Assembly (NCBI GenBank): GCA_965229995.1
Contig: OZ245933.1
Location: 1,451,703 to 1,515,702 of the forward strand
Length of the DNA: 64,000 nucleotides
Direction: 5' to 3'
From: Thermodesulfobacteriota bacterium
GTDB lineage: Bacteria > Desulfobacterota_D > UBA1144 > Nemesobacterales > Nemesobacteraceae
Shown here in pieces: positions 1 to 64,000 of this stretch. Every line of letters begins with the position of its first letter. Within the stretch, counting starts at the first letter, position 1. The notes beneath the pieces are model-generated. The model was not told where the DNA came from. It ran no database searches and was given only the letters and a program-made list of their open reading frames with translations. A program made the position numbers and the translations under genes.

Positions 1-1753
1 CCTCCTCAAACCCCTCTAGCGTGGATGCGGATCTTTGGTGCGGAAGCAAATCCTCGTTTACCCCGACCACGAACACCACGGGAAACTCAAGCCCCTTGGC
101 CGCGTGAATCGTCATTAGTGAAACTTCCTCCTCTCCGGAATCCCCTCTGTCCTCGTCTGTAGAAAGCAGCACGCGGTCGAGAAAATCAGAGAGGGTCTTC
201 TCTTCTGAGCTCTCGGCCGCGTTTAAAAGCTCTTTAAGGTTCTCCACCCTGTGATGCTCTTCTCCGAGGTAATCCAGATAACCGGTACGCTCAAGAAGCC
301 TCTTGATAACGCTTGCCACCGGCTGGTTTTCCGCCACCGAGCGAAGCTCCTTTATAATCTCAAGAAACCGGGAAAGCGCTAGGAGCGCGCGTCCCGACAG
401 AAGGTTTTCCTCCTGGCAGTATTCAATGGCGTCCAGAAGAGCGAATCCGCCGGCATCTGAGACCTCGCGCAGCTTTCGCAGCGTGACTTTCCCTATTTTT
501 CTCGGCGGAACGTTCACTATTCTCTCAAAGCTTACGTTGTCCCTCGGATTCTGAATAAGCCGCAGGTAAGCGACTATGTCCTTTATCTCTGCCCTTTGAT
601 AAAAGCCGACTCCAGACACTACCCTGTAGGGAATTCTCCCTGCCCTGAGCCCTTCCTCAACCAGCCTCGACTGAAAGTTTGCCCTGTAGAAGACCGCCAC
701 ATCACCCAAAGTAAAATCCCCGGATTCGACCAGAAGTGAAATTCGCTCCGCAACAAACTGAGCTTCGTCTGCGCCGTCGCCGGCCTTGAAGACCACCGCT
801 TTCTCTCCCGCAGGGTTTTCGGTCCATAGGTTCTTTTCCTTTCTTCTGAGGTTTTTACTTGCCACCGAGTTTGCAATGGAAAGTATGGTAGATGTCGAGC
901 GGTAATTACGCTCAAGTTTCACTACCCCCGCCCCGGGAAAGTCTCTCTCGAAATTCAGGATATTGTTTATGTCGGCGCCCCTCCACCCGTAAATTGACTG
1001 GCTGTCATCGCCCACCACGAAAAGATTGTGGTGTCGCTGCGAGAGGGTTTTTACGAAGCGGTACTGAACAACGTTTGTATCCTGATACTCGTCGACAAGC
1101 ACGTGAGAGAACCTGTCCTGATAGCGAGCGCAAACATCCTGGTTTTCAGAAAAAAAGCTATTTGTAAGGAGTAGCAGATCGTTAAACGTCATGGCGTTTC
1201 GTTTAACAAGCTCATTTTTGTAGAGATCATAAAGCTCTCTCAATGCGCGGCCGTAAAAATCGTCCCTGAAAAACACCTCCGCCCTGTTCTCAACCCCATC
1301 AAATTCGGAAAGCACGCCCTTGGGCGAGAATAGGCTTTCCCCGTAATCAAGTTCCTTCATGCAGCTTTTTAGGAGGTTCAGCTGATCGTTCTGGTCGTAG
1401 ACAACGAAATCCCGCGTGTAGCCCTCAAGAGAATCCGCCTCTATTTTGAGAATCCGAAGGCAGATCGAGTGAAAGGTGCCGATCCAGATGCCGCTTGTCC
1501 GCTCGCCCGCCAGTTCCCCCGCTCTTTTTTTCATCTCCGCGGCCGCCTTGTTGGTAAAGGTTACGGCCAGAATGTTTCCGGGAGGAACCGAAAGATCGTT
1601 TAAGAGGTAGGCGATCCGGTGGGCTATGACTCTGGTTTTGCCCGAGCCTGGGCCCGCGAGAACGAGCAGCGGGCCTTCTCCGTGGCTTACGGCATCAATC
1701 TGGGAAGAGTTAAGTCCTTTAAGAGAATTCTTTGGCACGGGTACTTGAACCAT
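1..1753 (-). CDS. pcrA: ATP-dependent DNA helicase PcrA/UvrD (partial, runs off window start)
   Basis: Manual translation from ATG 1753 gives MVQVPVPKNSLKGLNSSQIDAVSHGEGPLLVLAGPGSGKTRVIAHRIAYL. Later motifs TFTNKAA, TFHS, LVDEYQD and TIHAAKGLEFPVVFV are present. Absent from the ORF track because there is no stop in the window. GTG 1738 is an alternative start. Confidence 0.93.
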   Translation of the reverse strand, partial: MVQVPVPKNSLKGLNSSQIDAVSHGEGPLLVLAGPGSGKTRVIAHRIAYLLNDLSVPPGNILAVTFTNKAAAEMKKRAGELAGERTSGIWIGTFHSICLRILKIEADSLEGYTRDFVVYDQNDQLNLLKSCMKELDYGESLFSPKGVLSEFDGVENRAEVFFRDDFYGRALRELYDLYKNELVKRNAMTFNDLLLLTNSFFSENQDVCARYQDRFSHVLVDEYQDTNVVQYRFVKTLSQRHHNLFVVGDDSQSIYGWRGADINNILNFERDFPGAGVVKLERNYRSTSTILSIANSVASKNLRRKEKNLWTENPAGEKAVVFKAGDGADEAQFVAERISLLVESGDFTLGDVAVFYRANFQSRLVEEGLRAGRIPYRVVSGVGFYQRAEIKDIVAYLRLIQNPRDNVSFERIVNVPPRKIGKVTLRKLREVSDAGGFALLDAIEYCQEENLLSGRALLALSRFLEIIKELRSVAENQPVASVIKRLLERTGYLDYLGEEHHRVENLKELLNAAESSEEKTLSDFLDRVLLSTDEDRGDSGEEEVSLMTIHAAKGLEFPVVFVVGVNEDLLPHQRSASTLEGFEE

Positions 1754-1759
1754 TTTTTT

Positions 1760-1833
1760 TGGCTGGGGCGGGAGGACTCGAACCCCCACTACCGGGACCA
1801 AAACCCGGTGTCCTGCCGTTAGACGACGCCCCA
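1760..1833 (-). tRNA. tRNA-Gln (anticodon TTG)
   Basis: Reverse complement TGGGGCGTCGTCTAACGGCAGGACACCGGGTTTTGGTCCCGGTAGTGGGGGTTCGAGTCCTCCCGCCCCAGCCA. Anticodon stem CCGGG/CCCGG around TT-TTG-GT, T-loop GTTCGAG, encoded CCA. Confidence 0.97.
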
Positions 1834-2082
1834 GTCGGGAAGAAGTTTTATGTTACCACATTCGCACGACTGTTAAAGCAAAAAACAAAACCCCAGACGC
1901 CGTACCGGTACAGCAGATCAACTCCATCCGGCGAAGGGGAACTGTTTACTTCAGCGGAGCTAAAGGAGGACAATCAGAGAGAAGCACAAATCGGCTAAAA
2001 AGAACTCGGGCCCGACAGTGGTGGCAAAATGCGGTGAGTGTTTGAGCCGGATCCGCCGATTCAGCTTAGAAGTTCGCTCATC

Positions 2083-3402
2083 CTAGTTGCCATCTGAAGG
2101 GTCGTCACAAAAGACACCTGCATATTCTAGCGTGGTGCAATCGTGAATTCCACGTTCCGCATGATCACAATCAAGCAGCTTATCTTCGGTTCCGTCGCAC
2201 TCTACCTCATCAAGCAGATAATATATTGGCGGAGAAGTGGTCCCATTTATCTGGGTTATCGGAGTGCCTCCTGCGAAGCCTAGCTGGCGGCATACAACTT
2301 GCGCTTCTTCCGTGCCCCACCCCAGGTTTTCATCATCTGCCCCATCATCACATATCCCCTTCCACTTCTTGCTCGGCTCATCAAATATCTCAACTATGCC
2401 CGTGAATTCATCCGAGTCCACTGTGACCGTGCCACCACCAAGATCATAACTAAGCATAATGGGCCTTAATCGAAGGGAACCGTCGGGCTTGTCAGTATAA
2501 ACAGGCCCCTCTTCAAAGCTGAAAACCTTCTCCTCGTTCTCTTCATCGTCCGTGAAAGTCAGCTTCACTTTGATCCAGTTTTCCTCATCGTCATCCTGAA
2601 GAACATAGGTGGAGGATGTCGCGCCGGAGATGTCGGTTTCATTCAAGTAAAGATCAACCCTGAGCCACTGATAGCTAAAAGAAGTCTCCTCAGTCGGCTT
2701 GCCGTCCTCATCAGTAATACCGGTGTGATCCGCGGTAAGCGTCTGCCTCAACTGAGTTTCGCCCGTGATCGCGAGTCGGCCTACGGCATCGTTGTTCGTG
2801 GTAGCAGCCGAGCAGGTAACACCAAAAGCCTCTTCGTTTTCGCAATCATGTTCTCCACGCCCTGAGTGTCTGCACTTACCCTCTCCGAGAATTTTTGCTT
2901 CCGAGCCTGCACATTCAAGATTGTCTAGCAGGTAATCCGAATTGTCCGGCAACGTCATCTGAGTTATCGGAGTGCCTCCCGCGAATCCCAATTGGCGGCA
3001 TGCAACCTCGGCCTCTTGCCTGCCGGTCACTCGAACGTTTCCTTCTTTCTCCGTTCCTAGCTCTCCCAGATAATCATCGCATATCCCCTTCCATTCCCCG
3101 GTACCGTCGCCATCCTCATCATCGAATATCTCAAGTCTGCCCGAAGGTGCCGTAGCCGTACTGAGATCAACTACCATACCGGCAGCCGTGTCCACCAGCC
3201 TAAGATCGCCGTCGGAGCTGGTCTGCTGCGTTCTGAGCTCCGCGGGTCCACCCAGAAGCAAAAATCCGAGCAAGAGGCCAGCCGCCACGATAAAAACGCG
3301 CAAAACGTCCAAGGATTTGGCAACTCTTTTTCCAATCCGCGCTACATAATTACCATTGTTCACAAGGTGGTTTCTAAGTTTTTCCAAGCGCGCTATTCCC
3401 AT
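2083..3402 (-). CDS. Secreted or membrane-anchored protein with two scavenger receptor cysteine-rich (SRCR) domains flanking an Ig-like beta-sandwich
   Basis: Two copies of LRL...G(R/I)(L/V)EIF...WKGICDD...EA.V.CRQLGF...LLD..EC.G.E.K...C.H..RG.HDC...E..GV.C, each with 6 Cys. N-terminal hydrophobic segment. Central FSYQW...GATSSTYVL domain. Confidence 0.88.
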   Translation of the reverse strand: MGIARLEKLRNHLVNNGNYVARIGKRVAKSLDVLRVFIVAAGLLLGFLLLGGPAELRTQQTSSDGDLRLVDTAAGMVVDLSTATAPSGRLEIFDDEDGDGTGEWKGICDDYLGELGTEKEGNVRVTGRQEAEVACRQLGFAGGTPITQMTLPDNSDYLLDNLECAGSEAKILGEGKCRHSGRGEHDCENEEAFGVTCSAATTNNDAVGRLAITGETQLRQTLTADHTGITDEDGKPTEETSFSYQWLRVDLYLNETDISGATSSTYVLQDDDEENWIKVKLTFTDDEENEEKVFSFEEGPVYTDKPDGSLRLRPIMLSYDLGGGTVTVDSDEFTGIVEIFDEPSKKWKGICDDGADDENLGWGTEEAQVVCRQLGFAGGTPITQINGTTSPPIYYLLDEVECDGTEDKLLDCDHAERGIHDCTTLEYAGVFCDDPSDGN

Positions 3403-3526
3403 CTTAAAACATCCTTTTTTATATGCAACGACATTTCTATACTACTGATTTTGGGATTATCTGTCATCCCTTTTTATTCGTTAAGCGGAAATGGGAACCG
3501 CAGCCAGACAGCAGGTCTCAAACCGT

Positions 3527-4393
3527 TCAGTCCGCAAGAAGATGCCAGCCGCTTATTCCCTGGGCCAGAAAAACTTCAAATTCAGCGGAGGTTTCCAAGT
3601 ACTCGTAGATTTCCTCCGCTTCCTGCCGTTCCCGGAAAACGGAAAAAACGGATGACCCGCTTCCGGAGACAAGCACGGAACGCGCCCCGAGCGACCGGAA
3701 TATCTCCCTGAAGGAGAGTATCTCGGGGAAAATCCCGAAGACCGCTTCGGAAAGACCGTTTTCAAGCGGAAAGTCTCCGCCGCGGAACCGCTCCGCAAGA
3801 GAAGCGGGATCGGCTCTTTCGGGCAACCGGTCGGGGTGTTCCCACCTGGCATAGATTTCCCGGGTCGACATGTTTTCGCCGGGGAAGAGAATAACGTAGT
3901 GAAAAAGCGGAAAATCCGAAAGCAAAGTCACCCTTTCCCCTATTCCCTCGACAAACGAAGCGGTGCATCTTATAAAGAACGGGATGTCGGCTCCTAGAGA
4001 TGCGGCCATCCGGAGCAGGTCCCGGTCGGTGAATTTCCCAAGAACTTTGTTAAGACCCACGAGAACCGCCGCGGCGTTTGAGCTTCCGCCGCCGAGTCCA
4101 GCGCCTAGGGGAATATTCTTTTTTACTCCTATCGAAACCTTCTCTCGCACCTCGGCAGCCTCAAGATAAAGGTTGCAGGCGGCCACGGCAAGATTGTCCC
4201 TTCCAGAGGGCATCTCCCTTCCGGAAGGAGAAAGACTTACCCCCTCTCCCGGTTCGATCGAAAGGCTTATTTCGTCAAAAAGGCTTACGGGCTGAACGAG
4301 AGACTGGAGCTCGTGGTACCCGTCGGGGCGCTTTCGGAGAATCCTGAGAAACAGGTTTACCTTCGCCGGGGAGAGAAGCTTTACAGAACTCAC
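3527..4393 (-). CDS. ispE: 4-diphosphocytidyl-2-C-methyl-D-erythritol kinase
   Basis: PAKVNLFL, DGYHEL, IPLGAGLGGGSSNAA, LGADIPFF, SGSGS motifs. Confidence 0.96.
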   Translation of the reverse strand: MSSVKLLSPAKVNLFLRILRKRPDGYHELQSLVQPVSLFDEISLSIEPGEGVSLSPSGREMPSGRDNLAVAACNLYLEAAEVREKVSIGVKKNIPLGAGLGGGSSNAAAVLVGLNKVLGKFTDRDLLRMAASLGADIPFFIRCTASFVEGIGERVTLLSDFPLFHYVILFPGENMSTREIYARWEHPDRLPERADPASLAERFRGGDFPLENGLSEAVFGIFPEILSFREIFRSLGARSVLVSGSGSSVFSVFRERQEAEEIYEYLETSAEFEVFLAQGISGWHLLAD

Positions 4394-5130
4394 CTTCGCG
4401 CCACGTCCGGCTCGAAATTCATCGTAAGCCTCACGCTTCTAAGCGGAAGCACTAGTCTTTTGAGCTTGGCTGTTTTTTCGTCAAAGCTCAGCAGAAGCCT
4501 GAACATGATGTATTTTCCCTCCGGGGTTTTTTCCCGCAGCCTGTATTTGTAGACGAAAACACTGCCGCCTTCATCTTTTAGCCTTGCGTACGGACGGCCG
4601 AGAATCTCAATCACTTCGGAGAGGCTTGGGATTTCCTTGTCTTCAAGAGACTTTATAGCCGCGGTGCTGGTTTTCTTAAGCTTTTTCACTTCGGCGCCGC
4701 CCACAGAACCCATTACCTTGCCGAGAACCTCCTTGTTTATATACTTTGTGAGGCGCTCGGGGAAGACGACCTCGCAGAGTTTTCCGCGACAAAGCTTCAT
4801 CCCCATGGCCAGATCGAAATTTCCGCTTTCGGTTTTTCTGCCCGGGTATTTTTTCACCAGATCATAGACCCAAAGTTCCGTGTCCTGTGAAACGCGGGTT
4901 TTCACCGGCGGGGAGTAGACCATAAGCCACGCAATGTCTTCTGCAAGCAGCGCCGGGTTTTTGAAAGAGAGGCGTAGACCGTCGTGGTCGCTCACGCTGA
5001 AATTTTCGCTGAAATTCCCAAGCTGACCCTTTACCTCAAGGAACCTGAAAAGCCGGCATCCCCCCGCCCCCAGACATAAAATGAGCAAAAACGATATGAG
5101 AATTTTTCTTCGCGAAGGCAGTTTTCCCAT
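4390..5130 (-). CDS. Hypothetical lipoprotein
   Basis: Likely start ATG 5130 gives MGKLPSRRKILISFLLILCLGAGGC, a signal peptide with a lipobox-like Cys. Stop overlaps the ispE start. Confidence 0.7.
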   Translation of the reverse strand: MGKLPSRRKILISFLLILCLGAGGCRLFRFLEVKGQLGNFSENFSVSDHDGLRLSFKNPALLAEDIAWLMVYSPPVKTRVSQDTELWVYDLVKKYPGRKTESGNFDLAMGMKLCRGKLCEVVFPERLTKYINKEVLGKVMGSVGGAEVKKLKKTSTAAIKSLEDKEIPSLSEVIEILGRPYARLKDEGGSVFVYKYRLREKTPEGKYIMFRLLLSFDEKTAKLKRLVLPLRSVRLTMNFEPDVARR

Positions 5131-5204
5131 CGGCAATTCGGCATTTCCCCCCAGATGTATTATTATACCGTACAGATAACCGGGATTATCTCTGACAACT
5201 TCAA

Positions 5205-5603
5205 ATGTTCGCAAGACTTTTAATTCTGTTCACCGTGGTTCCGCTCGTTGAGCTGGCGCTGCTCATAAAGCTCGGAAACGTAATAGGGCTCTGGCCGACC
5301 ATATTCATAGTCATAGCGACGGGAGTGCTGGGAGCGGCGCTCGCCAGGAGCCAGGGCACGCGTACCGTCGGCGCTATAAGAGCGGAACTCGCCCAGGGCA
5401 GGGCGCCTACGGAAAGCCTTCTAAACGGCCTTCTCATACTCGTGGGAGGGGTGGTGCTTCTGACCCCGGGACTGCTTACGGATCTTCTGGGCTTCTCCCT
5501 TCTTATTCCCTTAACCAGAAACTGGTTCAAAAAAGAACTTCAAAACAGGCTCAGAAAATACGCGGAGAAAAACTCCTCCTCCGCGACCATAATAATTCGT
5601 TGA
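5205..5603 (+). CDS. fxsA: FxsA family membrane protein
   Basis: PLVELALLI and LLLTPGLLTDLLG signature. Confidence 0.9.
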   Translation: MFARLLILFTVVPLVELALLIKLGNVIGLWPTIFIVIATGVLGAALARSQGTRTVGAIRAELAQGRAPTESLLNGLLILVGGVVLLTPGLLTDLLGFSLLIPLTRNWFKKELQNRLRKYAEKNSSSATIIIR

Positions 5604-5622
5604 AGGGAAAAACAGCCGCCGG

Positions 5623-6198
5623 TTACGGCTGAAACGGTTCGTGGCTGATTTTATGTATTATCGGCATGGAGAAGCTCACCGATTCCATGAGCTTCTGTCC
5701 GTACTCAATCACCCACTGCTCGGGAGCCAGGGCGTAGAAGTCCCCAAGAGTCATCCACTCCCCTCCCCTCACTATCTCCCCGTAGTCGGCGCTTACCAGA
5801 AAAGCTGTCATGTCTCCGCCGTCCATGGCATTCAGCACGGAACACTCAACATAGGAATGGACATCCCTCAAGACGGGACAGCCGTTTTTTCCCTGAACAT
5901 GGTCTATGCTCATAAACTTCCGCTTTTCCCTGCCCGAATAAAAACCGAAGTTTCGCACAAGGGCTATCTGATCTTTTTTCAGAAGGTGAACCACTAGATT
6001 CCTGCTTTTCATTATAAATCCGTGAGTGTGGTTCCCCTTCCATATCCCGATAAGGAGTCTCGGGATGGTATGGACTATGGAGGAGGTAACAAGCGTTACG
6101 GCCACCTGGCCGTTTATATCATCTTCCCGCCTGCTGGTTATGACCACGACCGGGGAATTATGCCAGAAAACCCCCGAAACCGAAGATGCGTCGTTCAC
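5623..6198 (-). CDS. Flavin reductase family protein
   Basis: Split-barrel pattern: PVVVIT, HTHGFI, FG..SGR..KF, GCPVL, VEC.V, GGD. Confidence 0.8.
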   Translation of the reverse strand: MNDASSVSGVFWHNSPVVVITSRREDDINGQVAVTLVTSSIVHTIPRLLIGIWKGNHTHGFIMKSRNLVVHLLKKDQIALVRNFGFYSGREKRKFMSIDHVQGKNGCPVLRDVHSYVECSVLNAMDGGDMTAFLVSADYGEIVRGGEWMTLGDFYALAPEQWVIEYGQKLMESVSFSMPIIHKISHEPFQP

Positions 6199-6337
6199 TA
6201 GAAAACTCCTTTTTTATACCGAGCAAAAATGCTGCGGGAGAATTGAAAAAACATCCCCCTTGTGCTATAGTAACCCGATCTTTTAAGTTTACCCGCAACA
6301 ACGCGTCGGCGCCTTTTAAACAGACTGAAACCCTATC

Positions 6338-7111
6338 ATGAAAAAAATAATCCCGGCGATCGCTTTTCTCTTCTTGGTCGTTGGTGTTCTGCACATCTCT
6401 GGGTGCTCAAAGAAGACTCTCCCGCCTCCCCCACCTGCAGAACCTTCAACGGAAGTTGAGGACAGGATTCTGGCAGTCTCAGAAAAACTTGAAGAAGCCC
6501 GCGCGGAAAACGCCGAAGACACATGGGAGTATCAGGAGGCGGAAAAGCTTTTCGAACTGGCTAAAGATCTGATCAGCAAAGGAGAGCTTGAGGAAGCCGG
6601 AGAAGTTCTTTCTCAGGCGGAACTCAGGGCCACCCAAGCGGTGGGAGCCGTCAGGGAAGATACCTACATGGAGGGTTTTGACGAGGCGGCCCAGGAAATA
6701 CGAAAATCCCTGCTCCGTGACTCCTTTTCCAAGGAAAATCTCGTTAACCTTCCCACTTCGGACGTGTTTTTCGAATTCGACAGAGCGGAGATATCAAAAG
6801 AGGCAATGGAGATAATCGACCGCAATATAAGCGTCTTTGAAAAAAATAAGGACAAGGTCAAATTCATTCTTGTCTTCGGTTTCTGCGACACCCGTGGGAC
6901 CGAGGAATACAACCTGTCCCTCGGAAAAAAAAGAGCGGATGAAATCAAGAAATACATGATCGGGCGGGGAGTGTCTCCTGACATGCTGCACTCCATCAGC
7001 AAGGGAGAGACGGAAATATGGCAGGAGGGGACGTCCGAAGAGGCCTACAGCCGCAACAGGCGTGGGCACTTCATGGCTCTCTCAAACAATACTTCTTCAG
7101 ACAACCAATGA
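6338..7111 (+). CDS. pal: OmpA/Pal-family peptidoglycan-associated lipoprotein with helical N-terminal extension
   Basis: Lipobox ISGC, VFFEFD, GFCDTRGTEEYNLSLGKKRA, SKGE, NRR. Lies upstream of a cpoB-like gene. Confidence 0.8.
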   Translation: MKKIIPAIAFLFLVVGVLHISGCSKKTLPPPPPAEPSTEVEDRILAVSEKLEEARAENAEDTWEYQEAEKLFELAKDLISKGELEEAGEVLSQAELRATQAVGAVREDTYMEGFDEAAQEIRKSLLRDSFSKENLVNLPTSDVFFEFDRAEISKEAMEIIDRNISVFEKNKDKVKFILVFGFCDTRGTEEYNLSLGKKRADEIKKYMIGRGVSPDMLHSISKGETEIWQEGTSEEAYSRNRRGHFMALSNNTSSDNQ

Positions 7112-7929
7112 GAAAAAAATATCTGGCCGTCGCCGCAATATCGTTTTGCTCCATGTTCATGTACGGGTGCGTAGCATCGGAAGGAGACATGGATTTTCTT
7201 TACTCAAGGCAACGGGAAATTGAGACGACCTTAAAAAAGACGCAGAAGGATATCGACTGGCTAAAGGCGGAAGTCAAGAAAGAAGAGAACATTCTGGATC
7301 TGAACGAAAAGACTTTCGAACTTGAAAACAAGCTCCTGGAACTGGAGCAGATAATAGGCGAAATGCACACGCGGAATGAAGAACGCTTCAAGACAATAGA
7401 GGGCAAATTGTCGATGAGCGGAAGTTCCGTATCCCAAGATGCAGTCCCCGAACCGGAAACACAGCCCGCAACGGATTCCCCGAAGACTCAGGAAAGTTCA
7501 ACCGCAGCCCCCGAAATGAAATCCCCTCCCGCGGAAGCGGAAAAGGATCCCAAGGAGAATTACGATCTGGGACGAAAGGAGTTTGCCGACGGTAATTACG
7601 AGGCCGCAAGAGCAATGCTGAGAAAATACCTGGCCGACGCTCCCAGGAGCGATGAGGCTTCAGATGCGATGTTCTTTATCGCGGATTCCTATTTCAAGGA
7701 AAAGCTTTACGAAGAAGCCATACTCGAATACCAGAACATAATCGAAACCTGGCCTGCCAGCCCCAAAATCCCTCTTTGCCAGCTAAACCAGGGACTCGCT
7801 CTTTTGGAGATAGGAAAACCGAACGAGGCAAGTCTTTTTTTCGAATCCCTGATTGAGGCATACCCGGAGTCGCCCGAGGCCGCCGAGGCGAAAAAACACC
7901 TAAAGAGCCTGTCAGCACCGGAAGAATAA
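7108..7929 (+). CDS. cpoB: Tol-Pal system protein CpoB/YbgF (coiled coil plus TPR)
   Basis: Likely start ATG 7108 overlapping the pal stop. Lipoprotein-like signal, coiled coil and C-terminal TPRs ending YPESPEA. Confidence 0.8.
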   Translation: MRKKYLAVAAISFCSMFMYGCVASEGDMDFLYSRQREIETTLKKTQKDIDWLKAEVKKEENILDLNEKTFELENKLLELEQIIGEMHTRNEERFKTIEGKLSMSGSSVSQDAVPEPETQPATDSPKTQESSTAAPEMKSPPAEAEKDPKENYDLGRKEFADGNYEAARAMLRKYLADAPRSDEASDAMFFIADSYFKEKLYEEAILEYQNIIETWPASPKIPLCQLNQGLALLEIGKPNEASLFFESLIEAYPESPEAAEAKKHLKSLSAPEE

Positions 7930-7964
7930 AAACTCCAATTGTGGTCGTCTCCTAACCGTTTCTG

Positions 7965-9248
7965 ATGAATACCGACAATTCAGAAAAGCTTTTTCGCAGG
8001 GCGAAAAACGTTCTCGTGGGCGGGGTAAACAGTCCCGTGAGGTCTTTTGCAGCCGTGGGAGGTTCTCCCCTTTTCATATCAAGGGCCGAAGGTTCTTACG
8101 TATATGACGCGGACGGCAACAGGTTCATTGACTACGTGGCCTCGTGGGGTCCCCTGATCTTAGGTCACTCACACCCCTCGGTCGTAAGCGCCGTTGAGAA
8201 AAGGCTTCCTCTTGGAACCAGTTTCGGCGCCCCGTGCGAACTGGAAACGGATCTTGCCACGCTTATAGCCAGAAGCTTTCCCTCGATTGAAAAGGTTCGC
8301 CTGACCAACTCCGGAACCGAGGCAACGATGAGCGCCATAAGGCTCGCAAGAGCGGTCACCGAGAGGGAATACATAGTCAAGTTCGAGGGATGCTACCATG
8401 GGCACTCGGATTTTCTGCTCGTAAAATCCGGTTCCGGAGCCACGACTTTCGGCAATCCGAGCAGCGCCGGGGTTCCGAAATCGTTTGTGAACAGAACGCT
8501 GCTTGCTCGGTATAACGACATAGGTTCCGTCAAAAGGCTTTTCACAAAGTACCCCCGGAAAATCGCCGGAGTGATAATCGAACCCGTGGCAGGAAACATG
8601 GGAGTGGTAACCCCGGGGAGAAACTTCCTCGAGCAATTGCGTTTGATATGCGAAAAATACGGAGCGGTTCTTATCTTTGATGAAGTCATAACGGGGTTTC
8701 GACTCACAAGAGGGGGCGCCCAGGCACTGTTCGGCGTAACCCCGGACATTACGTGTCTCGGGAAAATAATAGGAGGAGGTCTTCCGGTGGGAGCATACGG
8801 GGCTAGCGGGGAAATAATGCGGATGGTCTCCCCGGAAGGTCCCATGTACCAGGCGGGAACTCTCTCGGGAAACCCGCTTGCCATGGCGGCGGGACTTGCG
8901 ACCATAAAAGAGCTTAACGCAAGAACCTACAGACGCCTGGAGGGCTTAACCGACTCTCTGGTATCGGGAATAGAGGAGACAATAGCCGAGCTTGGCATTT
9001 CCGCCACCGTGAATTCGGTGGGTTCCATGTTCACCGTGTTTTTCACCGCAGAGAGAGTCACGGATTACACAGGGGCGCTTGGATGCGATACCGAGAAGTA
9101 CGCAAGATTCTTCAGAAATCTTCTTCGAAACGGGGTCATGTTTCCGCCGTCCCAGTTCGAGAGCGTATTTGTCTCAACCGCGCACACGAAAAAGCAGATA
9201 AACCAGACGCTTGAAGCCATACGCACATCGCTTGAGGAAATTTCCTGA
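7965..9248 (+). CDS. hemL: Glutamate-1-semialdehyde 2,1-aminomutase
   Basis: GGVNSPVR, NSGTEATMSAIRLAR, FEGCYHGH, DEVITGFR, LGKIIGGGLPVGAYG, YQAGTLSGNP. Confidence 0.97.
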   Translation: MNTDNSEKLFRRAKNVLVGGVNSPVRSFAAVGGSPLFISRAEGSYVYDADGNRFIDYVASWGPLILGHSHPSVVSAVEKRLPLGTSFGAPCELETDLATLIARSFPSIEKVRLTNSGTEATMSAIRLARAVTEREYIVKFEGCYHGHSDFLLVKSGSGATTFGNPSSAGVPKSFVNRTLLARYNDIGSVKRLFTKYPRKIAGVIIEPVAGNMGVVTPGRNFLEQLRLICEKYGAVLIFDEVITGFRLTRGGAQALFGVTPDITCLGKIIGGGLPVGAYGASGEIMRMVSPEGPMYQAGTLSGNPLAMAAGLATIKELNARTYRRLEGLTDSLVSGIEETIAELGISATVNSVGSMFTVFFTAERVTDYTGALGCDTEKYARFFRNLLRNGVMFPPSQFESVFVSTAHTKKQINQTLEAIRTSLEEIS

Positions 9249-9486
9249 GGAGAGAGAAATCAGAAGTCCTAACTGGCTTTTTTTCACCGTAGTCGGCATT
9301 GAATTCGGTTTTTCCGTCATAGCGGGGCTCTTGCTCGGCGACTATATCGACGGAAAACTTGACACCTCCTTCCCTTTCTTTACCCTGCTAGGTCTTGTGT
9401 GCGGAGTAATAGCGGGACTGACCCTGCTTTTGCGGACCCTGAAACTGAAGCAGAAAAAAGAAGAAAGCGACGATGAAAAATCTTAG
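9211..9486 (+). CDS. atpZ: AtpZ/ATP synthase protein I (ATPase gene 1) family
   Basis: Two TM helices with G...G..ID..L.T.P.F.LLG pattern, first gene of the Fo cluster. Start uncertain (TTG 9232 possible). Confidence 0.8.
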   Translation: MKPYAHRLRKFPEEREIRSPNWLFFTVVGIEFGFSVIAGLLLGDYIDGKLDTSFPFFTLLGLVCGVIAGLTLLLRTLKLKQKKEESDDEKS

Positions 9487-9814
9487 TTTCGGCGTTGAGA
9501 AACTGTCTTTGGCCGTAACGGCGCTTCTTTTCGCCGTGAATATTGCCATCGGGGAAAGGGAAGTAGCGGTTGCCATAGCGGTCGCAGGAGTGCTTTTTCT
9601 GCTGGATTACGTGGCCATAAGATTCGTCGTAAAAGCGCTTGCGGAAAACAGGTATTCACTCGCGTTTTCCATGTTCATACTGGTCATGAAAATGCTCGCG
9701 CTGCTTGCGATAATAGCGGTTTTACTCCTATTTGCAAAACTAAATATTTATGGTTTAATGATAGGCTTAACTTCCGTGGTGATAATAATAATAGGTAAAG
9801 GTTTGAAGGGCTAA
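9473..9814 (+). CDS. atpI: ATP synthase subunit I-like membrane protein
   Basis: Four hydrophobic helices, between atpZ and atpB. Confidence 0.7.
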   Translation: MKNLSFGVEKLSLAVTALLFAVNIAIGEREVAVAIAVAGVLFLLDYVAIRFVVKALAENRYSLAFSMFILVMKMLALLAIIAVLLLFAKLNIYGLMIGLTSVVIIIIGKGLKG

Positions 9815-9816
9815 AT

Positions 9817-10506
9817 ATGGAACATTTCAGCTGGTTTTCCTTGGCCGGTCTCATAGAATACGACCATATTCTGGGCGGAGTGCTCGTAATCTTGTTCATA
9901 CTGTTTACAGGCTTGAGGATAAAAAATCATTACTCGAAAGAAGAATCCGTAATCCCCGAAGAAAAGCCGTCGATGAATGTTTTCTACGAGCTCATTGGGC
10001 TTGAGTTTCTTTTTACCACAATTGAAAACGTATTCGGGTCCCGCGAGAAGGCCAAAAAATACTTCCCGCTTCTAGCCGGGTCGTTTTTCTTCATACTGTT
10101 TGCTAACCTGCTTGGAATGGTTCCCGGTTTTCTTCCGCCGACTGGAAATCTCAACACCACGGTCGCGTGTTCGCTACTCATATTCGTCATGTACAACTAC
10201 TACGGAGTAAGGGAGCACGGGTTCGGTTACCTGAAACATTTTTTGGGCCCGGTAATTTTCCTCGCGCCGCTTATGGTGATCATTGAGGTGATAAGCCATC
10301 TCGTAAGGCCCCTATCGCTCTCCCTCAGGCTTTTCATGAACATAACGGGCGACCACATGGTGCTTGCGGTATTTACCGACCTCACGCATATACTGATTCC
10401 CATGGCTTTTGTGGGACTCGGTATTTTTGTATCTTTTCTGCAGGCTTTTATATTCACTATACTTTCGACCATATATATCGCGCTTGCCGAAGCGCATGAA
10501 CACTGA
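9817..10506 (+). CDS. atpB: ATP synthase Fo subunit a
   Basis: NLLGMVPG, PPTGNLN, RPLSLSLRLFMN, LQAFIF. Confidence 0.97.
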   Translation: MEHFSWFSLAGLIEYDHILGGVLVILFILFTGLRIKNHYSKEESVIPEEKPSMNVFYELIGLEFLFTTIENVFGSREKAKKYFPLLAGSFFFILFANLLGMVPGFLPPTGNLNTTVACSLLIFVMYNYYGVREHGFGYLKHFLGPVIFLAPLMVIIEVISHLVRPLSLSLRLFMNITGDHMVLAVFTDLTHILIPMAFVGLGIFVSFLQAFIFTILSTIYIALAEAHEH

Positions 10507-10527
10507 CATAAATCTAGGAGGTAAGAA

Positions 10528-10854
10528 ATGAAAAGGTTATTTTCTTTTATAGGTCTGACGGCGCTTGCTTCGCTTGGCGCTTTCGTTCCTGACGCGTTTG
10601 CCGCGACTGAGGGGGGCTTAGGCGAAATGGCCAAGATGGGACTTGGCATCGGCGCCGGCATAGGAATAGGAATAGCCGCGGGCGTCGCAGGAATAGGTCA
10701 GGGGCTTGCCACGGCTTCCGCCCTTGACGGCATAGCCAGAAATCCCGGTGCTTCCGCGAAGATTCAGACACCGATGATTATCGGTCTCGCCCTGATCGAG
10801 TCTCTGGTAATCTACGCCCTGCTGATAGCGTTTCTGCTTCAGGACAAAATCTGA
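10528..10854 (+). CDS. atpE: ATP synthase Fo subunit c
   Basis: Gly-rich helix, ARNP loop, ALIES with the ion-binding Glu. RBS AGGAGG. Confidence 0.97.
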
Positions 10855-10863
10855 CGCATAGAT

Positions 10864-10909
10864 AAAGACGGGGAACAGCGGAACGATACGCTGCTCCCCG
10901 TCTTTTATT
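10864..10909 (+). terminator. Rho-independent terminator after atpE
   Basis: AAAGACGGGGAACAGCG-GAACGATA-CGCTGCTCCCCGTCTTTTATT hairpin with one mismatch, followed by a T-rich tail. Confidence 0.8.
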
Positions 10910-11019
10910 GGCAGCCGTGCCCCTTGTGTAGACCACCCGTAAGACATATCTCGCAAAGAAGCTTTCTGACCCCAATCACAGGTTTATCAGTGCAACCACA
11001 ACCTCTCTTTTTAATTTAA

Positions 11020-11067
11020 TGTCTTATATAGTAGACAAATAGTCCTTAATTGATAATACTATAGGAC
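11020..11067. promoter_or_regulatory. Putative autoregulatory operator palindromes upstream of the TA operon
   Basis: TGTCT-N8-AGACA (11020-11037) and GTCCT-N16-AGGAC (11042-11067) in an AT-rich region just before the antitoxin ATG. Confidence 0.45.
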
Positions 11068-11068
11068 A

Positions 11069-11410
11069 ATGAAATCACAAGCACCGCAAACGCTTCCGCG
11101 GACAGCCCGCCAAGCTTTAGTCAAACTTGGCGCGGATATAGCCGTCGCGCGCAAAAAACGCCGCATCTCGACGGTTTCAATGGCGGAACGCGCCTTTATC
11201 AGCCGCGCTACTCTTTACAAGGTTGAAAAGGGTGACCCTACAGTCTCGATGGGAATATACACGACGGTTCTAGCTATCCTCGGTCTTGCCGAAGGGTTAG
11301 CTCAAGTCGCCGACCGCATCAATGACGCTTTGGGCCTTGATCTTGACGAGGACCGTCTGCCCAAGAAAATCATGTCCGGGAGACACAGAGGCAAGAGGAT
11401 CCGCCAATGA
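11069..11410 (+). CDS. XRE-family HTH protein, putative HipB-like antitoxin
   Basis: LG..I..ARK.R.IS...MAERA.ISR.TL.KVEKGDP HTH. Stop overlaps the hipA start (ATGA). Confidence 0.85.
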   Translation: MKSQAPQTLPRTARQALVKLGADIAVARKKRRISTVSMAERAFISRATLYKVEKGDPTVSMGIYTTVLAILGLAEGLAQVADRINDALGLDLDEDRLPKKIMSGRHRGKRIRQ

Positions 11411-12657
11411 GAGATGCAATTGAGATCCATGTTGACCAGCCGGACGGTACTCGAATGGTCGGGCGGTTCCGCTATGTAAGCAGCCGCCACAACCGAAGCT
11501 CTGTATTCGAATATGCGGACGAATGGCTCGGTGACCCCACTGCCTTTGCGATTGATCCGGAAAATCTGCCGCTACGGGACGGGCCGTTTTATACTTCTTC
11601 AGGTAAATCCGCGCTGCCGGGAGCGATCCGCGACGCGGCACCCGACCGATGGGGTCGGCAGCTTATCAAGCGCGCGTTTAGCAAAGCCGGGGAAAAGCGA
11701 CCCCTTTCGGAGATTGATTACCTGCTCGCAGTCGCGGACCACACGCGCATCGGCGCGCTGCGTTTCAGGCTTGAGGGCAAAGATTCATTTGATCATGACA
11801 CCGGTAATTTCCGTGTACCGCCCCTGATTCATTTGCCGGCGCTTATAAATGCGGCCGATGCTGTCCAGACGAATACCGAAACGGCGGAAGACCTTAAACT
11901 GCTCCTGAATGAAGGCTCGCCACTCGGCGGCGCACGACCGAAATCCGCTGTAGAGGATAAAAACGGCGCGCTGGCAATCGCCAAGTTTCCAAAGCCCGAT
12001 GACGACCGTAGCATACCGCATGGAGAAGTACTGGCGATGACGCTGGCGCGTAAGGCGGGGCTGACCGTGGCCGATGCCAAGCTGCAGGATGTAGCCGGTC
12101 GCCCAGTGGCGCTGATTCGGCGCTTTGACCGAACGGGCAGCCGACGTATCCCGTTTCTGTCAGCCATGAGCCTTCTCGGGCTAAATGACGGAGATGAAGC
12201 AACTTACACCGACATTGCAGAGATTATACGCATGTATTCGAGTTCGCCTATGGAAGACCTGCACGAACTCTGGCGAAGGATGGTCTTCAATGTGATGGTC
12301 GGCAATCTTGACGATCATCTGCGCAATCACGGATTTCTTTACGACCGCAACGACAGATGGCGATTATCGCCCGCCTATGACCTTAATCCCGTGCCGCTTG
12401 CGGAAAAAGCCCGGGAACTTACAACTTGGATCTCGGAACAGGGACCTGAAGCCGACCTTGATCTGGCACGCGAGGCAACACCGTTTTTTGCTCTGAAGAA
12501 AAAACAGGCTGAGGCAATGATTGATGAAATATCGGCTGTTCTGAAAAACTGGAGAAGTACAGCACGCCGCCTGGGTATGAGTTCCAAGGACATCGCCGTT
12601 TACGCCACAGCGATTCTAGGAGATCAAAACATCAATAAAAGATCATTCAGATCGTAA
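11407..12657 (+). CDS. hipA: HipA-family serine/threonine kinase toxin
   Basis: PDRWGR, GSPLGGARPK, IAKFP, RRFDR, GNLDDHLRNHGF, LSPAYD motifs. Confidence 0.92.
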   Translation: MRDAIEIHVDQPDGTRMVGRFRYVSSRHNRSSVFEYADEWLGDPTAFAIDPENLPLRDGPFYTSSGKSALPGAIRDAAPDRWGRQLIKRAFSKAGEKRPLSEIDYLLAVADHTRIGALRFRLEGKDSFDHDTGNFRVPPLIHLPALINAADAVQTNTETAEDLKLLLNEGSPLGGARPKSAVEDKNGALAIAKFPKPDDDRSIPHGEVLAMTLARKAGLTVADAKLQDVAGRPVALIRRFDRTGSRRIPFLSAMSLLGLNDGDEATYTDIAEIIRMYSSSPMEDLHELWRRMVFNVMVGNLDDHLRNHGFLYDRNDRWRLSPAYDLNPVPLAEKARELTTWISEQGPEADLDLAREATPFFALKKKQAEAMIDEISAVLKNWRSTARRLGMSSKDIAVYATAILGDQNINKRSFRS

Positions 12658-12678
12658 GCGAAGCTCGAAGGATAACCG

Positions 12679-14034
12679 CTAACTGTTGATACCGGGATAA
12701 TTCTTCAGAACAAAATCTATAGCCTCTTCCTTTGAGGAAAGCCTGTTTTCAAGCTGTAGTTCTTCCACCCGTCCCAGTATTTCAGAAAAAACGGGGCCGG
12801 GAGAATAACCAAGATCTATAAGATCCTGTCCGCCAAGAAGTAGCAGAGGTTTTATTTCTTCCTGTCCGTATTCTTCCATTTTTTCTCTGATGAAGTCGTA
12901 GGCATCCGTTTTCCCGTGACTTGCCATGCAGTCGGCAAGGTGCATTTGCATATGCTCCTCAAAATAGGGAAGTGAAAGAAATTTCTTCAGGGTACTTTCT
13001 CTCATGTTGAAAACGTCCTTGAACTTGAGATGCTCTAATATAAGTTCGGAAATTCTCTTTATCTGCTTTTTGGAAAATCTGAGTCTCCTGCATATATGCT
13101 CCGACATCTTGGCCCCCACCCTGTCGTGTCCATTAAACCTTATCCTGTCGGATTCGCTGTAAGTTGGCGGCTTGCCCACGTCATGGAGAAGCGCGGCAAC
13201 CGCAAGCTCATCCGAATAGCAGCCGTCTGTGTTCCCATAAAGCATGTCCATAACAAGGCAGGTATGCTCAAACACATCTCCTTCGGGATGAAATTGAGGA
13301 GGCTGCTGCACTCCATGCATACATTCGACTTCGGGGAGAAAATGCTCAAGAAGACCGGAAGCGCTCAGAAGCCTGAGTCCGTCTCCGGGATTTCGGCGGG
13401 TAAGTATCTTAACGAGTTCCTCGCGTATTCTTTCCCCGCTTACGACTGATATTTCCGAAGCCGCGTCACGGATAGCCGAGAGCGCCGCCCCGTCAAGCTC
13501 AAAACCGAGACATGACGCAAAGCGCACCGCCCTCATCATTCTCAACCTGTCCTCGCCAAACCTTTTCTCGGGGTCTCCTATGGTCCTCACCAGCCCCCGC
13601 TCAATATCCCCGAGGCCATCCACGTAATCGTAGAGTTCCCCCGAAACCGGGTCGTACAGCATGCCGTTTATCGTAAAATCCCTTCTCCGGACATCTTCTT
13701 CCGGGCTTTTCGTGTAATCGACACATTCGGGATGTCTTCCGTCACCATATCTTGATTCCCTCCTGAAAGTGGCGACCTCGAATCTCATGTCTCCTCTTAT
13801 CACGAGCACCACGCCGAAGCTCTCCCCCACAGCCACGGTCTTTGTAAACGCTTGCTGCACCTGCTCCGGAGTCGCGCTTGTGGCTATATCGATCTCGTCG
13901 CACGCAACGCCGAGCAGTGCGTCGCGGACGCAGCCGCCCACGAAAAAGGCTTCGTGCCCCTTTTCCCCAAGGGTCTTAACGATCTCAAGCGCCCCGGCGA
14001 AATTTTTCTTCTCAAAATCAAGTTCTCTTTTCAT
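12679..14034 (-). CDS. cca: CCA tRNA nucleotidyltransferase with HD domain
   Basis: VGGCVRD, DIDIAT, EVATFR, RRDFTIN, EDRLRMMRAVRF, LLHDVGK. Confidence 0.93.
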   Translation of the reverse strand: MKRELDFEKKNFAGALEIVKTLGEKGHEAFFVGGCVRDALLGVACDEIDIATSATPEQVQQAFTKTVAVGESFGVVLVIRGDMRFEVATFRRESRYGDGRHPECVDYTKSPEEDVRRRDFTINGMLYDPVSGELYDYVDGLGDIERGLVRTIGDPEKRFGEDRLRMMRAVRFASCLGFELDGAALSAIRDAASEISVVSGERIREELVKILTRRNPGDGLRLLSASGLLEHFLPEVECMHGVQQPPQFHPEGDVFEHTCLVMDMLYGNTDGCYSDELAVAALLHDVGKPPTYSESDRIRFNGHDRVGAKMSEHICRRLRFSKKQIKRISELILEHLKFKDVFNMRESTLKKFLSLPYFEEHMQMHLADCMASHGKTDAYDFIREKMEEYGQEEIKPLLLLGGQDLIDLGYSPGPVFSEILGRVEELQLENRLSSKEEAIDFVLKNYPGINS

Positions 14035-14121
14035 AAATTCGTCACCATGGTATGCAAACCGGTTAAATTATAGTTTTTAATTTTACCCGAATCACAATCC
14101 GTAAAGGCGGTTCGAAAAAGA

Positions 14122-15117
14122 ATGAACGAAAGGAATTTCCATAATTTTCTTGCACGAAAGACAAAAGAAAACGGCTCAAGGCTTCTGTTTCAGAAAAAAG
14201 ACGGGTGGAGCTGGAAACAGATCACCTGGCCCGACCTTTCAACGGAGGTTGAAAGCATAGCCTGTTTTCTTCTGAATTCGGGGTTCTCAACCGGAAGCAG
14301 GATCATTGTTTTCTCTCCTAACACTCTGGAGTGTCTTTTCTTCGAACTGGCGGTATTAACGCTCGGAGGAATATCCCTGCCGGCAAGGAACATGAAGGAA
14401 GCAAGAGAGATCCTTCTGAACTCGGCTGGAAAAAGCTTTTTCCTTTCCGCAAGCGCTGATGACGCGCGGGAACTCGGTAAAGACCCTGTGCTCGCAGAGA
14501 AAATAGAAAAAGCCTTTCTTAGCGTGAATGAAAGGCTTCCGGTGGAGGAAAAAATAGTCAGTTACTCAAGCGTCGTAAAATTCGGCTTTCTCGCAAGGAA
14601 AAAACTTAAGGACGAAATAAGCGCGCTCGGAAGTTCAGTAAAAGAAGACTCAGCAGCCGTAATATTCAACGCGGGAGCCGCCCCGGCTGAGAGTAAAAGC
14701 TTTTCCCATGGAGACATACTTGATCTACTGCGCCTCTCAGAACAGGATCTGGGGGCGGTTTCGATCGAGGATCAGACGTTTTCCTACCTTCCCCATAGCA
14801 GCTCTTTTTCGAAATTCGCCAATCTGCTTAACCTGCAGACCGCAACCAGAGGGGCCATAGCGGAGAACGCCGAGGATTTTTTCGCGGATGTTCCCGAGAT
14901 AATGCCGGTTATGGTTTTTCTTCCGGGCGCGGAGATCGAAAACGTAGTTAACAGGCTTTGCGGTGAAAACGGTTCGGCGGAGAATCTCAGGAGCGGCCTC
15001 GGCGGAAGAACAAGGCTGATACTTACGGATGTCTCCCCACATGAGAAAACAATAGCCCGACTCCTCGCGGAGAACATATCCGTCGTCGAGCTTAAGAGCC
15101 TTTCGGTCATCTCCTGA
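14122..15117 (+). CDS. Truncated, degenerate AMP-binding (long-chain acyl-CoA ligase-like) protein
   Basis: W.QITW, G.RI.VFS.N.LE, SYLP.S.SF and LGGR.R resemble FadD15-type ligases. The P-loop is degenerate and the C-terminal half is absent. Confidence 0.7.
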   Translation: MNERNFHNFLARKTKENGSRLLFQKKDGWSWKQITWPDLSTEVESIACFLLNSGFSTGSRIIVFSPNTLECLFFELAVLTLGGISLPARNMKEAREILLNSAGKSFFLSASADDARELGKDPVLAEKIEKAFLSVNERLPVEEKIVSYSSVVKFGFLARKKLKDEISALGSSVKEDSAAVIFNAGAAPAESKSFSHGDILDLLRLSEQDLGAVSIEDQTFSYLPHSSSFSKFANLLNLQTATRGAIAENAEDFFADVPEIMPVMVFLPGAEIENVVNRLCGENGSAENLRSGLGGRTRLILTDVSPHEKTIARLLAENISVVELKSLSVIS

Positions 15118-15120
15118 AGA

Positions 15121-16272
15121 TCAAGGCTGCGGTTCGTTCTCCGTCCCCTCAACGCTGCAAAATGCCCTGCCCCTGCTGAGTCTTAAAACGAGTTTTTCCT
15201 TAGGTTCAAGCGTCCGGGAGTCCTGCACTATCTCACCGCTTTCTTCCTTTGAAACTATGGCGTACCCCCTCTTGAGAACGCCGAAAGGGTTAAGGGAAGT
15301 GAGTTTTCCCGAATAATTTTCGATGCGGCGTTCAAGATTCTCAATTCGCGAGGTCATGTGATGTTTGAAGCTGTTTGCGAGTCCGTCAAGCTGCATGGAG
15401 AACATATCGATGCGGCTTGTGAGAGAAAAATCTAGTCTGCGGCGAAACTGCTCGAGATCCTCGAGAATCTCCCTTTTTTCCCTTACGGCAAGCTCGGCTG
15501 CCATTGAAGGGGTGGCCGCTCTCACGTCGGATACGAGATCCGCTATCGTCACATCCACTTCGTGACCCACTGCAGAGATCACGGGAAAAGGAGAAGCGGC
15601 GATTTTTCTGGCGACCCCCTCATCGTTAAAGGCCCTGAGATCCTCTTTTGACCCACCTCCCCTGGTCACGATCACAATATCCAGATCCGCCATGCCATAG
15701 AGCCTGTCCAAGGCTTCGATTATCTCTGCCGGGGCGCCATCTCCCTGAACGCTAGCGGGAGAAATAATCACCTCAACATTGGGAGACCTTCTGTATATGA
15801 CCTTGATAACGTCCCTGACGGCGGCCCCGGAGGGAGAAGTAACTACCCCTATTTTACGGGAGAGAAACGGAAGAGGCCGTTTTTTCGAGAGGTCGAAGAG
15901 CCTTTCTTCCAAGAGCTTCTGCTTGAGTTTTTCAAGCGCGAGCGCATCGGCGCCGACGCCTTTCGGTTCCATGGCGCTTACGTATAACTGGTAAACGCCG
16001 TTTTTCTCGTAAACCCCAACGCGCGCAGCGCATATAACTTCCATTCCGTTCTCCGGTGTGAACTTTATCTGCTGGTTGTCCCTTCTGAAGGAGGCCGCAG
16101 AAATCTGGCTTTGCCCGTCCTTCAGGGAAAAATACCAGTGGCCGCTTGCGTAATGCCCCTTAAAACCGGAAATTTCCCCCGCCACCCATATTGTTTCCCC
16201 ACCGAACTCAAGTTCAATCGCCTCTTTTATCGAGGAATTGAGTTCCGATACGCTGTAGATTCTCCTGTTCAT
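15121..16272 (-). CDS. xseA: Exodeoxyribonuclease VII large subunit
   Basis: SVSELN, SGHWYFSLKD, IGVVTSPSGAA, RGGGS.EDL, SAVGHEVD, RAATPS. Confidence 0.96.
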   Translation of the reverse strand: MNRRIYSVSELNSSIKEAIELEFGGETIWVAGEISGFKGHYASGHWYFSLKDGQSQISAASFRRDNQQIKFTPENGMEVICAARVGVYEKNGVYQLYVSAMEPKGVGADALALEKLKQKLLEERLFDLSKKRPLPFLSRKIGVVTSPSGAAVRDVIKVIYRRSPNVEVIISPASVQGDGAPAEIIEALDRLYGMADLDIVIVTRGGGSKEDLRAFNDEGVARKIAASPFPVISAVGHEVDVTIADLVSDVRAATPSMAAELAVREKREILEDLEQFRRRLDFSLTSRIDMFSMQLDGLANSFKHHMTSRIENLERRIENYSGKLTSLNPFGVLKRGYAIVSKEESGEIVQDSRTLEPKEKLVLRLSRGRAFCSVEGTENEPQP

Positions 16273-16381
16273 TCTTAAACGTAAATTAATCGGTCAGCTG
16301 GCCGTTGGCAAGGCGCGGAACCGCTTAGATATTAAGAGAGTACGGGTAAAGCTTCAAAAAGAACTTTCCTGCACAGAAAAC

Positions 16382-16879
16382 TCACTCAAACAGATGCGGA
16401 GACTGGCTTTTCACCTTCTCCAGGATTTGGTCCGAAACCTTGAGATTTTCAAGATCCTTGAGACGAAAAAGCTGAGAAGCCCGTAATTTTTTCGCACCTG
16501 TAAAATCGGCATCCTTCAGGACCGCCCCGTCGAAATTTGCAAGCTTGAGATTAGCTCCCGCGAAATCGGCTCCCGTAAGATCGGCACCCAGCATGTGGGC
16601 CCCTTCTAGATTCGCTTCCCTGAACACCGCGCCGCGAAGATCGCACCCCTCAAGATTTACTCCGCGCATGCTCGCCCCGGAGAAATCCGCACCCACGAAA
16701 CTGCAACCCTTACAGAAAGCAAGCTTGAGAACCGATTTTGCAAATACCACGCCGTCAAGATTAAGCCCGTTAAGATTCGCCCAGCCAAGATCCGGTAAAA
16801 CATCGGGCTCCTCTTCCCGCCAACGGTTCCACGCGGCCGCTCCCTGCTTTATTTTTGAGACGTGATCTGAATCAGCCAC
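16382..16879 (-). CDS. Pentapeptide repeat protein
   Basis: WN.WR followed by tandem A(D/N)(L/F)xx pentapeptides. Confidence 0.88.
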   Translation of the reverse strand: MADSDHVSKIKQGAAAWNRWREEEPDVLPDLGWANLNGLNLDGVVFAKSVLKLAFCKGCSFVGADFSGASMRGVNLEGCDLRGAVFREANLEGAHMLGADLTGADFAGANLKLANFDGAVLKDADFTGAKKLRASQLFRLKDLENLKVSDQILEKVKSQSPHLFE

Positions 16880-17090
16880 AACATCCTACCGTCAGTGAAA
16901 ACCCGAAAACCTTAAACGTGGACACAAGGATGTAAATCGCGATCGCTATAAATATTACGCTTCGAAGAAGTCCCCTCACCCCACCTTTTATCTTGCCTCG
17001 AATACTCTCCCCGCAAGCAAGACAGACATCAGTTTTCGCGGTGGTTTCATAACCACACTCTTCACATCTTCTGACAGGTTGCAGCGGCAT
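16872..17090 (-). CDS. Small zinc-ribbon membrane protein
   Basis: CEEC...CLAC plus one TM helix. Tightly packed between thyX and the pentapeptide gene. Confidence 0.6.
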   Translation of the reverse strand: MPLQPVRRCEECGYETTAKTDVCLACGESIRGKIKGGVRGLLRSVIFIAIAIYILVSTFKVFGFSLTVGCCG

Positions 17091-17108
17091 CGGATTATCC
17101 TTTTTTCC

Positions 17109-18608
17109 TCACTTGACTCTCCGCAGAGCCGAACGGACAAAGACCGGATGAACCTCTTTAATGCTCTGCGCAAGCTGCCCAACGACATTTCTTATATCCC
17201 ACTGTGCCGAGGCAGACATTCTGAGGTTCGTCAGGTGATAAAACTCCCATAGATCGAAACTGCCCGAAACCTTCCTGTTATGAGCATTGGTGACAGCATA
17301 GCTTGCGACATCATGAAAACCGGCGTCAACGAGTTTTTCGTAGAACCGCTCGCTTCGTCCGACGGCCTCGAGCAGAAGTTCCTCCGTTCCTGATTCCGCA
17401 ACGTGCGGGGGAATAGTCACACCTTGCTCGACAGAAGGCTCCTTCGCGGTCCAGTTGACTTTCCTGTGCCTGAGCAGCTGATGCCACGCCGCCTCGCTCA
17501 GGACAAACTCCGCGTTGTAATTAACCGATTTGAATATCCCGGCCGGGTTATCGTGCCTTCCGAGTGCCTCAACGGCAATTGAGAAAATCCCCTCAAGTTC
17601 AGATGTGTTTTCGGAAAGATGTCTTTCTATATCACCGGCTGAAAGTCCCGAGAATTCGAAAAGAAGTCCCCTAGCAATCTCCTTTAACGCCTCGGCCTGG
17701 GGATTTTCCTTTCCCTTTCCTGTGTAGTCAAAAAGGGTCACAGAGGATCCGTTTTCAGGTTTGCTTTTTTCCGAACCGCCAAGACCGCGGGAAAATTCCG
17801 CAAGCGCCTCGCGCGTTTTGACTATGTAAGGGGTTTCCTCGGCGTATTTTACAAGCGTCGGAACAGAGAATCTGACCTCGCTTTTTATCTCCTCGGCCCT
17901 TTTTCTCGCCTCAAGGTAGCGGCTTGAAAGAAGCGCGGAGATAGTCTGCTCTATGGCTCTTGCGTTTGCCGTCATCCCCAGATTCGTAAGGGTGGAGAGA
18001 TTAAGAGCGTACCTTGCGTCTTCAAACGCTATTTTCTCAAGCGCCCTGAAGTGGGGTTTTTCCTCCTTGCCTTCGGGAACGGGAATTTTTCTTTTCAGAA
18101 AATCAAAAAGTTCCCCGTTAAGCCTCGAGTAAACCTCGTACTGAAAATCGCAAAGCGACTCGAACTCTCTTTTAAGAGCCGGGTGTGAGTCAAGCTCTTC
18201 GGGAATGTAATTGTCGCCTTTGCGCGGTCTCTGGTATCTCTGGGAATACTCTGTGAACGAGAGAAACTCGTTTGCGCACTCAAGCAGGGAAGAGAAAAGT
18301 CTTGAAACCCTCTCAACACCTATGTGCACGGTCGCGTGCTCGGCAACAGAGGCGTGACCGTAGTTAAGAACCCATTTCTCATGGAACTTCTCCGCCCTGT
18401 CCCTCCCCATCTCCTGCTCCCTTATTACGGTATCTATGTTTTCCCTGAAACTTTTCGGACTTCTGCTTACATAGGCGAAGATAACAGCAACGACTTCTTC
18501 GGGAATATTGCTTATGGTATAAATGTCCCTGTCGAGATTCGAAACGTAACGTTCCATTTCTCGGGCGACGCTTTTATCATCCAGTGCCATTTTCACCTCG
18601 AAAGACAA
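17109..18608 (-). CDS. thyX: FAD-dependent thymidylate synthase, tandem double-domain form
   Basis: YGHASVAEH, FTEYSQRY and EDARY in the N-half. QLLRHR and LRMS.SAQWDIR in the C-half. 499 aa. Confidence 0.88.
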   Translation of the reverse strand: MSFEVKMALDDKSVAREMERYVSNLDRDIYTISNIPEEVVAVIFAYVSRSPKSFRENIDTVIREQEMGRDRAEKFHEKWVLNYGHASVAEHATVHIGVERVSRLFSSLLECANEFLSFTEYSQRYQRPRKGDNYIPEELDSHPALKREFESLCDFQYEVYSRLNGELFDFLKRKIPVPEGKEEKPHFRALEKIAFEDARYALNLSTLTNLGMTANARAIEQTISALLSSRYLEARKRAEEIKSEVRFSVPTLVKYAEETPYIVKTREALAEFSRGLGGSEKSKPENGSSVTLFDYTGKGKENPQAEALKEIARGLLFEFSGLSAGDIERHLSENTSELEGIFSIAVEALGRHDNPAGIFKSVNYNAEFVLSEAAWHQLLRHRKVNWTAKEPSVEQGVTIPPHVAESGTEELLLEAVGRSERFYEKLVDAGFHDVASYAVTNAHNRKVSGSFDLWEFYHLTNLRMSASAQWDIRNVVGQLAQSIKEVHPVFVRSALRRVK

Positions 18609-18645
18609 ATCTGCTCCCCGGTCCCCAGCCCATGGCCTTAGCGGT

Positions 18646-19410
18646 TCAGGAAACCGTTTGCGTTTCCTTGAGTTTATCGACTATGTAAGGCATCACCTTG
18701 CTGGGGCTTCCGTATATGACGGCGCTTACGTGATCGTCAGCTGAAGTTTTTCTCTCGCCGATAATAACGACCCTGTTTCCCTTGTTCATGACCTGAAAGG
18801 GGAAAGACGCCACGGGCTCGATTTCCAGGTTCGCCCCGACGATTATGAAAAGATCGCAGTGCTGAAGCCTCATCCAAGATTCTCTTATCTCCCAGTGAGG
18901 AAGCGGCTGGCCCGGAAAGGACAGCGGAGGCTTCATCTGGTCGCTTTGACATTCCCTGCACTTCGGAATACCGGTTTTGCTGTCTTCAAGAGAAAGCAAA
19001 ATTCCGTCAGTCCGGTAATCGTTTCCGCATTCGTGGCAGTGGACCCAGTTTATCGTCGAGTATATCTCTATTATCTTTTCGCTGCCGGTTTTGCTGTGAA
19101 GCCCGTCGGCCGCCTGGGTCAAAACGCAGTCGACGTTGCAGAGAAACTCCATCTCGTAAATCGCTTCGTGGGCGGGAGAAGGCCGGGCCTCTGAAATTCT
19201 GGGATAAAAATCCTTTATTTTTTCCCAGTACTCCCTTCTGACCTCTGGGCGATTCTTGAATTTCCCTATGTCAGGATTGAAGCTAATATCCGAAACATCC
19301 GGCAGCCCAACCTCAAGGGAAAGCTCGACTCCAGTAAGAAAAACTACTTGGGAGGACTCCCGGATCCAGTTGACTGTAGCCGAAAGCGCGTCCTGTTCCT
19401 GCTCGCTCAT
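18646..19410 (-). CDS. Sir2/CobB-fold protein with degenerate catalytic motifs
   Basis: Sirtuin layout (VFLTG...GLPD, PSPAH, TQ..DGLH, CHEC...CREC, CDLFIIVG) but GAG, QN and HG motifs are replaced. Confidence 0.8.
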   Translation of the reverse strand: MSEQEQDALSATVNWIRESSQVVFLTGVELSLEVGLPDVSDISFNPDIGKFKNRPEVRREYWEKIKDFYPRISEARPSPAHEAIYEMEFLCNVDCVLTQAADGLHSKTGSEKIIEIYSTINWVHCHECGNDYRTDGILLSLEDSKTGIPKCRECQSDQMKPPLSFPGQPLPHWEIRESWMRLQHCDLFIIVGANLEIEPVASFPFQVMNKGNRVVIIGERKTSADDHVSAVIYGSPSKVMPYIVDKLKETQTVS

Positions 19411-19773
19411 TTCAGGTTTTGATTATAACCGCTTGCGTCAACTGTCCGCAAATTGATTGCAGCTTACCAACGGCAATGAATTCAGACCGCGAAAAACACC
19501 GGATCAGTTGTTCTTCGAAACTGATCCACCCGCTACGTTTGGCACTTGAAACCACGCTGAATAAAAGCAGTCGGCAAGTTGAAATTGTACTTGGACAGTA
19601 CACGTCAACTCGCATATAGAGATACGTTCGGAAAAATCACGGAAATGCATTGCGCTGCCGCAACTGCCTACTCGCATCGCGGCATTTTGACAACGAATTA
19701 CAGCAAGATATTATTTTCAGATTAAAAATCAGCAACAGAATGTCCAACCTTAAAATAGAGTAATACTGTTTCC

Positions 19774-20774
19774 ATGGCAGAAAAAACAATTACTCCGAAA
19801 AACATATGTCTGATTGGAGCGCCGGTTGACAGCGGAAAACGCCAGAAAGGCTGTCTGATGGGACCGGACGCGCTGCATGTCGCCGGTCTGGTGAAGGCTC
19901 TTGAGGATCTGGAGCACAACGTGCGGGACATAGGTTCCATTATCCCATCCGAAATTCTTTCCTCGCCCATTCATGTTCCGGTACCCGATCCGATGCTTGA
20001 CGGCGCTATGCTTGATGACCCGATGTTTGACGAGCCTATCATTCACGAGCACGAGCAGACCGTCAATTGGATTGAATCCCTGCAGAAAACCGGAGAAGAC
20101 CTCGGCGATGAAGAATTGCCGATTTTTCTTGGAGGCGATCACTCGCTCTCCATGGGTTCTGTCTCCGCAATGGCCATGCGGGCCGCCAAGATGGACCGCA
20201 AGCTCTTTTTACTCTGGATTGATGCCCATAGCGATTTTAACACGCCCATGACAAGCGAAAGCGGACATACCCACGGCATGTCGATTGCCGGCTGACCGGA
20301 CAACCGGGCTTTGAAGTCGAAGGGTTCCCCTCTCCGCCTTGTCCGGTCCCGGGGGAAAGAGTAGCTATAGTCGGCCTCCGTTCCGTTGACCGGATCGAAC
20401 GCATCGGGCTTAAATCAAGCGGCATCGAGCTTATCAATATACGATCCGTGAGCAAAGGAGGCGTCCGCGCGCCGCTCTTATTGGACTATCTAAACTGGGT
20501 ACGCGAGGAAGAAGGTCTTCTGCATGTCTCTTTTGACGCCGACTCGCTAGATCCGTCGCTGGCTCCAGGCACAGGCACTCCGGTCTCAGGGGGACTGGGA
20601 CTGCGGGAAGCTTACCTTCTTATGGAGATGATCCACGAGAGCGGGCTTTTGTCATCTCTTGATCTCGCGGAGTTAAACCCGGTTCTCGACAACAGGGGAC
20701 AGACGGCAAAACTCCTGGTTGACCTGACCGCGGTTATATTCGGAGAGCAGGTTTTTGCCGGCACTAGAGACTAG
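19774..20774 (+). pseudogene. rocF: Arginase, frameshifted near 20291
   Basis: GGDHS, DAHSD and HGM in the first frame. After a shift to the -1 frame the protein continues LTGQPGF...GLRSVD...HVSFDADSLDP...GGL...ELNP to TAG 20774. Confidence 0.85.
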
Positions 20775-21412
20775 GTTCGGAGCAACCACCCGCCTCAGAT
20801 CTCTAAGCAGGCAAGCTAACAGCTTGCGCACAGCCCCTTCGCAAAGAGGAAGTATCTAAAACGGTTCCACAACAACCAACCATCCCGATACTGCCAGTTA
20901 GCGGTTACGTATCGTAAACTGAAAAGCTGTCACCGTTATCCGCAGAAAGGTATTAACTGCTTGCCACCTTCCCCAGGACTACGCCGGCCCCCTATGTACG
21001 GGAGTTCTTTGCCGACAAGAATTTTGCTTTGCATTAAAACCTTTCCGGAGAGTTTTCGTCGTATCGGTACTTTTCCAATTTCTGCCGCAAAAAAGATATA
21101 AGTGAAAGCATAAAAACAGACCTGGAAAAATCAGGCGCCAGCAGTGTTATGGCTAATCTGGTGAACCAACCGGGAAAATTGCTGGATTGAGGACGCCAAC
21201 CCGGCTATTTGACTGATCGACCCATTGGATTCAGCGCATATGACCACCTGAGTCCAACGGTTTTTTGCCAAGAGCTTCCACGCAATTACTTTACTTATAC
21301 TTACCGGTTAGTAATAATTGTACTGTTGATTTTCAGAAGAATTTCTTAAATCTGGATAAATTGCTTTTTAACCTAGGCACTTTGGCAACTCCAAGATTGA
21401 GGTTTGAAAAAA

Positions 21413-21438
21413 GAACTATAAAAATCGCTTTATAGTTC
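21413..21438. promoter_or_regulatory. Perfect 10-bp inverted repeat upstream of the large surface protein gene
   Basis: GAACTATAAA-AATCGC-TTTATAGTTC, 24 bp before ATG 21463. Confidence 0.4.
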
Positions 21439-21462
21439 GGCAAAAAACATGTTTCAAAAACT

Positions 21463-24400
21463 ATGCTTGTTAAATCCGGCAAAAATATATCACTTATTCT
21501 GAATCTAGTTTTTATGCTTGTCATGGCATGGCATTTTTCTTTTACAGTCAAAGCTGCGACATTGCCGGAGCGGCTATCCTCCGATTTTATCAGCGAGTTC
21601 ATAGAGAACGAGTCCATAGAGAGTGTCGAGGAATTCATCGAGGCGCTGCCGCCGCTGCATAAAAGATATTTTCTGCTTGTATTCAATTCCGAGGCTCCAA
21701 ACAAGGATTTTGTTTCCGAGGATTACCCGAGGATTATTTCCTGGGGAGCCAATGCACGCTTCATTCTTTCCTGGGCAACCAATCCCGATATACCCAAATA
21801 CCAGTCCGTTGAATTTCTGGAGCAGGGTTCCGACAGATGGACTTCGGGAGTAATCGATTTTTCTTCCTCCCCGCCCGAGATATCGAACCCGACTGATTGC
21901 GCGACCTGTCATGGCAGTTTTGCTAAGCCTCTGTTTGGACGACAGCCTTTTTGGCAGGGCACCGAAGAGCCGGATGGCTTCTCTGACTTTACGGAAGACT
22001 CGCCTCACGTGCAACCTCTAAGAAACGCAATGGCGTCAACCGATTCAAGATTAGCACCTTTGGATTTCGAAAATTCACGTCTATTAATTGGTTATAGGCG
22101 TGAAATTAAAATTGCGCCGGGAGTTTTTAGTTATTCGGCAACTAGAGGCTTTTATAACATGCTCGTCCGCCGGCAAGCGGAAATTCTGTTCAACGACTTC
22201 AGAAGGCGTGAGCAGAATAACGAAATCGACTTTGTTCAAGATTTCTTATGTAACGAGATAAGGAATCCTATTGGTAGAACAGCTCTTGAACTTGAATTTG
22301 ATAAAGAGCGTCTAAGAAGAAATTTCTTTCCCTCCCAGCGGGCTGACGATCTCAGCGGTGTTCAGGGAAGCCCACAGAGCAACGGCGGCATGCCCAACTA
22401 TGGTAACGGTGATCTGAGAGAGACATTAGAGTTTCTCTATTTTTATCATCTTTGGCAGACCGACGACCGAATCAAAGAGCTCTACAGAAGTTCTTTGAAT
22501 TCGCACCTTTTCTGGCGAAAAAGACCGTATCAACAGTATGAAAAAATTTTTAATTTTAATAATTACGGATTCGGAACTGCTACTTCGGAAGATGAGCTGA
22601 TTCATTCATATAACATATTTTTTGGGTACAGAGGGCAAAATTCCACTGATGCCAGATTGAAGAGCCTAATATACCCACCTGATAGGATGGGGCGCATTTT
22701 TGAAGGTCACGTTCTCAAGGCGAGATCATATGTATGCGAAGCGTTAAATGAAGAGAATGGGCAGAAAGAGTTCTGGGTTGCGGACAGTTTCGCATCGGAA
22801 GCGGCAGAGCAGATCGTTTTCGACATCGTTCTGGGACAGAACAACAATCCACCGGCAGTGGTGTATTACAGCACCGAAGACGAAACGGCAACAAACGGCG
22901 AGGATTACACGGGCATGGCGGGTTCTATTTCCTTTATGGCGGGGGACAAGGAGAAGAGGCTGGTTATTCCCTTGATTCATGACAATTTGAATGAAGATAC
23001 CGAGACCTTCCTGTTAAAACTGACAGACGCGCAGGGAACCACCCTTGACACCGCAAGGGGCAGTATTAAACAGAGCGATGCCAATCAATTGGCCGTTTCA
23101 TTCAGAAAAACCAGCTACAGTGTCGCAGAAGGGGAAAGCGCTGAAGTAATAGTGGATATAAAAGGCAGGAATGCCGGGCGTAGCGCTACTATACCGCTTA
23201 AAAAATACCATTTAGAGTCCACCAGCTCAGATTATTCTGAAATTCCAGACAGTTTTGCTTTTTCAACTGCTGAGACCGAGAGCAGTTTTACTTTCACGGC
23301 AACGGATGATTCTGAAGATGATAATGGGGAGAGCGTGGAGTTAAGGTTCGGCAGTTTGCCGATAAATGTTGTAGTAGGCAGTCCCGCAACAGCAAAAACA
23401 ATGTTGAACATAGTGGGTTCAGATTCTTCGGGGATTTCCGAGAACAGCGCGCCAAGTGCCGACGCCGGAGACGGCGGAGATTTTGCGGTCGGCAGCTCGG
23501 TAACGCTTGACGGATCGGGGTCCACGGATTCCGACGGGAGCATAACCCTCTATTCATGGACGCAGACCGAAGGCGATACAGTAACGCTCACCAACGCGGG
23601 CTTGGGAAAGGTGAGCTTTACGGCTCCTCCTACGGATTCAACCCAGACTCTTGGGTTCCTTCTGACCGTTGAGGACGATGACGGCGCCTCCGATACAGAT
23701 ACGGTTTCGATTGCCGTCTACCGCGAGAACAGCGCACCAAGTGCCGATGCCGGAGACGGCGGAGATTTTGCGGTCGGCAGCTCGGTAACGCTTGACGGAT
23801 CGGGGTCCACGGATTCCGACGGGAGCATAACCCTCTATTCATGGACGCAGACCGAAGGCGATACAGTAACGCTCACCAACGCGGGCTTGGGAAAGGTGAG
23901 CTTTACGGCTCCTCCTACGGATTCAACCCAGACTCTTGGGTTCCTTCTGACCGTTGAGGACGATGACGGCGCCTCCGATACAGATACGGTTTCGATTGCC
24001 GTCTACCGCGAGAACAGTCCGCCCAATGCCGATGCCGGAGACGGCGGAGATTTTGCGGTCGGCAGCTCGGTAACGCTTGACGGATCGGGGTCCACGGATT
24101 CCGACGGGAGCATAACCCTCTATTCATGGACGCAGACCGAAGGCGATACAGTAACGCTCACCAACGCGGGCTTGGGAAAGGTGAGCTTTACGGCTCCTCC
24201 TACGGATTCAACCCAGACTCTTGGGTTCCTTCTGACCGTTGAGGACGATGACGGCGCCTCCGATACAGATACGGTTTCGATTGCCGTCTACCGCGAGAAC
24301 AGTCCGCCCAATGCCGATGCCGGAGACGGCGGAGATTTTGCGGTCGGCAGCTCGGTAACGCTTGACGGATCGGGGTCCACGGATTCCGACGGGAGCATAA

Positions 24401-25410
24401 CCCTCTATTCATGGACGCAGACCGAAGGCGATACAGTAACGCTCACCAACGCGGGCTTGGGAAAGGTGAGCTTTACGGCTCCTCCTACGGATTCAACCCA
24501 GACTCTTGGGTTCCTTCTGACCGTTGAGGACGATGACGGCGCCTACGATACAGATACGGTTTCGATTGCCGTCTACCGCGAGAACAGTCCGCCCAATGCC
24601 GATGCCGGAGACGGCGGAGATTTTGCGGTCGGCAGCTCGGTAACGCTTGACGGATCGGGGTCCACGGATTCCGACGGGAGCATAACCCTCTATTCATGGA
24701 CGCAGACCGGAGGCGATTCAGTAACGCTTACCAACGCGGGATTGGGAAAGGTGGTGAGCTTTGCGGCTCCTCCTACGGATTCAACCCAGACTCTTGGGTT
24801 CCTTCTGACCGTTGAGGACGATGACGGCGCCTACGATACAGATACGGTTTCGATTGCCGTCTACCGCGAGAACAGTCCGCCCAATGCCGATGCCGGAGAC
24901 GGCGGAGATTTTGCGGTCGGCAGCTCGGTAACGCTTGACGGATCGGGGTCCACGGATTCCGACGGGAGCATAACCCTCTATTCATGGACGCAGACCGGAG
25001 GCGATTCAGTAACGCTTACCAACGCGGGATTGGGAAAGGTGGTGAGCTTTGCGGCTCCTCCTACGGATTCAACCCAGACTCTTGGGTTCCTTCTGACCGT
25101 TGAGGATAATGACGGCGCCTACGATACAGATACGGTTTCGATTGCCGTCTACCCTGCCCCAAAATCTGGAGGGATTATCGATCCACCTGTTGTACCGCCA
25201 AGGGCTTCCAACCCGTCCGTACCGCCAGTGGTTTCCAGTCCGCCTGTACCGCCAGTGGTTTCCAACCCGCCCTCGCAAGCTTCAAGTGGGGGATGCACGA
25301 TTGCATTAGAGAACACAGAGAATCCCCAAAAAAGTTCTATATTAAACTTGCTTTTGCTACTGCTGACGTTGTTTCCGAAAGCTTTACTAAAACATCCTCG
25401 CAGGAACTAA
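21463..25410 (+). CDS. Large surface protein: signal peptide, CxxCH domain, Calx-beta-like domains, 6 PKD-like repeats, Pro-rich linker, GGC-TM-basic C-terminal sorting signal
   Basis: CATCH motif, V.Y.T.D.TA..GEDY...G.I.F Calx-beta pattern, P.ADAG...VTLDGSGS.D.DG.I..YSWTQ repeats, tail SSGGCTIA...ILNLLLLLLTLFPKALLKHPRRN. Confidence 0.88.
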   Translation: MLVKSGKNISLILNLVFMLVMAWHFSFTVKAATLPERLSSDFISEFIENESIESVEEFIEALPPLHKRYFLLVFNSEAPNKDFVSEDYPRIISWGANARFILSWATNPDIPKYQSVEFLEQGSDRWTSGVIDFSSSPPEISNPTDCATCHGSFAKPLFGRQPFWQGTEEPDGFSDFTEDSPHVQPLRNAMASTDSRLAPLDFENSRLLIGYRREIKIAPGVFSYSATRGFYNMLVRRQAEILFNDFRRREQNNEIDFVQDFLCNEIRNPIGRTALELEFDKERLRRNFFPSQRADDLSGVQGSPQSNGGMPNYGNGDLRETLEFLYFYHLWQTDDRIKELYRSSLNSHLFWRKRPYQQYEKIFNFNNYGFGTATSEDELIHSYNIFFGYRGQNSTDARLKSLIYPPDRMGRIFEGHVLKARSYVCEALNEENGQKEFWVADSFASEAAEQIVFDIVLGQNNNPPAVVYYSTEDETATNGEDYTGMAGSISFMAGDKEKRLVIPLIHDNLNEDTETFLLKLTDAQGTTLDTARGSIKQSDANQLAVSFRKTSYSVAEGESAEVIVDIKGRNAGRSATIPLKKYHLESTSSDYSEIPDSFAFSTAETESSFTFTATDDSEDDNGESVELRFGSLPINVVVGSPATAKTMLNIVGSDSSGISENSAPSADAGDGGDFAVGSSVTLDGSGSTDSDGSITLYSWTQTEGDTVTLTNAGLGKVSFTAPPTDSTQTLGFLLTVEDDDGASDTDTVSIAVYRENSAPSADAGDGGDFAVGSSVTLDGSGSTDSDGSITLYSWTQTEGDTVTLTNAGLGKVSFTAPPTDSTQTLGFLLTVEDDDGASDTDTVSIAVYRENSPPNADAGDGGDFAVGSSVTLDGSGSTDSDGSITLYSWTQTEGDTVTLTNAGLGKVSFTAPPTDSTQTLGFLLTVEDDDGASDTDTVSIAVYRENSPPNADAGDGGDFAVGSSVTLDGSGSTDSDGSITLYSWTQTEGDTVTLTNAGLGKVSFTAPPTDSTQTLGFLLTVEDDDGAYDTDTVSIAVYRENSPPNADAGDGGDFAVGSSVTLDGSGSTDSDGSITLYSWTQTGGDSVTLTNAGLGKVVSFAAPPTDSTQTLGFLLTVEDDDGAYDTDTVSIAVYRENSPPNADAGDGGDFAVGSSVTLDGSGSTDSDGSITLYSWTQTGGDSVTLTNAGLGKVVSFAAPPTDSTQTLGFLLTVEDNDGAYDTDTVSIAVYPAPKSGGIIDPPVVPPRASNPSVPPVVSSPPVPPVVSNPPSQASSGGCTIALENTENPQKSSILNLLLLLLTLFPKALLKHPRRN
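23440..25152 (+). repeat. Six near-identical intragenic tandem repeats (285-288 bp, 95-96 aa)
   Basis: Units start at 23440, 23725, 24010, 24295, 24580 and 24868. Confidence 0.97.
25192..25272 (+). repeat. Three 27-bp repeats encoding a Pro-rich linker
   Basis: GTACCGCCA at 25192, 25219 and 25246, encoding VPPRASNPS / VPPVVSSPP / VPPVVSNPP. Confidence 0.85.
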
Positions 25411-25557
25411 CATGGTTTGACTAGAAAAATTCTCCACGCCAGTACGAACGCGCCTTGTCTCAATACATTGGGTTCATCCTTATAGCAATCAAGATGAAAT
25501 GTTTCTTTTGCTTAATTCCATATGAACCTTTATCTGAATTCTATTTATGATGTTTAA

Positions 25558-25911
25558 ATGCGGTTAAACAAGCGGGTAGAATGTTTTGTTGTGAGTGTAA
25601 AACCTAAGGAAATAAACGAATTTACTGAAAAGGCTCTTCAGATCATCTGGGATGACGGAGAAGAAGACATATTCTTTTACGACGAACTCAGGGAAATCTG
25701 TCCCTGCGCCACCTGCAGGAGGCTCAGAAAAAAAAGCAGGACTGGAAAACTTCCGTTTAAAAAACGTATTCCCCTTGGAAAAAGCGGCTTGGCACCAGAG
25801 AGGATAGAATACGTCGGGAATTACGCTATAAGGTTTATAGGAGAGAACTGGTGTGAGACCGGGTTCTACACATTCGATTTTCTCAAAAAGAACTGTGTGC
25901 CGGGCAAATAA
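25558..25911 (+). CDS. DUF971 / gamma-butyrobetaine hydroxylase N-terminal-like protein
   Basis: L.I.WDDG, LRE.CPCATC, VGNYAI, G.YTFDFL. Start may be GTG 25591. Confidence 0.8.
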   Translation: MRLNKRVECFVVSVKPKEINEFTEKALQIIWDDGEEDIFFYDELREICPCATCRRLRKKSRTGKLPFKKRIPLGKSGLAPERIEYVGNYAIRFIGENWCETGFYTFDFLKKNCVPGK

Positions 25912-25929
25912 CGTCCCCGCAACGGAAAA

Positions 25930-26793
25930 TTACGCCCGCGCGCTTATAGAAAGCCAGTTCCTGGTCACGAAGTGGTCGCCGTCTTCATTCACTTCCCCGT
26001 GGATAAGGATAGCGGGCTCAACCGCGTTTTTCATAGCATCTGACGCAACCTCATCCGGATAGCCGTGAAGAGCCCCTGAGGCGTACTGCTGGAAAGAACT
26101 TATATGTTCCCAAGCTTCTTTCGTAAGGTCAGCGGCAAATTCCTGTGCATCAATAAGATCAAATCCCACCTTGCCCACGAGTTCTTCGTAATAAGAACGT
26201 GGGTGAAACTTCGCGGCCTCGGCTTTTTTCTCGATCCTAACTCTCTTCACTCCCTGTTTTTTCAGGAACTGGACGGCGTTTTTCACCTGAGCCCTGTAGA
26301 AAGGTATGGTCTCCGCGGGCCTTGCCTCTTCGTAAAAAGACGTATTGAAAAAGAACCAGCCTCCAGGCTTTAGCGCTTTCTTGATCGCCTTAAGGCTCAG
26401 AATCTGTTCCTCCTCGTCAAGGTAGTGAATGCCGTTACCCCATATTGCCACGTCAAGGCTTTTCGGAGGCAGATCGAGTTCCTGTATGGATGAATTTATA
26501 AGAGTCAGCTTGTCAACCTCTTTCTCAAGCCTGCGTTTGGCAAGCTTAAGCGCACCGGCCGACTGGTCAAGGCAGAACACCGCGGACTCCTTGAAGTTCG
26601 AGGGAAGCATATCGAAAAAAAGCTGGGCCATGGTGCCCGCGCCTGTAGCGATGTCAAGAAATCTGTCAAGACTCTCCACTCCCCTGTCGACCATTATCTG
26701 TATCCAGTTTCTCGTTATATCGCCGTTTACCTTTCTGTACTCTTCTGTATCGGCAAAAGGCTCATAATTGTAATCTTCAGCATGCTTTTCCAT
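25930..26793 (-). CDS. Class I SAM-dependent methyltransferase
   Basis: LDIATGAG motif I, LDQS, GNGIHY, LKPGG. Confidence 0.85.
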   Translation of the reverse strand: MEKHAEDYNYEPFADTEEYRKVNGDITRNWIQIMVDRGVESLDRFLDIATGAGTMAQLFFDMLPSNFKESAVFCLDQSAGALKLAKRRLEKEVDKLTLINSSIQELDLPPKSLDVAIWGNGIHYLDEEEQILSLKAIKKALKPGGWFFFNTSFYEEARPAETIPFYRAQVKNAVQFLKKQGVKRVRIEKKAEAAKFHPRSYYEELVGKVGFDLIDAQEFAADLTKEAWEHISSFQQYASGALHGYPDEVASDAMKNAVEPAILIHGEVNEDGDHFVTRNWLSISARA

Positions 26794-26924
26794 CGTGTAT
26801 CTCTCCTCGGCTTTTAGCCCGCCCGCACAACATACCTTTTATACCTTGAATTCTAACACAATAGCAATAAAAGCGTTAAAAAAATAAACGCAACACTGAA
26901 GGTCTCCGAAATAATGCAACGAGG

Positions 26925-27566
26925 CTAAACCCCTCTTTTTTCTCCCCAGAATATTTTGTGAAGCTGGGGAAGCACTCTCACGTTCCCCATACCATCACGG
27001 AGAATTCTCTCAGCAATCCAGCCTGCTTGTGTGCCATAAACGGGCTGGAATATGATTGAAGCCCTGATATTATGCTCCGCTATGACACCCCTTGCGTATT
27101 CGTAATCCGCTTCGTCCGCTATTACGAACTTAAGCTGGTCCTTTTCCTCCAAGGAATCGTAAAGTGAAAAATCCATTCTGGAGTCCATGCCCGAACCGGG
27201 ACATTTGCAATCCATACTCACAATCGAATTCGGGTGGGAAAAAATCTCAGGCGGTTTCTTGTTTCCGCTTGTTTCAAGCACGACCGCAAAATCCCTTTCG
27301 AGCAGAAATTCCGCTACCTCCTCCACGGCCTCCCGCTGGATAAGCGGCTCACCGCCGGTTATGCAGACGCGGGAGCAGCCGTACTCAAGAATCCTGCTCA
27401 GCACTTCCCCGGCTTCCATATCCCGGAAGTCAGTTCCCTCAACGGCGTACATGGTATCGCACCAGCTGCATCTTAGATCACAGGCAAAAAGCCTGAGAAA
27501 AACCGTCGGCAGCCCGATATGGACTCCCTCCCCCTGTATTGAAAAGAAGATCTCGGTTACCTTCAT
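26925..27566 (-). CDS. queE: 7-carboxy-7-deazaguanine synthase (radical SAM)
   Basis: Start ATG 27566: MKVTEIFFSIQGEG, CDLRCSWCDT, TGGEP, ETSG, QLHK. Confidence 0.93.
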   Translation of the reverse strand: MKVTEIFFSIQGEGVHIGLPTVFLRLFACDLRCSWCDTMYAVEGTDFRDMEAGEVLSRILEYGCSRVCITGGEPLIQREAVEEVAEFLLERDFAVVLETSGNKKPPEIFSHPNSIVSMDCKCPGSGMDSRMDFSLYDSLEEKDQLKFVIADEADYEYARGVIAEHNIRASIIFQPVYGTQAGWIAERILRDGMGNVRVLPQLHKIFWGEKRGV

Positions 27567-27571
27567 CGCAA

Positions 27572-28246
27572 TTACGCCTCGTATTCGGTCGGGTCGGCCA
27601 CGTCCGCTTCGATAAAAGCCCTTTTTCTCTCTCTGCAGGAACTGCAGGTGCCGCAGTGCACCCGGGAACCCACGTAGCATGACCACGTGTCTTTGAAAGG
27701 AACTCCGAGACGCACACCGAGCCTGACTATACCGGACTTGTCCATATCCACAAAGGGAGCGACTATGGTGAGCCGTTTGTTATCCGTCGCGAGTCTCTCC
27801 GCCTCCTCGAAAGCGGAAACAAACTCCAGGCGACAGTCGGGATACACGCCCCTGTCGGAATGATGCGCGCCGTAGAACACCGTGTCGCAGCCGATGCTCT
27901 GCGAATACGCGACTGCCAGGGAAAGAAAAATGGCGTTTCGGTTCGGAACAACCGTGGCGGCGAGAGTCTCGTAATTGCGCGCGGACGCGGAAACCCTTGG
28001 AATCTCGATGTCCCGGTCGGTAAGCGCGCTGGCACCGAAAAGATCCTTTATGGAAGAAAGATCAACTATGTTCGGCCGAAGCCCCAGATGGCGACATATT
28101 TTCTCTGAGGAGCGGATCTCCTTTTCATGTTTCTGCCCGTAGACAAAGGTAAGAGTATAGACGTCGTAACCTTCCCGCACCGCCTTGTAGCAGAGAGTCG
28201 AACTGTCCACTCCCCCCGAAACCATGACAACCGCTTTTCCAGACAC
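27572..28246 (-). CDS. queC: 7-cyano-7-deazaguanine synthase
   Basis: SGGVDS, YGQKH, VPNRN, YPDCR, TWSCY, CGTCSSC. Start uncertain (GTG 28246 preferred over 28306). Confidence 0.95.
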   Translation of the reverse strand: MSGKAVVMVSGGVDSSTLCYKAVREGYDVYTLTFVYGQKHEKEIRSSEKICRHLGLRPNIVDLSSIKDLFGASALTDRDIEIPRVSASARNYETLAATVVPNRNAIFLSLAVAYSQSIGCDTVFYGAHHSDRGVYPDCRLEFVSAFEEAERLATDNKRLTIVAPFVDMDKSGIVRLGVRLGVPFKDTWSCYVGSRVHCGTCSSCRERKRAFIEADVADPTEYEA

Positions 28247-28421
28247 TCGTTTAATATTAAAGTCGAAAAAAGCAAATAACAATTCCCGAAACTGCTCCGG
28301 CACCACGGCGACGGGCGGGAAAAATTGAAATTCAAACGGTTTCAGCCTGTTGGCAGAAGCAAATCGGAATTATATACTTATTTACCCAGAAATCGGGGGG
28401 AGAAAAACGCAGAGAAATTCT

Positions 28422-30352
28422 ATGAGCAAAGATTCTATGAGCAAAGAGATGAAAAAACATGGGCAGACCCTTCTTTTCGATAACTTTCCAAACGTATCGA
28501 AAGAGATCTGGAAAAAAGAAGCTGAGAAAAGGATCGGAAACCTAGGAACCTACGAAGATCTTGTATGGCAGACTGAAGACGGCATAGAGATTGAACCTTT
28601 CTACACCGAAGAGGAAACCAAGGATTTTTTGTTCAGGGACAACCTGCTTCCGGGAGAGTTCCCCTTCATCCGCGGAACCCGCAAAAAAGATAACAGATGG
28701 CTTCTTACAGAAGACATAAGACTTGCCGCTCCAAGAGACGCAGTGCGTGATGCGCTTGCGGCGATAAAAGGCGGAGCGGATTCGCTCACCTTCTTTCCGG
28801 AAACGAAAATGAACCGTGAGGTCATCGAGACTCTTATAAAAGATATAGATCCCTTGCGCGTCAGTATCAATTTTGCTTTGAGAGAAGACCCAGAAAAGGT
28901 CTGCGCGCTTTTTATTTCCTGCTGCAGGAAGAAAGGAATCAACTCCCAGGAACTGAACGGGGCAGTCTTTTTCGACCCTCTTTCACAACTGCTCGTGCGT
29001 GGGTCTCTTGTGGCGCCGATTGAGAAGCACGTGGACAAGATCGCGGAAACCATCGGATATCTCTCCGATGCCGCGCCCGGCTACGCAGCGTTTTCTGTAA
29101 AAAGCTCAACGTTTAAAAACTCGGGGGCAACTATAACTCAGGAACTCGCTTTCACGATTGCCGCCGCGGTCGAGTATCTGGTCATGCTCCGCCAGAGGGA
29201 CGTTGACATTGATTGCGCCTGCCGCCACCTCGTTTTTTCCTTTTCGACAGGCTCAAGCTATTTTGCGGAAATCGCCAAGCTTCGCGCTGCAAGAGCACTT
29301 TGGGCAAACGTTGTGGAAAAATTCGCTCCCGCTTCCGCTGAATCTGTAAAAATGAGGATTCACTGCCGTACCTCGACTTTCAACAAAACCATTTACGACT
29401 CGCATGTAAACATACCACGGGCAACACTTGAAGCCATGGCGTCGGTAATCGGGGGAACGGATTCTCTGACCGTGGAACCCTTTGACTCCCACCACAGGGA
29501 ACCCGATGAATTCTCAAGGAGAGTGGCGAGGAACATCCAGCTTCTCATAAAAAACGAATCTCATCTCGACGTAGTGACCGACCCCGGGGGCGGCTCTTAT
29601 CACATAGAGAAACTGACGCAGTCCATCTCGCAGAAATCCCTCGAGTTGTTCCAGGAAATAGAAACAAAAGGCGGCTACCTTGAGTGCCTGAAAAACGGGT
29701 TCATACAGAACGCGGTCGAGAGCAGCAGAAAAAAAACCCTCCTCGACATTTCCCGGAGGAAAAAAACTCTCATCGGAACAAACGAGTTTCCCAACCCTCT
29801 GGAAAAGATGACAGGACACATCAGGAAAACCGCACCCGCGGAAAAAGAGGTAAATAACTCGACCCTTACAGTAAAACCTCTTACACAATCAAGAGCAGCT
29901 CAGGGTTTTGAGAAAACAAGGCTTCTGAGCGAAGAACACGCGGAGAAAACAGGCGAGGCGCCGAAAGTTTTCCTGCTTCACCTGAGCGATTCTCCGCAAA
30001 CGGTCGCAAGATCGGTTTTCTCGATGAATTTCTTCGGATGCGGAGGGTTCGCGGTAGTTGACGGAGCGGAAAATCCGGGGATGCACGAAGGAGTCACCGC
30101 AGCTCTTTCCGAGAGACCACTTGCGGTAGTAATCTGCGGTTCGGACAGAGATTACGAGCAGTTCGCGGAGGAAGCAATAAGAAAACTCAAAAACAAAAGA
30201 GCTGAAATAAAAGTAGTCGTCTCTGAGGGCGCACAAAGCGTACTGGAGAGACTCGCTCAGGCAGGAGCGGATGACTTCATCCACGCAGATTCCGATGTCT
30301 GCGATGTGCTTGAAAGATACCAGCAACCGCTTTTCTCAGACGAGGCCCGCAC

Positions 30353-30356
<4 letters not shown>
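28422..30356 (+). CDS. mutA: Methylmalonyl-CoA mutase small (beta) subunit
   Basis: [42 protein letters not shown]. Lacks the DxHxxG B12 motif. Start 28422 or 28449. Confidence 0.9.
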
Positions 30357-32481
<2,125 letters not shown>

Positions 32482-32485
<4 letters not shown>

Positions 32486-33507
32486 CGCCGCGCAGAAAAA
32501 CAGAAGCGGAGGCCTACCGCCAGGGTATAGCCAAGGGAGAGATACCCGTTCTGAGCAGAGCGATAACCCTTGCGGAAAGCACCCTGCCCGAGCATAAAAA
32601 ACTCGCGCGGGAAATAATCACGTGGTGTCTACCCCGGTCCGGAAAATCCATAAGGGTAGGAATTACAGGCATACCGGGAGTTGGAAAAAGCAGTTTCATA
32701 GAATCTTTGGGCCTCTACCTCGCGCGCGAGTGCGAAAAAAAGATAGCAGTGCTCGCAATTGACCCCACAAGCAGCGAAACGGGAGGAAGTGTTCTCGGCG
32801 ACAAACTCAGAATGCAGGAACTTTCCAGACACGAAAACGTCTATATACGGCCTTCTCCATCGGCCGGCTCCCTCGGAGGAGTTTCAAAAAAGACAAGCGA
32901 CGCGGTGATTCTCTGCGAAGCGGCGGGATTTGACACGATTCTCATAGAAACAGTGGGAGTCGGACAGTCTGAAATCACCTGCCACTCCATGGTCGATTTT
33001 TTCATGCTGCTCATGATTACCGGGGCGGGGGATGACATTCAGGGGATAAAAAAGGGAATAATTGAACGCGCCGATGCCGTATTGATAGCTAAAGCGGACG
33101 GAAGGAACAAAAAGAAGGCGGAGATTACGAGACAGGAAATGGAAGAAGCGCTCAGATTTCATAAACCGCCTGAATCCGGGTGGGTTCCCAGGTCTTACGC
33201 CTGCTCCTCCGTTACGGGCTACGGAATAAGGGAAATCTGGGAATGCGTCGTTGAGTATGAAAAGCTCTGCAGAGAAAACGGATACTTTATGGAAAAAAGG
33301 AAAAAACAGGCGAAATACCGGTTGCACGAAGCGCTGACCCAGAACCTTGAAGACAGCTTTTACGAAAACCCTCTGGTCAAAAAAACGCTCGGCGAAATGG
33401 AAAAAGAAGTGATGGAAGGAAAAACGGACCCGTACACGGGAGCCGCGAATCTGCTTGACCTCTATTTTGAAAAGCTTCGCTTGTCCCCGTCGGCACGAGA
33501 ACAATGA
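32482..33507 (+). CDS. meaB: Methylmalonyl-CoA mutase-associated GTPase
   Basis: [34 protein letters not shown]. Confidence 0.95.
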
Positions 33508-33977
33508 TTATCAAAGCTGTTTCACTCGAGCACATTGACGAGGTCGCGAAAATCGAAGATGACTCCTTCATCACCCCGTGGCCGAAACAGATACTCGCCG
33601 ATTACATAAAAAAACCGGGTTTTTTCTGCAACATCGCGATAAGCGGAAGCGACAAGAACGTTGCGGGCTACTCCATATCCACCCTTATTTACGATGAAAT
33701 TCACGTATTTAAGATTGCCGTGTCACGCTGCCACAGGAGAAAGGGAGTGGCGATTGAACTGCTTTCCGACACGTTTAATTTTTACGAAAAGATGGGAGCC
33801 CTCTCCGTGATTCTTGAGGTAAGAACAACAAACACCCCTGCGATCGCTCTTTACAAAAAACTCGGGTTCGAAATTGTAAGGACGCGTAAAAACTACTACG
33901 GCAGGGACAGGGGAGACGCTTTTGTCATGGGCCTTGCGCTTGACCTATACTATCAGAAGTTTCTCTCAGCCACGTAA
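33504..33977 (+). CDS. rimI: Ribosomal protein S18 alanine N-acetyltransferase
   Basis: IE..SF.TPW, LEVR.TN.PAI.LYKKLGF, RKNYY. Confidence 0.9.
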   Translation: MIIKAVSLEHIDEVAKIEDDSFITPWPKQILADYIKKPGFFCNIAISGSDKNVAGYSISTLIYDEIHVFKIAVSRCHRRKGVAIELLSDTFNFYEKMGALSVILEVRTTNTPAIALYKKLGFEIVRTRKNYYGRDRGDAFVMGLALDLYYQKFLSAT

Positions 33978-34936
33978 TCGGCAAGGCAGCCGAGGGATTC
34001 TTTATAATCGCTCTTGGCTATCCCATCCAGAGACTTTTTTGCGTCGACAACAAATTCTTTTGCACGTTGCCTGGTCAGGTCGACTCCCCGGTAGTGGCTT
34101 ACGATCTCCGTTATTTCCGCTATCTCGGAACTATCAAGTTCATCTTCCTTATCAAGCGTTTCGATCACTTTGCGTCTTATGTCTTCCGGGGCGTTTTCAA
34201 TTGAATAGTAAAGCGGGAGGGTCATCTTGCGTTCAGCCAGGTCCTGGCCGGTCTTTTTTCCGAACTTGTTTTCCTCCGAACAGTAATCAAGCGCATCGTC
34301 TATAAGCTGAAACGCTATTCCTATGTTGTGGCCGTAGCATGAAAGAGCTTTAACCGCTCCATTTGAAGTGTTCGCCAAAAGCGCTCCGGTCTCAGTCGAG
34401 CACTCAATCAGCGCCGCCGTTTTGTGATCAATTACGGAAAAACAGAAATCCTCTGAAATTTCAATCATCTTTCTTTCGCTCATGATCTCAAGTACATGAC
34501 CCTCGGCTAGGCGTGATGAGGCCCTGGAAACCACCCTCAGAAGTTCAAGACTGCCACAGCTGTATATGAGCTCAAGGCCTCGTGCAAGCATAAAGTCCCC
34601 TACGAGCACGGTGGGTTTGTTTCCCCAGACCATATTGGAAGAGGCGTTTCCTCTTCTGAATTCCGCCTGATCAACCACGTCATCGTGAAAAAGGGTGCCG
34701 GCGTGGAAAAGTTCAATGCCCGCAGCGGCCGCAATCCGGTTCTCCCCTTCGGTAAGCCCGCAGGCCGCACTTGAAAGAAGAACGAGAGAAGGTCTGATTC
34801 TTTTTCCCCCTCCGCCAAGTAGGTACTTGGCTATTTCGTAAACCAGCGGAATATCGGATTTTATGAATTCATCGATTTTCCTCTCCGTTTCCGCAAGGCT
34901 GGGGTGAATTATCTCAATTATGTCCGAGAACTCCAT
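33953..34936 (-). CDS. Polyprenyl diphosphate synthase (IspB-like)
   Basis: GGKRIRP, HDDVVD, RRG, KTA, FQLIDD.LD. Confidence 0.92.
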   Translation of the reverse strand: MEFSDIIEIIHPSLAETERKIDEFIKSDIPLVYEIAKYLLGGGGKRIRPSLVLLSSAACGLTEGENRIAAAAGIELFHAGTLFHDDVVDQAEFRRGNASSNMVWGNKPTVLVGDFMLARGLELIYSCGSLELLRVVSRASSRLAEGHVLEIMSERKMIEISEDFCFSVIDHKTAALIECSTETGALLANTSNGAVKALSCYGHNIGIAFQLIDDALDYCSEENKFGKKTGQDLAERKMTLPLYYSIENAPEDIRRKVIETLDKEDELDSSEIAEITEIVSHYRGVDLTRQRAKEFVVDAKKSLDGIAKSDYKESLGCLADYVAERNF

Positions 34937-35066
34937 CGGACGCTTAGACTATATGAACGAACCCGACAAGTCAAAGACTGGACACCACGGTGAACCTGAT
35001 GTAAGTTTCCTTTTTCAAAGGAAATTTTGCGCAAGATAGTCCGCAAAAATGTAACGGTAAACCGAT

Positions 35067-35603
35067 TTGAACTATTTCGACATCTTACTCTTATGCATGA
35101 TGCTAATCTGTTTCGCGGCGGGACTCAGATCAGGTGTTATAAAACAGGTTTTCTCCCTCTCAGCCATAATAGGGGGGATCGTGCTGGGCTTTTTTTTTCA
35201 CGAATCTCTCGGAACTGTCTTACTTGAAAACAATATCATCGCCGAACCGAAAATTGCGGATATTCTGGGATTTCTGATAGTAGCCTGCCTTGCGTACATG
35301 CTCATACATTATCTCTCGCATTTCCTGACGGACCTGATGGAAAAGATCAAAATGGGGTGGCTTAACCACCTTCTCGGCGGAGCGATGGGGTTTATAGTCG
35401 GTCTGCTGCTTTGTTACCTCGTGGTAGCGGGGGTCAAGCAATTTGTGGATGAGGATGCTCCTTTCGTTAAAAATTCCGTTCTGGCACCCAAAGTCATCAT
35501 CGGATATCACATTATCAGGGAACAGGCTCCGGATAACATTGATGAAAGCTTGGAAAAACTCCGGGAACTTAGGGAAGGAAAACGAAAGTCAGGCTTTGAA
35601 TGA
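35067..35603 (+). CDS. CvpA family membrane protein
   Basis: MN.FDI, G.R.G.IKQ, LN..LGG..G pattern. Confidence 0.85.
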   Translation: MNYFDILLLCMMLICFAAGLRSGVIKQVFSLSAIIGGIVLGFFFHESLGTVLLENNIIAEPKIADILGFLIVACLAYMLIHYLSHFLTDLMEKIKMGWLNHLLGGAMGFIVGLLLCYLVVAGVKQFVDEDAPFVKNSVLAPKVIIGYHIIREQAPDNIDESLEKLRELREGKRKSGFE

Positions 35604-35808
35604 GTGGGGATGAGCCGCTGGATTCTCATAGCTGCCTTCTCCACAATACTACTTTGAGGACCCTGGAAACCTGTGTGGCTTGTGAGGCTGAAACATTTTT
35701 TCTCCAATCATTATTAATCTATGTTCCCTTAATTAACTCTACCGATTCAGTTAAACTCCTATAGGAAAAATGTCTTGTCCATGACCTTCTTCTAGAACAA
35801 CTCGCGAC

Positions 35809-36828
35809 ATGGTTTCAATAACTACTCTTGACGAATTTATCATAAGAAATCAGTATGAGTTTCCGTATTCCACCGGAGAACTCTCCAGACTGCTTCGGGA
35901 TATAGGGTTCGCCGCGAAAATAGTTCACAGGGAAGTGAACAAAGCCGGTTTGGTCGCGGAGATCCTGGGCAAAACGGGCCAGATAAACATTCAGGGAGAA
36001 GAGGTAAGAAAGCTAGATTCCTACGCGAACGAAAGATTTCTGACCGCGCTTGAACATGGCGGAGAATGCGCCGGTGTGGCCTCTGAGGAGAACGAGTATT
36101 TCATACCTTTTTCAGACGAGAAATCGAAAACCTCAAAATACGTCATAGCGATGGATCCTCTTGACGGATCCTCTAACATAGACGTAAACGTCTCAGTAGG
36201 AACCATATTCTCCATATACAGACGGACTTCGAAGATGTTCTCCCCCTGCCTCAAGGAGGATTTCCTGCAGGCGGGAAAAGCCCAGACGGCTGCCGGATAC
36301 ATAATATACGGTTCTTCGACCATGCTGGTGTACACGACCGGCCATGGAGTAAACGGGTTTACCCTTGACCCGTCGATAGGAGAGTTCTGCCTCTCCCATC
36401 CGAACATAAAGATCCCGAGCCACGGCGATATCTTCTCGGTTAACTACTATAACTATCCGAAATTCCCGGAGAGGATAAGGAAATATCTCGATCATTCCAA
36501 GAACGGAGAAGACAATCCCAATCTTTCGCTCAGGTACGTCGGGTCCATGGTCGCCGACATTCACAGGAATCTGCTCAAAGGAGGAATATTCCTTTATCCG
36601 GAAACCTCGGATTCTCCGAACGGAAAACTCAGACTTCTTTACGAGTGCAACCCTATGGCCTTTATCGTTGAACAGGCCGGAGGAGCGGCATCGAGCGGAA
36701 CGGAGAGAATGCTTGACATTCGGCCGACGGAACTTCACCAGAGAACCCCTATATATATCGGTTCCTATAATATGGTAAGCAAACTCCTGAACTTCTTAAA
36801 AGACACTAAAGAATCTGAGAGGGAGTAA
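35809..36828 (+). CDS. fbp: Fructose-1,6-bisphosphatase class 1
   Basis: [32 protein letters not shown]. Confidence 0.97.
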
Positions 36829-36830
36829 AA

Positions 36831-37877
36831 ATGGGCGAAAAAATCAGTTTCGGGCTTACCGCACCCCTTCCAGGCAAACCCGTTACCGAGCTCGTGGATT
36901 TCGCCGTCCGCTGCGAGGCTGCTGGTTTCGATGCCGTATGGTTTCCCGACCACATACTGTTTATGGCGAAAAAACTGACCCCCGAAGTGTGGTCAATAAT
37001 CACGGCGGCTGCGGTAAAAACAGACAGAATCCGCCTTGGAGCCATCGGGGACCCTCACAGATCCCATCCCGCAATATTCGCCCACAGACTCGCAACTATA
37101 GACAACCTCTCTCAGGGAAGAGCGTTCAGCTGTCTTGGATACGGGGAAAAGATGAATCTTGATTACTACGGCATAAACTGGAACAGGCCTCTTGCGCGTC
37201 TGCGGGAAGCTGTGCCGCTTATGAGGCGGCTGTGGGCGGGGGAAACAGTGACCTTCCAAGGGGAGTTCTACTTCCTTAGTGAAGCCGAAGTAAGGATAAG
37301 CCCAGTTAACGGAAAAGAAGTTCCGTTATACATAGCCGCGACCGGTCCGAAAGCTCTTGGGGCCGCTGGTGCGCTTGGAAACGGCTGGGTAACAAACGCG
37401 ATGCCAACCTGGGTTTTCTCAAGCAAACTCGGGGAAGTGGAGAAAGCCATGAATGAGAACCCCGTCGCCTGGGAGAACTTTGAGAAGTGCATATACATTT
37501 TTGTGTCCATCGCCAAGGATAAAGACACCGCCTACCAGACTCTGGACAGAATAAAACACGCTATAATCTGGCCCGATGTCATAGAGGAAGCCGGATACGA
37601 TCTCAAAATAGACCCGCAGTACAAGGGGCTTTCCTACACAAGCATAATGCCAAACGACCAGGATATGCTAACCAGATTCAGACAGATGGGAGAAAAGTAC
37701 TATACCCGGGAGATACTGTCCGATTTCGTGATTTACGGAACAGCCCGCGACGCTATAAAAAGGTTTGAGGAATACATAGAAGCCGGAGTCACCCACTTCA
37801 TAATCAGGGATTTCAGTCCCGACCTAGAATATTCCTTTGACGTGCTTGCAGGGGAAGTAACCGGTCACTTCAAGTGA
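36831..37877 (+). CDS. LLM-class (probably F420-dependent) oxidoreductase
   Basis: E.AGFDAVW.PDH, ATIDNLSQGR, PLYIAATGPK. Confidence 0.88.
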   Translation: MGEKISFGLTAPLPGKPVTELVDFAVRCEAAGFDAVWFPDHILFMAKKLTPEVWSIITAAAVKTDRIRLGAIGDPHRSHPAIFAHRLATIDNLSQGRAFSCLGYGEKMNLDYYGINWNRPLARLREAVPLMRRLWAGETVTFQGEFYFLSEAEVRISPVNGKEVPLYIAATGPKALGAAGALGNGWVTNAMPTWVFSSKLGEVEKAMNENPVAWENFEKCIYIFVSIAKDKDTAYQTLDRIKHAIIWPDVIEEAGYDLKIDPQYKGLSYTSIMPNDQDMLTRFRQMGEKYYTREILSDFVIYGTARDAIKRFEEYIEAGVTHFIIRDFSPDLEYSFDVLAGEVTGHFK

Positions 37878-37887
37878 TTCCCGCCGT

Positions 37888-38961
37888 TTAGGCAACCGTG
37901 ATTCCCCGCTCCAGGTAGACGTTCTGAATGGTTTTCAGAAGCGCAACTCCTTCGTTCATGGGTTTCTGGAAAGATTTTCTTCCGCTTATGAGCCCCATTC
38001 CTCCGGCTCTTTTGTTTATAATGGCAGTTCTCAGCGCGTCTCCGAGATCGTCTGGACCCGAAGCACCCCCCGAATTTATTAGCCCTATTCTTCCCATGTA
38101 GCAATTCGCGAGTTGATAGCGGGTGAGATCTATGGGGTGATCGGAAGTCAGTTTTGAATAAACGCGCTCGTGGGTCTTTCCGAAGGAAAGGGCCGTGAAG
38201 CCGCCGTTGTTTTCCGGAAGCTTCTGCTTGACTATATCGGCGCCTACACTCACCGAAAGGTGGTTTGCCTGCCCCGTGAGATCAGCTGAGACATGGTAAT
38301 CGGCCTCATCCTGCTTGAAAGCCGGGTTTCTCAGATAAGCCCAGAGTATGGTCGCCAAACCCAGGGAATGGGCGTGGCTGAAAACCTCGGATATTTCCTG
38401 AATCTGACGAGGACTTTCCTCGGAACCAAAATATATCGTCGCGCCGACCGCTACTGCTCCCATCTGAAAAGCCTGGTCGACGTTTCCGAAAAGAATCTGG
38501 TCGAAAGTATTGGGATAACTAAGCAGCTCATTGTGGTTGATCTTGGCTATGAAAGGAATTTTATGCGCGTATTTTCTTGAGACCGAACCCAGTACCCCCA
38601 CGGTCGAGGCCACGGCGTTACAGCCCCCCTCAATTGCGAGCTTCACTATGTTCTCCGGATCGAAATAGATAGGATTCACCGCAAAAGAAGCTCCTGCCGA
38701 GTGCTCAATCCCCTGGTCCACCGGAAGAATGGATACGTATCCAGTTCCTCCGAGCCGTCCGTGGTTAAGGATGGTCTGCAGGTTTCTGATTACCGCGGGC
38801 GAGCGGTCGTTCTGGACGAATACCTCGTCTATGTAATCCGGGCCGGGGAGATGAAGGCTTTTTTTGCTTATAGTAGAGCACTTGTGGCCGAGCAGGTATT
38901 CCGAATCCTCTCCCAGCACCGCCTGTATCTTGTCGATCCCCTTAAGTTCTTTTATTGCCAT
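37888..38961 (-). CDS. fbaB: Fructose-bisphosphate aldolase class I
   Basis: [33 protein letters not shown]. Confidence 0.96.
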
Positions 38962-39014
38962 GAGTTCACCCCTGAAAATCTCAGATTCTATCGAAATAAA
39001 TACCTGATCGGGCC

Positions 39015-40211
39015 CTAACTGTCACTGAGAATCGATATTCCCGGAAGATCGGATCTTCCGAGGAATTCAAAACAGGCCCCACCCCCGGTTGACACATGGG
39101 TTACCTCGGAAAATTTAACCCCGGACTTTTTAAGCGCCACAACGCTGTCTCCTCCTCCAAGAACCGTAGTAGCCCCTCTCCACGTGGCAAGGGCAAACGA
39201 TCTGGCGATGGAGCTTGTGCCGTTTGAAAAATCGTCCATCTCGAAAAATCCCATGGGGCCGTTCCAGAAAACCGTGCCCTCCCCTTTTATATGGGAAGTG
39301 AATTTCTCCACCGTCTTCGGCCCTATGTCAAAAGCCGTCATGTCATCGGGAATCTCTGCTGCAGTCACCACAAGTGTTCTTTTGCCGCTGGTGGCCTCGG
39401 CCATTACGTGGTCGATGGGCAGAAGGATTTTTTCCTTGTAGGTTTCAAGAGCCTCCCGGGCCCAGTAAAGCATTTCCTTTTCCACGGGGCATTTCCCGAC
39501 GCTCACCCCAGACGCCGCCAGAAAAGTATAAGCTACCCCGCCACCCACAAGAACCCTGTCCGCCTTTTTGATTATGTTCTTGAGAGCTCCTATCTTGTCT
39601 TTTATCTTCATTCCCCCAACAATAACCACGTAGGGTTTCTTGGGTTTTCTTATGAGACGGCTCAAAAACCTCATTTCGTTTCCCACCATGAGGCCCGCGA
39701 GCTTTTTCTCGAAGTGGGCAGTCATTCCGTAAGTGGAGGCGTGAGCCCTGTGCGATGTGCCGAAAGCTTCGTTCACGTAGATATCGGCCAAAGAGGCGAG
39801 TTTCTTCGAAAAATCCGCGTCGTTTTCCGTTTCCTCATTGTGATACCTGAGGTTCTCAAGGAGCATTACCTCACCGTTTTTGAGTTTTTTCGAGGCGTTT
39901 TCAACCTTCTTGCCCACAACGGCACCCGGAAAACGGATCTTGGCTCCCAAAAACTCGCCAAGCCTCGCCGCCACCGGAGCCATTGAAAGATCTTCTACCC
40001 TGCGTCCCTTGGGTCTTCCCATGTGAGAAGCAAGTATTACCCTGGCTCCGCACTTGGTAAGGTAATCGATTGTGGGGATAGTGCGTCTTATTCTGTAATC
40101 TTCGGTTATTTTCCCATCGTTTACAGGAACGTTGAAATCAACCCTTACGAAAACTCTTTTCCCTTCGTACTGCGAACCGGGAAGATCGGTTACAAGAAGC
40201 TTTTTCTTCAA
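39015..40211 (-). CDS. pgk: Phosphoglycerate kinase
   Basis: [38 protein letters not shown]. Confidence 0.97.
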
Positions 40212-41215
40212 AGCGTTCTTCCGACAAGCGCTATAAGATCAACTACCCTGGAAGTGTATCCATACTCGTTATCGTACCAGGCGACAACCTTGACCAGGCT
40301 ATCCTCTACAACCGAAGTCAGCAGGGAGTCAAAAGAGCAGGAATGGGTGTCTCCCACCAGATCGGAAGAAACGATTTCGTCCTCGACGTATGCCAGGTAA
40401 ACGCCGAGGTTTCCTTCGGCCGCCTCCTTAAATTTCGCGTTTACTTCCTCCGTGGAAGTTCCTTTCTCCACTTCGCAGGTAAAATCCACAAGCGACACGT
40501 TTGGCGTAGGCACTCTTACGGCGACTGCGGAGAGTTTTCCCTTGAGTTCAGGGAAGACGATCTGTATTGCATTTGCCGCCCCGGTGCTGGTGGGAATAAT
40601 TGAAAGAGCGGCCGCTCTTGCCCTTCTTTTATCCTTATGAGGAGTGTCAAGTATTCTCTGATCATTCGTATAGGAATGTATGGTGGTCATCGCCCCCCGC
40701 CTTATTGCGAAATTTTCGTGGAGAACTTTGACCAGCATACCGAAACAGTTGGTCGTGCAGGACGCGTTTGAGATCACGTCGTGACTTTCGGGCTCGTACT
40801 CATGGTCGTTTATGCCCATTACCGTAGTGAAATCCACCTTGCCGCTTGCGGGCGCGGTAATTATGACCTTTTTCACGGTCTCGCCCATGTGCGCCGCCGC
40901 AGCCTCGCGGGTTCTGAAAATACCGCTTGCCTCCGCCACGACCTGCGCTCCCGTGTCGGCCCACGGAATATTCGCAGGGTTTCTCTCAGAAAACACCTTT
41001 ATGGATTTTCCGTCAACGGTTATTCCCTCGTCGTCGTACTTTACCTCTCCCGGGTAGCGACCGAACACCGAATCATACTTGAAAAGATGGGCCAGGGTTT
41101 CTGTATCGGTAATATCGTTTATGCCCACGAACTCAAGATCTTCTCTACCAAGACCAATTCTAAGTGCGTGCCTTCCTATCCTCCCGAACCCATTTATTCC
41201 AACCCTGATAGACAT
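40208..41215 (-). CDS. gap: Glyceraldehyde-3-phosphate dehydrogenase type I
   Basis: GINGFGRIGR, SNASCTTNC, WYDNE. ATG 41215 follows RBS GGAGG. Confidence 0.97.
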   Translation of the reverse strand: MSIRVGINGFGRIGRHALRIGLGREDLEFVGINDITDTETLAHLFKYDSVFGRYPGEVKYDDEGITVDGKSIKVFSERNPANIPWADTGAQVVAEASGIFRTREAAAAHMGETVKKVIITAPASGKVDFTTVMGINDHEYEPESHDVISNASCTTNCFGMLVKVLHENFAIRRGAMTTIHSYTNDQRILDTPHKDKRRARAAALSIIPTSTGAANAIQIVFPELKGKLSAVAVRVPTPNVSLVDFTCEVEKGTSTEEVNAKFKEAAEGNLGVYLAYVEDEIVSSDLVGDTHSCSFDSLLTSVVEDSLVKVVAWYDNEYGYTSRVVDLIALVGRTL

Positions 41216-41381
41216 CGTAAAACCTCCGAAACTTGACTTTGAATTTCGCAAAAACTATACACTTGTCTGCGGTTAGTTAAATAGGGTAATCAATTTGAGA
41301 ATAATCACAGTGGTTCGCCCCGTGGCCGCGCCACTTCACACAGCCATACGAATGGTAAAGCATCGTGATTTTAGTTGATTC

Positions 41382-41444
41382 TTTCCACCCGGCTTCCAGT
41401 TAACTAAGCCTCTCGAAACACCTTTTGTAATTGTACCGGATGAT
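41382..41444. repeat. Degenerate direct repeat, copy A (downstream of RND permease)
   Basis: 47 of 63 aligned positions match 44713-44774 by manual alignment, including TTTCCACCCG and GTAATTGTACCGGAT. Confidence 0.75.
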
Positions 41445-41450
41445 TAGGCA

Positions 41451-44400
41451 TTAGCCAGTTTGCAGGGAACCTCCCGCACTTGGTCCGAATGTTTTCGTAC
41501 GGGTTAAATATCGTAACCGCTTGGTAATATCGTCAAGAGCCAGATAAAGACAAGGTACCAGATAAAGTATAACAAAGGTCGAGAAAACAAGTCCGAATCC
41601 AATGGAAGTGGCCATAGGAGCGAGAATGCCTGCCTGGCCCTTATAGGCTAACATCAGGGAGAAAAGTCCAGAGAAAGTCGTAAGCGTGGTAAGAACGATG
41701 GGCCGAAAGCGATACCTTGCGGAAAACATGATGGCTATCGCCTTGCTCGGCATTTTTTTCGCCCTTCGGTTGATAAAATTCATCAGCAGCAGGCTGTCAT
41801 TCACAACTATGCCCAGAAGCGCAACTATTCCTATTATGGCGGGAAGCGTCATGGGCTCTCCACGCAGCAGAATCCCCACGAGTACCCCCGTAATGCAAAG
41901 AGGCAGAACGCTCATTATGATAAGCGGCTGAAAGCCGGAGCGCAGTATGCTCGCGAGAATGAGATAAATGAGAAGCAGGGCAACAAGCGACGCCTTTTTT
42001 ATGTCGCTTATCGCTTGGGTGTACTGCTCCTCCTCCCCCGCGAATCGAAACGAGTAGCCCGGGTAGCTCTCTAAAAGGCTGTCGAGATACCGCGAAAGAT
42101 TCGCGGTTACCTCCCTTGAGGTAGTCGTTTGGATGTCCACTTCAGCTGTTACGGTTACCGTTCTGCGAAGGTTCTCCCTTCTTATCTCAAGCGGTGTCTT
42201 AGAGTCCTTTATCTCCGCCACAGTGCCGATAGGAACCCTCCGCCCGAGAGGAGTCGGAATCTGGTGCGATTTTACCGAGAAGACACTGGACTCCCCCGTA
42301 TGGTATCGCAGGGTTATCTCAGCCTCTTCTTCCCCCACTCTTGTCTTGGCAACCGTGAGACCGTCTCCGAGAGCCTTGATTTCCCGCGCCACGTTCCACT
42401 TGTCAAGACCAAACACCCCGGCTTTTCTCCCGTCCACTTCGACTGTGGCCTCAGGCTTTCCGTAAACAAGATTGCTTGCCGCGGCACTCACCCCCGGCTG
42501 ACGACTCAGAAACTCCCGGGTCTGAGAAGCTATGTCCATCAACACCGGGATATCATCTCCGCTTATTTTGACGTCCACCGGTTTTCCAGTGGGAAGACCC
42601 GTTGTCGTGATGAAATCAACTTGTTTAGGTCCCGTAACCGTTTCCTCTACATTTTTTTCTGCGATTTTGGAGAGTTCAATCGCATTTTCTTTCCTAGCGG
42701 AATAATCCTCGTATTCAATCAGGATCGTTGCCACGTGGTCTCCCATAAAAAACAGGTCGTCAGGATCAGACATATCCATGCCTACCATGGATAAAGTGTT
42801 CTTCAGAACATGAGAGGGAACGCTACTGCGTACGGCCTCTTCCACCTGGGCTACGGAAGCAACCGTATACTCCAAGCTGGATGAGGGAGGATTCTCAACC
42901 CTTACCAGTATCTCCTCGGTATCATGAAGATAGAACATAACGTTGGGAATCCGGATAAATATAAAAACCGAAAAAAGAAAAATGACCGAGAAACAGCCTA
43001 TTACCACGTAACGGTTTCTAAGCGCAAATAGAAGTCCTCGCAGATAGAGGCCTCTTACGCGTAGAAGCGCAGCGTTTCCACGAGGGGGTCTCGCTGCGCC
43101 ATTTGCCGGAAGCCAGTCGGCGCAGTGAGATGGCATAATCACCAAGGCTTCGAAAAGGGAAAAGCAAAGCGCAAAGATCGCGACCTTGGGAATGATGGAA
43201 AGGAACTGTCCTATGAGCCCGGTCGCGAGAAGAAGGGGGGTAAACGCGGCGATATTGGTCAGCACCGTCGCAACCACAGGCCAAGCGACCTCTTTTGTCC
43301 CTATTACCGCCGCCCTCAGCGGTTCCACTCCCCTTGATATATACCTCTGCACATTCTCAACGACGATTATTGCGTCATCCACGACCATGCCCAGCATCAT
43401 TATAAGACCGAACATGGAAAGGGTGCTTAGCGTTGTTCCGGTCATCTTCATTAATATCGCGGCTCCCAGAAAAGAAACGGGAATTCCCAGGGCGGCGATA
43501 AAGGCCGCCTTGCGGTCAAGAAAAAGACCGAGAAGGATCACTACCAGAACAAGCCCCAGTCCACCGCTTTTAAGCATGGTACCAAGACGACTTTTCACCC
43601 AGTCCGACCTGTCAAATGCCAGGGTTATCTCCACATCTTTTGGCAGTTCGCTTTCGTATTTTTCGGTAAGCTGCTTTACGCGGTCGACTGTATCCAAGAT
43701 ATCGACGTTTTTCTGCTTTTCCACCCAGAAGGTAATCGCGGGGCGACCGTTTATCCTTGACCTCAAATCCTCTTGCTGCTCGCCGATAGTGACCGTCGCC
43801 ACGTCGCGGAGCAGAACATGTTTGCCCTCCACGTTTTTAGCGACCGGAATATTGAGAAGGTCTTCCACAGATCTTATCTTTCCCTCGGTTCTCAACAGAA
43901 AATCAGCATTGCTCCGCGTAAAGTTCGCTCCGGGAACATCCACATTCTTTCTGTTGATGGCATCTGAAATCTCTTCAATGCCCAGTCCGAACTGCACCAT
44001 CTTCGGATAATCGAGATACACCCACAGGGCCGGGTCGGGCAGCCCTACGGAAGTTACGTTGTCGATACCGTCTAAAAGCGCAAGTTCATCCCGCAATTTT
44101 TTGGCGCTAGGATAGAGAACGGCTATTGGCATATCCCCTGAAATAGAAACGCTCACAAGCGGAAAACTCGCCTCTTTCTCTTCGGTCACAGGCTCCTCGG
44201 CGCCCTCGGGAAGATCATCCGCTATCAGATTGATTTTGGAATCGATCTCCCAAGAGATTCTTCGGGTATCTTCACCTGGATAAACCTCAGCCGTAACCCG
44301 TGAGAAGCCTTCGGAAGAAATGGATTTTACGATCTTGACGCCGGAGACGTTTTTTATCTGCTGCTCGATAGGGATAGTTACAAGATTCTCGACGTCTTCG

Positions 44401-44567
44401 GCTGAAGAACCCGGAGAAGACGTGGTTACTGTCACCATCTCGAGTTTGACAGATGGAAACAACTCAAGAGGAAGAGAGAATGAAAACAGAAGCCCTATAA
44501 ATATTATGGCTCCCATCAACAGGTTCACGAAAAAGGAATTTCTTACTGAAAAATCGGCGATATGCAT
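41451..44567 (-). CDS. RND efflux transporter permease (AcrB/AcrD/AcrF family)
   Basis: 1038 aa. LELFP, GMVVDDAIIVVENV, GIVVNDSL, RFRPIVLTTLTT. Confidence 0.95.
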   Translation of the reverse strand: MHIADFSVRNSFFVNLLMGAIIFIGLLFSFSLPLELFPSVKLEMVTVTTSSPGSSAEDVENLVTIPIEQQIKNVSGVKIVKSISSEGFSRVTAEVYPGEDTRRISWEIDSKINLIADDLPEGAEEPVTEEKEASFPLVSVSISGDMPIAVLYPSAKKLRDELALLDGIDNVTSVGLPDPALWVYLDYPKMVQFGLGIEEISDAINRKNVDVPGANFTRSNADFLLRTEGKIRSVEDLLNIPVAKNVEGKHVLLRDVATVTIGEQQEDLRSRINGRPAITFWVEKQKNVDILDTVDRVKQLTEKYESELPKDVEITLAFDRSDWVKSRLGTMLKSGGLGLVLVVILLGLFLDRKAAFIAALGIPVSFLGAAILMKMTGTTLSTLSMFGLIMMLGMVVDDAIIVVENVQRYISRGVEPLRAAVIGTKEVAWPVVATVLTNIAAFTPLLLATGLIGQFLSIIPKVAIFALCFSLFEALVIMPSHCADWLPANGAARPPRGNAALLRVRGLYLRGLLFALRNRYVVIGCFSVIFLFSVFIFIRIPNVMFYLHDTEEILVRVENPPSSSLEYTVASVAQVEEAVRSSVPSHVLKNTLSMVGMDMSDPDDLFFMGDHVATILIEYEDYSARKENAIELSKIAEKNVEETVTGPKQVDFITTTGLPTGKPVDVKISGDDIPVLMDIASQTREFLSRQPGVSAAASNLVYGKPEATVEVDGRKAGVFGLDKWNVAREIKALGDGLTVAKTRVGEEEAEITLRYHTGESSVFSVKSHQIPTPLGRRVPIGTVAEIKDSKTPLEIRRENLRRTVTVTAEVDIQTTTSREVTANLSRYLDSLLESYPGYSFRFAGEEEQYTQAISDIKKASLVALLLIYLILASILRSGFQPLIIMSVLPLCITGVLVGILLRGEPMTLPAIIGIVALLGIVVNDSLLLMNFINRRAKKMPSKAIAIMFSARYRFRPIVLTTLTTFSGLFSLMLAYKGQAGILAPMATSIGFGLVFSTFVILYLVPCLYLALDDITKRLRYLTRTKTFGPSAGGSLQTG

Positions 44568-44592
44568 AGAAAATCAGTCGATAATACTTACT
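44547..44592 (-). repeat. Duplicated adaptor-stop/permease-start junction, including the last codons (VSIID*) of a lost adaptor copy
   Basis: 44 of 46 bp identical to 50709-50754. Confidence 0.9.
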
Positions 44593-44677
44593 GTGCACTC
44601 TATTATAATCCCCGGAGTCTGCGGGAAACCGATCAAGCTGTATGTCTCTTTGGTATCGGCAGATCCCCCCCCCCCTG

Positions 44678-44706
44678 AGACTAGAAACCGTATCTTGCCT
44701 TGTCAA
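44678..44706 (-). promoter_or_regulatory. Putative sigma70 promoter for the RND permease, followed by a G11 tract
   Basis: TTGACA-17 bp-TAGTCT on the minus strand. C11 run at 44665-44675 on the plus strand. Confidence 0.5.
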
Positions 44707-44712
44707 ACAGAA

Positions 44713-44774
44713 TTTCCACCCGATCTACAGTCAGTCATGACTTCAAAACGCCTTCGGTAATTGTACCGGATAAT
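44713..44774. repeat. Degenerate direct repeat, copy B (upstream of RND permease)
   Basis: About 75% identical to 41382-41444 by manual alignment. Confidence 0.75.
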
Positions 44775-44923
44775 AGAACACCGCCTAATTCTCGGAAGAA
44801 GCACCGGAACTTCCAGAAAGAAGTATCAGCAACGTAAAATTCCTTCCGTAGTCTCTCGGACAAATGCCCGCATTGCGAATATGGATTGAGTTTTCCCAAT
44901 TCCCGTAGTATCGTTTCACGGTT

Positions 44924-45964
44924 ATGAAAAAGCTTAGCGTATGTATTCTGGGAGCAAGCGGCTACACGGGAGCGGAACTCATAAGACTGCTTCAGGGACA
45001 TCCCCAAGCGAGCATTTCGCATTTAACCGCGTCAAGGCACGCCGGGCGCGCGCTGGCAGAAGTTTTTCCGCACCTCGGCGGAATAACCGATCTTGAACTC
45101 AGCAGTCCGGACCCTTCGCTCATTCCACACGATACCGACGTGGTATTCGCAGCACTGCCACACGGCGCATCCGCCGAACTTATAGAAGAAATTTACGGAA
45201 GAGACATAAGGATAATTGATCTCGGGGCAGATTTCCGCCTTAAGGAAGGCACCTACAAAAAGTGGTACGGGGATCATCCATGCGCCCACCTTCTCGAAAA
45301 CGCCGTTTACGGAATCCCCGAACTGCATGCGGAGCAAATATCGGAGGCAAAACTGGTGGCAAACCCGGGATGCTACCCCACCTCTTCAATCCTTCCGCTC
45401 GCCCCGCTTCTCGAGAACGGCATGGTGGAAACGGAAGGGGTAATTATCGATTCGAAATCGGGCGCCTCGGGTGCCGGAAGGAATCCTTCACTTGATCTTC
45501 ATTTCTGCGAGATCTCTGAAGGGATGAAAGCCTACAAAGTCGGCGAGCACCGTCATACCCCTGAAATAGAGCAGGGTCTTTCGGATTTTCTCGGCAGTAA
45601 AGTAGAAGTAGTTTTCACACCACACCTGATACCGATAAGCAGGGGGATCCTCTCGACAATATACGTAAACCTCTCAGGCAGTCATACAACCCGCGAACTT
45701 CTGGACGCTCTCGGGCAGTTCTACGGGAACTCGCCTTTCTTGAGAATTCTTCCGGAGGGAACATTTCCGAACACTTCCTGCGTCAGGGGCTCGAATTTCT
45801 GCGACATAGGTGTAAAGGCAAATTCCGACAAAAAAACCGCAGTCCTAGTGTGCGCTATAGACAACCTTGTAAAGGGAGCCTCAGGCCAAGCGATACAGAA
45901 CATGAACATTATGCTCGACCTTCCCGAGAGTCTCGGACTTGACTCCCTCCCGCTTTATCCCTAG
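44924..45964 (+). CDS. argC: N-acetyl-gamma-glutamyl-phosphate reductase
   Basis: GASGYTGAEL, ANPGCYPT, HRHTPEI, IDNLVKGASGQAIQNMN. Confidence 0.97.
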   Translation: MKKLSVCILGASGYTGAELIRLLQGHPQASISHLTASRHAGRALAEVFPHLGGITDLELSSPDPSLIPHDTDVVFAALPHGASAELIEEIYGRDIRIIDLGADFRLKEGTYKKWYGDHPCAHLLENAVYGIPELHAEQISEAKLVANPGCYPTSSILPLAPLLENGMVETEGVIIDSKSGASGAGRNPSLDLHFCEISEGMKAYKVGEHRHTPEIEQGLSDFLGSKVEVVFTPHLIPISRGILSTIYVNLSGSHTTRELLDALGQFYGNSPFLRILPEGTFPNTSCVRGSNFCDIGVKANSDKKTAVLVCAIDNLVKGASGQAIQNMNIMLDLPESLGLDSLPLYP

Positions 45965-46139
45965 TTTCGGCGGCGCTTATTATGTTGCTCGCCGGCAAGC
46001 GCAGAATCGGGCCATGTGTACTCTCCCCATCCCGTAATCACGGGGCCGTCACCCTCACAGCTTACAATCGCGCCCGCGGCACCGTCTCCGAACAGCAGGG
46101 TAATGTCAACATTTTAAATAAGTTAGGTGTTATGGGTCC

Positions 46140-47306
46140 TTACAAACTCTGGATTTCTCTTATTCTTCTCACTACCGCCGGGAGAAGATCGATCACCCTG
46201 TCGACTTCCTCCTCCCGGGTGAAACGGCCGAAGCTAAACCTGACCGAGCTGAGCGCCTCCTTTTCCTCGCGTCCCATAGCGATCAATACATGGGAAGCGT
46301 CCACGTTTCCCTCGGAACAAGCTGAACCAGTTGAAACCGCCACGTCTTCGGTATCAAGATTCATTACCACCGAGTCGCCCGGAGTCCCGGAAAAACCCAC
46401 GTTAAGAGTATTGCAGACCCTCGCATCGGGATGTCCGTTCAGATAAACGTCCTTTATTCTCCGGGAAAGCTCTTCGAAAAGACGGTCTCGCAGGTTTGTC
46501 AGTCTTTTGTTCTCAAACTCCACTTGCCCGCGGAGGAGTTCGCACGCAAAACCGAATCCGCAGACGGCCGCCACGTTTTCGGTTCCCGACCTCTTTCCCC
46601 TCTCCTGTCCCCCGCCGTGAACAAAAGATTCCAGCCCGACTCCCTTTCTTACGTAAAGAGCCCCGGCTCCTTTCGGACCGCAGATCTTGTGGGCGGAAAA
46701 AGACGCCATATCCACCGGCAGGTCCGCAAAGTCTATTTCCACTTTTCCTAGAGCCTGTACCGCGTCCGTGTGAAAAATCACACCCCTCTCGCGGGCAATC
46801 TCTCCTATCTTGCGAATCGGGCTTATAACCCCGGTCTCGTTGTTAACGTACATGCAGGATACAAGAATCGTTCGCTCGGTAATCGCTTCTTGGAACTGCT
46901 CAGGGTAAACCAGCCCGAAGGAATCCACCGGAAGGTAAGTGACTTCGAAACCGCTACGCTCAAGGAACTTGAACGTTTCAAGACACGAGGCGTGCTCGAC
47001 CGCGGTCGTAACCAGATGGTTTCCCCTGTCCAAAAGAGCGCAGGCGAGACCCTTCACGGCAAAATTGTTGCTTTCACTCCCTCCGGAGGTAAAAACTATT
47101 TCTCTTGGCCTAGCCCCCAGGCAACTCGATACTCTCTCCCGAGCGCAATCAAGCGCCGCGCGCGCGGCGCTTCCGGGAGAGTGAATGCTGGAAGGGTTCC
47201 CGTAATTTTCTGCAAGATAGGGAATCATCTCTTCCAGAACGCGCGGGTCAAGAGGCGTGGTCGCGTTATAGTCGAGATATATGTAATGTCTGGGATCGGG
47301 CGACAT
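46140..47306 (-). CDS. Cysteine desulfurase (IscS/NifS group I)
   Basis: YLDYNATT, GNPSS, FHTDAVQ, SAHK, STGSAC. Likely start ATG 47306. Confidence 0.93.
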   Translation of the reverse strand: MSPDPRHYIYLDYNATTPLDPRVLEEMIPYLAENYGNPSSIHSPGSAARAALDCARERVSSCLGARPREIVFTSGGSESNNFAVKGLACALLDRGNHLVTTAVEHASCLETFKFLERSGFEVTYLPVDSFGLVYPEQFQEAITERTILVSCMYVNNETGVISPIRKIGEIARERGVIFHTDAVQALGKVEIDFADLPVDMASFSAHKICGPKGAGALYVRKGVGLESFVHGGGQERGKRSGTENVAAVCGFGFACELLRGQVEFENKRLTNLRDRLFEELSRRIKDVYLNGHPDARVCNTLNVGFSGTPGDSVVMNLDTEDVAVSTGSACSEGNVDASHVLIAMGREEKEALSSVRFSFGRFTREEEVDRVIDLLPAVVRRIREIQSL

Positions 47307-47460
47307 TTTTTCACCGTCGGTCAAACAGCATATCTGATACCGAATAATAACCAATCAACCGCGCAAATCACGGCAACGCACAGTACCGAAAACGAACTGG
47401 AGTCAAGTTATTTCAGCGGGTTAACTTCCCGGGGGAATCAAATGCAGCTCCAAGCAGGCT

Positions 47461-48144
47461 TCAGAGCAAGTCGGGCTTGTCGGTAATCACTCCGTCAAGG
47501 CCGATTTCGGCCAGTTTCTCGCCTCGTTTCGGGTCGTTAACTGTCCAGCAGCACACAAAAAGACCGTTTCTTCGCGCTTTTGAGGCAAGCCGACGCGTCA
47601 TGAAACGGTAATTCGTAGCAACTACCCGGCAACCGAGCGAAAGAGCCTTATTAACGCATCCGAAGCCGAAAACCGTAATAAGTCCCGTTGCAATTGAGCG
47701 ATCAAGCTCCCTTACCGCACGGATACAGTCCTCGCGGAAAGAAACCACCGCGACATCTTTTGTAAGACCATGTTTCTTTATAAGCGAAACCGTTTTCTCT
47801 TCCGTGCCTTTTTCCTTGAGCTCGACTACAAGTCCGCAACGCCCCCCGAAATTCTCCAATACCTCCTCAAAAGTCGGTATCCGTTCCCCACAGCCGGCAT
47901 CAAGAGATTGAAGTTCGCCAAGAGTTTTTCCCGAAACAGTTCCCTTACCATCCGTGGTCCTGTCAACCGTCCCGTCGTGAATGACTACCAGATGGCCCTC
48001 AAGACTTTTTCTCACGTCGAATTCTATCGCACTGGATCCCATGTCCAGAGCTCTGCGGAAAGATCGAAGCGTGTTCTCCGGTTCGTAATGACTAGCACCC
48101 CGATGAGAAATGAGAAGAAAATCTTTTTCGAAAAAACCTTTCAT
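47461..48144 (-). CDS. Glycerophosphodiester phosphodiesterase
   Basis: SHRGAS, PENTL, EFDV, IHD, WTVND, GVITD.P. Confidence 0.93.
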   Translation of the reverse strand: MKGFFEKDFLLISHRGASHYEPENTLRSFRRALDMGSSAIEFDVRKSLEGHLVVIHDGTVDRTTDGKGTVSGKTLGELQSLDAGCGERIPTFEEVLENFGGRCGLVVELKEKGTEEKTVSLIKKHGLTKDVAVVSFREDCIRAVRELDRSIATGLITVFGFGCVNKALSLGCRVVATNYRFMTRRLASKARRNGLFVCCWTVNDPKRGEKLAEIGLDGVITDKPDLL

Positions 48145-48158
48145 GAAATCCGTAGAAA

Positions 48159-48935
48159 CTATCTAAACAGATCATGAGCCGGATCTCTGATCAGTTCACC
48201 CGAGCCTCCCTCTCCCCGAATGTAGTTGACCCCGCGCACTACCACCACAGGGGTCGCTGCGGTTTTCTCCATTAGCATTCCAGCAGCACACGCCACTTGA
48301 TCAGCAGTCGCCATCTCAGTCGCGGTAAGCACAAGCCCCTTGGCGTCGGTCTCCCCCCTGCGATCAGAAAGCGCCCTCATGCCACTACAGCCAATCGCAA
48401 TGTCTGTAAGACCTTCCCGCCAGGGACGTCCGACAGTATCGGTTATTATAACGGCAACATCTCTGCCAGTTTCTCCTTTTATATGTTCTCTTATAACCCC
48501 GGCGGAGCGGTCGGAATCAAGCGGCAGAAGTGTGACATCTTCTCCTCCAGAAACGTTTGAGGCGTCCACGCCAGCATTTGCCAGTATAAGCCCCCCAGCG
48601 GTCTCAACTATAAGTCTCCCCTTGCCGCTTTCCCTCTGGTCCATTCTTACGATCCTTCTAGTCTCCCCGAGAATCACCTCTACGAGCCTAGGGTCCTTTG
48701 AAACCTCCTGCGAAACCGTAACTGCAAAACCAGAAGGCTTGACCTGGGAAAGATTAACGACCCTGCCTTCAGCTTTCGAGACCACCTTCTGCGCAACCAC
48801 CAAGACATCTCCGTCGAGAAACGAAAACCCCTCCCGGGCGGCGGCGCGAAGGATCATCTCCCCGAGATTGTCTCCCTTTTTCACTTCCGGAATTCCCCCG
48901 AGGGAAACAAGTCTTATTTCTCCAGTTTTGCTCAT
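48159..48935 (-). CDS. cofE: Coenzyme F420-0:L-glutamate ligase
   Basis: QKVVSKAEG, ANAGVDASN, DTVGRPWREG, DLFR. Confidence 0.94.
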   Translation of the reverse strand: MSKTGEIRLVSLGGIPEVKKGDNLGEMILRAAAREGFSFLDGDVLVVAQKVVSKAEGRVVNLSQVKPSGFAVTVSQEVSKDPRLVEVILGETRRIVRMDQRESGKGRLIVETAGGLILANAGVDASNVSGGEDVTLLPLDSDRSAGVIREHIKGETGRDVAVIITDTVGRPWREGLTDIAIGCSGMRALSDRRGETDAKGLVLTATEMATADQVACAAGMLMEKTAATPVVVVRGVNYIRGEGGSGELIRDPAHDLFR

Positions 48936-49022
48936 CTAAAATCTCTCCCGCTTCCACGACCGCATTTTGTATATCCCGGCTAAACTATCTAGTATATATT
49001 ACCGATATTACCGGAGAGAAAA

Positions 49023-49415
49023 ATGGAAAAGTTCTGCATGGAAAGAGAGGCGGACATCGAACTGGAAAAACAGTTCGAGGTATCTGAGGTGGCGAGAGAA
49101 TCAGGCCTCATGATCCGCATATTCGTGACCTCTCTGCTGAAAAAGGAAATAATGGAGCCTGACTCCGAGGCCACAGCCCGCGGCGAGGATGAGAACACGA
49201 GGCTAAAGGAGATACTTTCTCCGCTTGTTTCATCAATAAGGGCGACTAGAAAGGCGAAGAAAACAAACCTGATCAATTTCACCGCTTCAGTTACCAAAGA
49301 CGGAAAAGGTCAGGAATTTCAGGTCCTTTCCTGTCTAGGGCCGGTAATGAAAGACTCCGAGGAACCTTGCATAACCCTTCTTCTGCCAGAAGACCTGCCG
49401 CAAGAAACACCTTAG
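49023..49415 (+). CDS. Hypothetical protein resembling the DUF6573 family
   Basis: VS..ARESG, GEDE..RL..IL and GP.....EPCITLLLPED recall DUF6573 from memory. Needs HMM confirmation. Confidence 0.6.
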   Translation: MEKFCMEREADIELEKQFEVSEVARESGLMIRIFVTSLLKKEIMEPDSEATARGEDENTRLKEILSPLVSSIRATRKAKKTNLINFTASVTKDGKGQEFQVLSCLGPVMKDSEEPCITLLLPEDLPQETP

Positions 49416-49444
49416 CCGCAAAATCATGTATTATTAGCTTCATA

Positions 49445-50608
49445 ATGGGGTGTATAGAGGAAATTTCCGGCGAAATCTACTTTGACAACAATGCAACCAC
49501 AAGGCCCCTTCCGGAGGTGACGGAGGCCGTGTGCGAAGCCATGGGGGAGCAATTCGGCAATCCTTCAAGTGCCCACTCTGCGGGCGAGAGGGCGAGGCAC
49601 CGCATGGAGCTTGCGCGCAAACGTACCTCCGGTCTTCTGGGATGTTCCCCAGAAGACCTTATATTCACAAGCTCCGGCACGGAATCAAATAACATGGTTT
49701 TTTATTCCTGCACAAGGAAGAAGAAAAAACCCCGAATCGTCACAACGGGAATTGAGCATTCCTCGATAATGAAGATGTGCGGTTTTCTCGAACTGAACGG
49801 TGTCCATGTGGAAATACTCGAGGTGGACAAGCAAGGAATTCTTGATGTCCGCAGGCTGGAAGACGCGCTTTGCGAAAAAACCGATCTTGTTTCTGTTCAG
49901 TGGGTTAACAACGAAACTGGAGTGATACAGGACATGGAACGTATTTCCGAACTTTGCAGGGAGAAGGGGGTTCCTTTTCACACCGACGCCGCCCAAGCCG
50001 TAGGAAAACTCAGGTTGGACCTGGAGAAGCTTCACGTGGATTTCCTTTCCTTCACGGCTCATAAAATCAACGGGCCTCAGGGCACCGCAGTTCTATACGC
50101 AAAAGACAGACTGCTTGTGAATCCTTTTCTTTTCGGAGGATTCCAAGAAGAAGGGTTTCGTCCCGGAACCGAGAATCTTCCGGGTATAGCGGGCCTCGGG
50201 ACTGCATGCGAGATAAGACGCGTAAATTTTGAGAAAGCCGTCGGGAAAATGAAAGACCTTCGCGATCAGTTTGAGAAAACAATCATCAAATCCATACCGC
50301 AGACCTCAATTAACGGACTTGCCGGAAAAAGAGCATGTAACACCACGAATATTCATTTCGGGGGAATTAACGGAACAAAACTGGTTTCTCTCCTTGATGA
50401 ATCGGGAATAAGGTGTTCGCAGAGTTCCGCCTGCACAAATTTCGAGGTTGCGCCCTCCTACGTGCTAACCGCCATGGGACTCAGCGAACAGCACGCTTAT
50501 TCAAGCGTAAGATTCAGTTTCTGCCCAGAAAACAGTTTCGATGAGGTAGAAACGGCGACGGAAATCATCAGGCAGAAATGCGAATTTCTCAGGAACCACC
50601 CGCACTGA
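49445..50608 (+). CDS. Cysteine desulfurase (IscS/NifS group I), second paralog
   Basis: YFDNNATT, GNPSS, FHTDAAQ, TAHK, SQSSAC. Likely start ATG 49445. Confidence 0.92.
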   Translation: MGCIEEISGEIYFDNNATTRPLPEVTEAVCEAMGEQFGNPSSAHSAGERARHRMELARKRTSGLLGCSPEDLIFTSSGTESNNMVFYSCTRKKKKPRIVTTGIEHSSIMKMCGFLELNGVHVEILEVDKQGILDVRRLEDALCEKTDLVSVQWVNNETGVIQDMERISELCREKGVPFHTDAAQAVGKLRLDLEKLHVDFLSFTAHKINGPQGTAVLYAKDRLLVNPFLFGGFQEEGFRPGTENLPGIAGLGTACEIRRVNFEKAVGKMKDLRDQFEKTIIKSIPQTSINGLAGKRACNTTNIHFGGINGTKLVSLLDESGIRCSQSSACTNFEVAPSYVLTAMGLSEQHAYSSVRFSFCPENSFDEVETATEIIRQKCEFLRNHPH

Positions 50609-50729
50609 ACCCGAGTGCCTTTGTGGGGACAGAACGTCTCCATCGCCTCTCGCCAATATCGTCAAGAGCCAAATAAAGGCAGGAAACCAGACAAAGTACC
50701 ACAAAAGTTGAAAAATCGGCGATATGCAT
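50589..50729 (-). pseudogene. Internally deleted remnant of an RND permease paralog (46-codon in-frame fusion of N- and C-termini)
   Basis: Translates MHIADFS-TFVVLCLVSCLYLALDDIGERRWRRSVPTKALGFSAGGS*. The intact permease reads MHIADFS...FSTFVILYLVPCLYLALDDITKRLRYLTRTKTFGPSAGGS. Confidence 0.88.
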
Positions 50730-50735
50730 GGAAAA

Positions 50736-51869
50736 TCAGTCGATAATCCTTACTAGTTGACCAGGAAGCAGACCGAAGTTTCCCTCGGTTATAATTCTGG
50801 AATCTGGTGGAAGTGAATTAAAAGATATGTAAGCCGAGTTATCGTCAATCCAGGTGGGTGTCACTTTAACTTTGGAAACTTCTCCATTTTTCTCGACCAG
50901 CACGAAAGAAAAAGCTTCCTTATTGTCAAATAAAACGGCTGTTTTAGGAATCTTGACGACATTATCAAGTCTCTGCATCAATATTTTCACGGAAACTATT
51001 TCCCCGGGCCACCATTTTACCGAGGGATCGGATATGGCAATCTCGATATCGTAGGTACCCGAGAAATCATCAGAACCTGGACTTACGCCCTCAACTTCGC
51101 CCTTGACGGTTTCCACAATGCCATCTCTTGAGAGAAACACCTCCAGAACATCCCCCCGCTTGACGCCTCTAGCAACCAACACGTCCACACCAGCTATTAC
51201 TTTTCTGCCACTTAGGTTAACGACCCTCGCTACTACGTCCCCGTTTCTTATTTCCTGTCCGATGTCGGGAACGATTTCAACAACCTGACCCTGGATAGGG
51301 GAACGGATTTTGAGGTTGTCGTAATTCCACTTGGCCCTGTTGTAAGAAGCTTCAAGCGCTTTTACACTTGCCGAAGCGGTTTCAAACAGGTTGCGCGACG
51401 CTTCGGTCTCATCCTCAGATACTATTCCCTTCTCAAAAAGAGCCGTGTTCCTTCGGTACACTCTGTCGGCCTCGGCAAGCTTTCCCCTAACGGATTCAAG
51501 ATTGTACTTCGCCTCGTCAAGCCGCGTTTCCACACGGTAATCGTAGAGCTCCAGAATGATTCCGTCCTTCTCAATTTCTTGGCCCCGGCCGGAATCTATC
51601 CGCCTTACCCATCCCGAGACGGTCGTGCGGACCAAGACAGTCTGCTTGCCACGGACCCTTCCGAGAACTTCGGTGTAAATTGAACCTGAAGATGAAACAG
51701 GCGTCATTACCTTTATGGGCCTGTAGGTGCTCTCTTCTGAATGATAGTGCGCATTCGACTCCCTTTCGTAAAGAAACTTCGCATACAGAAAAACCAGAAC
51801 AAAAAGGAAACCCAAAAATATCAAAAGGAGAACCAACCAGCTTCTCTTTTCCCTGAACCAAGATCTCAT
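50736..51869 (-). CDS. RND efflux periplasmic adaptor (MFP) subunit
   Basis: N-terminal TM, V.G.V...G, alpha hairpin, I.SPI.G.V, IP..AV, IITEG...L.PG..V. Confidence 0.92.
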   Translation of the reverse strand: MRSWFREKRSWLVLLLIFLGFLFVLVFLYAKFLYERESNAHYHSEESTYRPIKVMTPVSSSGSIYTEVLGRVRGKQTVLVRTTVSGWVRRIDSGRGQEIEKDGIILELYDYRVETRLDEAKYNLESVRGKLAEADRVYRRNTALFEKGIVSEDETEASRNLFETASASVKALEASYNRAKWNYDNLKIRSPIQGQVVEIVPDIGQEIRNGDVVARVVNLSGRKVIAGVDVLVARGVKRGDVLEVFLSRDGIVETVKGEVEGVSPGSDDFSGTYDIEIAISDPSVKWWPGEIVSVKILMQRLDNVVKIPKTAVLFDNKEAFSFVLVEKNGEVSKVKVTPTWIDDNSAYISFNSLPPDSRIITEGNFGLLPGQLVRIID

Positions 51870-52007
51870 CTAGCTTTCCACCCAAAAATTCAAATAAAAC
51901 AAGATATTTATACAGTATCAAGAGTCCTAGGGTTTGGCAACAACGGATAAAATGATTGACTTTCAACCAAAATACTCCGATAATTTACTAAGAAATCCTT
52001 AAGGAGG

Positions 52008-52304
52008 ATGTTAGTGAACGAAAAACCATTAACAAAATCCCAGCTTTCAAGCAGCCTAGCAGAGAAGGCGGGAATAACAAAGGCGACGGCCAAAACCGTT
52101 ATTGACGCTATAGCGTCAATTGCATGTGAAGAAGTAAAATCAAAAGGAGAATTCACAATTCCCGGAGTCGGCAAACTGGTTATTAGCAATCGTAGCGCTA
52201 GAATGGGAAGAAATCCCGCTACCGGTGAAGCAATCAGCATACCGGCTAGAAAGGTATTGAAGTTCAGGGTGGCAAAAGCCTGCAAGGACTCTGTGCTGGG
52301 TTAA
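52008..52304 (+). CDS. HU/IHF family DNA-binding protein
   Basis: IPGVGK, ARMGRNPATGE.I.IPA. Start ATG 52008 or GTG 52014. Confidence 0.93.
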   Translation: MLVNEKPLTKSQLSSSLAEKAGITKATAKTVIDAIASIACEEVKSKGEFTIPGVGKLVISNRSARMGRNPATGEAISIPARKVLKFRVAKACKDSVLG

Positions 52305-52323
52305 AAGCGTCTCCCGACTTTGC

Positions 52324-53619
52324 TTAACTGATACCGCCTTTGAGCGACCAGTTGATGATTTCGACGGGATGTACAATCTTGGTTCCAGAGCCTGAGCCGA
52401 GTAACCCCTTGCGGATCTGTATCATGCATCCAGGGTTCCCGACAGCCAGATAATCGGCACCGGTTTTTTGTATTTCCCGCACCTTCCCAGAAAGAAGCTT
52501 GGCGGACATCTCCGGTTGTATCATATTATATATTCCGGCACTTCCGCAGCAGTGATCCGATCTTTGCATCTCAGTAAGCTTGAGCTCCGGGACGCTTTTC
52601 AGAAGTTCCCTTGGAGCAGATTTTATCCCTTGGCCGTGAACGATATGGCACGCGTCCTGATAAGTAACCCTTATATCAAGAGGGTGCAGTTGCGCCCCGA
52701 TTTCCATATCCGAAAGAAATTCCATGACATCTACGGTTTTCTCTGAGAGCCGCGCTGCAGCTTCGAAGTAAACCGGATCCCCCCGCAGAATCTCGACGTA
52801 CTCCTTCATGGTCGAACCGCATCCAGCGGAATTAACAACTATGGCATCTACATCCACGGCGGCGAAAAGATCCACGAGTCTTCTTGCGAACCTCCTTCCC
52901 TCCTCAAGCCTTCCAGAGTGAATGGAAAGGGCTCCGCAGCACCCCTGATTCTGTGGAACAAGAACTTCACAACCGCCTGCGCTAAGCACTTCGGCCGTAG
53001 CCCTGTTTATTTCGGGGAAAAAAACCCCCTGAACGCAGCCGCTCAGAAGAGCGACTCTCTTTTTTCTCTCTCCAAGTGCCGGATAAAAAGCCGTAAGAGT
53101 TTCCCCGAAAGCGGAGTTGACCTCGGGGAGCATATGGAACATAGAAGAAGCTGAGAGACTTACCCTGTCAAGAAGCCACGGCGGGAAAATTTTCTTAAGG
53201 CCAAGTGCTTTTACTAGGTAGACAAACGGCAGAAGAAACCTTAGCCTTCGCGGATAGGGAAAAATGCTGAAGATAAAAGCCCTTAGCATTTTCTCCCGCA
53301 GCCCCCTCTTGAATCTCCTTTCAATCTGACCCCTCGACATTTCTATCAGGCTTCGATACTTGACTCCTGAGGGACATGCGGTTTCACAGGCAAGGCACCC
53401 AAGACACAGGTCAAGATGTTTTACAAGCGAGGAACCCATCGGGATTCTCCCCTCTTCCGCGGCTTTTATCAGATGGATTCTTCCCCTGGGAGAGTCGAGT
53501 TCGTTTCCGGTTTCAAGATAGGTGGGGCAGGATGAAAGACAGAACCCGCAGTGAACGCAATCCTGTATTATCTTCCCACTCGGGCGGTCTGTATCGTCAA
53601 AAGCGGTCTCAAGCGACAT
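52324..53619 (-). CDS. glcF: Glycolate oxidase iron-sulfur subunit
   Basis: CVHCGFCLSSCP, CLGCLACETACPSGV and two CCG domains. Likely start ATG 53619. Confidence 0.9.
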   Translation of the reverse strand: MSLETAFDDTDRPSGKIIQDCVHCGFCLSSCPTYLETGNELDSPRGRIHLIKAAEEGRIPMGSSLVKHLDLCLGCLACETACPSGVKYRSLIEMSRGQIERRFKRGLREKMLRAFIFSIFPYPRRLRFLLPFVYLVKALGLKKIFPPWLLDRVSLSASSMFHMLPEVNSAFGETLTAFYPALGERKKRVALLSGCVQGVFFPEINRATAEVLSAGGCEVLVPQNQGCCGALSIHSGRLEEGRRFARRLVDLFAAVDVDAIVVNSAGCGSTMKEYVEILRGDPVYFEAAARLSEKTVDVMEFLSDMEIGAQLHPLDIRVTYQDACHIVHGQGIKSAPRELLKSVPELKLTEMQRSDHCCGSAGIYNMIQPEMSAKLLSGKVREIQKTGADYLAVGNPGCMIQIRKGLLGSGSGTKIVHPVEIINWSLKGGIS

Positions 53620-54403
53620 TCTTTCCCTCCACTCGCGAAGAAATCGAAAGATCGAAGGTTTCACCGCCCGCGTGGCAAAACGCTTCTTCAAGTTCCGATG
53701 TCGCGCCAAACGATTTTTTCTCAAGTTTTCTGCCCGATATGTTAAAACGAAGTAAGTCCCGTGAAAAAGGATTGGGGAAAACTGTATAGTTAAGCCCGTC
53801 TTCTGATAGCAGGGTTACTTCCGTCGTGTCTCCGAGGTAATTAATCGGAACATCCGGAATCGTGACTGATCTTGTTCCGTGGCAGAAAGCAAGCGATATT
53901 ATGTCACTCACCTGAAGAAACCTGACATTGGTCCGGATATCAGCAGGAAGATATTCGTTCGGGCTTCCTTCTCCAGTCCTGATTCCAAGGCTTTGGCGCA
54001 GAAGTTCTCTGATTTTCTTTCTAAGCGAAACGGCAGCTTCGTTGGCCGGATCTCTGTATATGGTTCTGTCGTTAAGTTCGGAGAAGTGAAGCGCTATAAG
54101 CGCGCAGGCGTATGGATGCTCGCCGAGATGTCTCTCGAAACACTCGGACCAGATCTCAAACTGGCTCTCGGCCCGCATCTCCATAAAGTTTCTTGGATAG
54201 CCGTTTTCCAGGTTGAGTTCAGCCATGGTATCCGTTTTCTCCCATCCGCAGTCATGTTCCCTTATCGCCAGCATCACCTCATCTCTGGGAGTGATGCTTT
54301 CAAAATCCTCATTGCCCCAGAAATTCATTATTCTAGAAGAAAGAAAAGCATGGCTTGGCTGCGTTATGAGTGTCCATCCCTCGCCAGATTCTCTTCTTAT
54401 CAT
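53609..54403 (-). CDS. DUF3891 family protein
   Basis: MIRRE...LITQP.HA.LS...WGN, AI.EHD.GW, D..SL..C. Confidence 0.8.
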   Translation of the reverse strand: MIRRESGEGWTLITQPSHAFLSSRIMNFWGNEDFESITPRDEVMLAIREHDCGWEKTDTMAELNLENGYPRNFMEMRAESQFEIWSECFERHLGEHPYACALIALHFSELNDRTIYRDPANEAAVSLRKKIRELLRQSLGIRTGEGSPNEYLPADIRTNVRFLQVSDIISLAFCHGTRSVTIPDVPINYLGDTTEVTLLSEDGLNYTVFPNPFSRDLLRFNISGRKLEKKSFGATSELEEAFCHAGGETFDLSISSRVEGKNVA

Positions 54404-54414
54404 AATCAGTATCC

Positions 54415-55770
54415 TCAGTCCGCGTCGAGTATTTTTTCGCCGGGCAGTATGTCCCCGGGATCAAAACGCCGTTTAATGTTTTTCATAAGCAAAAGCACCT
54501 CTCCGAAATCTCCCCACGCTTTTACCCTCTCCCTGAGTTCGTGGCGGATTCCCGAAAACATGATACGGCCCCCGAGCGAATCGGCAAGATTTTCGAGAGA
54601 ACGCGCTGCACCGACCGCCCCGTCACTCTCGCCGCTTACAGAAACAAGCGCAACCCCTCTGGCAGGCCTTGAAAGACATCGCACCGTGACTCCCGAGAGC
54701 GCCGGATTACTCTCAATATCAGAAAGAACCTCTATTGAGCCCGTGACGGGAAGAGTGAGCTTGGAGGAAAAACTCGCCTCGGGCGAAAACGGAAACTCCC
54801 TTACCGCATCCCATAAGTTCTGCGAATGCTCATCGTCCATTTCAACAAAGGCAGCAGACTCACCTGAGGTTATTTCCCTTACCTGTTTTATTTGGTCGAC
54901 TACGGCATCTTCGAAACTGTCGAACCGAAGCAGGATGCTCCTTTTCGCCCCCTGTGCCACTTCAAGCTCAGAAGAGAGTTTTTCATCCAGTATTTCAAAG
55001 CATGTGGGAACAATATCCGCAGCAAGTATCGCCCGGGCAGCCCGGGAACAGGAAACATGCTCGTCGAAACTCAGGACAACAGTCCTAGAGAATGGCTGTC
55101 GGGGATAGAGCCTGAAAGTCGCTTCTACCAAAACGCACAAGGTTCCGAGCGAACCTACCATAAGTTTAGGAATATCGTAGCCCGCTACGTTTTTAACTAC
55201 CTTTCCTCCTAAATTTATGATCTCACCGTCGGCCCTTACGGCTTTGACTCCGAGGATAAGTTCCCTGCAGGTACCGTATCTGGTGCTCAGGGGGCCGCAA
55301 AGGTTTGACGAAACCAGCCCTCCCACAGTCGCCCCGGAGTTAAGGCGGGGCGGGTCCACGGGAAAAAGCTGGTTCTCGCATCCAACCACTTTCTGAAACT
55401 CCCTGACCTCCATGCCGCACTCAACCGTGGAAACCATATCGGAAGGTTCGTGAAACAGAACCCTGCAAAGACGCTTGAGCGAAAGCGCCACTCCGACCGT
55501 CCTGACAGGGTTACCGAGAAAAAGTTTAGTGCCTCCCGCAAAAGGAAAAACACGGATGCTCTTTTGCGAAGCAAACCTCAGGATCCGGGACACCTCCTCG
55601 ACGGTTTCAGGATAGAGAACTATTTCGGGAGTGAACCCGAATTCCGGAACGCTTCGATCCGCGTCTCCAGAACCTGGAACATAGAAACTTGAAACCATCT
55701 TGGAAAATTCTGCTACGTAAGACATCTTTTTAACGAACGGGCCATGAAACCGAGAACACGGCCCTAGCAC
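54415..55770 (-). CDS. glcE: Glycolate oxidase FAD-binding subunit
   Basis: GGTK, ATVGG, GGKVVKNVAGYD..KL..GSLGTL, K.RFDP. Start uncertain. Confidence 0.88.
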   Translation of the reverse strand: MLGPCSRFHGPFVKKMSYVAEFSKMVSSFYVPGSGDADRSVPEFGFTPEIVLYPETVEEVSRILRFASQKSIRVFPFAGGTKLFLGNPVRTVGVALSLKRLCRVLFHEPSDMVSTVECGMEVREFQKVVGCENQLFPVDPPRLNSGATVGGLVSSNLCGPLSTRYGTCRELILGVKAVRADGEIINLGGKVVKNVAGYDIPKLMVGSLGTLCVLVEATFRLYPRQPFSRTVVLSFDEHVSCSRAARAILAADIVPTCFEILDEKLSSELEVAQGAKRSILLRFDSFEDAVVDQIKQVREITSGESAAFVEMDDEHSQNLWDAVREFPFSPEASFSSKLTLPVTGSIEVLSDIESNPALSGVTVRCLSRPARGVALVSVSGESDGAVGAARSLENLADSLGGRIMFSGIRHELRERVKAWGDFGEVLLLMKNIKRRFDPGDILPGEKILDAD

Positions 55771-55772
55771 AA

Positions 55773-57260
55773 TTAGAAAAGCTCCCCCATTTCCTTTGTT
55801 GGAGGAGCTTGGGAGCCCTGTTTTCGCATCCCGGGCTCAACACACGTTCTCGGCGTCGGAAATACTTTGCCGGGATTGCAGAGCCCCTCCTCGTCAAAAG
55901 CGCACCGCACGAAATTCATCGTATCTATTTCCTGTTCGCTGAACATAAGCGGAAGGAATCTCTTTTTGTCAAACCCGACGCCGTGCTCTCCGGTAATGCT
56001 CCCGCCGACGTCAACGCATATCCTGAGAATTTCTCCGGAAAGCTCCTCGGCTTTCTCTGATTCTCCCTCAACTTCGGGATCATAGAGCACAAGCGGATGC
56101 AGATTCCCGTCTCCCGCGTGAAAGACGTTCGCGACTCGAAGACCGTACCGTTTACCCAGTTCCCCTATCTCTCCAAGTACCCTGGCCAAGCTGCTCCTAG
56201 GTATTACGCCATCCTGAACATAGTATCCAGGACTTATTTTCCCCATTGCGGCAAACGCGCTTTTACGCCCCTTCCAAAAAAGCTGGCGCTCGCTTTCATC
56301 CGCCGCCAGCTTTATTTCAATCGCGCCGTTTTCCCGAAGTATCCCGGTTACAGCAGGAACCTGAGCGTTAACTTCTACCCCGGGCCCGTCAAGCTCCACG
56401 AGAAGAATCGCCCCGGCGTCCCTTGGGTATCCAGCGCCCACAGTTGATTCGACAGCGTTTATGCTGAGATTGTCCATGATCTCCATTCCCGCGGGAATCA
56501 CCCCGGAAGAAATAATCGCAGAGACCGACGCTCCGGCATCTTCGATTCTCTCAAATGAAGCAAGAAGAGTTTTAACCACTTGGGGTTTTTTGATTATCCT
56601 CAAAAAGACTTTGGTGACAATCCCCAAAAGTCCTTCGCTTCCAACCACGAGCGAGAGAAGGTCGTACCCGAGATTCTCCGGGGTCATGCCCCCGAGCGTA
56701 ATCACATCACCGTCGGGAAGAACCATCTCCACTCCGAGCACGTGGTTGGTCGTGACTCCGTACTTAAGACAATGCACTCCTCCCGAGTTTTCTGCGACGT
56801 TGCCTCCTATGGTGCACACGATCTGGCTTGAAGGATCGGGGGCGTAATAAAACCCCTCGGCGCTTACAGCCTCGGTCACAGAAATATTCACCACTCCGGG
56901 CTCGACCACTACGACGCGGTTAGGGATATCCACATCGAGAATCCTGTTCATTCTTGAAAGCGCTATCACTATTCCCTCACGGTTCGGAAGAGCGCCTCCG
57001 GAGAGCCCGGTTCCCGCTCCTCTCGGAACGAAAGGGATTTTCTCCCGACTGCAAAGCTTTACTACCCGGGAAACCTCATCTACACTTGAAGGCAGAACGA
57101 CGAGAACAGGCTTTACCCTGTATCCAGTAAGCCCGTCGCTTTCATAGGCAATCAGTTCATCTTCGGCGGAGATAACCGCTTCTGTGCCCAGTATTGCTAC
57201 GAGTTCCGAAGCGATACGGGATTTCCATCTTCTGGTTCTTTTTGCGGCTTGTGAACTCAT
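55773..57260 (-). CDS. glcD: Glycolate oxidase subunit GlcD
   Basis: RGAGTGLSGG, PDPSSQ.VCTIGGN, HAGDGNLHP, GEHGVG. Likely start ATG 57260. Confidence 0.92.
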   Translation of the reverse strand: MSSQAAKRTRRWKSRIASELVAILGTEAVISAEDELIAYESDGLTGYRVKPVLVVLPSSVDEVSRVVKLCSREKIPFVPRGAGTGLSGGALPNREGIVIALSRMNRILDVDIPNRVVVVEPGVVNISVTEAVSAEGFYYAPDPSSQIVCTIGGNVAENSGGVHCLKYGVTTNHVLGVEMVLPDGDVITLGGMTPENLGYDLLSLVVGSEGLLGIVTKVFLRIIKKPQVVKTLLASFERIEDAGASVSAIISSGVIPAGMEIMDNLSINAVESTVGAGYPRDAGAILLVELDGPGVEVNAQVPAVTGILRENGAIEIKLAADESERQLFWKGRKSAFAAMGKISPGYYVQDGVIPRSSLARVLGEIGELGKRYGLRVANVFHAGDGNLHPLVLYDPEVEGESEKAEELSGEILRICVDVGGSITGEHGVGFDKKRFLPLMFSEQEIDTMNFVRCAFDEEGLCNPGKVFPTPRTCVEPGMRKQGSQAPPTKEMGELF

Positions 57261-57302
57261 CGTTAGACTTATAGTATATCGCAATCTGGCAAACGCTAAA
57301 AA

Positions 57303-57920
57303 TTGACTGAGATTATAAAAGAAAACAATCCGCTCGTATTCGACAAAATATCCGAGTGCCTTACAGGCGGAGGGGTGATCATATACCCGACCGAGACGCT
57401 CTACGGGATAGGATGTCTTGCGTTTAACCAAGAGGCCTGCCGGAGAATAGTAAAGATAAAACGAAGATCCGAAGAGAAGGGGCTTATAGCTCTCGTAAGT
57501 GATAAAGAGATGCTGGACCGCCACTTCCATGTTCCAGCCGAGCTGCTCGAAAGATACTCCCGAAGCCAAAAACCCCTCACGCTTATACTGCATTCGAAAT
57601 CCGCCTTCCCCGAAGAGGTCTCAGGAGGCAGAAATTCCGTCGCAGTAAGAATCTCCACATCCCCCTTCGTAAAAGAGGTTCTTCGTCGCGTGGGTGAACC
57701 TATAACATCTACGAGCGCTAACATAAGCGGCAGGGGCAACTCCAATCGATTCATCGATATTCGCAGGGATTTCCCAAGCGGAATTGATGTTATCGTGGAT
57801 TCTGGTACCCTTCCATCCTCGACGGGTTCCGCAATAGTGAATCTAACAACCTTGTCACCCGAGATTATCAGAGAAGGTGACCTTTCCGTAACCGAGATAG
57901 AGAAGATTCTTTATGGCTGA
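57303..57920 (+). CDS. tsaC: L-threonylcarbamoyladenylate synthase (TsaC/YrdC)
   Basis: YPTETLYG, IK.R, VAVR, STSANISG. Confidence 0.92.
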   Translation: MTEIIKENNPLVFDKISECLTGGGVIIYPTETLYGIGCLAFNQEACRRIVKIKRRSEEKGLIALVSDKEMLDRHFHVPAELLERYSRSQKPLTLILHSKSAFPEEVSGGRNSVAVRISTSPFVKEVLRRVGEPITSTSANISGRGNSNRFIDIRRDFPSGIDVIVDSGTLPSSTGSAIVNLTTLSPEIIREGDLSVTEIEKILYG

Positions 57921-59124
57921 GATAGAACCTCTTAGAGGTATAAGATATAACGAAGAAGCGGTCGAGGATTTCGCAAAAGTCATTGCTCCTCCCTATGACG
58001 TCATAAGTCCGCGGCAACGCAAGGAACTCTACGCAAAAAGTCCTTTTAACGCCGTGAGGATTGAGTTGCCCGACGGAGAGGGCAAACAGCGTTACATAAA
58101 CGCGAAAGAAACCTATTCGAAGTGGCTCCAGGACAAGGTACTTATAAGGGACGACGAGCCGTCAATCTATCCTTATTATCAGGATTTCGAGTTTGAAGGA
58201 CAGCGCTACACAAGAAAAGGGTTTATAGCGAACCTAAAAGTTGAAGACTTCGACAAAAAAATTATCCTGCCTCATGAACAGACTTTCAGAAAACACAAGG
58301 AAGACCGCCTGGCACTCACAATCGCCTGTAACTCTAACCTGAGCCAGATTTTCTGCGTTTACCCAGACGCTTCAGGAGAGATCGAGGAAAACATAGACGA
58401 GAATATCGGGGAACCCCTTGTGGACGTTACGTTCGAAGAGGGAATAAGAAACACTCTTTGGAAGATATCCGACCCGAAAATCATACAACACATAAAAAGC
58501 CACCTAGCAGACAAGTCTATCCTGATCGCAGACGGTCACCACCGTTATGAAACCTCGATAAACTTCAGAAACCTTAAGAGAAAGGAGACTGGAAAAAATT
58601 CAGGACCGATGCCCTGGGACTACGTAATGACCTATCTCTCGCGGGGAGAAGGCCAGGGACTGGTAATCAACCCCACCCACAGAATGGCAAGAAACGTCGG
58701 AGGAAACCTGATTGATAATCTGCGGGAAGATTTTGAACTCGAGAGAATTTCGCTTGAGCATTCACTTGATCTTGGCCCGGACCAGATATCCGTTGTAACC
58801 AAAGATCCCGGGAGAACTTTCAGGGTTACCCCCAAGACAAAACGTGAAAAAGACTACAAGAACCTCGCCGTGATAATTCTTCACAATCAGGTATTCGGAA
58901 AACTGATAGAAGAAAACAATGCGGGTGTACAATACTCCAAGTTCCCGGAAGAAGTATTCGAGAACGTGCACAACGGCGAGTTTGAGGCCGGATTTCTTCT
59001 TCCTAAACTAAAATCAGAAGACATATTCAAAGTGGTTCTCGACGGAACCAAGATGCCTCACAAGACCTCCTACTTCTATCCGAAAATTCTCTCCGGACTC
59101 GTATTCAGCCCTCTCTGGCGTTAA
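57913..59124 (+). CDS. DUF1015 family protein
   Basis: APPYDVI, LPHE.T, IADGHHRYE, PTHR, MP.K.SYFYPK..SGL. Confidence 0.9.
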   Translation: MAEIEPLRGIRYNEEAVEDFAKVIAPPYDVISPRQRKELYAKSPFNAVRIELPDGEGKQRYINAKETYSKWLQDKVLIRDDEPSIYPYYQDFEFEGQRYTRKGFIANLKVEDFDKKIILPHEQTFRKHKEDRLALTIACNSNLSQIFCVYPDASGEIEENIDENIGEPLVDVTFEEGIRNTLWKISDPKIIQHIKSHLADKSILIADGHHRYETSINFRNLKRKETGKNSGPMPWDYVMTYLSRGEGQGLVINPTHRMARNVGGNLIDNLREDFELERISLEHSLDLGPDQISVVTKDPGRTFRVTPKTKREKDYKNLAVIILHNQVFGKLIEENNAGVQYSKFPEEVFENVHNGEFEAGFLLPKLKSEDIFKVVLDGTKMPHKTSYFYPKILSGLVFSPLWR

Positions 59125-59266
59125 AGATTTAGAAAAAGGGCCGTATATTTTCAGAGTCACGCACTTCCTTAAGACCACTCCTCGCGACATCACGCTTACG
59201 CTTCGCTAATCCTTCGCCACCATTAAGGCTGAATAGAAAACTCTCTCCTCCCAGCTGACCAGGCAC

Positions 59267-59315
59267 AAAAAAAAAGGGGGGAAGGATAACCGTTTCCGGC
59301 TTCCCTCCCCCCTTC
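59267..59315 (-). terminator. Rho-independent terminator of the ADC-like operon
   Basis: Minus strand GAAGGGGGGAGGGAAGCCG-GAAA-CGGTTATCCTTCCCCCC followed by T9. Confidence 0.85.
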
Positions 59316-59361
59316 AACTATCACAAGCTTTACGTCTACTGACGCAAGCTCATCTTTGTCA

Positions 59362-60333
59362 TTAGCCCTGGCTATACTGCGGCAGCAGGAACCTGTGACG
59401 CATCGTGTACACAAACGGTGTGGAGTAGACTACATGACTAAAGTCCTCAGTCGTCCTCTCTACCGTCCTTGTCCAGATCGTCTCCGCCGGCGGTATGATC
59501 AGGTTGAACGTGAAGCTTATCAACCCTACTACCTCCATTGCTGGTATCTGTCCACCCATATAGTCAAACGGTGTGCCTGACATGAACCACGAACGTACAT
59601 CCTCTGTTACTGCGGTCCTTACACTATCAGGATTCAGCTGGAACCTGTGCCCAGTCCCAAATCCCGGAGGAAGATCCGAAGGAAGATACGTTACTTCATG
59701 GATACTGGTCGTTACATCCGGCCTCGTTATTATCCTGTAGTTCATACGTCCCCAATCGGTCTTGCCGTAAAATGTCGGCCTCGCCGATAGCGGCCTGTCA
59801 GAATAACGCCCATTCGCTGTGTGCAGTATATAACCTCTGCGCTCCATCAGATGATTGAAGTAGTTGTTGTTGGTACCATGCTCATACCCGGCGATGTAAG
59901 CAGCCTTCTTCGGAAATCCGAAGGGCTCTTTACCCGCGAATATCGGTGAGTCGTTTGACAGATACATGTACGGATAATATCCCGCCCTGTATATATGACC
60001 ACTCCCGTCATCCACTGTTGCCGAGAACGTTACGCCCATCTCCATGTATGGACCTAACATCGTGTTCTTGTGTATTACGTACCAAAACTCTATTACATCA
60101 TCCTGAACCTCGATCGGCTCCGGTACCACCGCTTTCATAGCATTGATGTCTGCCCTTATCACATAGGCCATCCACCTGCTGTCTGTATACGTCAGCGGTA
60201 TGATATCGTAGTCGAACACCGGGTCCGCTACGCCCTGACTGATGATATGGATCCTGTCCCTGTCCAATGGTAATGGTGGAACTTCTCCCTCATCCAACCA
60301 AGGATAACTGTACTCATTTGCTTGTAATCCCAT
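59362..60333 (-). CDS. Acetoacetate decarboxylase (ADC)-fold protein, paralog 2
   Basis: VVPEP, GPYMEMG, YMYL, AGKEPFGFPKK (Schiff-base Lys motif). RBS AAGGAGGT. Confidence 0.8.
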   Translation of the reverse strand: MGLQANEYSYPWLDEGEVPPLPLDRDRIHIISQGVADPVFDYDIIPLTYTDSRWMAYVIRADINAMKAVVPEPIEVQDDVIEFWYVIHKNTMLGPYMEMGVTFSATVDDGSGHIYRAGYYPYMYLSNDSPIFAGKEPFGFPKKAAYIAGYEHGTNNNYFNHLMERRGYILHTANGRYSDRPLSARPTFYGKTDWGRMNYRIITRPDVTTSIHEVTYLPSDLPPGFGTGHRFQLNPDSVRTAVTEDVRSWFMSGTPFDYMGGQIPAMEVVGLISFTFNLIIPPAETIWTRTVERTTEDFSHVVYSTPFVYTMRHRFLLPQYSQG

Positions 60334-60363
60334 TATGGTTTTACCTCCTTAACTTTCTTTACC

Positions 60364-61344
60364 TTATGAACCCTGACTGATCGGGAACTGCTGCCTCAAT
60401 CCATACTTGTATGGTGTGGCATAACCCCTGTAACTCGCTGGCCTCTCGTACGTCTCCGTCCAGAGTACCACCGCCGGCGGTATTACAAGATCAAATACAA
60501 ACGATATCATTCCCGTTATCTCCTGAATCTTCAGCTCCGCTCCCATGTTGTCAAACGGTGTCGCCTGCATAAACCAGTTTATCGCGTCTCCACTTGCCGT
60601 CCTGGTGTGCTCAGGCTTGATCTTGAACCTGTGCCCCTGGATCATTGCGTCAAACGGAGGCGGCAACGCCGATGGCAGATATGTTAACTGCCACTCCGAA
60701 CTCGATACGTCCGGCCGCGTTATTACCTTCATGTTGAACTTGCCCCAGTCCGTCTTGCCATAGAAATACGGAGGTGTTACCTGCTTGTCGTCGAACTGCC
60801 CTGTTGCACTATGCATCAGGTAACCGTTACGACTCATCGCATACCCAAAAAAGTCTGTGCCTTTCTCTCCACCGTGTACCGTACATCTGATGTACGACAT
60901 CTTCTTTGGAAATCCAAGTACTCGACCCGCATCCACCGGCGCGTCTCCCGTAAGATACATATACGGATAGTATCCCGCTTTCCATACATTGCCCTCTGGG
61001 TCACTGTACGTTGCCGAGATCGTTACGCCAAACTCAAGATATGGACCTAACATCGTGTTCTTATGCTCCACATACCAAAACTCTACAAGATCTGCATTCT
61101 CTCCGTCCCACACCTGCAACGGGGGATTCGGGCACAGACGTGTCCTCGTCGCCTCATCGCATCTTACTATGAATGCTGACCACCTGCTGTCCGTATACGT
61201 CAGCGGCAGCACGTCTATGTCCCATAGCGGATCCGCCGGATTCGCTATGATCCATGACTTGATATCCCGCTCTATCGGAGGGGGCGGGACCTCTTTCGTC
61301 AACTCCCAGTACTTTGTTGGGACGTTTAAATGACTATGGCTCAT
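60364..61344 (-). CDS. Acetoacetate decarboxylase (ADC)-fold protein, paralog 1
   Basis: GPYLEFG, YMYL, AGRVLGFPKK. Clearly homologous to 59362-60333. RBS AAGGAGG. Confidence 0.8.
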   Translation of the reverse strand: MSHSHLNVPTKYWELTKEVPPPPIERDIKSWIIANPADPLWDIDVLPLTYTDSRWSAFIVRCDEATRTRLCPNPPLQVWDGENADLVEFWYVEHKNTMLGPYLEFGVTISATYSDPEGNVWKAGYYPYMYLTGDAPVDAGRVLGFPKKMSYIRCTVHGGEKGTDFFGYAMSRNGYLMHSATGQFDDKQVTPPYFYGKTDWGKFNMKVITRPDVSSSEWQLTYLPSALPPPFDAMIQGHRFKIKPEHTRTASGDAINWFMQATPFDNMGAELKIQEITGMISFVFDLVIPPAVVLWTETYERPASYRGYATPYKYGLRQQFPISQGS

Positions 61345-61482
61345 ATTTAAGCCTCCTTAATTAAGATTAGGGCCAAAACTCCTAAACACTCTCCATACCT
61401 CACACTCCTCATAGCCCCCTTGTTGATAAAGTGCTTACAGCCTTGCTTGGATGCGAACTAGACGCAACCTCACCCAATCCTC

Positions 61483-61512
61483 ATTAAACCAAACACAACC
61501 CCCCTTTGTCAA
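61483..61512 (-). promoter_or_regulatory. Putative strong sigma70 promoter of the ADC-like operon
   Basis: TTGACA-18 bp-TTTAAT with a TGn extended -10. Confidence 0.6.
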
Positions 61513-61661
61513 GTACTTTTTTGCTACCTAAACCAGTGTTTCCGGTTCTGGGGTCCTGAAGAGTATCCGCCCGCTCAATTTCCTTGGGAAGACCAATGCC
61601 ATGTGAGGAGAACCGGGGGTTCTGTGTCTGCGACATAACCCGGGCTTATAGGGGATCGGGC

Positions 61662-61735
61662 AAAAAAAAGCCGCCGAAGCCACTTGATCCCGTGAGGGAA
61701 AAAACGGCTACGGCGGCAACCGGAAGGTGGAACAT
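61662..61735 (-). ncRNA. Candidate small RNA or attenuator leader
   Basis: Bounded by its own promoter (61741-61770) and the hairpin GCCGCCGTAGCC...GGCTTCGGCGGC plus T8. Inner stem TCCC-TCAC-GGGA. Confidence 0.45.
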
Positions 61736-61740
61736 TTCAT

Positions 61741-61770
61741 ATAGTACTCTCTATTGAGCAGAAATGTCAA
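61741..61770 (-). promoter_or_regulatory. Putative sigma70 promoter driving the candidate sRNA
   Basis: TTGACA-18 bp-TACTAT on the minus strand. Confidence 0.55.
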
Positions 61771-61887
61771 CAAATGTTTTTAGAGTGAATCCAAAGTTCC
61801 TTTGCCAGAGCGGCCTAAAACGGCTATACTGCCTTCCCGAAAAACTTTCTCGCTATAATTGAGGATTAGCACAGGGAGGACGCCAAA

Positions 61888-63030
61888 TTGCCTATTGATT
61901 TCGAATTCACGGACGAACAGCGCATGTTTCGTGAAATGATAGTGGATTTCGCCCAGAACGAAATAGAACCGCTGGTTGAAGAAGCGGAAACCACCCAGAC
62001 CTTCCCCAAGCAACTGTTTCCCATGCTGGGGGAGATCGGTCTGCTCGGAATCTCTTTTCCGGAAGAATACGGAGGGGTCGAACAGGACAAGATAATGGAC
62101 TGCATATTTTCCGAGGAGATGGGAAAAGTTAACGCCGGAATAGCGATGTGCGTTAACGCTCACACCAGCCTGTCCATGTTCCCCATATACAAATTCGGTT
62201 CCGAGGAGCAGAAGCAAAAATATCTCATCCCCGGAATCCAAGGCAAAATAATAGGCTCACTGGGAATCACCGAACCCAACGCCGGTTCCGACGCGCGAAG
62301 CATAAGGACTCAGGCGGAAAAAAAGGGAGACCACTACGTGCTCAACGGTACGAAAACCTGGATAACAAACGGCACGATGTGCGATTACGCGGTGGTGGCC
62401 GCCTACACCGACAAGACGAAAAAGGGTCACGGAATAAGCATGTTCATAGTGGACAAGGGCGCCCCTGGATTCTCGGTCAGCGGAAAGATGCACAAGCTCG
62501 GGCACCGCTCGGCGGACACCTCGGAACTTATATTCGAGGGCTGCGAGGTTCCCGAGGAAAACTTGCTCGTGGGAGAAGGGGGCTTTGCGGGAGCAATGGA
62601 GACCTTGCTCGGAGCGCGTATAACCCACTCCGCGAAAAGCGTTGGAATAGCGCAGGCCGCCTTTGAGTACGCCCTTCAGTATTCAAAGGAAAGAGAGGCG
62701 TTCGGAAGACCCATATCGAAGTTCCAGGCCATAAGCTTCAAGCTCGCCGACATGGCAGTCAAAATAGAAACCGCAAGACTCATGGTTTACAAGGCCGCTT
62801 GGCTCTACAGCAACGGGAAAAGATGTCTTAAGGAAGCTTCCATGGCCAAGCTTTACTCGGCCGAGATAGTACAGTCGGTAGCAACCGAAGCTCTGCAGGT
62901 GCTCGGGGGCTACGGCTACAGCGTCGAGTACAACGCGGAGAGATACTACCGCGACGCAAGGCTGGCTTCCATAACCGAAGGCACTTCGGAGATACAGCGT
63001 ATCGTTATTTCGCGCGAACTTGGAATTTAG
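61888..63030 (+). CDS. Acyl-CoA dehydrogenase
   Basis: ITEPNAGSD, LNGTKTWITNG, KLG.R..DT.EL.F, R.AFGRPI.KFQ, EGTSEIQR. Confidence 0.95.
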   Translation: MPIDFEFTDEQRMFREMIVDFAQNEIEPLVEEAETTQTFPKQLFPMLGEIGLLGISFPEEYGGVEQDKIMDCIFSEEMGKVNAGIAMCVNAHTSLSMFPIYKFGSEEQKQKYLIPGIQGKIIGSLGITEPNAGSDARSIRTQAEKKGDHYVLNGTKTWITNGTMCDYAVVAAYTDKTKKGHGISMFIVDKGAPGFSVSGKMHKLGHRSADTSELIFEGCEVPEENLLVGEGGFAGAMETLLGARITHSAKSVGIAQAAFEYALQYSKEREAFGRPISKFQAISFKLADMAVKIETARLMVYKAAWLYSNGKRCLKEASMAKLYSAEIVQSVATEALQVLGGYGYSVEYNAERYYRDARLASITEGTSEIQRIVISRELGI

Positions 63031-63113
63031 GTTTGGCAAATGCGGTTGGTATACAGTAATATGATACGGAATTTTTGAATTTAGAGCGTTTAAGTTAAGG
63101 AGGAGGCAGTACA

Positions 63114-64000
63114 ATGTCAGAGAATCTTCCGGGCATACAAGAGACCCGAGAACTTCTTAAGAAGAAAAAAGTGGTTATCGCCGGGGTGGGCGAAACGGAA
63201 CAGGGTAAAATCCCTAATAAAAGCTCCTTTCATTTCCTGAGCGAAGCATCGAAGCTCGCTATTGAGGACGCTGGGCTAAAAAAAGACGACGTCGACGGTC
63301 TTGTGACGGCGTTCTCCTTGGTGGAGCACACTTTTATGCACTGCACCACCTTTGCCGACTACTTCGGGATGAACCCAAAGTTCTTCTCCTCAGTAGCGGT
63401 AGGGGGAGCGACAGCTGTGTGGATGGTGGCCGAGGCCGCCATGGCCATAGCTTCGGGACAGGCTCAAGTGGTTCTTTGCGTAAGAGGGGACAACACACTT
63501 TCAGGGATATCCTCTTCAGGGATGCTCGCCCTTATAAGGGAGATGTGCCACGCTGAGTTTGAGTTCCCATACGGACTCACTACTCCCGGGGGATACGCGC
63601 TTGCGGCGCAGAGATACCTCCATGACTGGGGTAGCCGCAGAGAGCATCTCGCAGCGGTAGCGGTAACAATGAGAAAGCACGCCGCCGATAAAGAAAACGC
63701 CATGAACAAGGACCCTCTCTCAATAGAGGACGTACTTAGCTCAAGGGTGATAGCGGAGCCTCTTACCAAGTATGACTGCTCCGTTATCTCAGACGGGGGA
63801 GCGGCTTTCATAGTCACTACAGAAGACAAGGCAAAGGAACTTGGAATAACAAACGGTCTTGCGTACCTCTGGGGAATGGGACAGGGATACTCTCACCAGT
63901 ACCTTACGTCGCTTGAGAACCTTGACCAGATATACAACGCTGTTGAGCGCTCGGGGCAGAAGGCTTTCGGCACTGCCGGGATAGAGCCAAGGGATGTTGA
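63114..64000 (+). CDS. Thiolase-family protein (SCP-x/lipid-transfer type), partial
   Basis: Manual translation from ATG 63114 (RBS AGGAGG): VVIAGVGET, AIEDAGLKKDDVDGL, YALAAQRYLH, IAEPLTKYDCSVISDGGAA. Runs off the window end. Confidence 0.88.
   Translation, partial: MSENLPGIQETRELLKKKKVVIAGVGETEQGKIPNKSSFHFLSEASKLAIEDAGLKKDDVDGLVTAFSLVEHTFMHCTTFADYFGMNPKFFSSVAVGGATAVWMVAEAAMAIASGQAQVVLCVRGDNTLSGISSSGMLALIREMCHAEFEFPYGLTTPGGYALAAQRYLHDWGSRREHLAAVAVTMRKHAADKENAMNKDPLSIEDVLSSRVIAEPLTKYDCSVISDGGAAFIVTTEDKAKELGITNGLAYLWGMGQGYSHQYLTSLENLDQIYNAVERSGQKAFGTAGIEPRDV

Follow-up and report, generated by a model that had tools for sequence, protein, structure and literature searches.

An SRCR gene in a Dadabacteria genome

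What is a gene for two animal-type SRCR domains doing in a bacterial genome, is it really part of that genome, and what could its product bind? These questions are raised by a 439-codon gene in a 64,000-nucleotide stretch of a Dadabacteria genome (hereafter the window). A first-pass annotation made from the sequence had described the product as two complete six-Cys SRCR domains with an Ig-like spacer and an N-terminal hydrophobic segment. The features of the locus are collected in Table 1.

Table 1. Features of the SRCR locus, with positions in the window
Feature	Position	Strand	Basis or remark
ispE, upstream border of the insertion site	3527..4393	(-)	
Promoter-like site	3439..3467	(-)	Consensus match only; 9/12 consensus matches, 17-nt spacer
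SRCR-Ig-SRCR gene	2083..3402	(-)	439 codons + stop
Basic N-terminal tail, residues 1–32, presumed cytoplasmic	3307..3402	(-)	pI, low pLDDT, conservation
Hydrophobic helix, residues 33–51: signal anchor or uncleaved/cleavable signal	3250..3306	(-)	Kyte-Doolittle maximum
SRCR domain 1, residues ~63–200, 6 Cys	2803..3216	(-)	Pfam, genome search, model, Cys count
Ig-like beta-sandwich spacer, residues ~201–302, no Cys	2497..2802	(-)	Model and structure matches
SRCR domain 2, residues ~303–439, 6 Cys	2086..2496	(-)	Pfam, genome search, alignment, model
249-nt gap downstream of the SRCR gene	1834..2082	(-)	Cache-domain gene here in 8/16 relatives
tRNA-Gln(ttg), downstream border of the insertion site	1760..1833	(-)	

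Both heads have the profile, cysteine pattern and predicted fold of SRCR domains

The protein matches Pfam PF00530 in two stretches with an E value of 1.8e-29 and 102.4 bits, far past the cut-off of 26.1, and a genome search placed the matches at positions 2107–2415 (65.1 bits) and 2809–3024 (41.3 bits) of the window. Each domain holds six Cys, and these account for all 12 in the protein, so the description of two complete six-Cys domains stands. All 48 family members match PF00530. The two domains share 48% identity at the protein level, and the similarity in DNA noted at the first reading was recovered at the same place, between 2249–2316 and 2957–3024 (81% over 68 nt), together with two further, shorter in-register pairs.

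An AlphaFold model of the full protein (pLDDT 82.4, pTM 0.76) fits MARCO (2oy3) with a TMt of 0.88 and an rmsd of 1.4 Å at 33% identity, SCARA5 (7c00) with a TMt of 0.80 and an rmsd of 1.4 Å, and M2BP at 0.80. The beta-sheet cradling one alpha-helix that marks the SRCR fold is present in the model as in these three structures, and at E ≤ 0.001 the protein matches 22 SRCR sequences of solved structure. In alignment, all six Cys of domain 2 fall on Cys of the CD163 repeats; F occupies the place of group B C4, and residues 303–350 contain no Cys. On sequence grounds both domains are group A, in agreement with the first-pass annotation, with Cys at C2, C3, C5, C6, C7 and C8 and none at C1 or C4. 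These Cys are kept across the family alignment (48/48 for domain 2, 44–48/48 for domain 1), and three disulfides per domain, C2–C7, C3–C8 and C5–C6, may form. The animal-like character of the domains was also borne out: they are 32–47% identical to repeats of multi-SRCR proteins, and 10 of 10 named matches come from vertebrates or echinoderms, where they are called DMBT1-like, neurotrypsin-like or SRCR proteins.

Layout of the protein and its probable place in the envelope

Full-length homologues range from 38 to 96% identity. The N-terminal tail has a pI of 11.5, with 8 K/R among residues 1–35, and is conserved among homologues; its pLDDT in the model is below 50. Behind it lies the predicted hydrophobic segment, found as the Kyte-Doolittle maximum, within which the model places a helix at residues 38–48 and where L49 and G51 are conserved in at least 90% of 48 homologues. 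When the first 62 residues were made into a profile and searched against the ORFs of the genome, the only match was the protein itself (next best, E 0.04). The ectodomain is very acidic (pI 4.05; 83 D/E vs 27 K/R). Both SRCR domains carry an insert after the Cys-Asp-Asp motif, of ~17 residues in domain 1 and of seven acidic residues in domain 2, the latter in the nearest subclades only.

Modelled alone, the spacer is a beta-sandwich (pLDDT 89.5), whose best solved match is the SCAB1 Ig domain (E 3.8e-4, TMq 0.62); phage Ig-like decoration proteins and PKD domains come next. The expectation of an Ig-like spacer thus holds at the level of predicted structure. The Pfam match to IG_AIR9 is weak (E 0.012; E ≤ 0.01 in 4 of 48 family members), and a profile of the Ig-like domain searched against PDB sequences gave no match under E 0.27.

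The sequence suggests a cytoplasmic tail with the ectodomain outside. Because the sole targeting signal is an N-terminal helix in an outer-membrane bacterium, the protein may be tethered to the inner membrane, perhaps facing the periplasm only; in a diderm, an N-terminal anchor would leave it periplasmic in the absence of signal cleavage and export. The genome carries a type II secretion system (T2SS) cluster (GspD, E, F and K plus pseudopilins), a DsbA-like gene, and OmpA, Tol-Pal and secretin genes. It also encodes a 1553-aa autotransporter with an SRCR domain at its tip and with cadherin, fn3 and F5/8C domains, and single-SRCR proteins of 300–370 aa occur in Dadabacteria.

The gene is a resident of the genome and was gained once

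In 16 of 16 SRCR-bearing related genomes inspected, the gene lies between ispE and tRNA-Gln; five SRCR-less, deeper-branching genomes of the genus were compared, and 5 of 5 lack it there. In a tree of five flanking proteins, the genomes with and without the gene separate at one branch with an SH-aLRT of 100; these genomes have no habitat labels. The SRCR gene was therefore gained once, in one Dadabacteria subclade. Of 120 phylum genomes, 30 contain SRCR, and these belong to a single genus; the domain was found in 0 of 84 phylum genomes outside that genus and 0 of 14 control genomes, consistent with the earlier statement that the domain is rare in bacteria. Copy number varies, with up to 15 matches per genome. 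Among the 40 loci listed by a pattern-limited scan of a genome collection, five lay outside the Dadabacteria lineage, all in Myxococcota.

The gene is under purifying selection, with a dN/dS of 0.13–0.21 in 16 of 16 comparisons; its dN against an 11-genome subclade is 0.27–0.30 vs 0.04–0.23 for its neighbours. Its composition matches those neighbours (GC 0.517 vs 0.510 ± 0.021; codon-usage rank 19 of 43). An AAGGA resembling a Shine-Dalgarno sequence lies 9–13 nt ahead of the ATG, and the ORF has no introns and starts with a leader of bacterial style. These features bear on the possibility that animal host DNA entered the bacterial genome through faulty assembly or binning, for which the animal-like domain itself, and nothing else, would speak. 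The source genome is a single 1.72-Mb contig of ~50% GC, and the same junctions recur in all of the related genomes inspected, mostly single-contig themselves, so there is no chimera of the kind against which the first-pass annotation had cautioned. This synteny already refutes an artefact, to which we assign a negligible probability given also the leader, the composition and the selection on the gene. The gene is neither an artefact nor a recent transfer.

The promoter-like site sits in the 124-nt gap after ispE. RNA-library contigs from four of four runs cover parts of the SRCR gene; those of three runs stop at 3413–3419, a weak hint of a transcript start. DNA can occur in such libraries, so the contigs are not proof of transcription; they give no expression levels, and uncovered parts or differences in depth carry no weight. 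In the window, the Cache-domain gene of some relatives is cleanly missing, since the gap downstream of the SRCR gene aligns to both of its flanks in one relative (L004); a mechanism that needs both genes therefore does not apply to this genome. No defence or mobile genes were seen beside the SRCR gene.

Habitat and relatives

Two of the four runs with covering contigs are labelled 'sponge metagenome', and because their contigs match at 90–99%, a link of the organism to sponges is supported. A pelagic origin was dropped on comparison of genome size and GC content with the pelagic Dadabacteria of PMC8115339, which that paper gives as ~1.22 Mb with reduced GC. A search for rhodopsin (PF01036) as a mark of pelagic life found no match in the genome, but it found none in the control genomes either and so carries no weight.

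In a tree of SRCR domains (99 columns, 116 rows, four starred branches), all 27 sampled non-autotransporter Dadabacteria domains cluster with one another, outside any animal clade, with an SH-aLRT of 83; with the autotransporter included, the 28 Dadabacteria rows have a support of 52. The tree points to no particular animal or sponge donor, and with support this sparse neither a donor nor the direction of transfer can be named. The best ESM Atlas cluster (0.85), in which Porifera is the commonest phylum, falls below the 0.9 level and serves as a lead only. A word-index search with domain 2 against proteins of 75–240 aa gave 21 candidates and three matches and was uninformative on the donor. 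SRCR domains with 32–40% identity are also present in MAGs titled Archangium and Myxococcaceae, names that belong to predatory bacteria of soil. Given the Myxococcota MAGs, the domain alone is no hallmark of a symbiont.

The acidic residues of the putative ligand sites are retained in both domains

Site residues were located through alignment to domain 3 of CD163 together with the residues named in PMC7043408; the mapping to DMBT1 numbers is motif-based, with no printed alignment behind it. Both domains have the acidic cluster of cation sites 2 and 3, made up of Asp-Asp after C2, Asp-Asp/Glu before C5, Asn/Asp before C7 and Glu before C8. Among the 48 members, the domain 2 residues are kept as D352 in 44, D353 in 44, D398 in 47, E399 (as E/D) in 44, D421 (as D/N) in 47 and E426 in 48, and those of domain 1 as D109 in 47, D110 in 46, D160 in 40, N161 (as D/N/E) in 46, D186 (as N/D) in 40 and E191 in 44. 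The losses include D352/D353, which are A/N in 4 of 48, and D160, which differs in 8 of 48. According to PMC7043408, mutagenesis shows that sites 2 and 3 of multi-SRCR group B proteins are required for ligand binding, and animal SRCR domains bind bacterial surface polymers.

Comparison with known SRCR and eukaryote-like proteins

Class A scavenger receptors have a type II topology. The class A receptors MARCO, SCARA5 and SR-AI/SCARA1 share with the protein described here the six-Cys group A pattern and fold, the acidic cation/ligand cluster and, as predicted here, a like orientation, with an N-terminal tail and membrane helix and the SRCR domain outside. The present protein differs in being bacterial, in having two SRCR heads with an Ig-like domain between them and in the inserts beside Cys-Asp-Asp in both domains. 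A Pfam search of the protein found no collagen or coiled-coil families, only SRCR and weak Ig/YecR matches. With no collagenous or coiled-coil stalk for trimerisation, it falls outside the class A scavenger receptors. The best sequence scores belong to group B proteins (DMBT1/SALSA/gp340, CD163 and CD5L; E 3e-38 for CD163), with 42–47% identity to DMBT1-like repeats. Those proteins, however, have eight Cys per domain, whereas C1 and C4 are missing here, and they are animal proteins, secreted or of type I, with many repeats and CUB, ZP or SID linkers.

With the eukaryote-like proteins known from sponge symbionts (ankyrin, LRR, TPR, HEAT, WD40, fn3 and cadherin) the SRCR protein has in common an animal-type domain in a sponge-associated bacterium; it is represented by contigs in sponge metatranscriptome assemblies, its family shows lineage-specific expansion, and the description 'common in eukaryotes, rare in bacteria' applies to its domain as well. 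SRCR is absent from the eukaryote-like classes named in the accessible sections of PMC8163846, where the legend to Fig. 3 gives five repeat classes. No paper on a bacterial SRCR protein family was found in the literature searched, although the domain is already auto-annotated in public records. The autotransporter of the same genome, the single-SRCR Dadabacteria proteins and the SRCR proteins of Myxococcota have the same domain, the first two in different architectures.

Discussion

We propose that the gene encodes a resident, functional envelope protein of a sponge-associated Dadabacteria lineage, which binds polyanions in a cation-dependent manner and serves in adhesion or recognition within the sponge, a reading to which we give a probability of roughly 55%. 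The basic tail and hydrophobic helix would hold the protein in the inner membrane, or pass it through, so that the ectodomain of SRCR, Ig-like spacer and SRCR would be placed outside the cytoplasm, where six disulfides could form. By analogy with the animal domains, the acidic clusters of both heads would hold Ca2+/Mg2+ and bridge to anionic ligands. Because the heads keep the acidic clusters of MARCO, DMBT1/SALSA, CD6 and CD163, cation-dependent binding to polyanionic surface or matrix molecules is the most likely activity. The protein probably binds host or microbial surface molecules; candidate ligands are sulfated glycans or matrix on the host side and envelope polymers on the microbial side.

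Other uses of such a protein deserve consideration. In the reading favoured by the first-pass annotation, the ectodomain might be released or displayed to compete with the SRCR receptors of the sponge or to mask the bacterium, so that the symbiont is not treated as food or as foreign. The presence of a T2SS, the coverage of the gene by 'sponge metagenome' contigs and the confinement of an expanded family to one subclade (with up to 15 SRCR matches per genome) would suit such mimicry. So would the abstracts of PMC4772301 and PMC10855680, in which SRCR domains are expanded in sponges for recognition, and that of PMC13747020, in which single eukaryote-like proteins are reported to let bacteria evade sponge phagocytosis. 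Against it, no sponge or animal SRCR is specially close, the named matches being vertebrate or echinoderm throughout, and the Dadabacteria domains cluster outside the animal clades; we consider mimicry or a decoy function unlikely, though it is the strongest of the alternatives. Somewhat less probable still is a protein that faces inward, tethered to the inner membrane and binding either anionic polymers of the bacterium's own envelope or solutes in the periplasm, such as polyanionic substrates imported for degradation, with no direct host contact. It would agree with the N-terminal helix as lone targeting signal in a bacterium whose genes include those for OmpA, Tol-Pal and a secretin, with the conserved motif near that helix and with the neighbouring gene in half of the relatives, whose Cache-fold, sensor-type product is typical of periplasmic ligand sensing. 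The SRCR domain at the tip of the autotransporter, however, occupies a displayed position, restriction to one subclade of one genus would be odd for a housekeeping envelope role, and the dN of the gene exceeds that of its neighbours.

Contacts with other microbes or phages in a dense sponge community, through binding of neighbours' surfaces or as a phage receptor or decoy, seem improbable to us. The affinity of animal SRCR domains for bacterial surface polymers, the Archangium and Myxococcaceae MAGs and the differing copy number between genomes would fit, but no defence or mobile genes adjoin the SRCR gene and its low dN/dS gives no overall signal of an arms race.

An adhesion or recognition module could be part of a larger history, which we put forward tentatively and think doubtful as a whole. 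An animal-type SRCR domain, captured a single time by an ancestor of one sponge-associated Dadabacteria subclade, may have spread to at least three envelope architectures (SRCR-Ig-SRCR, the autotransporter with an SRCR tip, and single-SRCR proteins, of which some have a Cache partner next to them) as a symbiont-side counterpart of sponge SRCR recognition that docks through Ca2+ bridges. If so, docking would be onto host sulfated glycans or an aggregation-factor-like matrix and would help to decide whether the bacterium is kept or eaten. Expanded families of SRCR receptors are regarded as part of the means by which sponges tell symbionts from food, and on the bacterial side most of the proteins known are repeat proteins such as those with ankyrin repeats; the family here is built from the host's own recognition domain. 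Its putative ligand-binding residues are intact, its single gain can be dated and it has expanded in one lineage, which makes it a specific candidate, open to expression, for the study of symbiont attachment to an early-branching animal or of recognition by that animal. It also indicates that a disulfide-rich "animal" immune module can persist in bacteria over long times.

Gene layout and genomic setting of the SRCR-Ig-SRCR protein

The SRCR-Ig-SRCR gene has a Shine-Dalgarno-like AAGGA 9–13 nt upstream of its ATG, and the gap that separates it from ispE is AT-rich. The encoded protein has a basic N-terminal tail (residues 1–35, pI 11.5), a single strongly hydrophobic stretch (residues 33–51), and a highly acidic remainder (pI 4.05; 83 D/E versus 27 K/R). 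Its 12 Cys residues are divided six per SRCR domain, with none outside. The first-pass annotation, made from sequence alone, had called two SRCR domains, and both were recovered by PF00530 in two stretches (E 1.8e-29; 102.4 bits; cut-off, 26.1). The domains share 48% protein identity, and the likeness between them that had been noted at the DNA level was found again at the same spot (see table).

The window's genome is a single contig of 1,719,171 bases, 97% complete; the named homologues and related records carry MAG titles of Candidatus Dadabacteria or Thermodesulfobacteriota. The surrounding genes are ordinary (uvrD-like helicase, tRNA-Gln, ispE, fxsA, flavin reductase, ompA-like, ybgF-like, and hemL), and the remaining window holds largely housekeeping genes. 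Compared with 42 other window genes, GC is 0.517 versus 0.510 ± 0.021 and GC3 is 0.526 versus 0.565 ± 0.037; by distance of codon usage from the pool, the gene ranks 19th of 43. Elsewhere in the window, a protein that combines six PKD-like domains with Calx-beta and a bacterial Ig domain is another candidate for a surface or adhesion role. A HipA-like kinase is also encoded, preceded by a small ORF without a Pfam match; these two may form a toxin-antitoxin pair.

Coordinates of the SRCR-Ig-SRCR gene, its putative ligand-site residues, and other features
Feature	Location	Strand	Remark
SRCR-Ig-SRCR gene	window 2083..3402	-	single open frame, 439 codons
SRCR positions	window 2107-2415 and 2809-3024		whole-genome profile search
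DNA similarity between SRCR domains	window 2249-2316 vs 2957-3024		68 nt, 81% identity
Promoter-like site	window 3467-3439	-	in 124-nt gap next to ispE
Gap in place of Cache gene	window 1834-2082		249 nt
Putative site residues, domain 1	D109, D110, D160, N161, D186, E191		alignment + motif
Putative site residues, domain 2	D352, D353, D398, E399, D421, E426		alignment + motif
Cache-domain gene, nearest relative's locus	L004:7120-8286		beside SRCR gene
Cache-domain gene, locus of genome G049	L009:10408-11676		beside SRCR gene
Laminin_G_3/fn3 gene and three tandem SRCR-Ig-SRCR genes, G049	L009:3166-6123 and 6334-10334		at ispE/uvrD site
SRCR autotransporter, window's genome	G000:C1 ~1578158-1582819 = L070:1158-5819	-	1553 aa; 66 kb beyond window
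Five tandem SRCR domains, Myxococcales MAG	L065, ORF residues 190-834		contig of 4962 bases
PKD-like/Calx-beta/Ig protein	window 21463-25407	+	1315 aa
HipA-like kinase	window 11407-12654	+	HipA_C + Couple_hipA
ORF ahead of HipA-like kinase	window 11069-11407	+	113 aa

Predicted fold and cysteine pattern

An AlphaFold model based on an alignment of 48 homologues (pLDDT 82.4, pTM 0.76) was poor only at residues 1–37 and 46–58. Foldseek returned 54 PDB matches at E ≤ 0.001, all SRCR proteins among the matches listed. The top single-domain match, MARCO (PDB: 2oy3; TMt 0.88, rmsd 1.4 Å, 33% identity), upholds the domain call at the structural level; further best single-domain matches were the MARCO dimer form (PDB: 2oya; 0.82, 1.2 Å) and SCARA5 (PDB: 7c00; 0.80, 1.4 Å). 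In a sequence search against solved structures, 22 distinct chains matched, with CD163 at the top (E 3e-38). All six Cys of domain 2 align opposite Cys of the CD163 repeats, F stands where group B domains have their fourth Cys, and no Cys lies ahead of the first beta-strand; the six-Cys pattern is that of group A, as first proposed. The middle segment, modeled alone from 22 sequences, formed a seven-strand beta-sandwich (pLDDT 89.5), which agrees with its description as an Ig-like spacer. Among solved structures, its best relatives were led by the SCAB1 Ig domain from plants (E 3.8e-4, TMq 0.62) and included PKD domains and the Ig-like proteins that decorate phage N4-type capsids. The spacer matched Pfam IG_AIR9 weakly (E 0.012 here; E ≤ 0.01 in 4 of 48 family members).

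A putative cation-dependent ligand site in both SRCR domains

According to Reichhardt et al. (PMC7043408), cation site 2 of DMBT1 SRCR8 is formed by two Asp that follow the second Cys, together with a Glu close to the last Cys; site 3 shares the second of these Asp and adds an Asn and the two Asp that precede the fifth Cys. The same source reports that alanine at the two Asp abolished binding to every tested ligand and that MARCO, CD6, and CD163 use the same SRCR surface as DMBT1. Site residues were mapped onto the SRCR-Ig-SRCR protein through the CD163 alignment and the motif. The putative site positions are identical or conservatively changed in 40–48 of the 48 aligned members (E426 is unchanged in all 48). 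Each domain has an insert adjoining the Asp-Asp pair: in domain 1 it is ~17 residues long, and in domain 2 it is an acidic stretch of 7 residues, present in this genome's subclades and absent in other members; these two loops have the lowest model confidence within the SRCR domains. With the putative site kept and the inserts beside it, the binding chemistry looks conserved and the surrounding surface remodeled in both domains.

Possible routes to the envelope and neighboring genes

Together, the basic tail, hydrophobic helix, and acidic remainder are consistent with an N-in, C-out orientation, and the genome encodes a DsbA-like thioredoxin-fold protein and a type II secretion cluster (PDZ protein, GspD, GspE, GspF, pseudopilins, and GspK). 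This allows for two outcomes: with an uncleaved anchor, the SRCR heads would stay in the periplasm, and with a cleaved signal, the protein could be exported across the outer membrane. Residues immediately after the helix are conserved among homologues. The leader is unique, with no second copy elsewhere in the genome.

A second SRCR protein of the same genome is an autotransporter, ordered as an N-terminal SRCR, F5/8 type C, bacterial Ig (Big_9), three cadherin and three fn3 domains, and a C-terminal autotransporter beta-domain; its SRCR thus forms the tip of a displayed stalk. At least 10 other genomes of the genus also have large SRCR-bearing open frames (861–1861 aa).

In 8 of 16 relatives, the gene immediately after the SRCR gene is a Cache-domain gene (sCache_2/dCache_2, 388–422 aa). 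This gene is cleanly missing from the window, where the gap aligns to both of its flanks in the nearest relative, and Cache paralogues elsewhere in the genome are only 38% identical. The SRCR gene thus persists without this neighbor in 9 of 17 genomes.

Distribution and history of the SRCR gene

The view that SRCR domains are rare in bacteria held for the phylum outside one genus: of 120 genomes, the 30 with SRCR all belong to the genus of the window (its own genome and 29 of 35 species), and the domain occurs in 0 of 84 from other genera. We compared loci from five of the six SRCR-less species and from 16 carriers out of the other 29, chosen for a match on a long contig. In all 16 carriers, the SRCR gene, single or as two to three tandem copies, is flanked by ispE and uvrD, with the strand shared; tRNA-Gln lies just before uvrD in three of these loci (L004, L009, and L011, those scanned and found). 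In all five non-carriers, ispE is followed by tRNA-Gln with the SRCR gene absent, then directly by uvrD in four and by an extra helicase-like gene before uvrD in one (G065). In the G049 locus, a 985-aa Laminin_G_3/fn3 protein precedes the tandem SRCR genes. In a tree built from five flanking proteins (1466 columns), one branch (SH-aLRT 100) separated the 17 carriers from the five non-carriers. Because carriers sit on one branch and SRCR is absent from the rest of the phylum, the simplest reading is a single gain in the ancestor of the carrier subclade.

Against 16 orthologues, dN/dS of the gene was 0.13–0.21, similar to its neighbors (0.07–0.32, bar one value of 0.73 at dS 0.03); the gene is therefore under purifying selection. 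Relative to an 11-genome subclade (L009–L019), it is more divergent than its neighbors in protein identity (52–58% versus 68–90%), dN (0.27–0.30 versus 0.04–0.23), and dS (1.3–2.3 versus 0.4–1.2, about twofold in the same genome pairs). Either faster evolution of the SRCR gene or replacement of old paralogues by one another could account for this divergence. The doubled dS hints at old-paralogue replacement or recombination over simple orthology, and paralogue replacement also fits two findings: three close relatives have a second SRCR copy downstream of uvrD, and domain 2 of that copy clusters with genes from the other subclade.

Relation to other SRCR proteins

An exhaustive HMMER search with domain 2 gave 5800 cluster representatives at E ≤ 0.001, and the best 150 were nearly all long multi-SRCR proteins with 32–47% identity. 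Ten looked up by name (the top-scoring match and nine of the most identical) were vertebrate or echinoderm DMBT1-like, neurotrypsin-like, or SRCR proteins. A pattern scan in which each prokaryote species was represented by a single genome found 40 loci with SRCR: 33 in Dadabacteria or Thermodesulfobacteriota MAGs, five in Myxococcota (Archangium, Myxococcaceae, and Myxococcales; 32–40% identity), and two (L040 and L041) in a MAG titled uncultured Spirochaetia. The last two are family members ~50% identical, and the label or binning may be wrong.

In a poorly resolved tree of 116 domains (99 columns), the 24 domains of 12 SRCR-Ig-SRCR proteins clustered with three single-SRCR Dadabacteria proteins (SH-aLRT 83), and every first domain fell in one clade (SH-aLRT 90). 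The simplest origin for the two heads is a duplication in the bacterial lineage itself. All 28 Dadabacteria rows, counting the autotransporter domain, formed one side of a branch with support of 52. A weak split (77) placed them with four Archangium-type domains, one Myxococcales-MAG domain, and one multi-SRCR row, opposite 78 of 79 multi-SRCR rows. Dadabacteria SRCRs were not nested in any particular animal group in this tree; by sequence, the domains are animal-like, with no donor or transfer direction indicated. Four of the five tandem domains in the uncultured Myxococcales MAG (L065) group with two multi-SRCR rows, apart from other bacterial domains, and either an independent acquisition or wrong binning of the contig could explain this ORF.

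Habitat and occurrence in RNA libraries

A 2.7-kb stretch with the SRCR gene was matched in twenty run rows from 11 studies, with organism labels mostly coded. Contigs on the gene were present in all four RNA libraries that were aligned to it (one from each of four studies), two of them labeled sponge metagenome; DNA carry-over is possible, and the contigs give no expression level. Of these two, run X19 had three contigs 95–99% alike, and X20 had one at ≥ 99% and two at 90–95%. Contig ends at 3413–3419 in three runs, 11–17 nt upstream of the ATG, weakly suggest that a transcript begins here, downstream of the promoter-like site. The window's genome is unlike the type described for pelagic Dadabacteria, with genomes of ~1.22 Mb and reduced GC (PMC8115339), and sponges are reported to have yielded 22 Dadabacteria MAGs (Robbins et al., PMC8163846).

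A bacterial form of the SRCR family

The SRCR-Ig-SRCR protein is a real, old, and selected bacterial envelope protein, carried by a Dadabacteria subclade associated with sponges. The mechanism with the best support is that its two conserved SRCR heads would bind anionic surface or matrix molecules through cation bridges; candidate targets may lie on the host, on other microbes, or on the envelope of the cell itself. Literature searched on bacterial, sponge-symbiont, and Dadabacteria SRCRs described host SRCRs only and no bacterial or symbiont SRCR proteins. SRCR is a well-known domain family to which the bacterial SRCR-Ig-SRCR form is new, and this form is of interest for sponge symbiosis.
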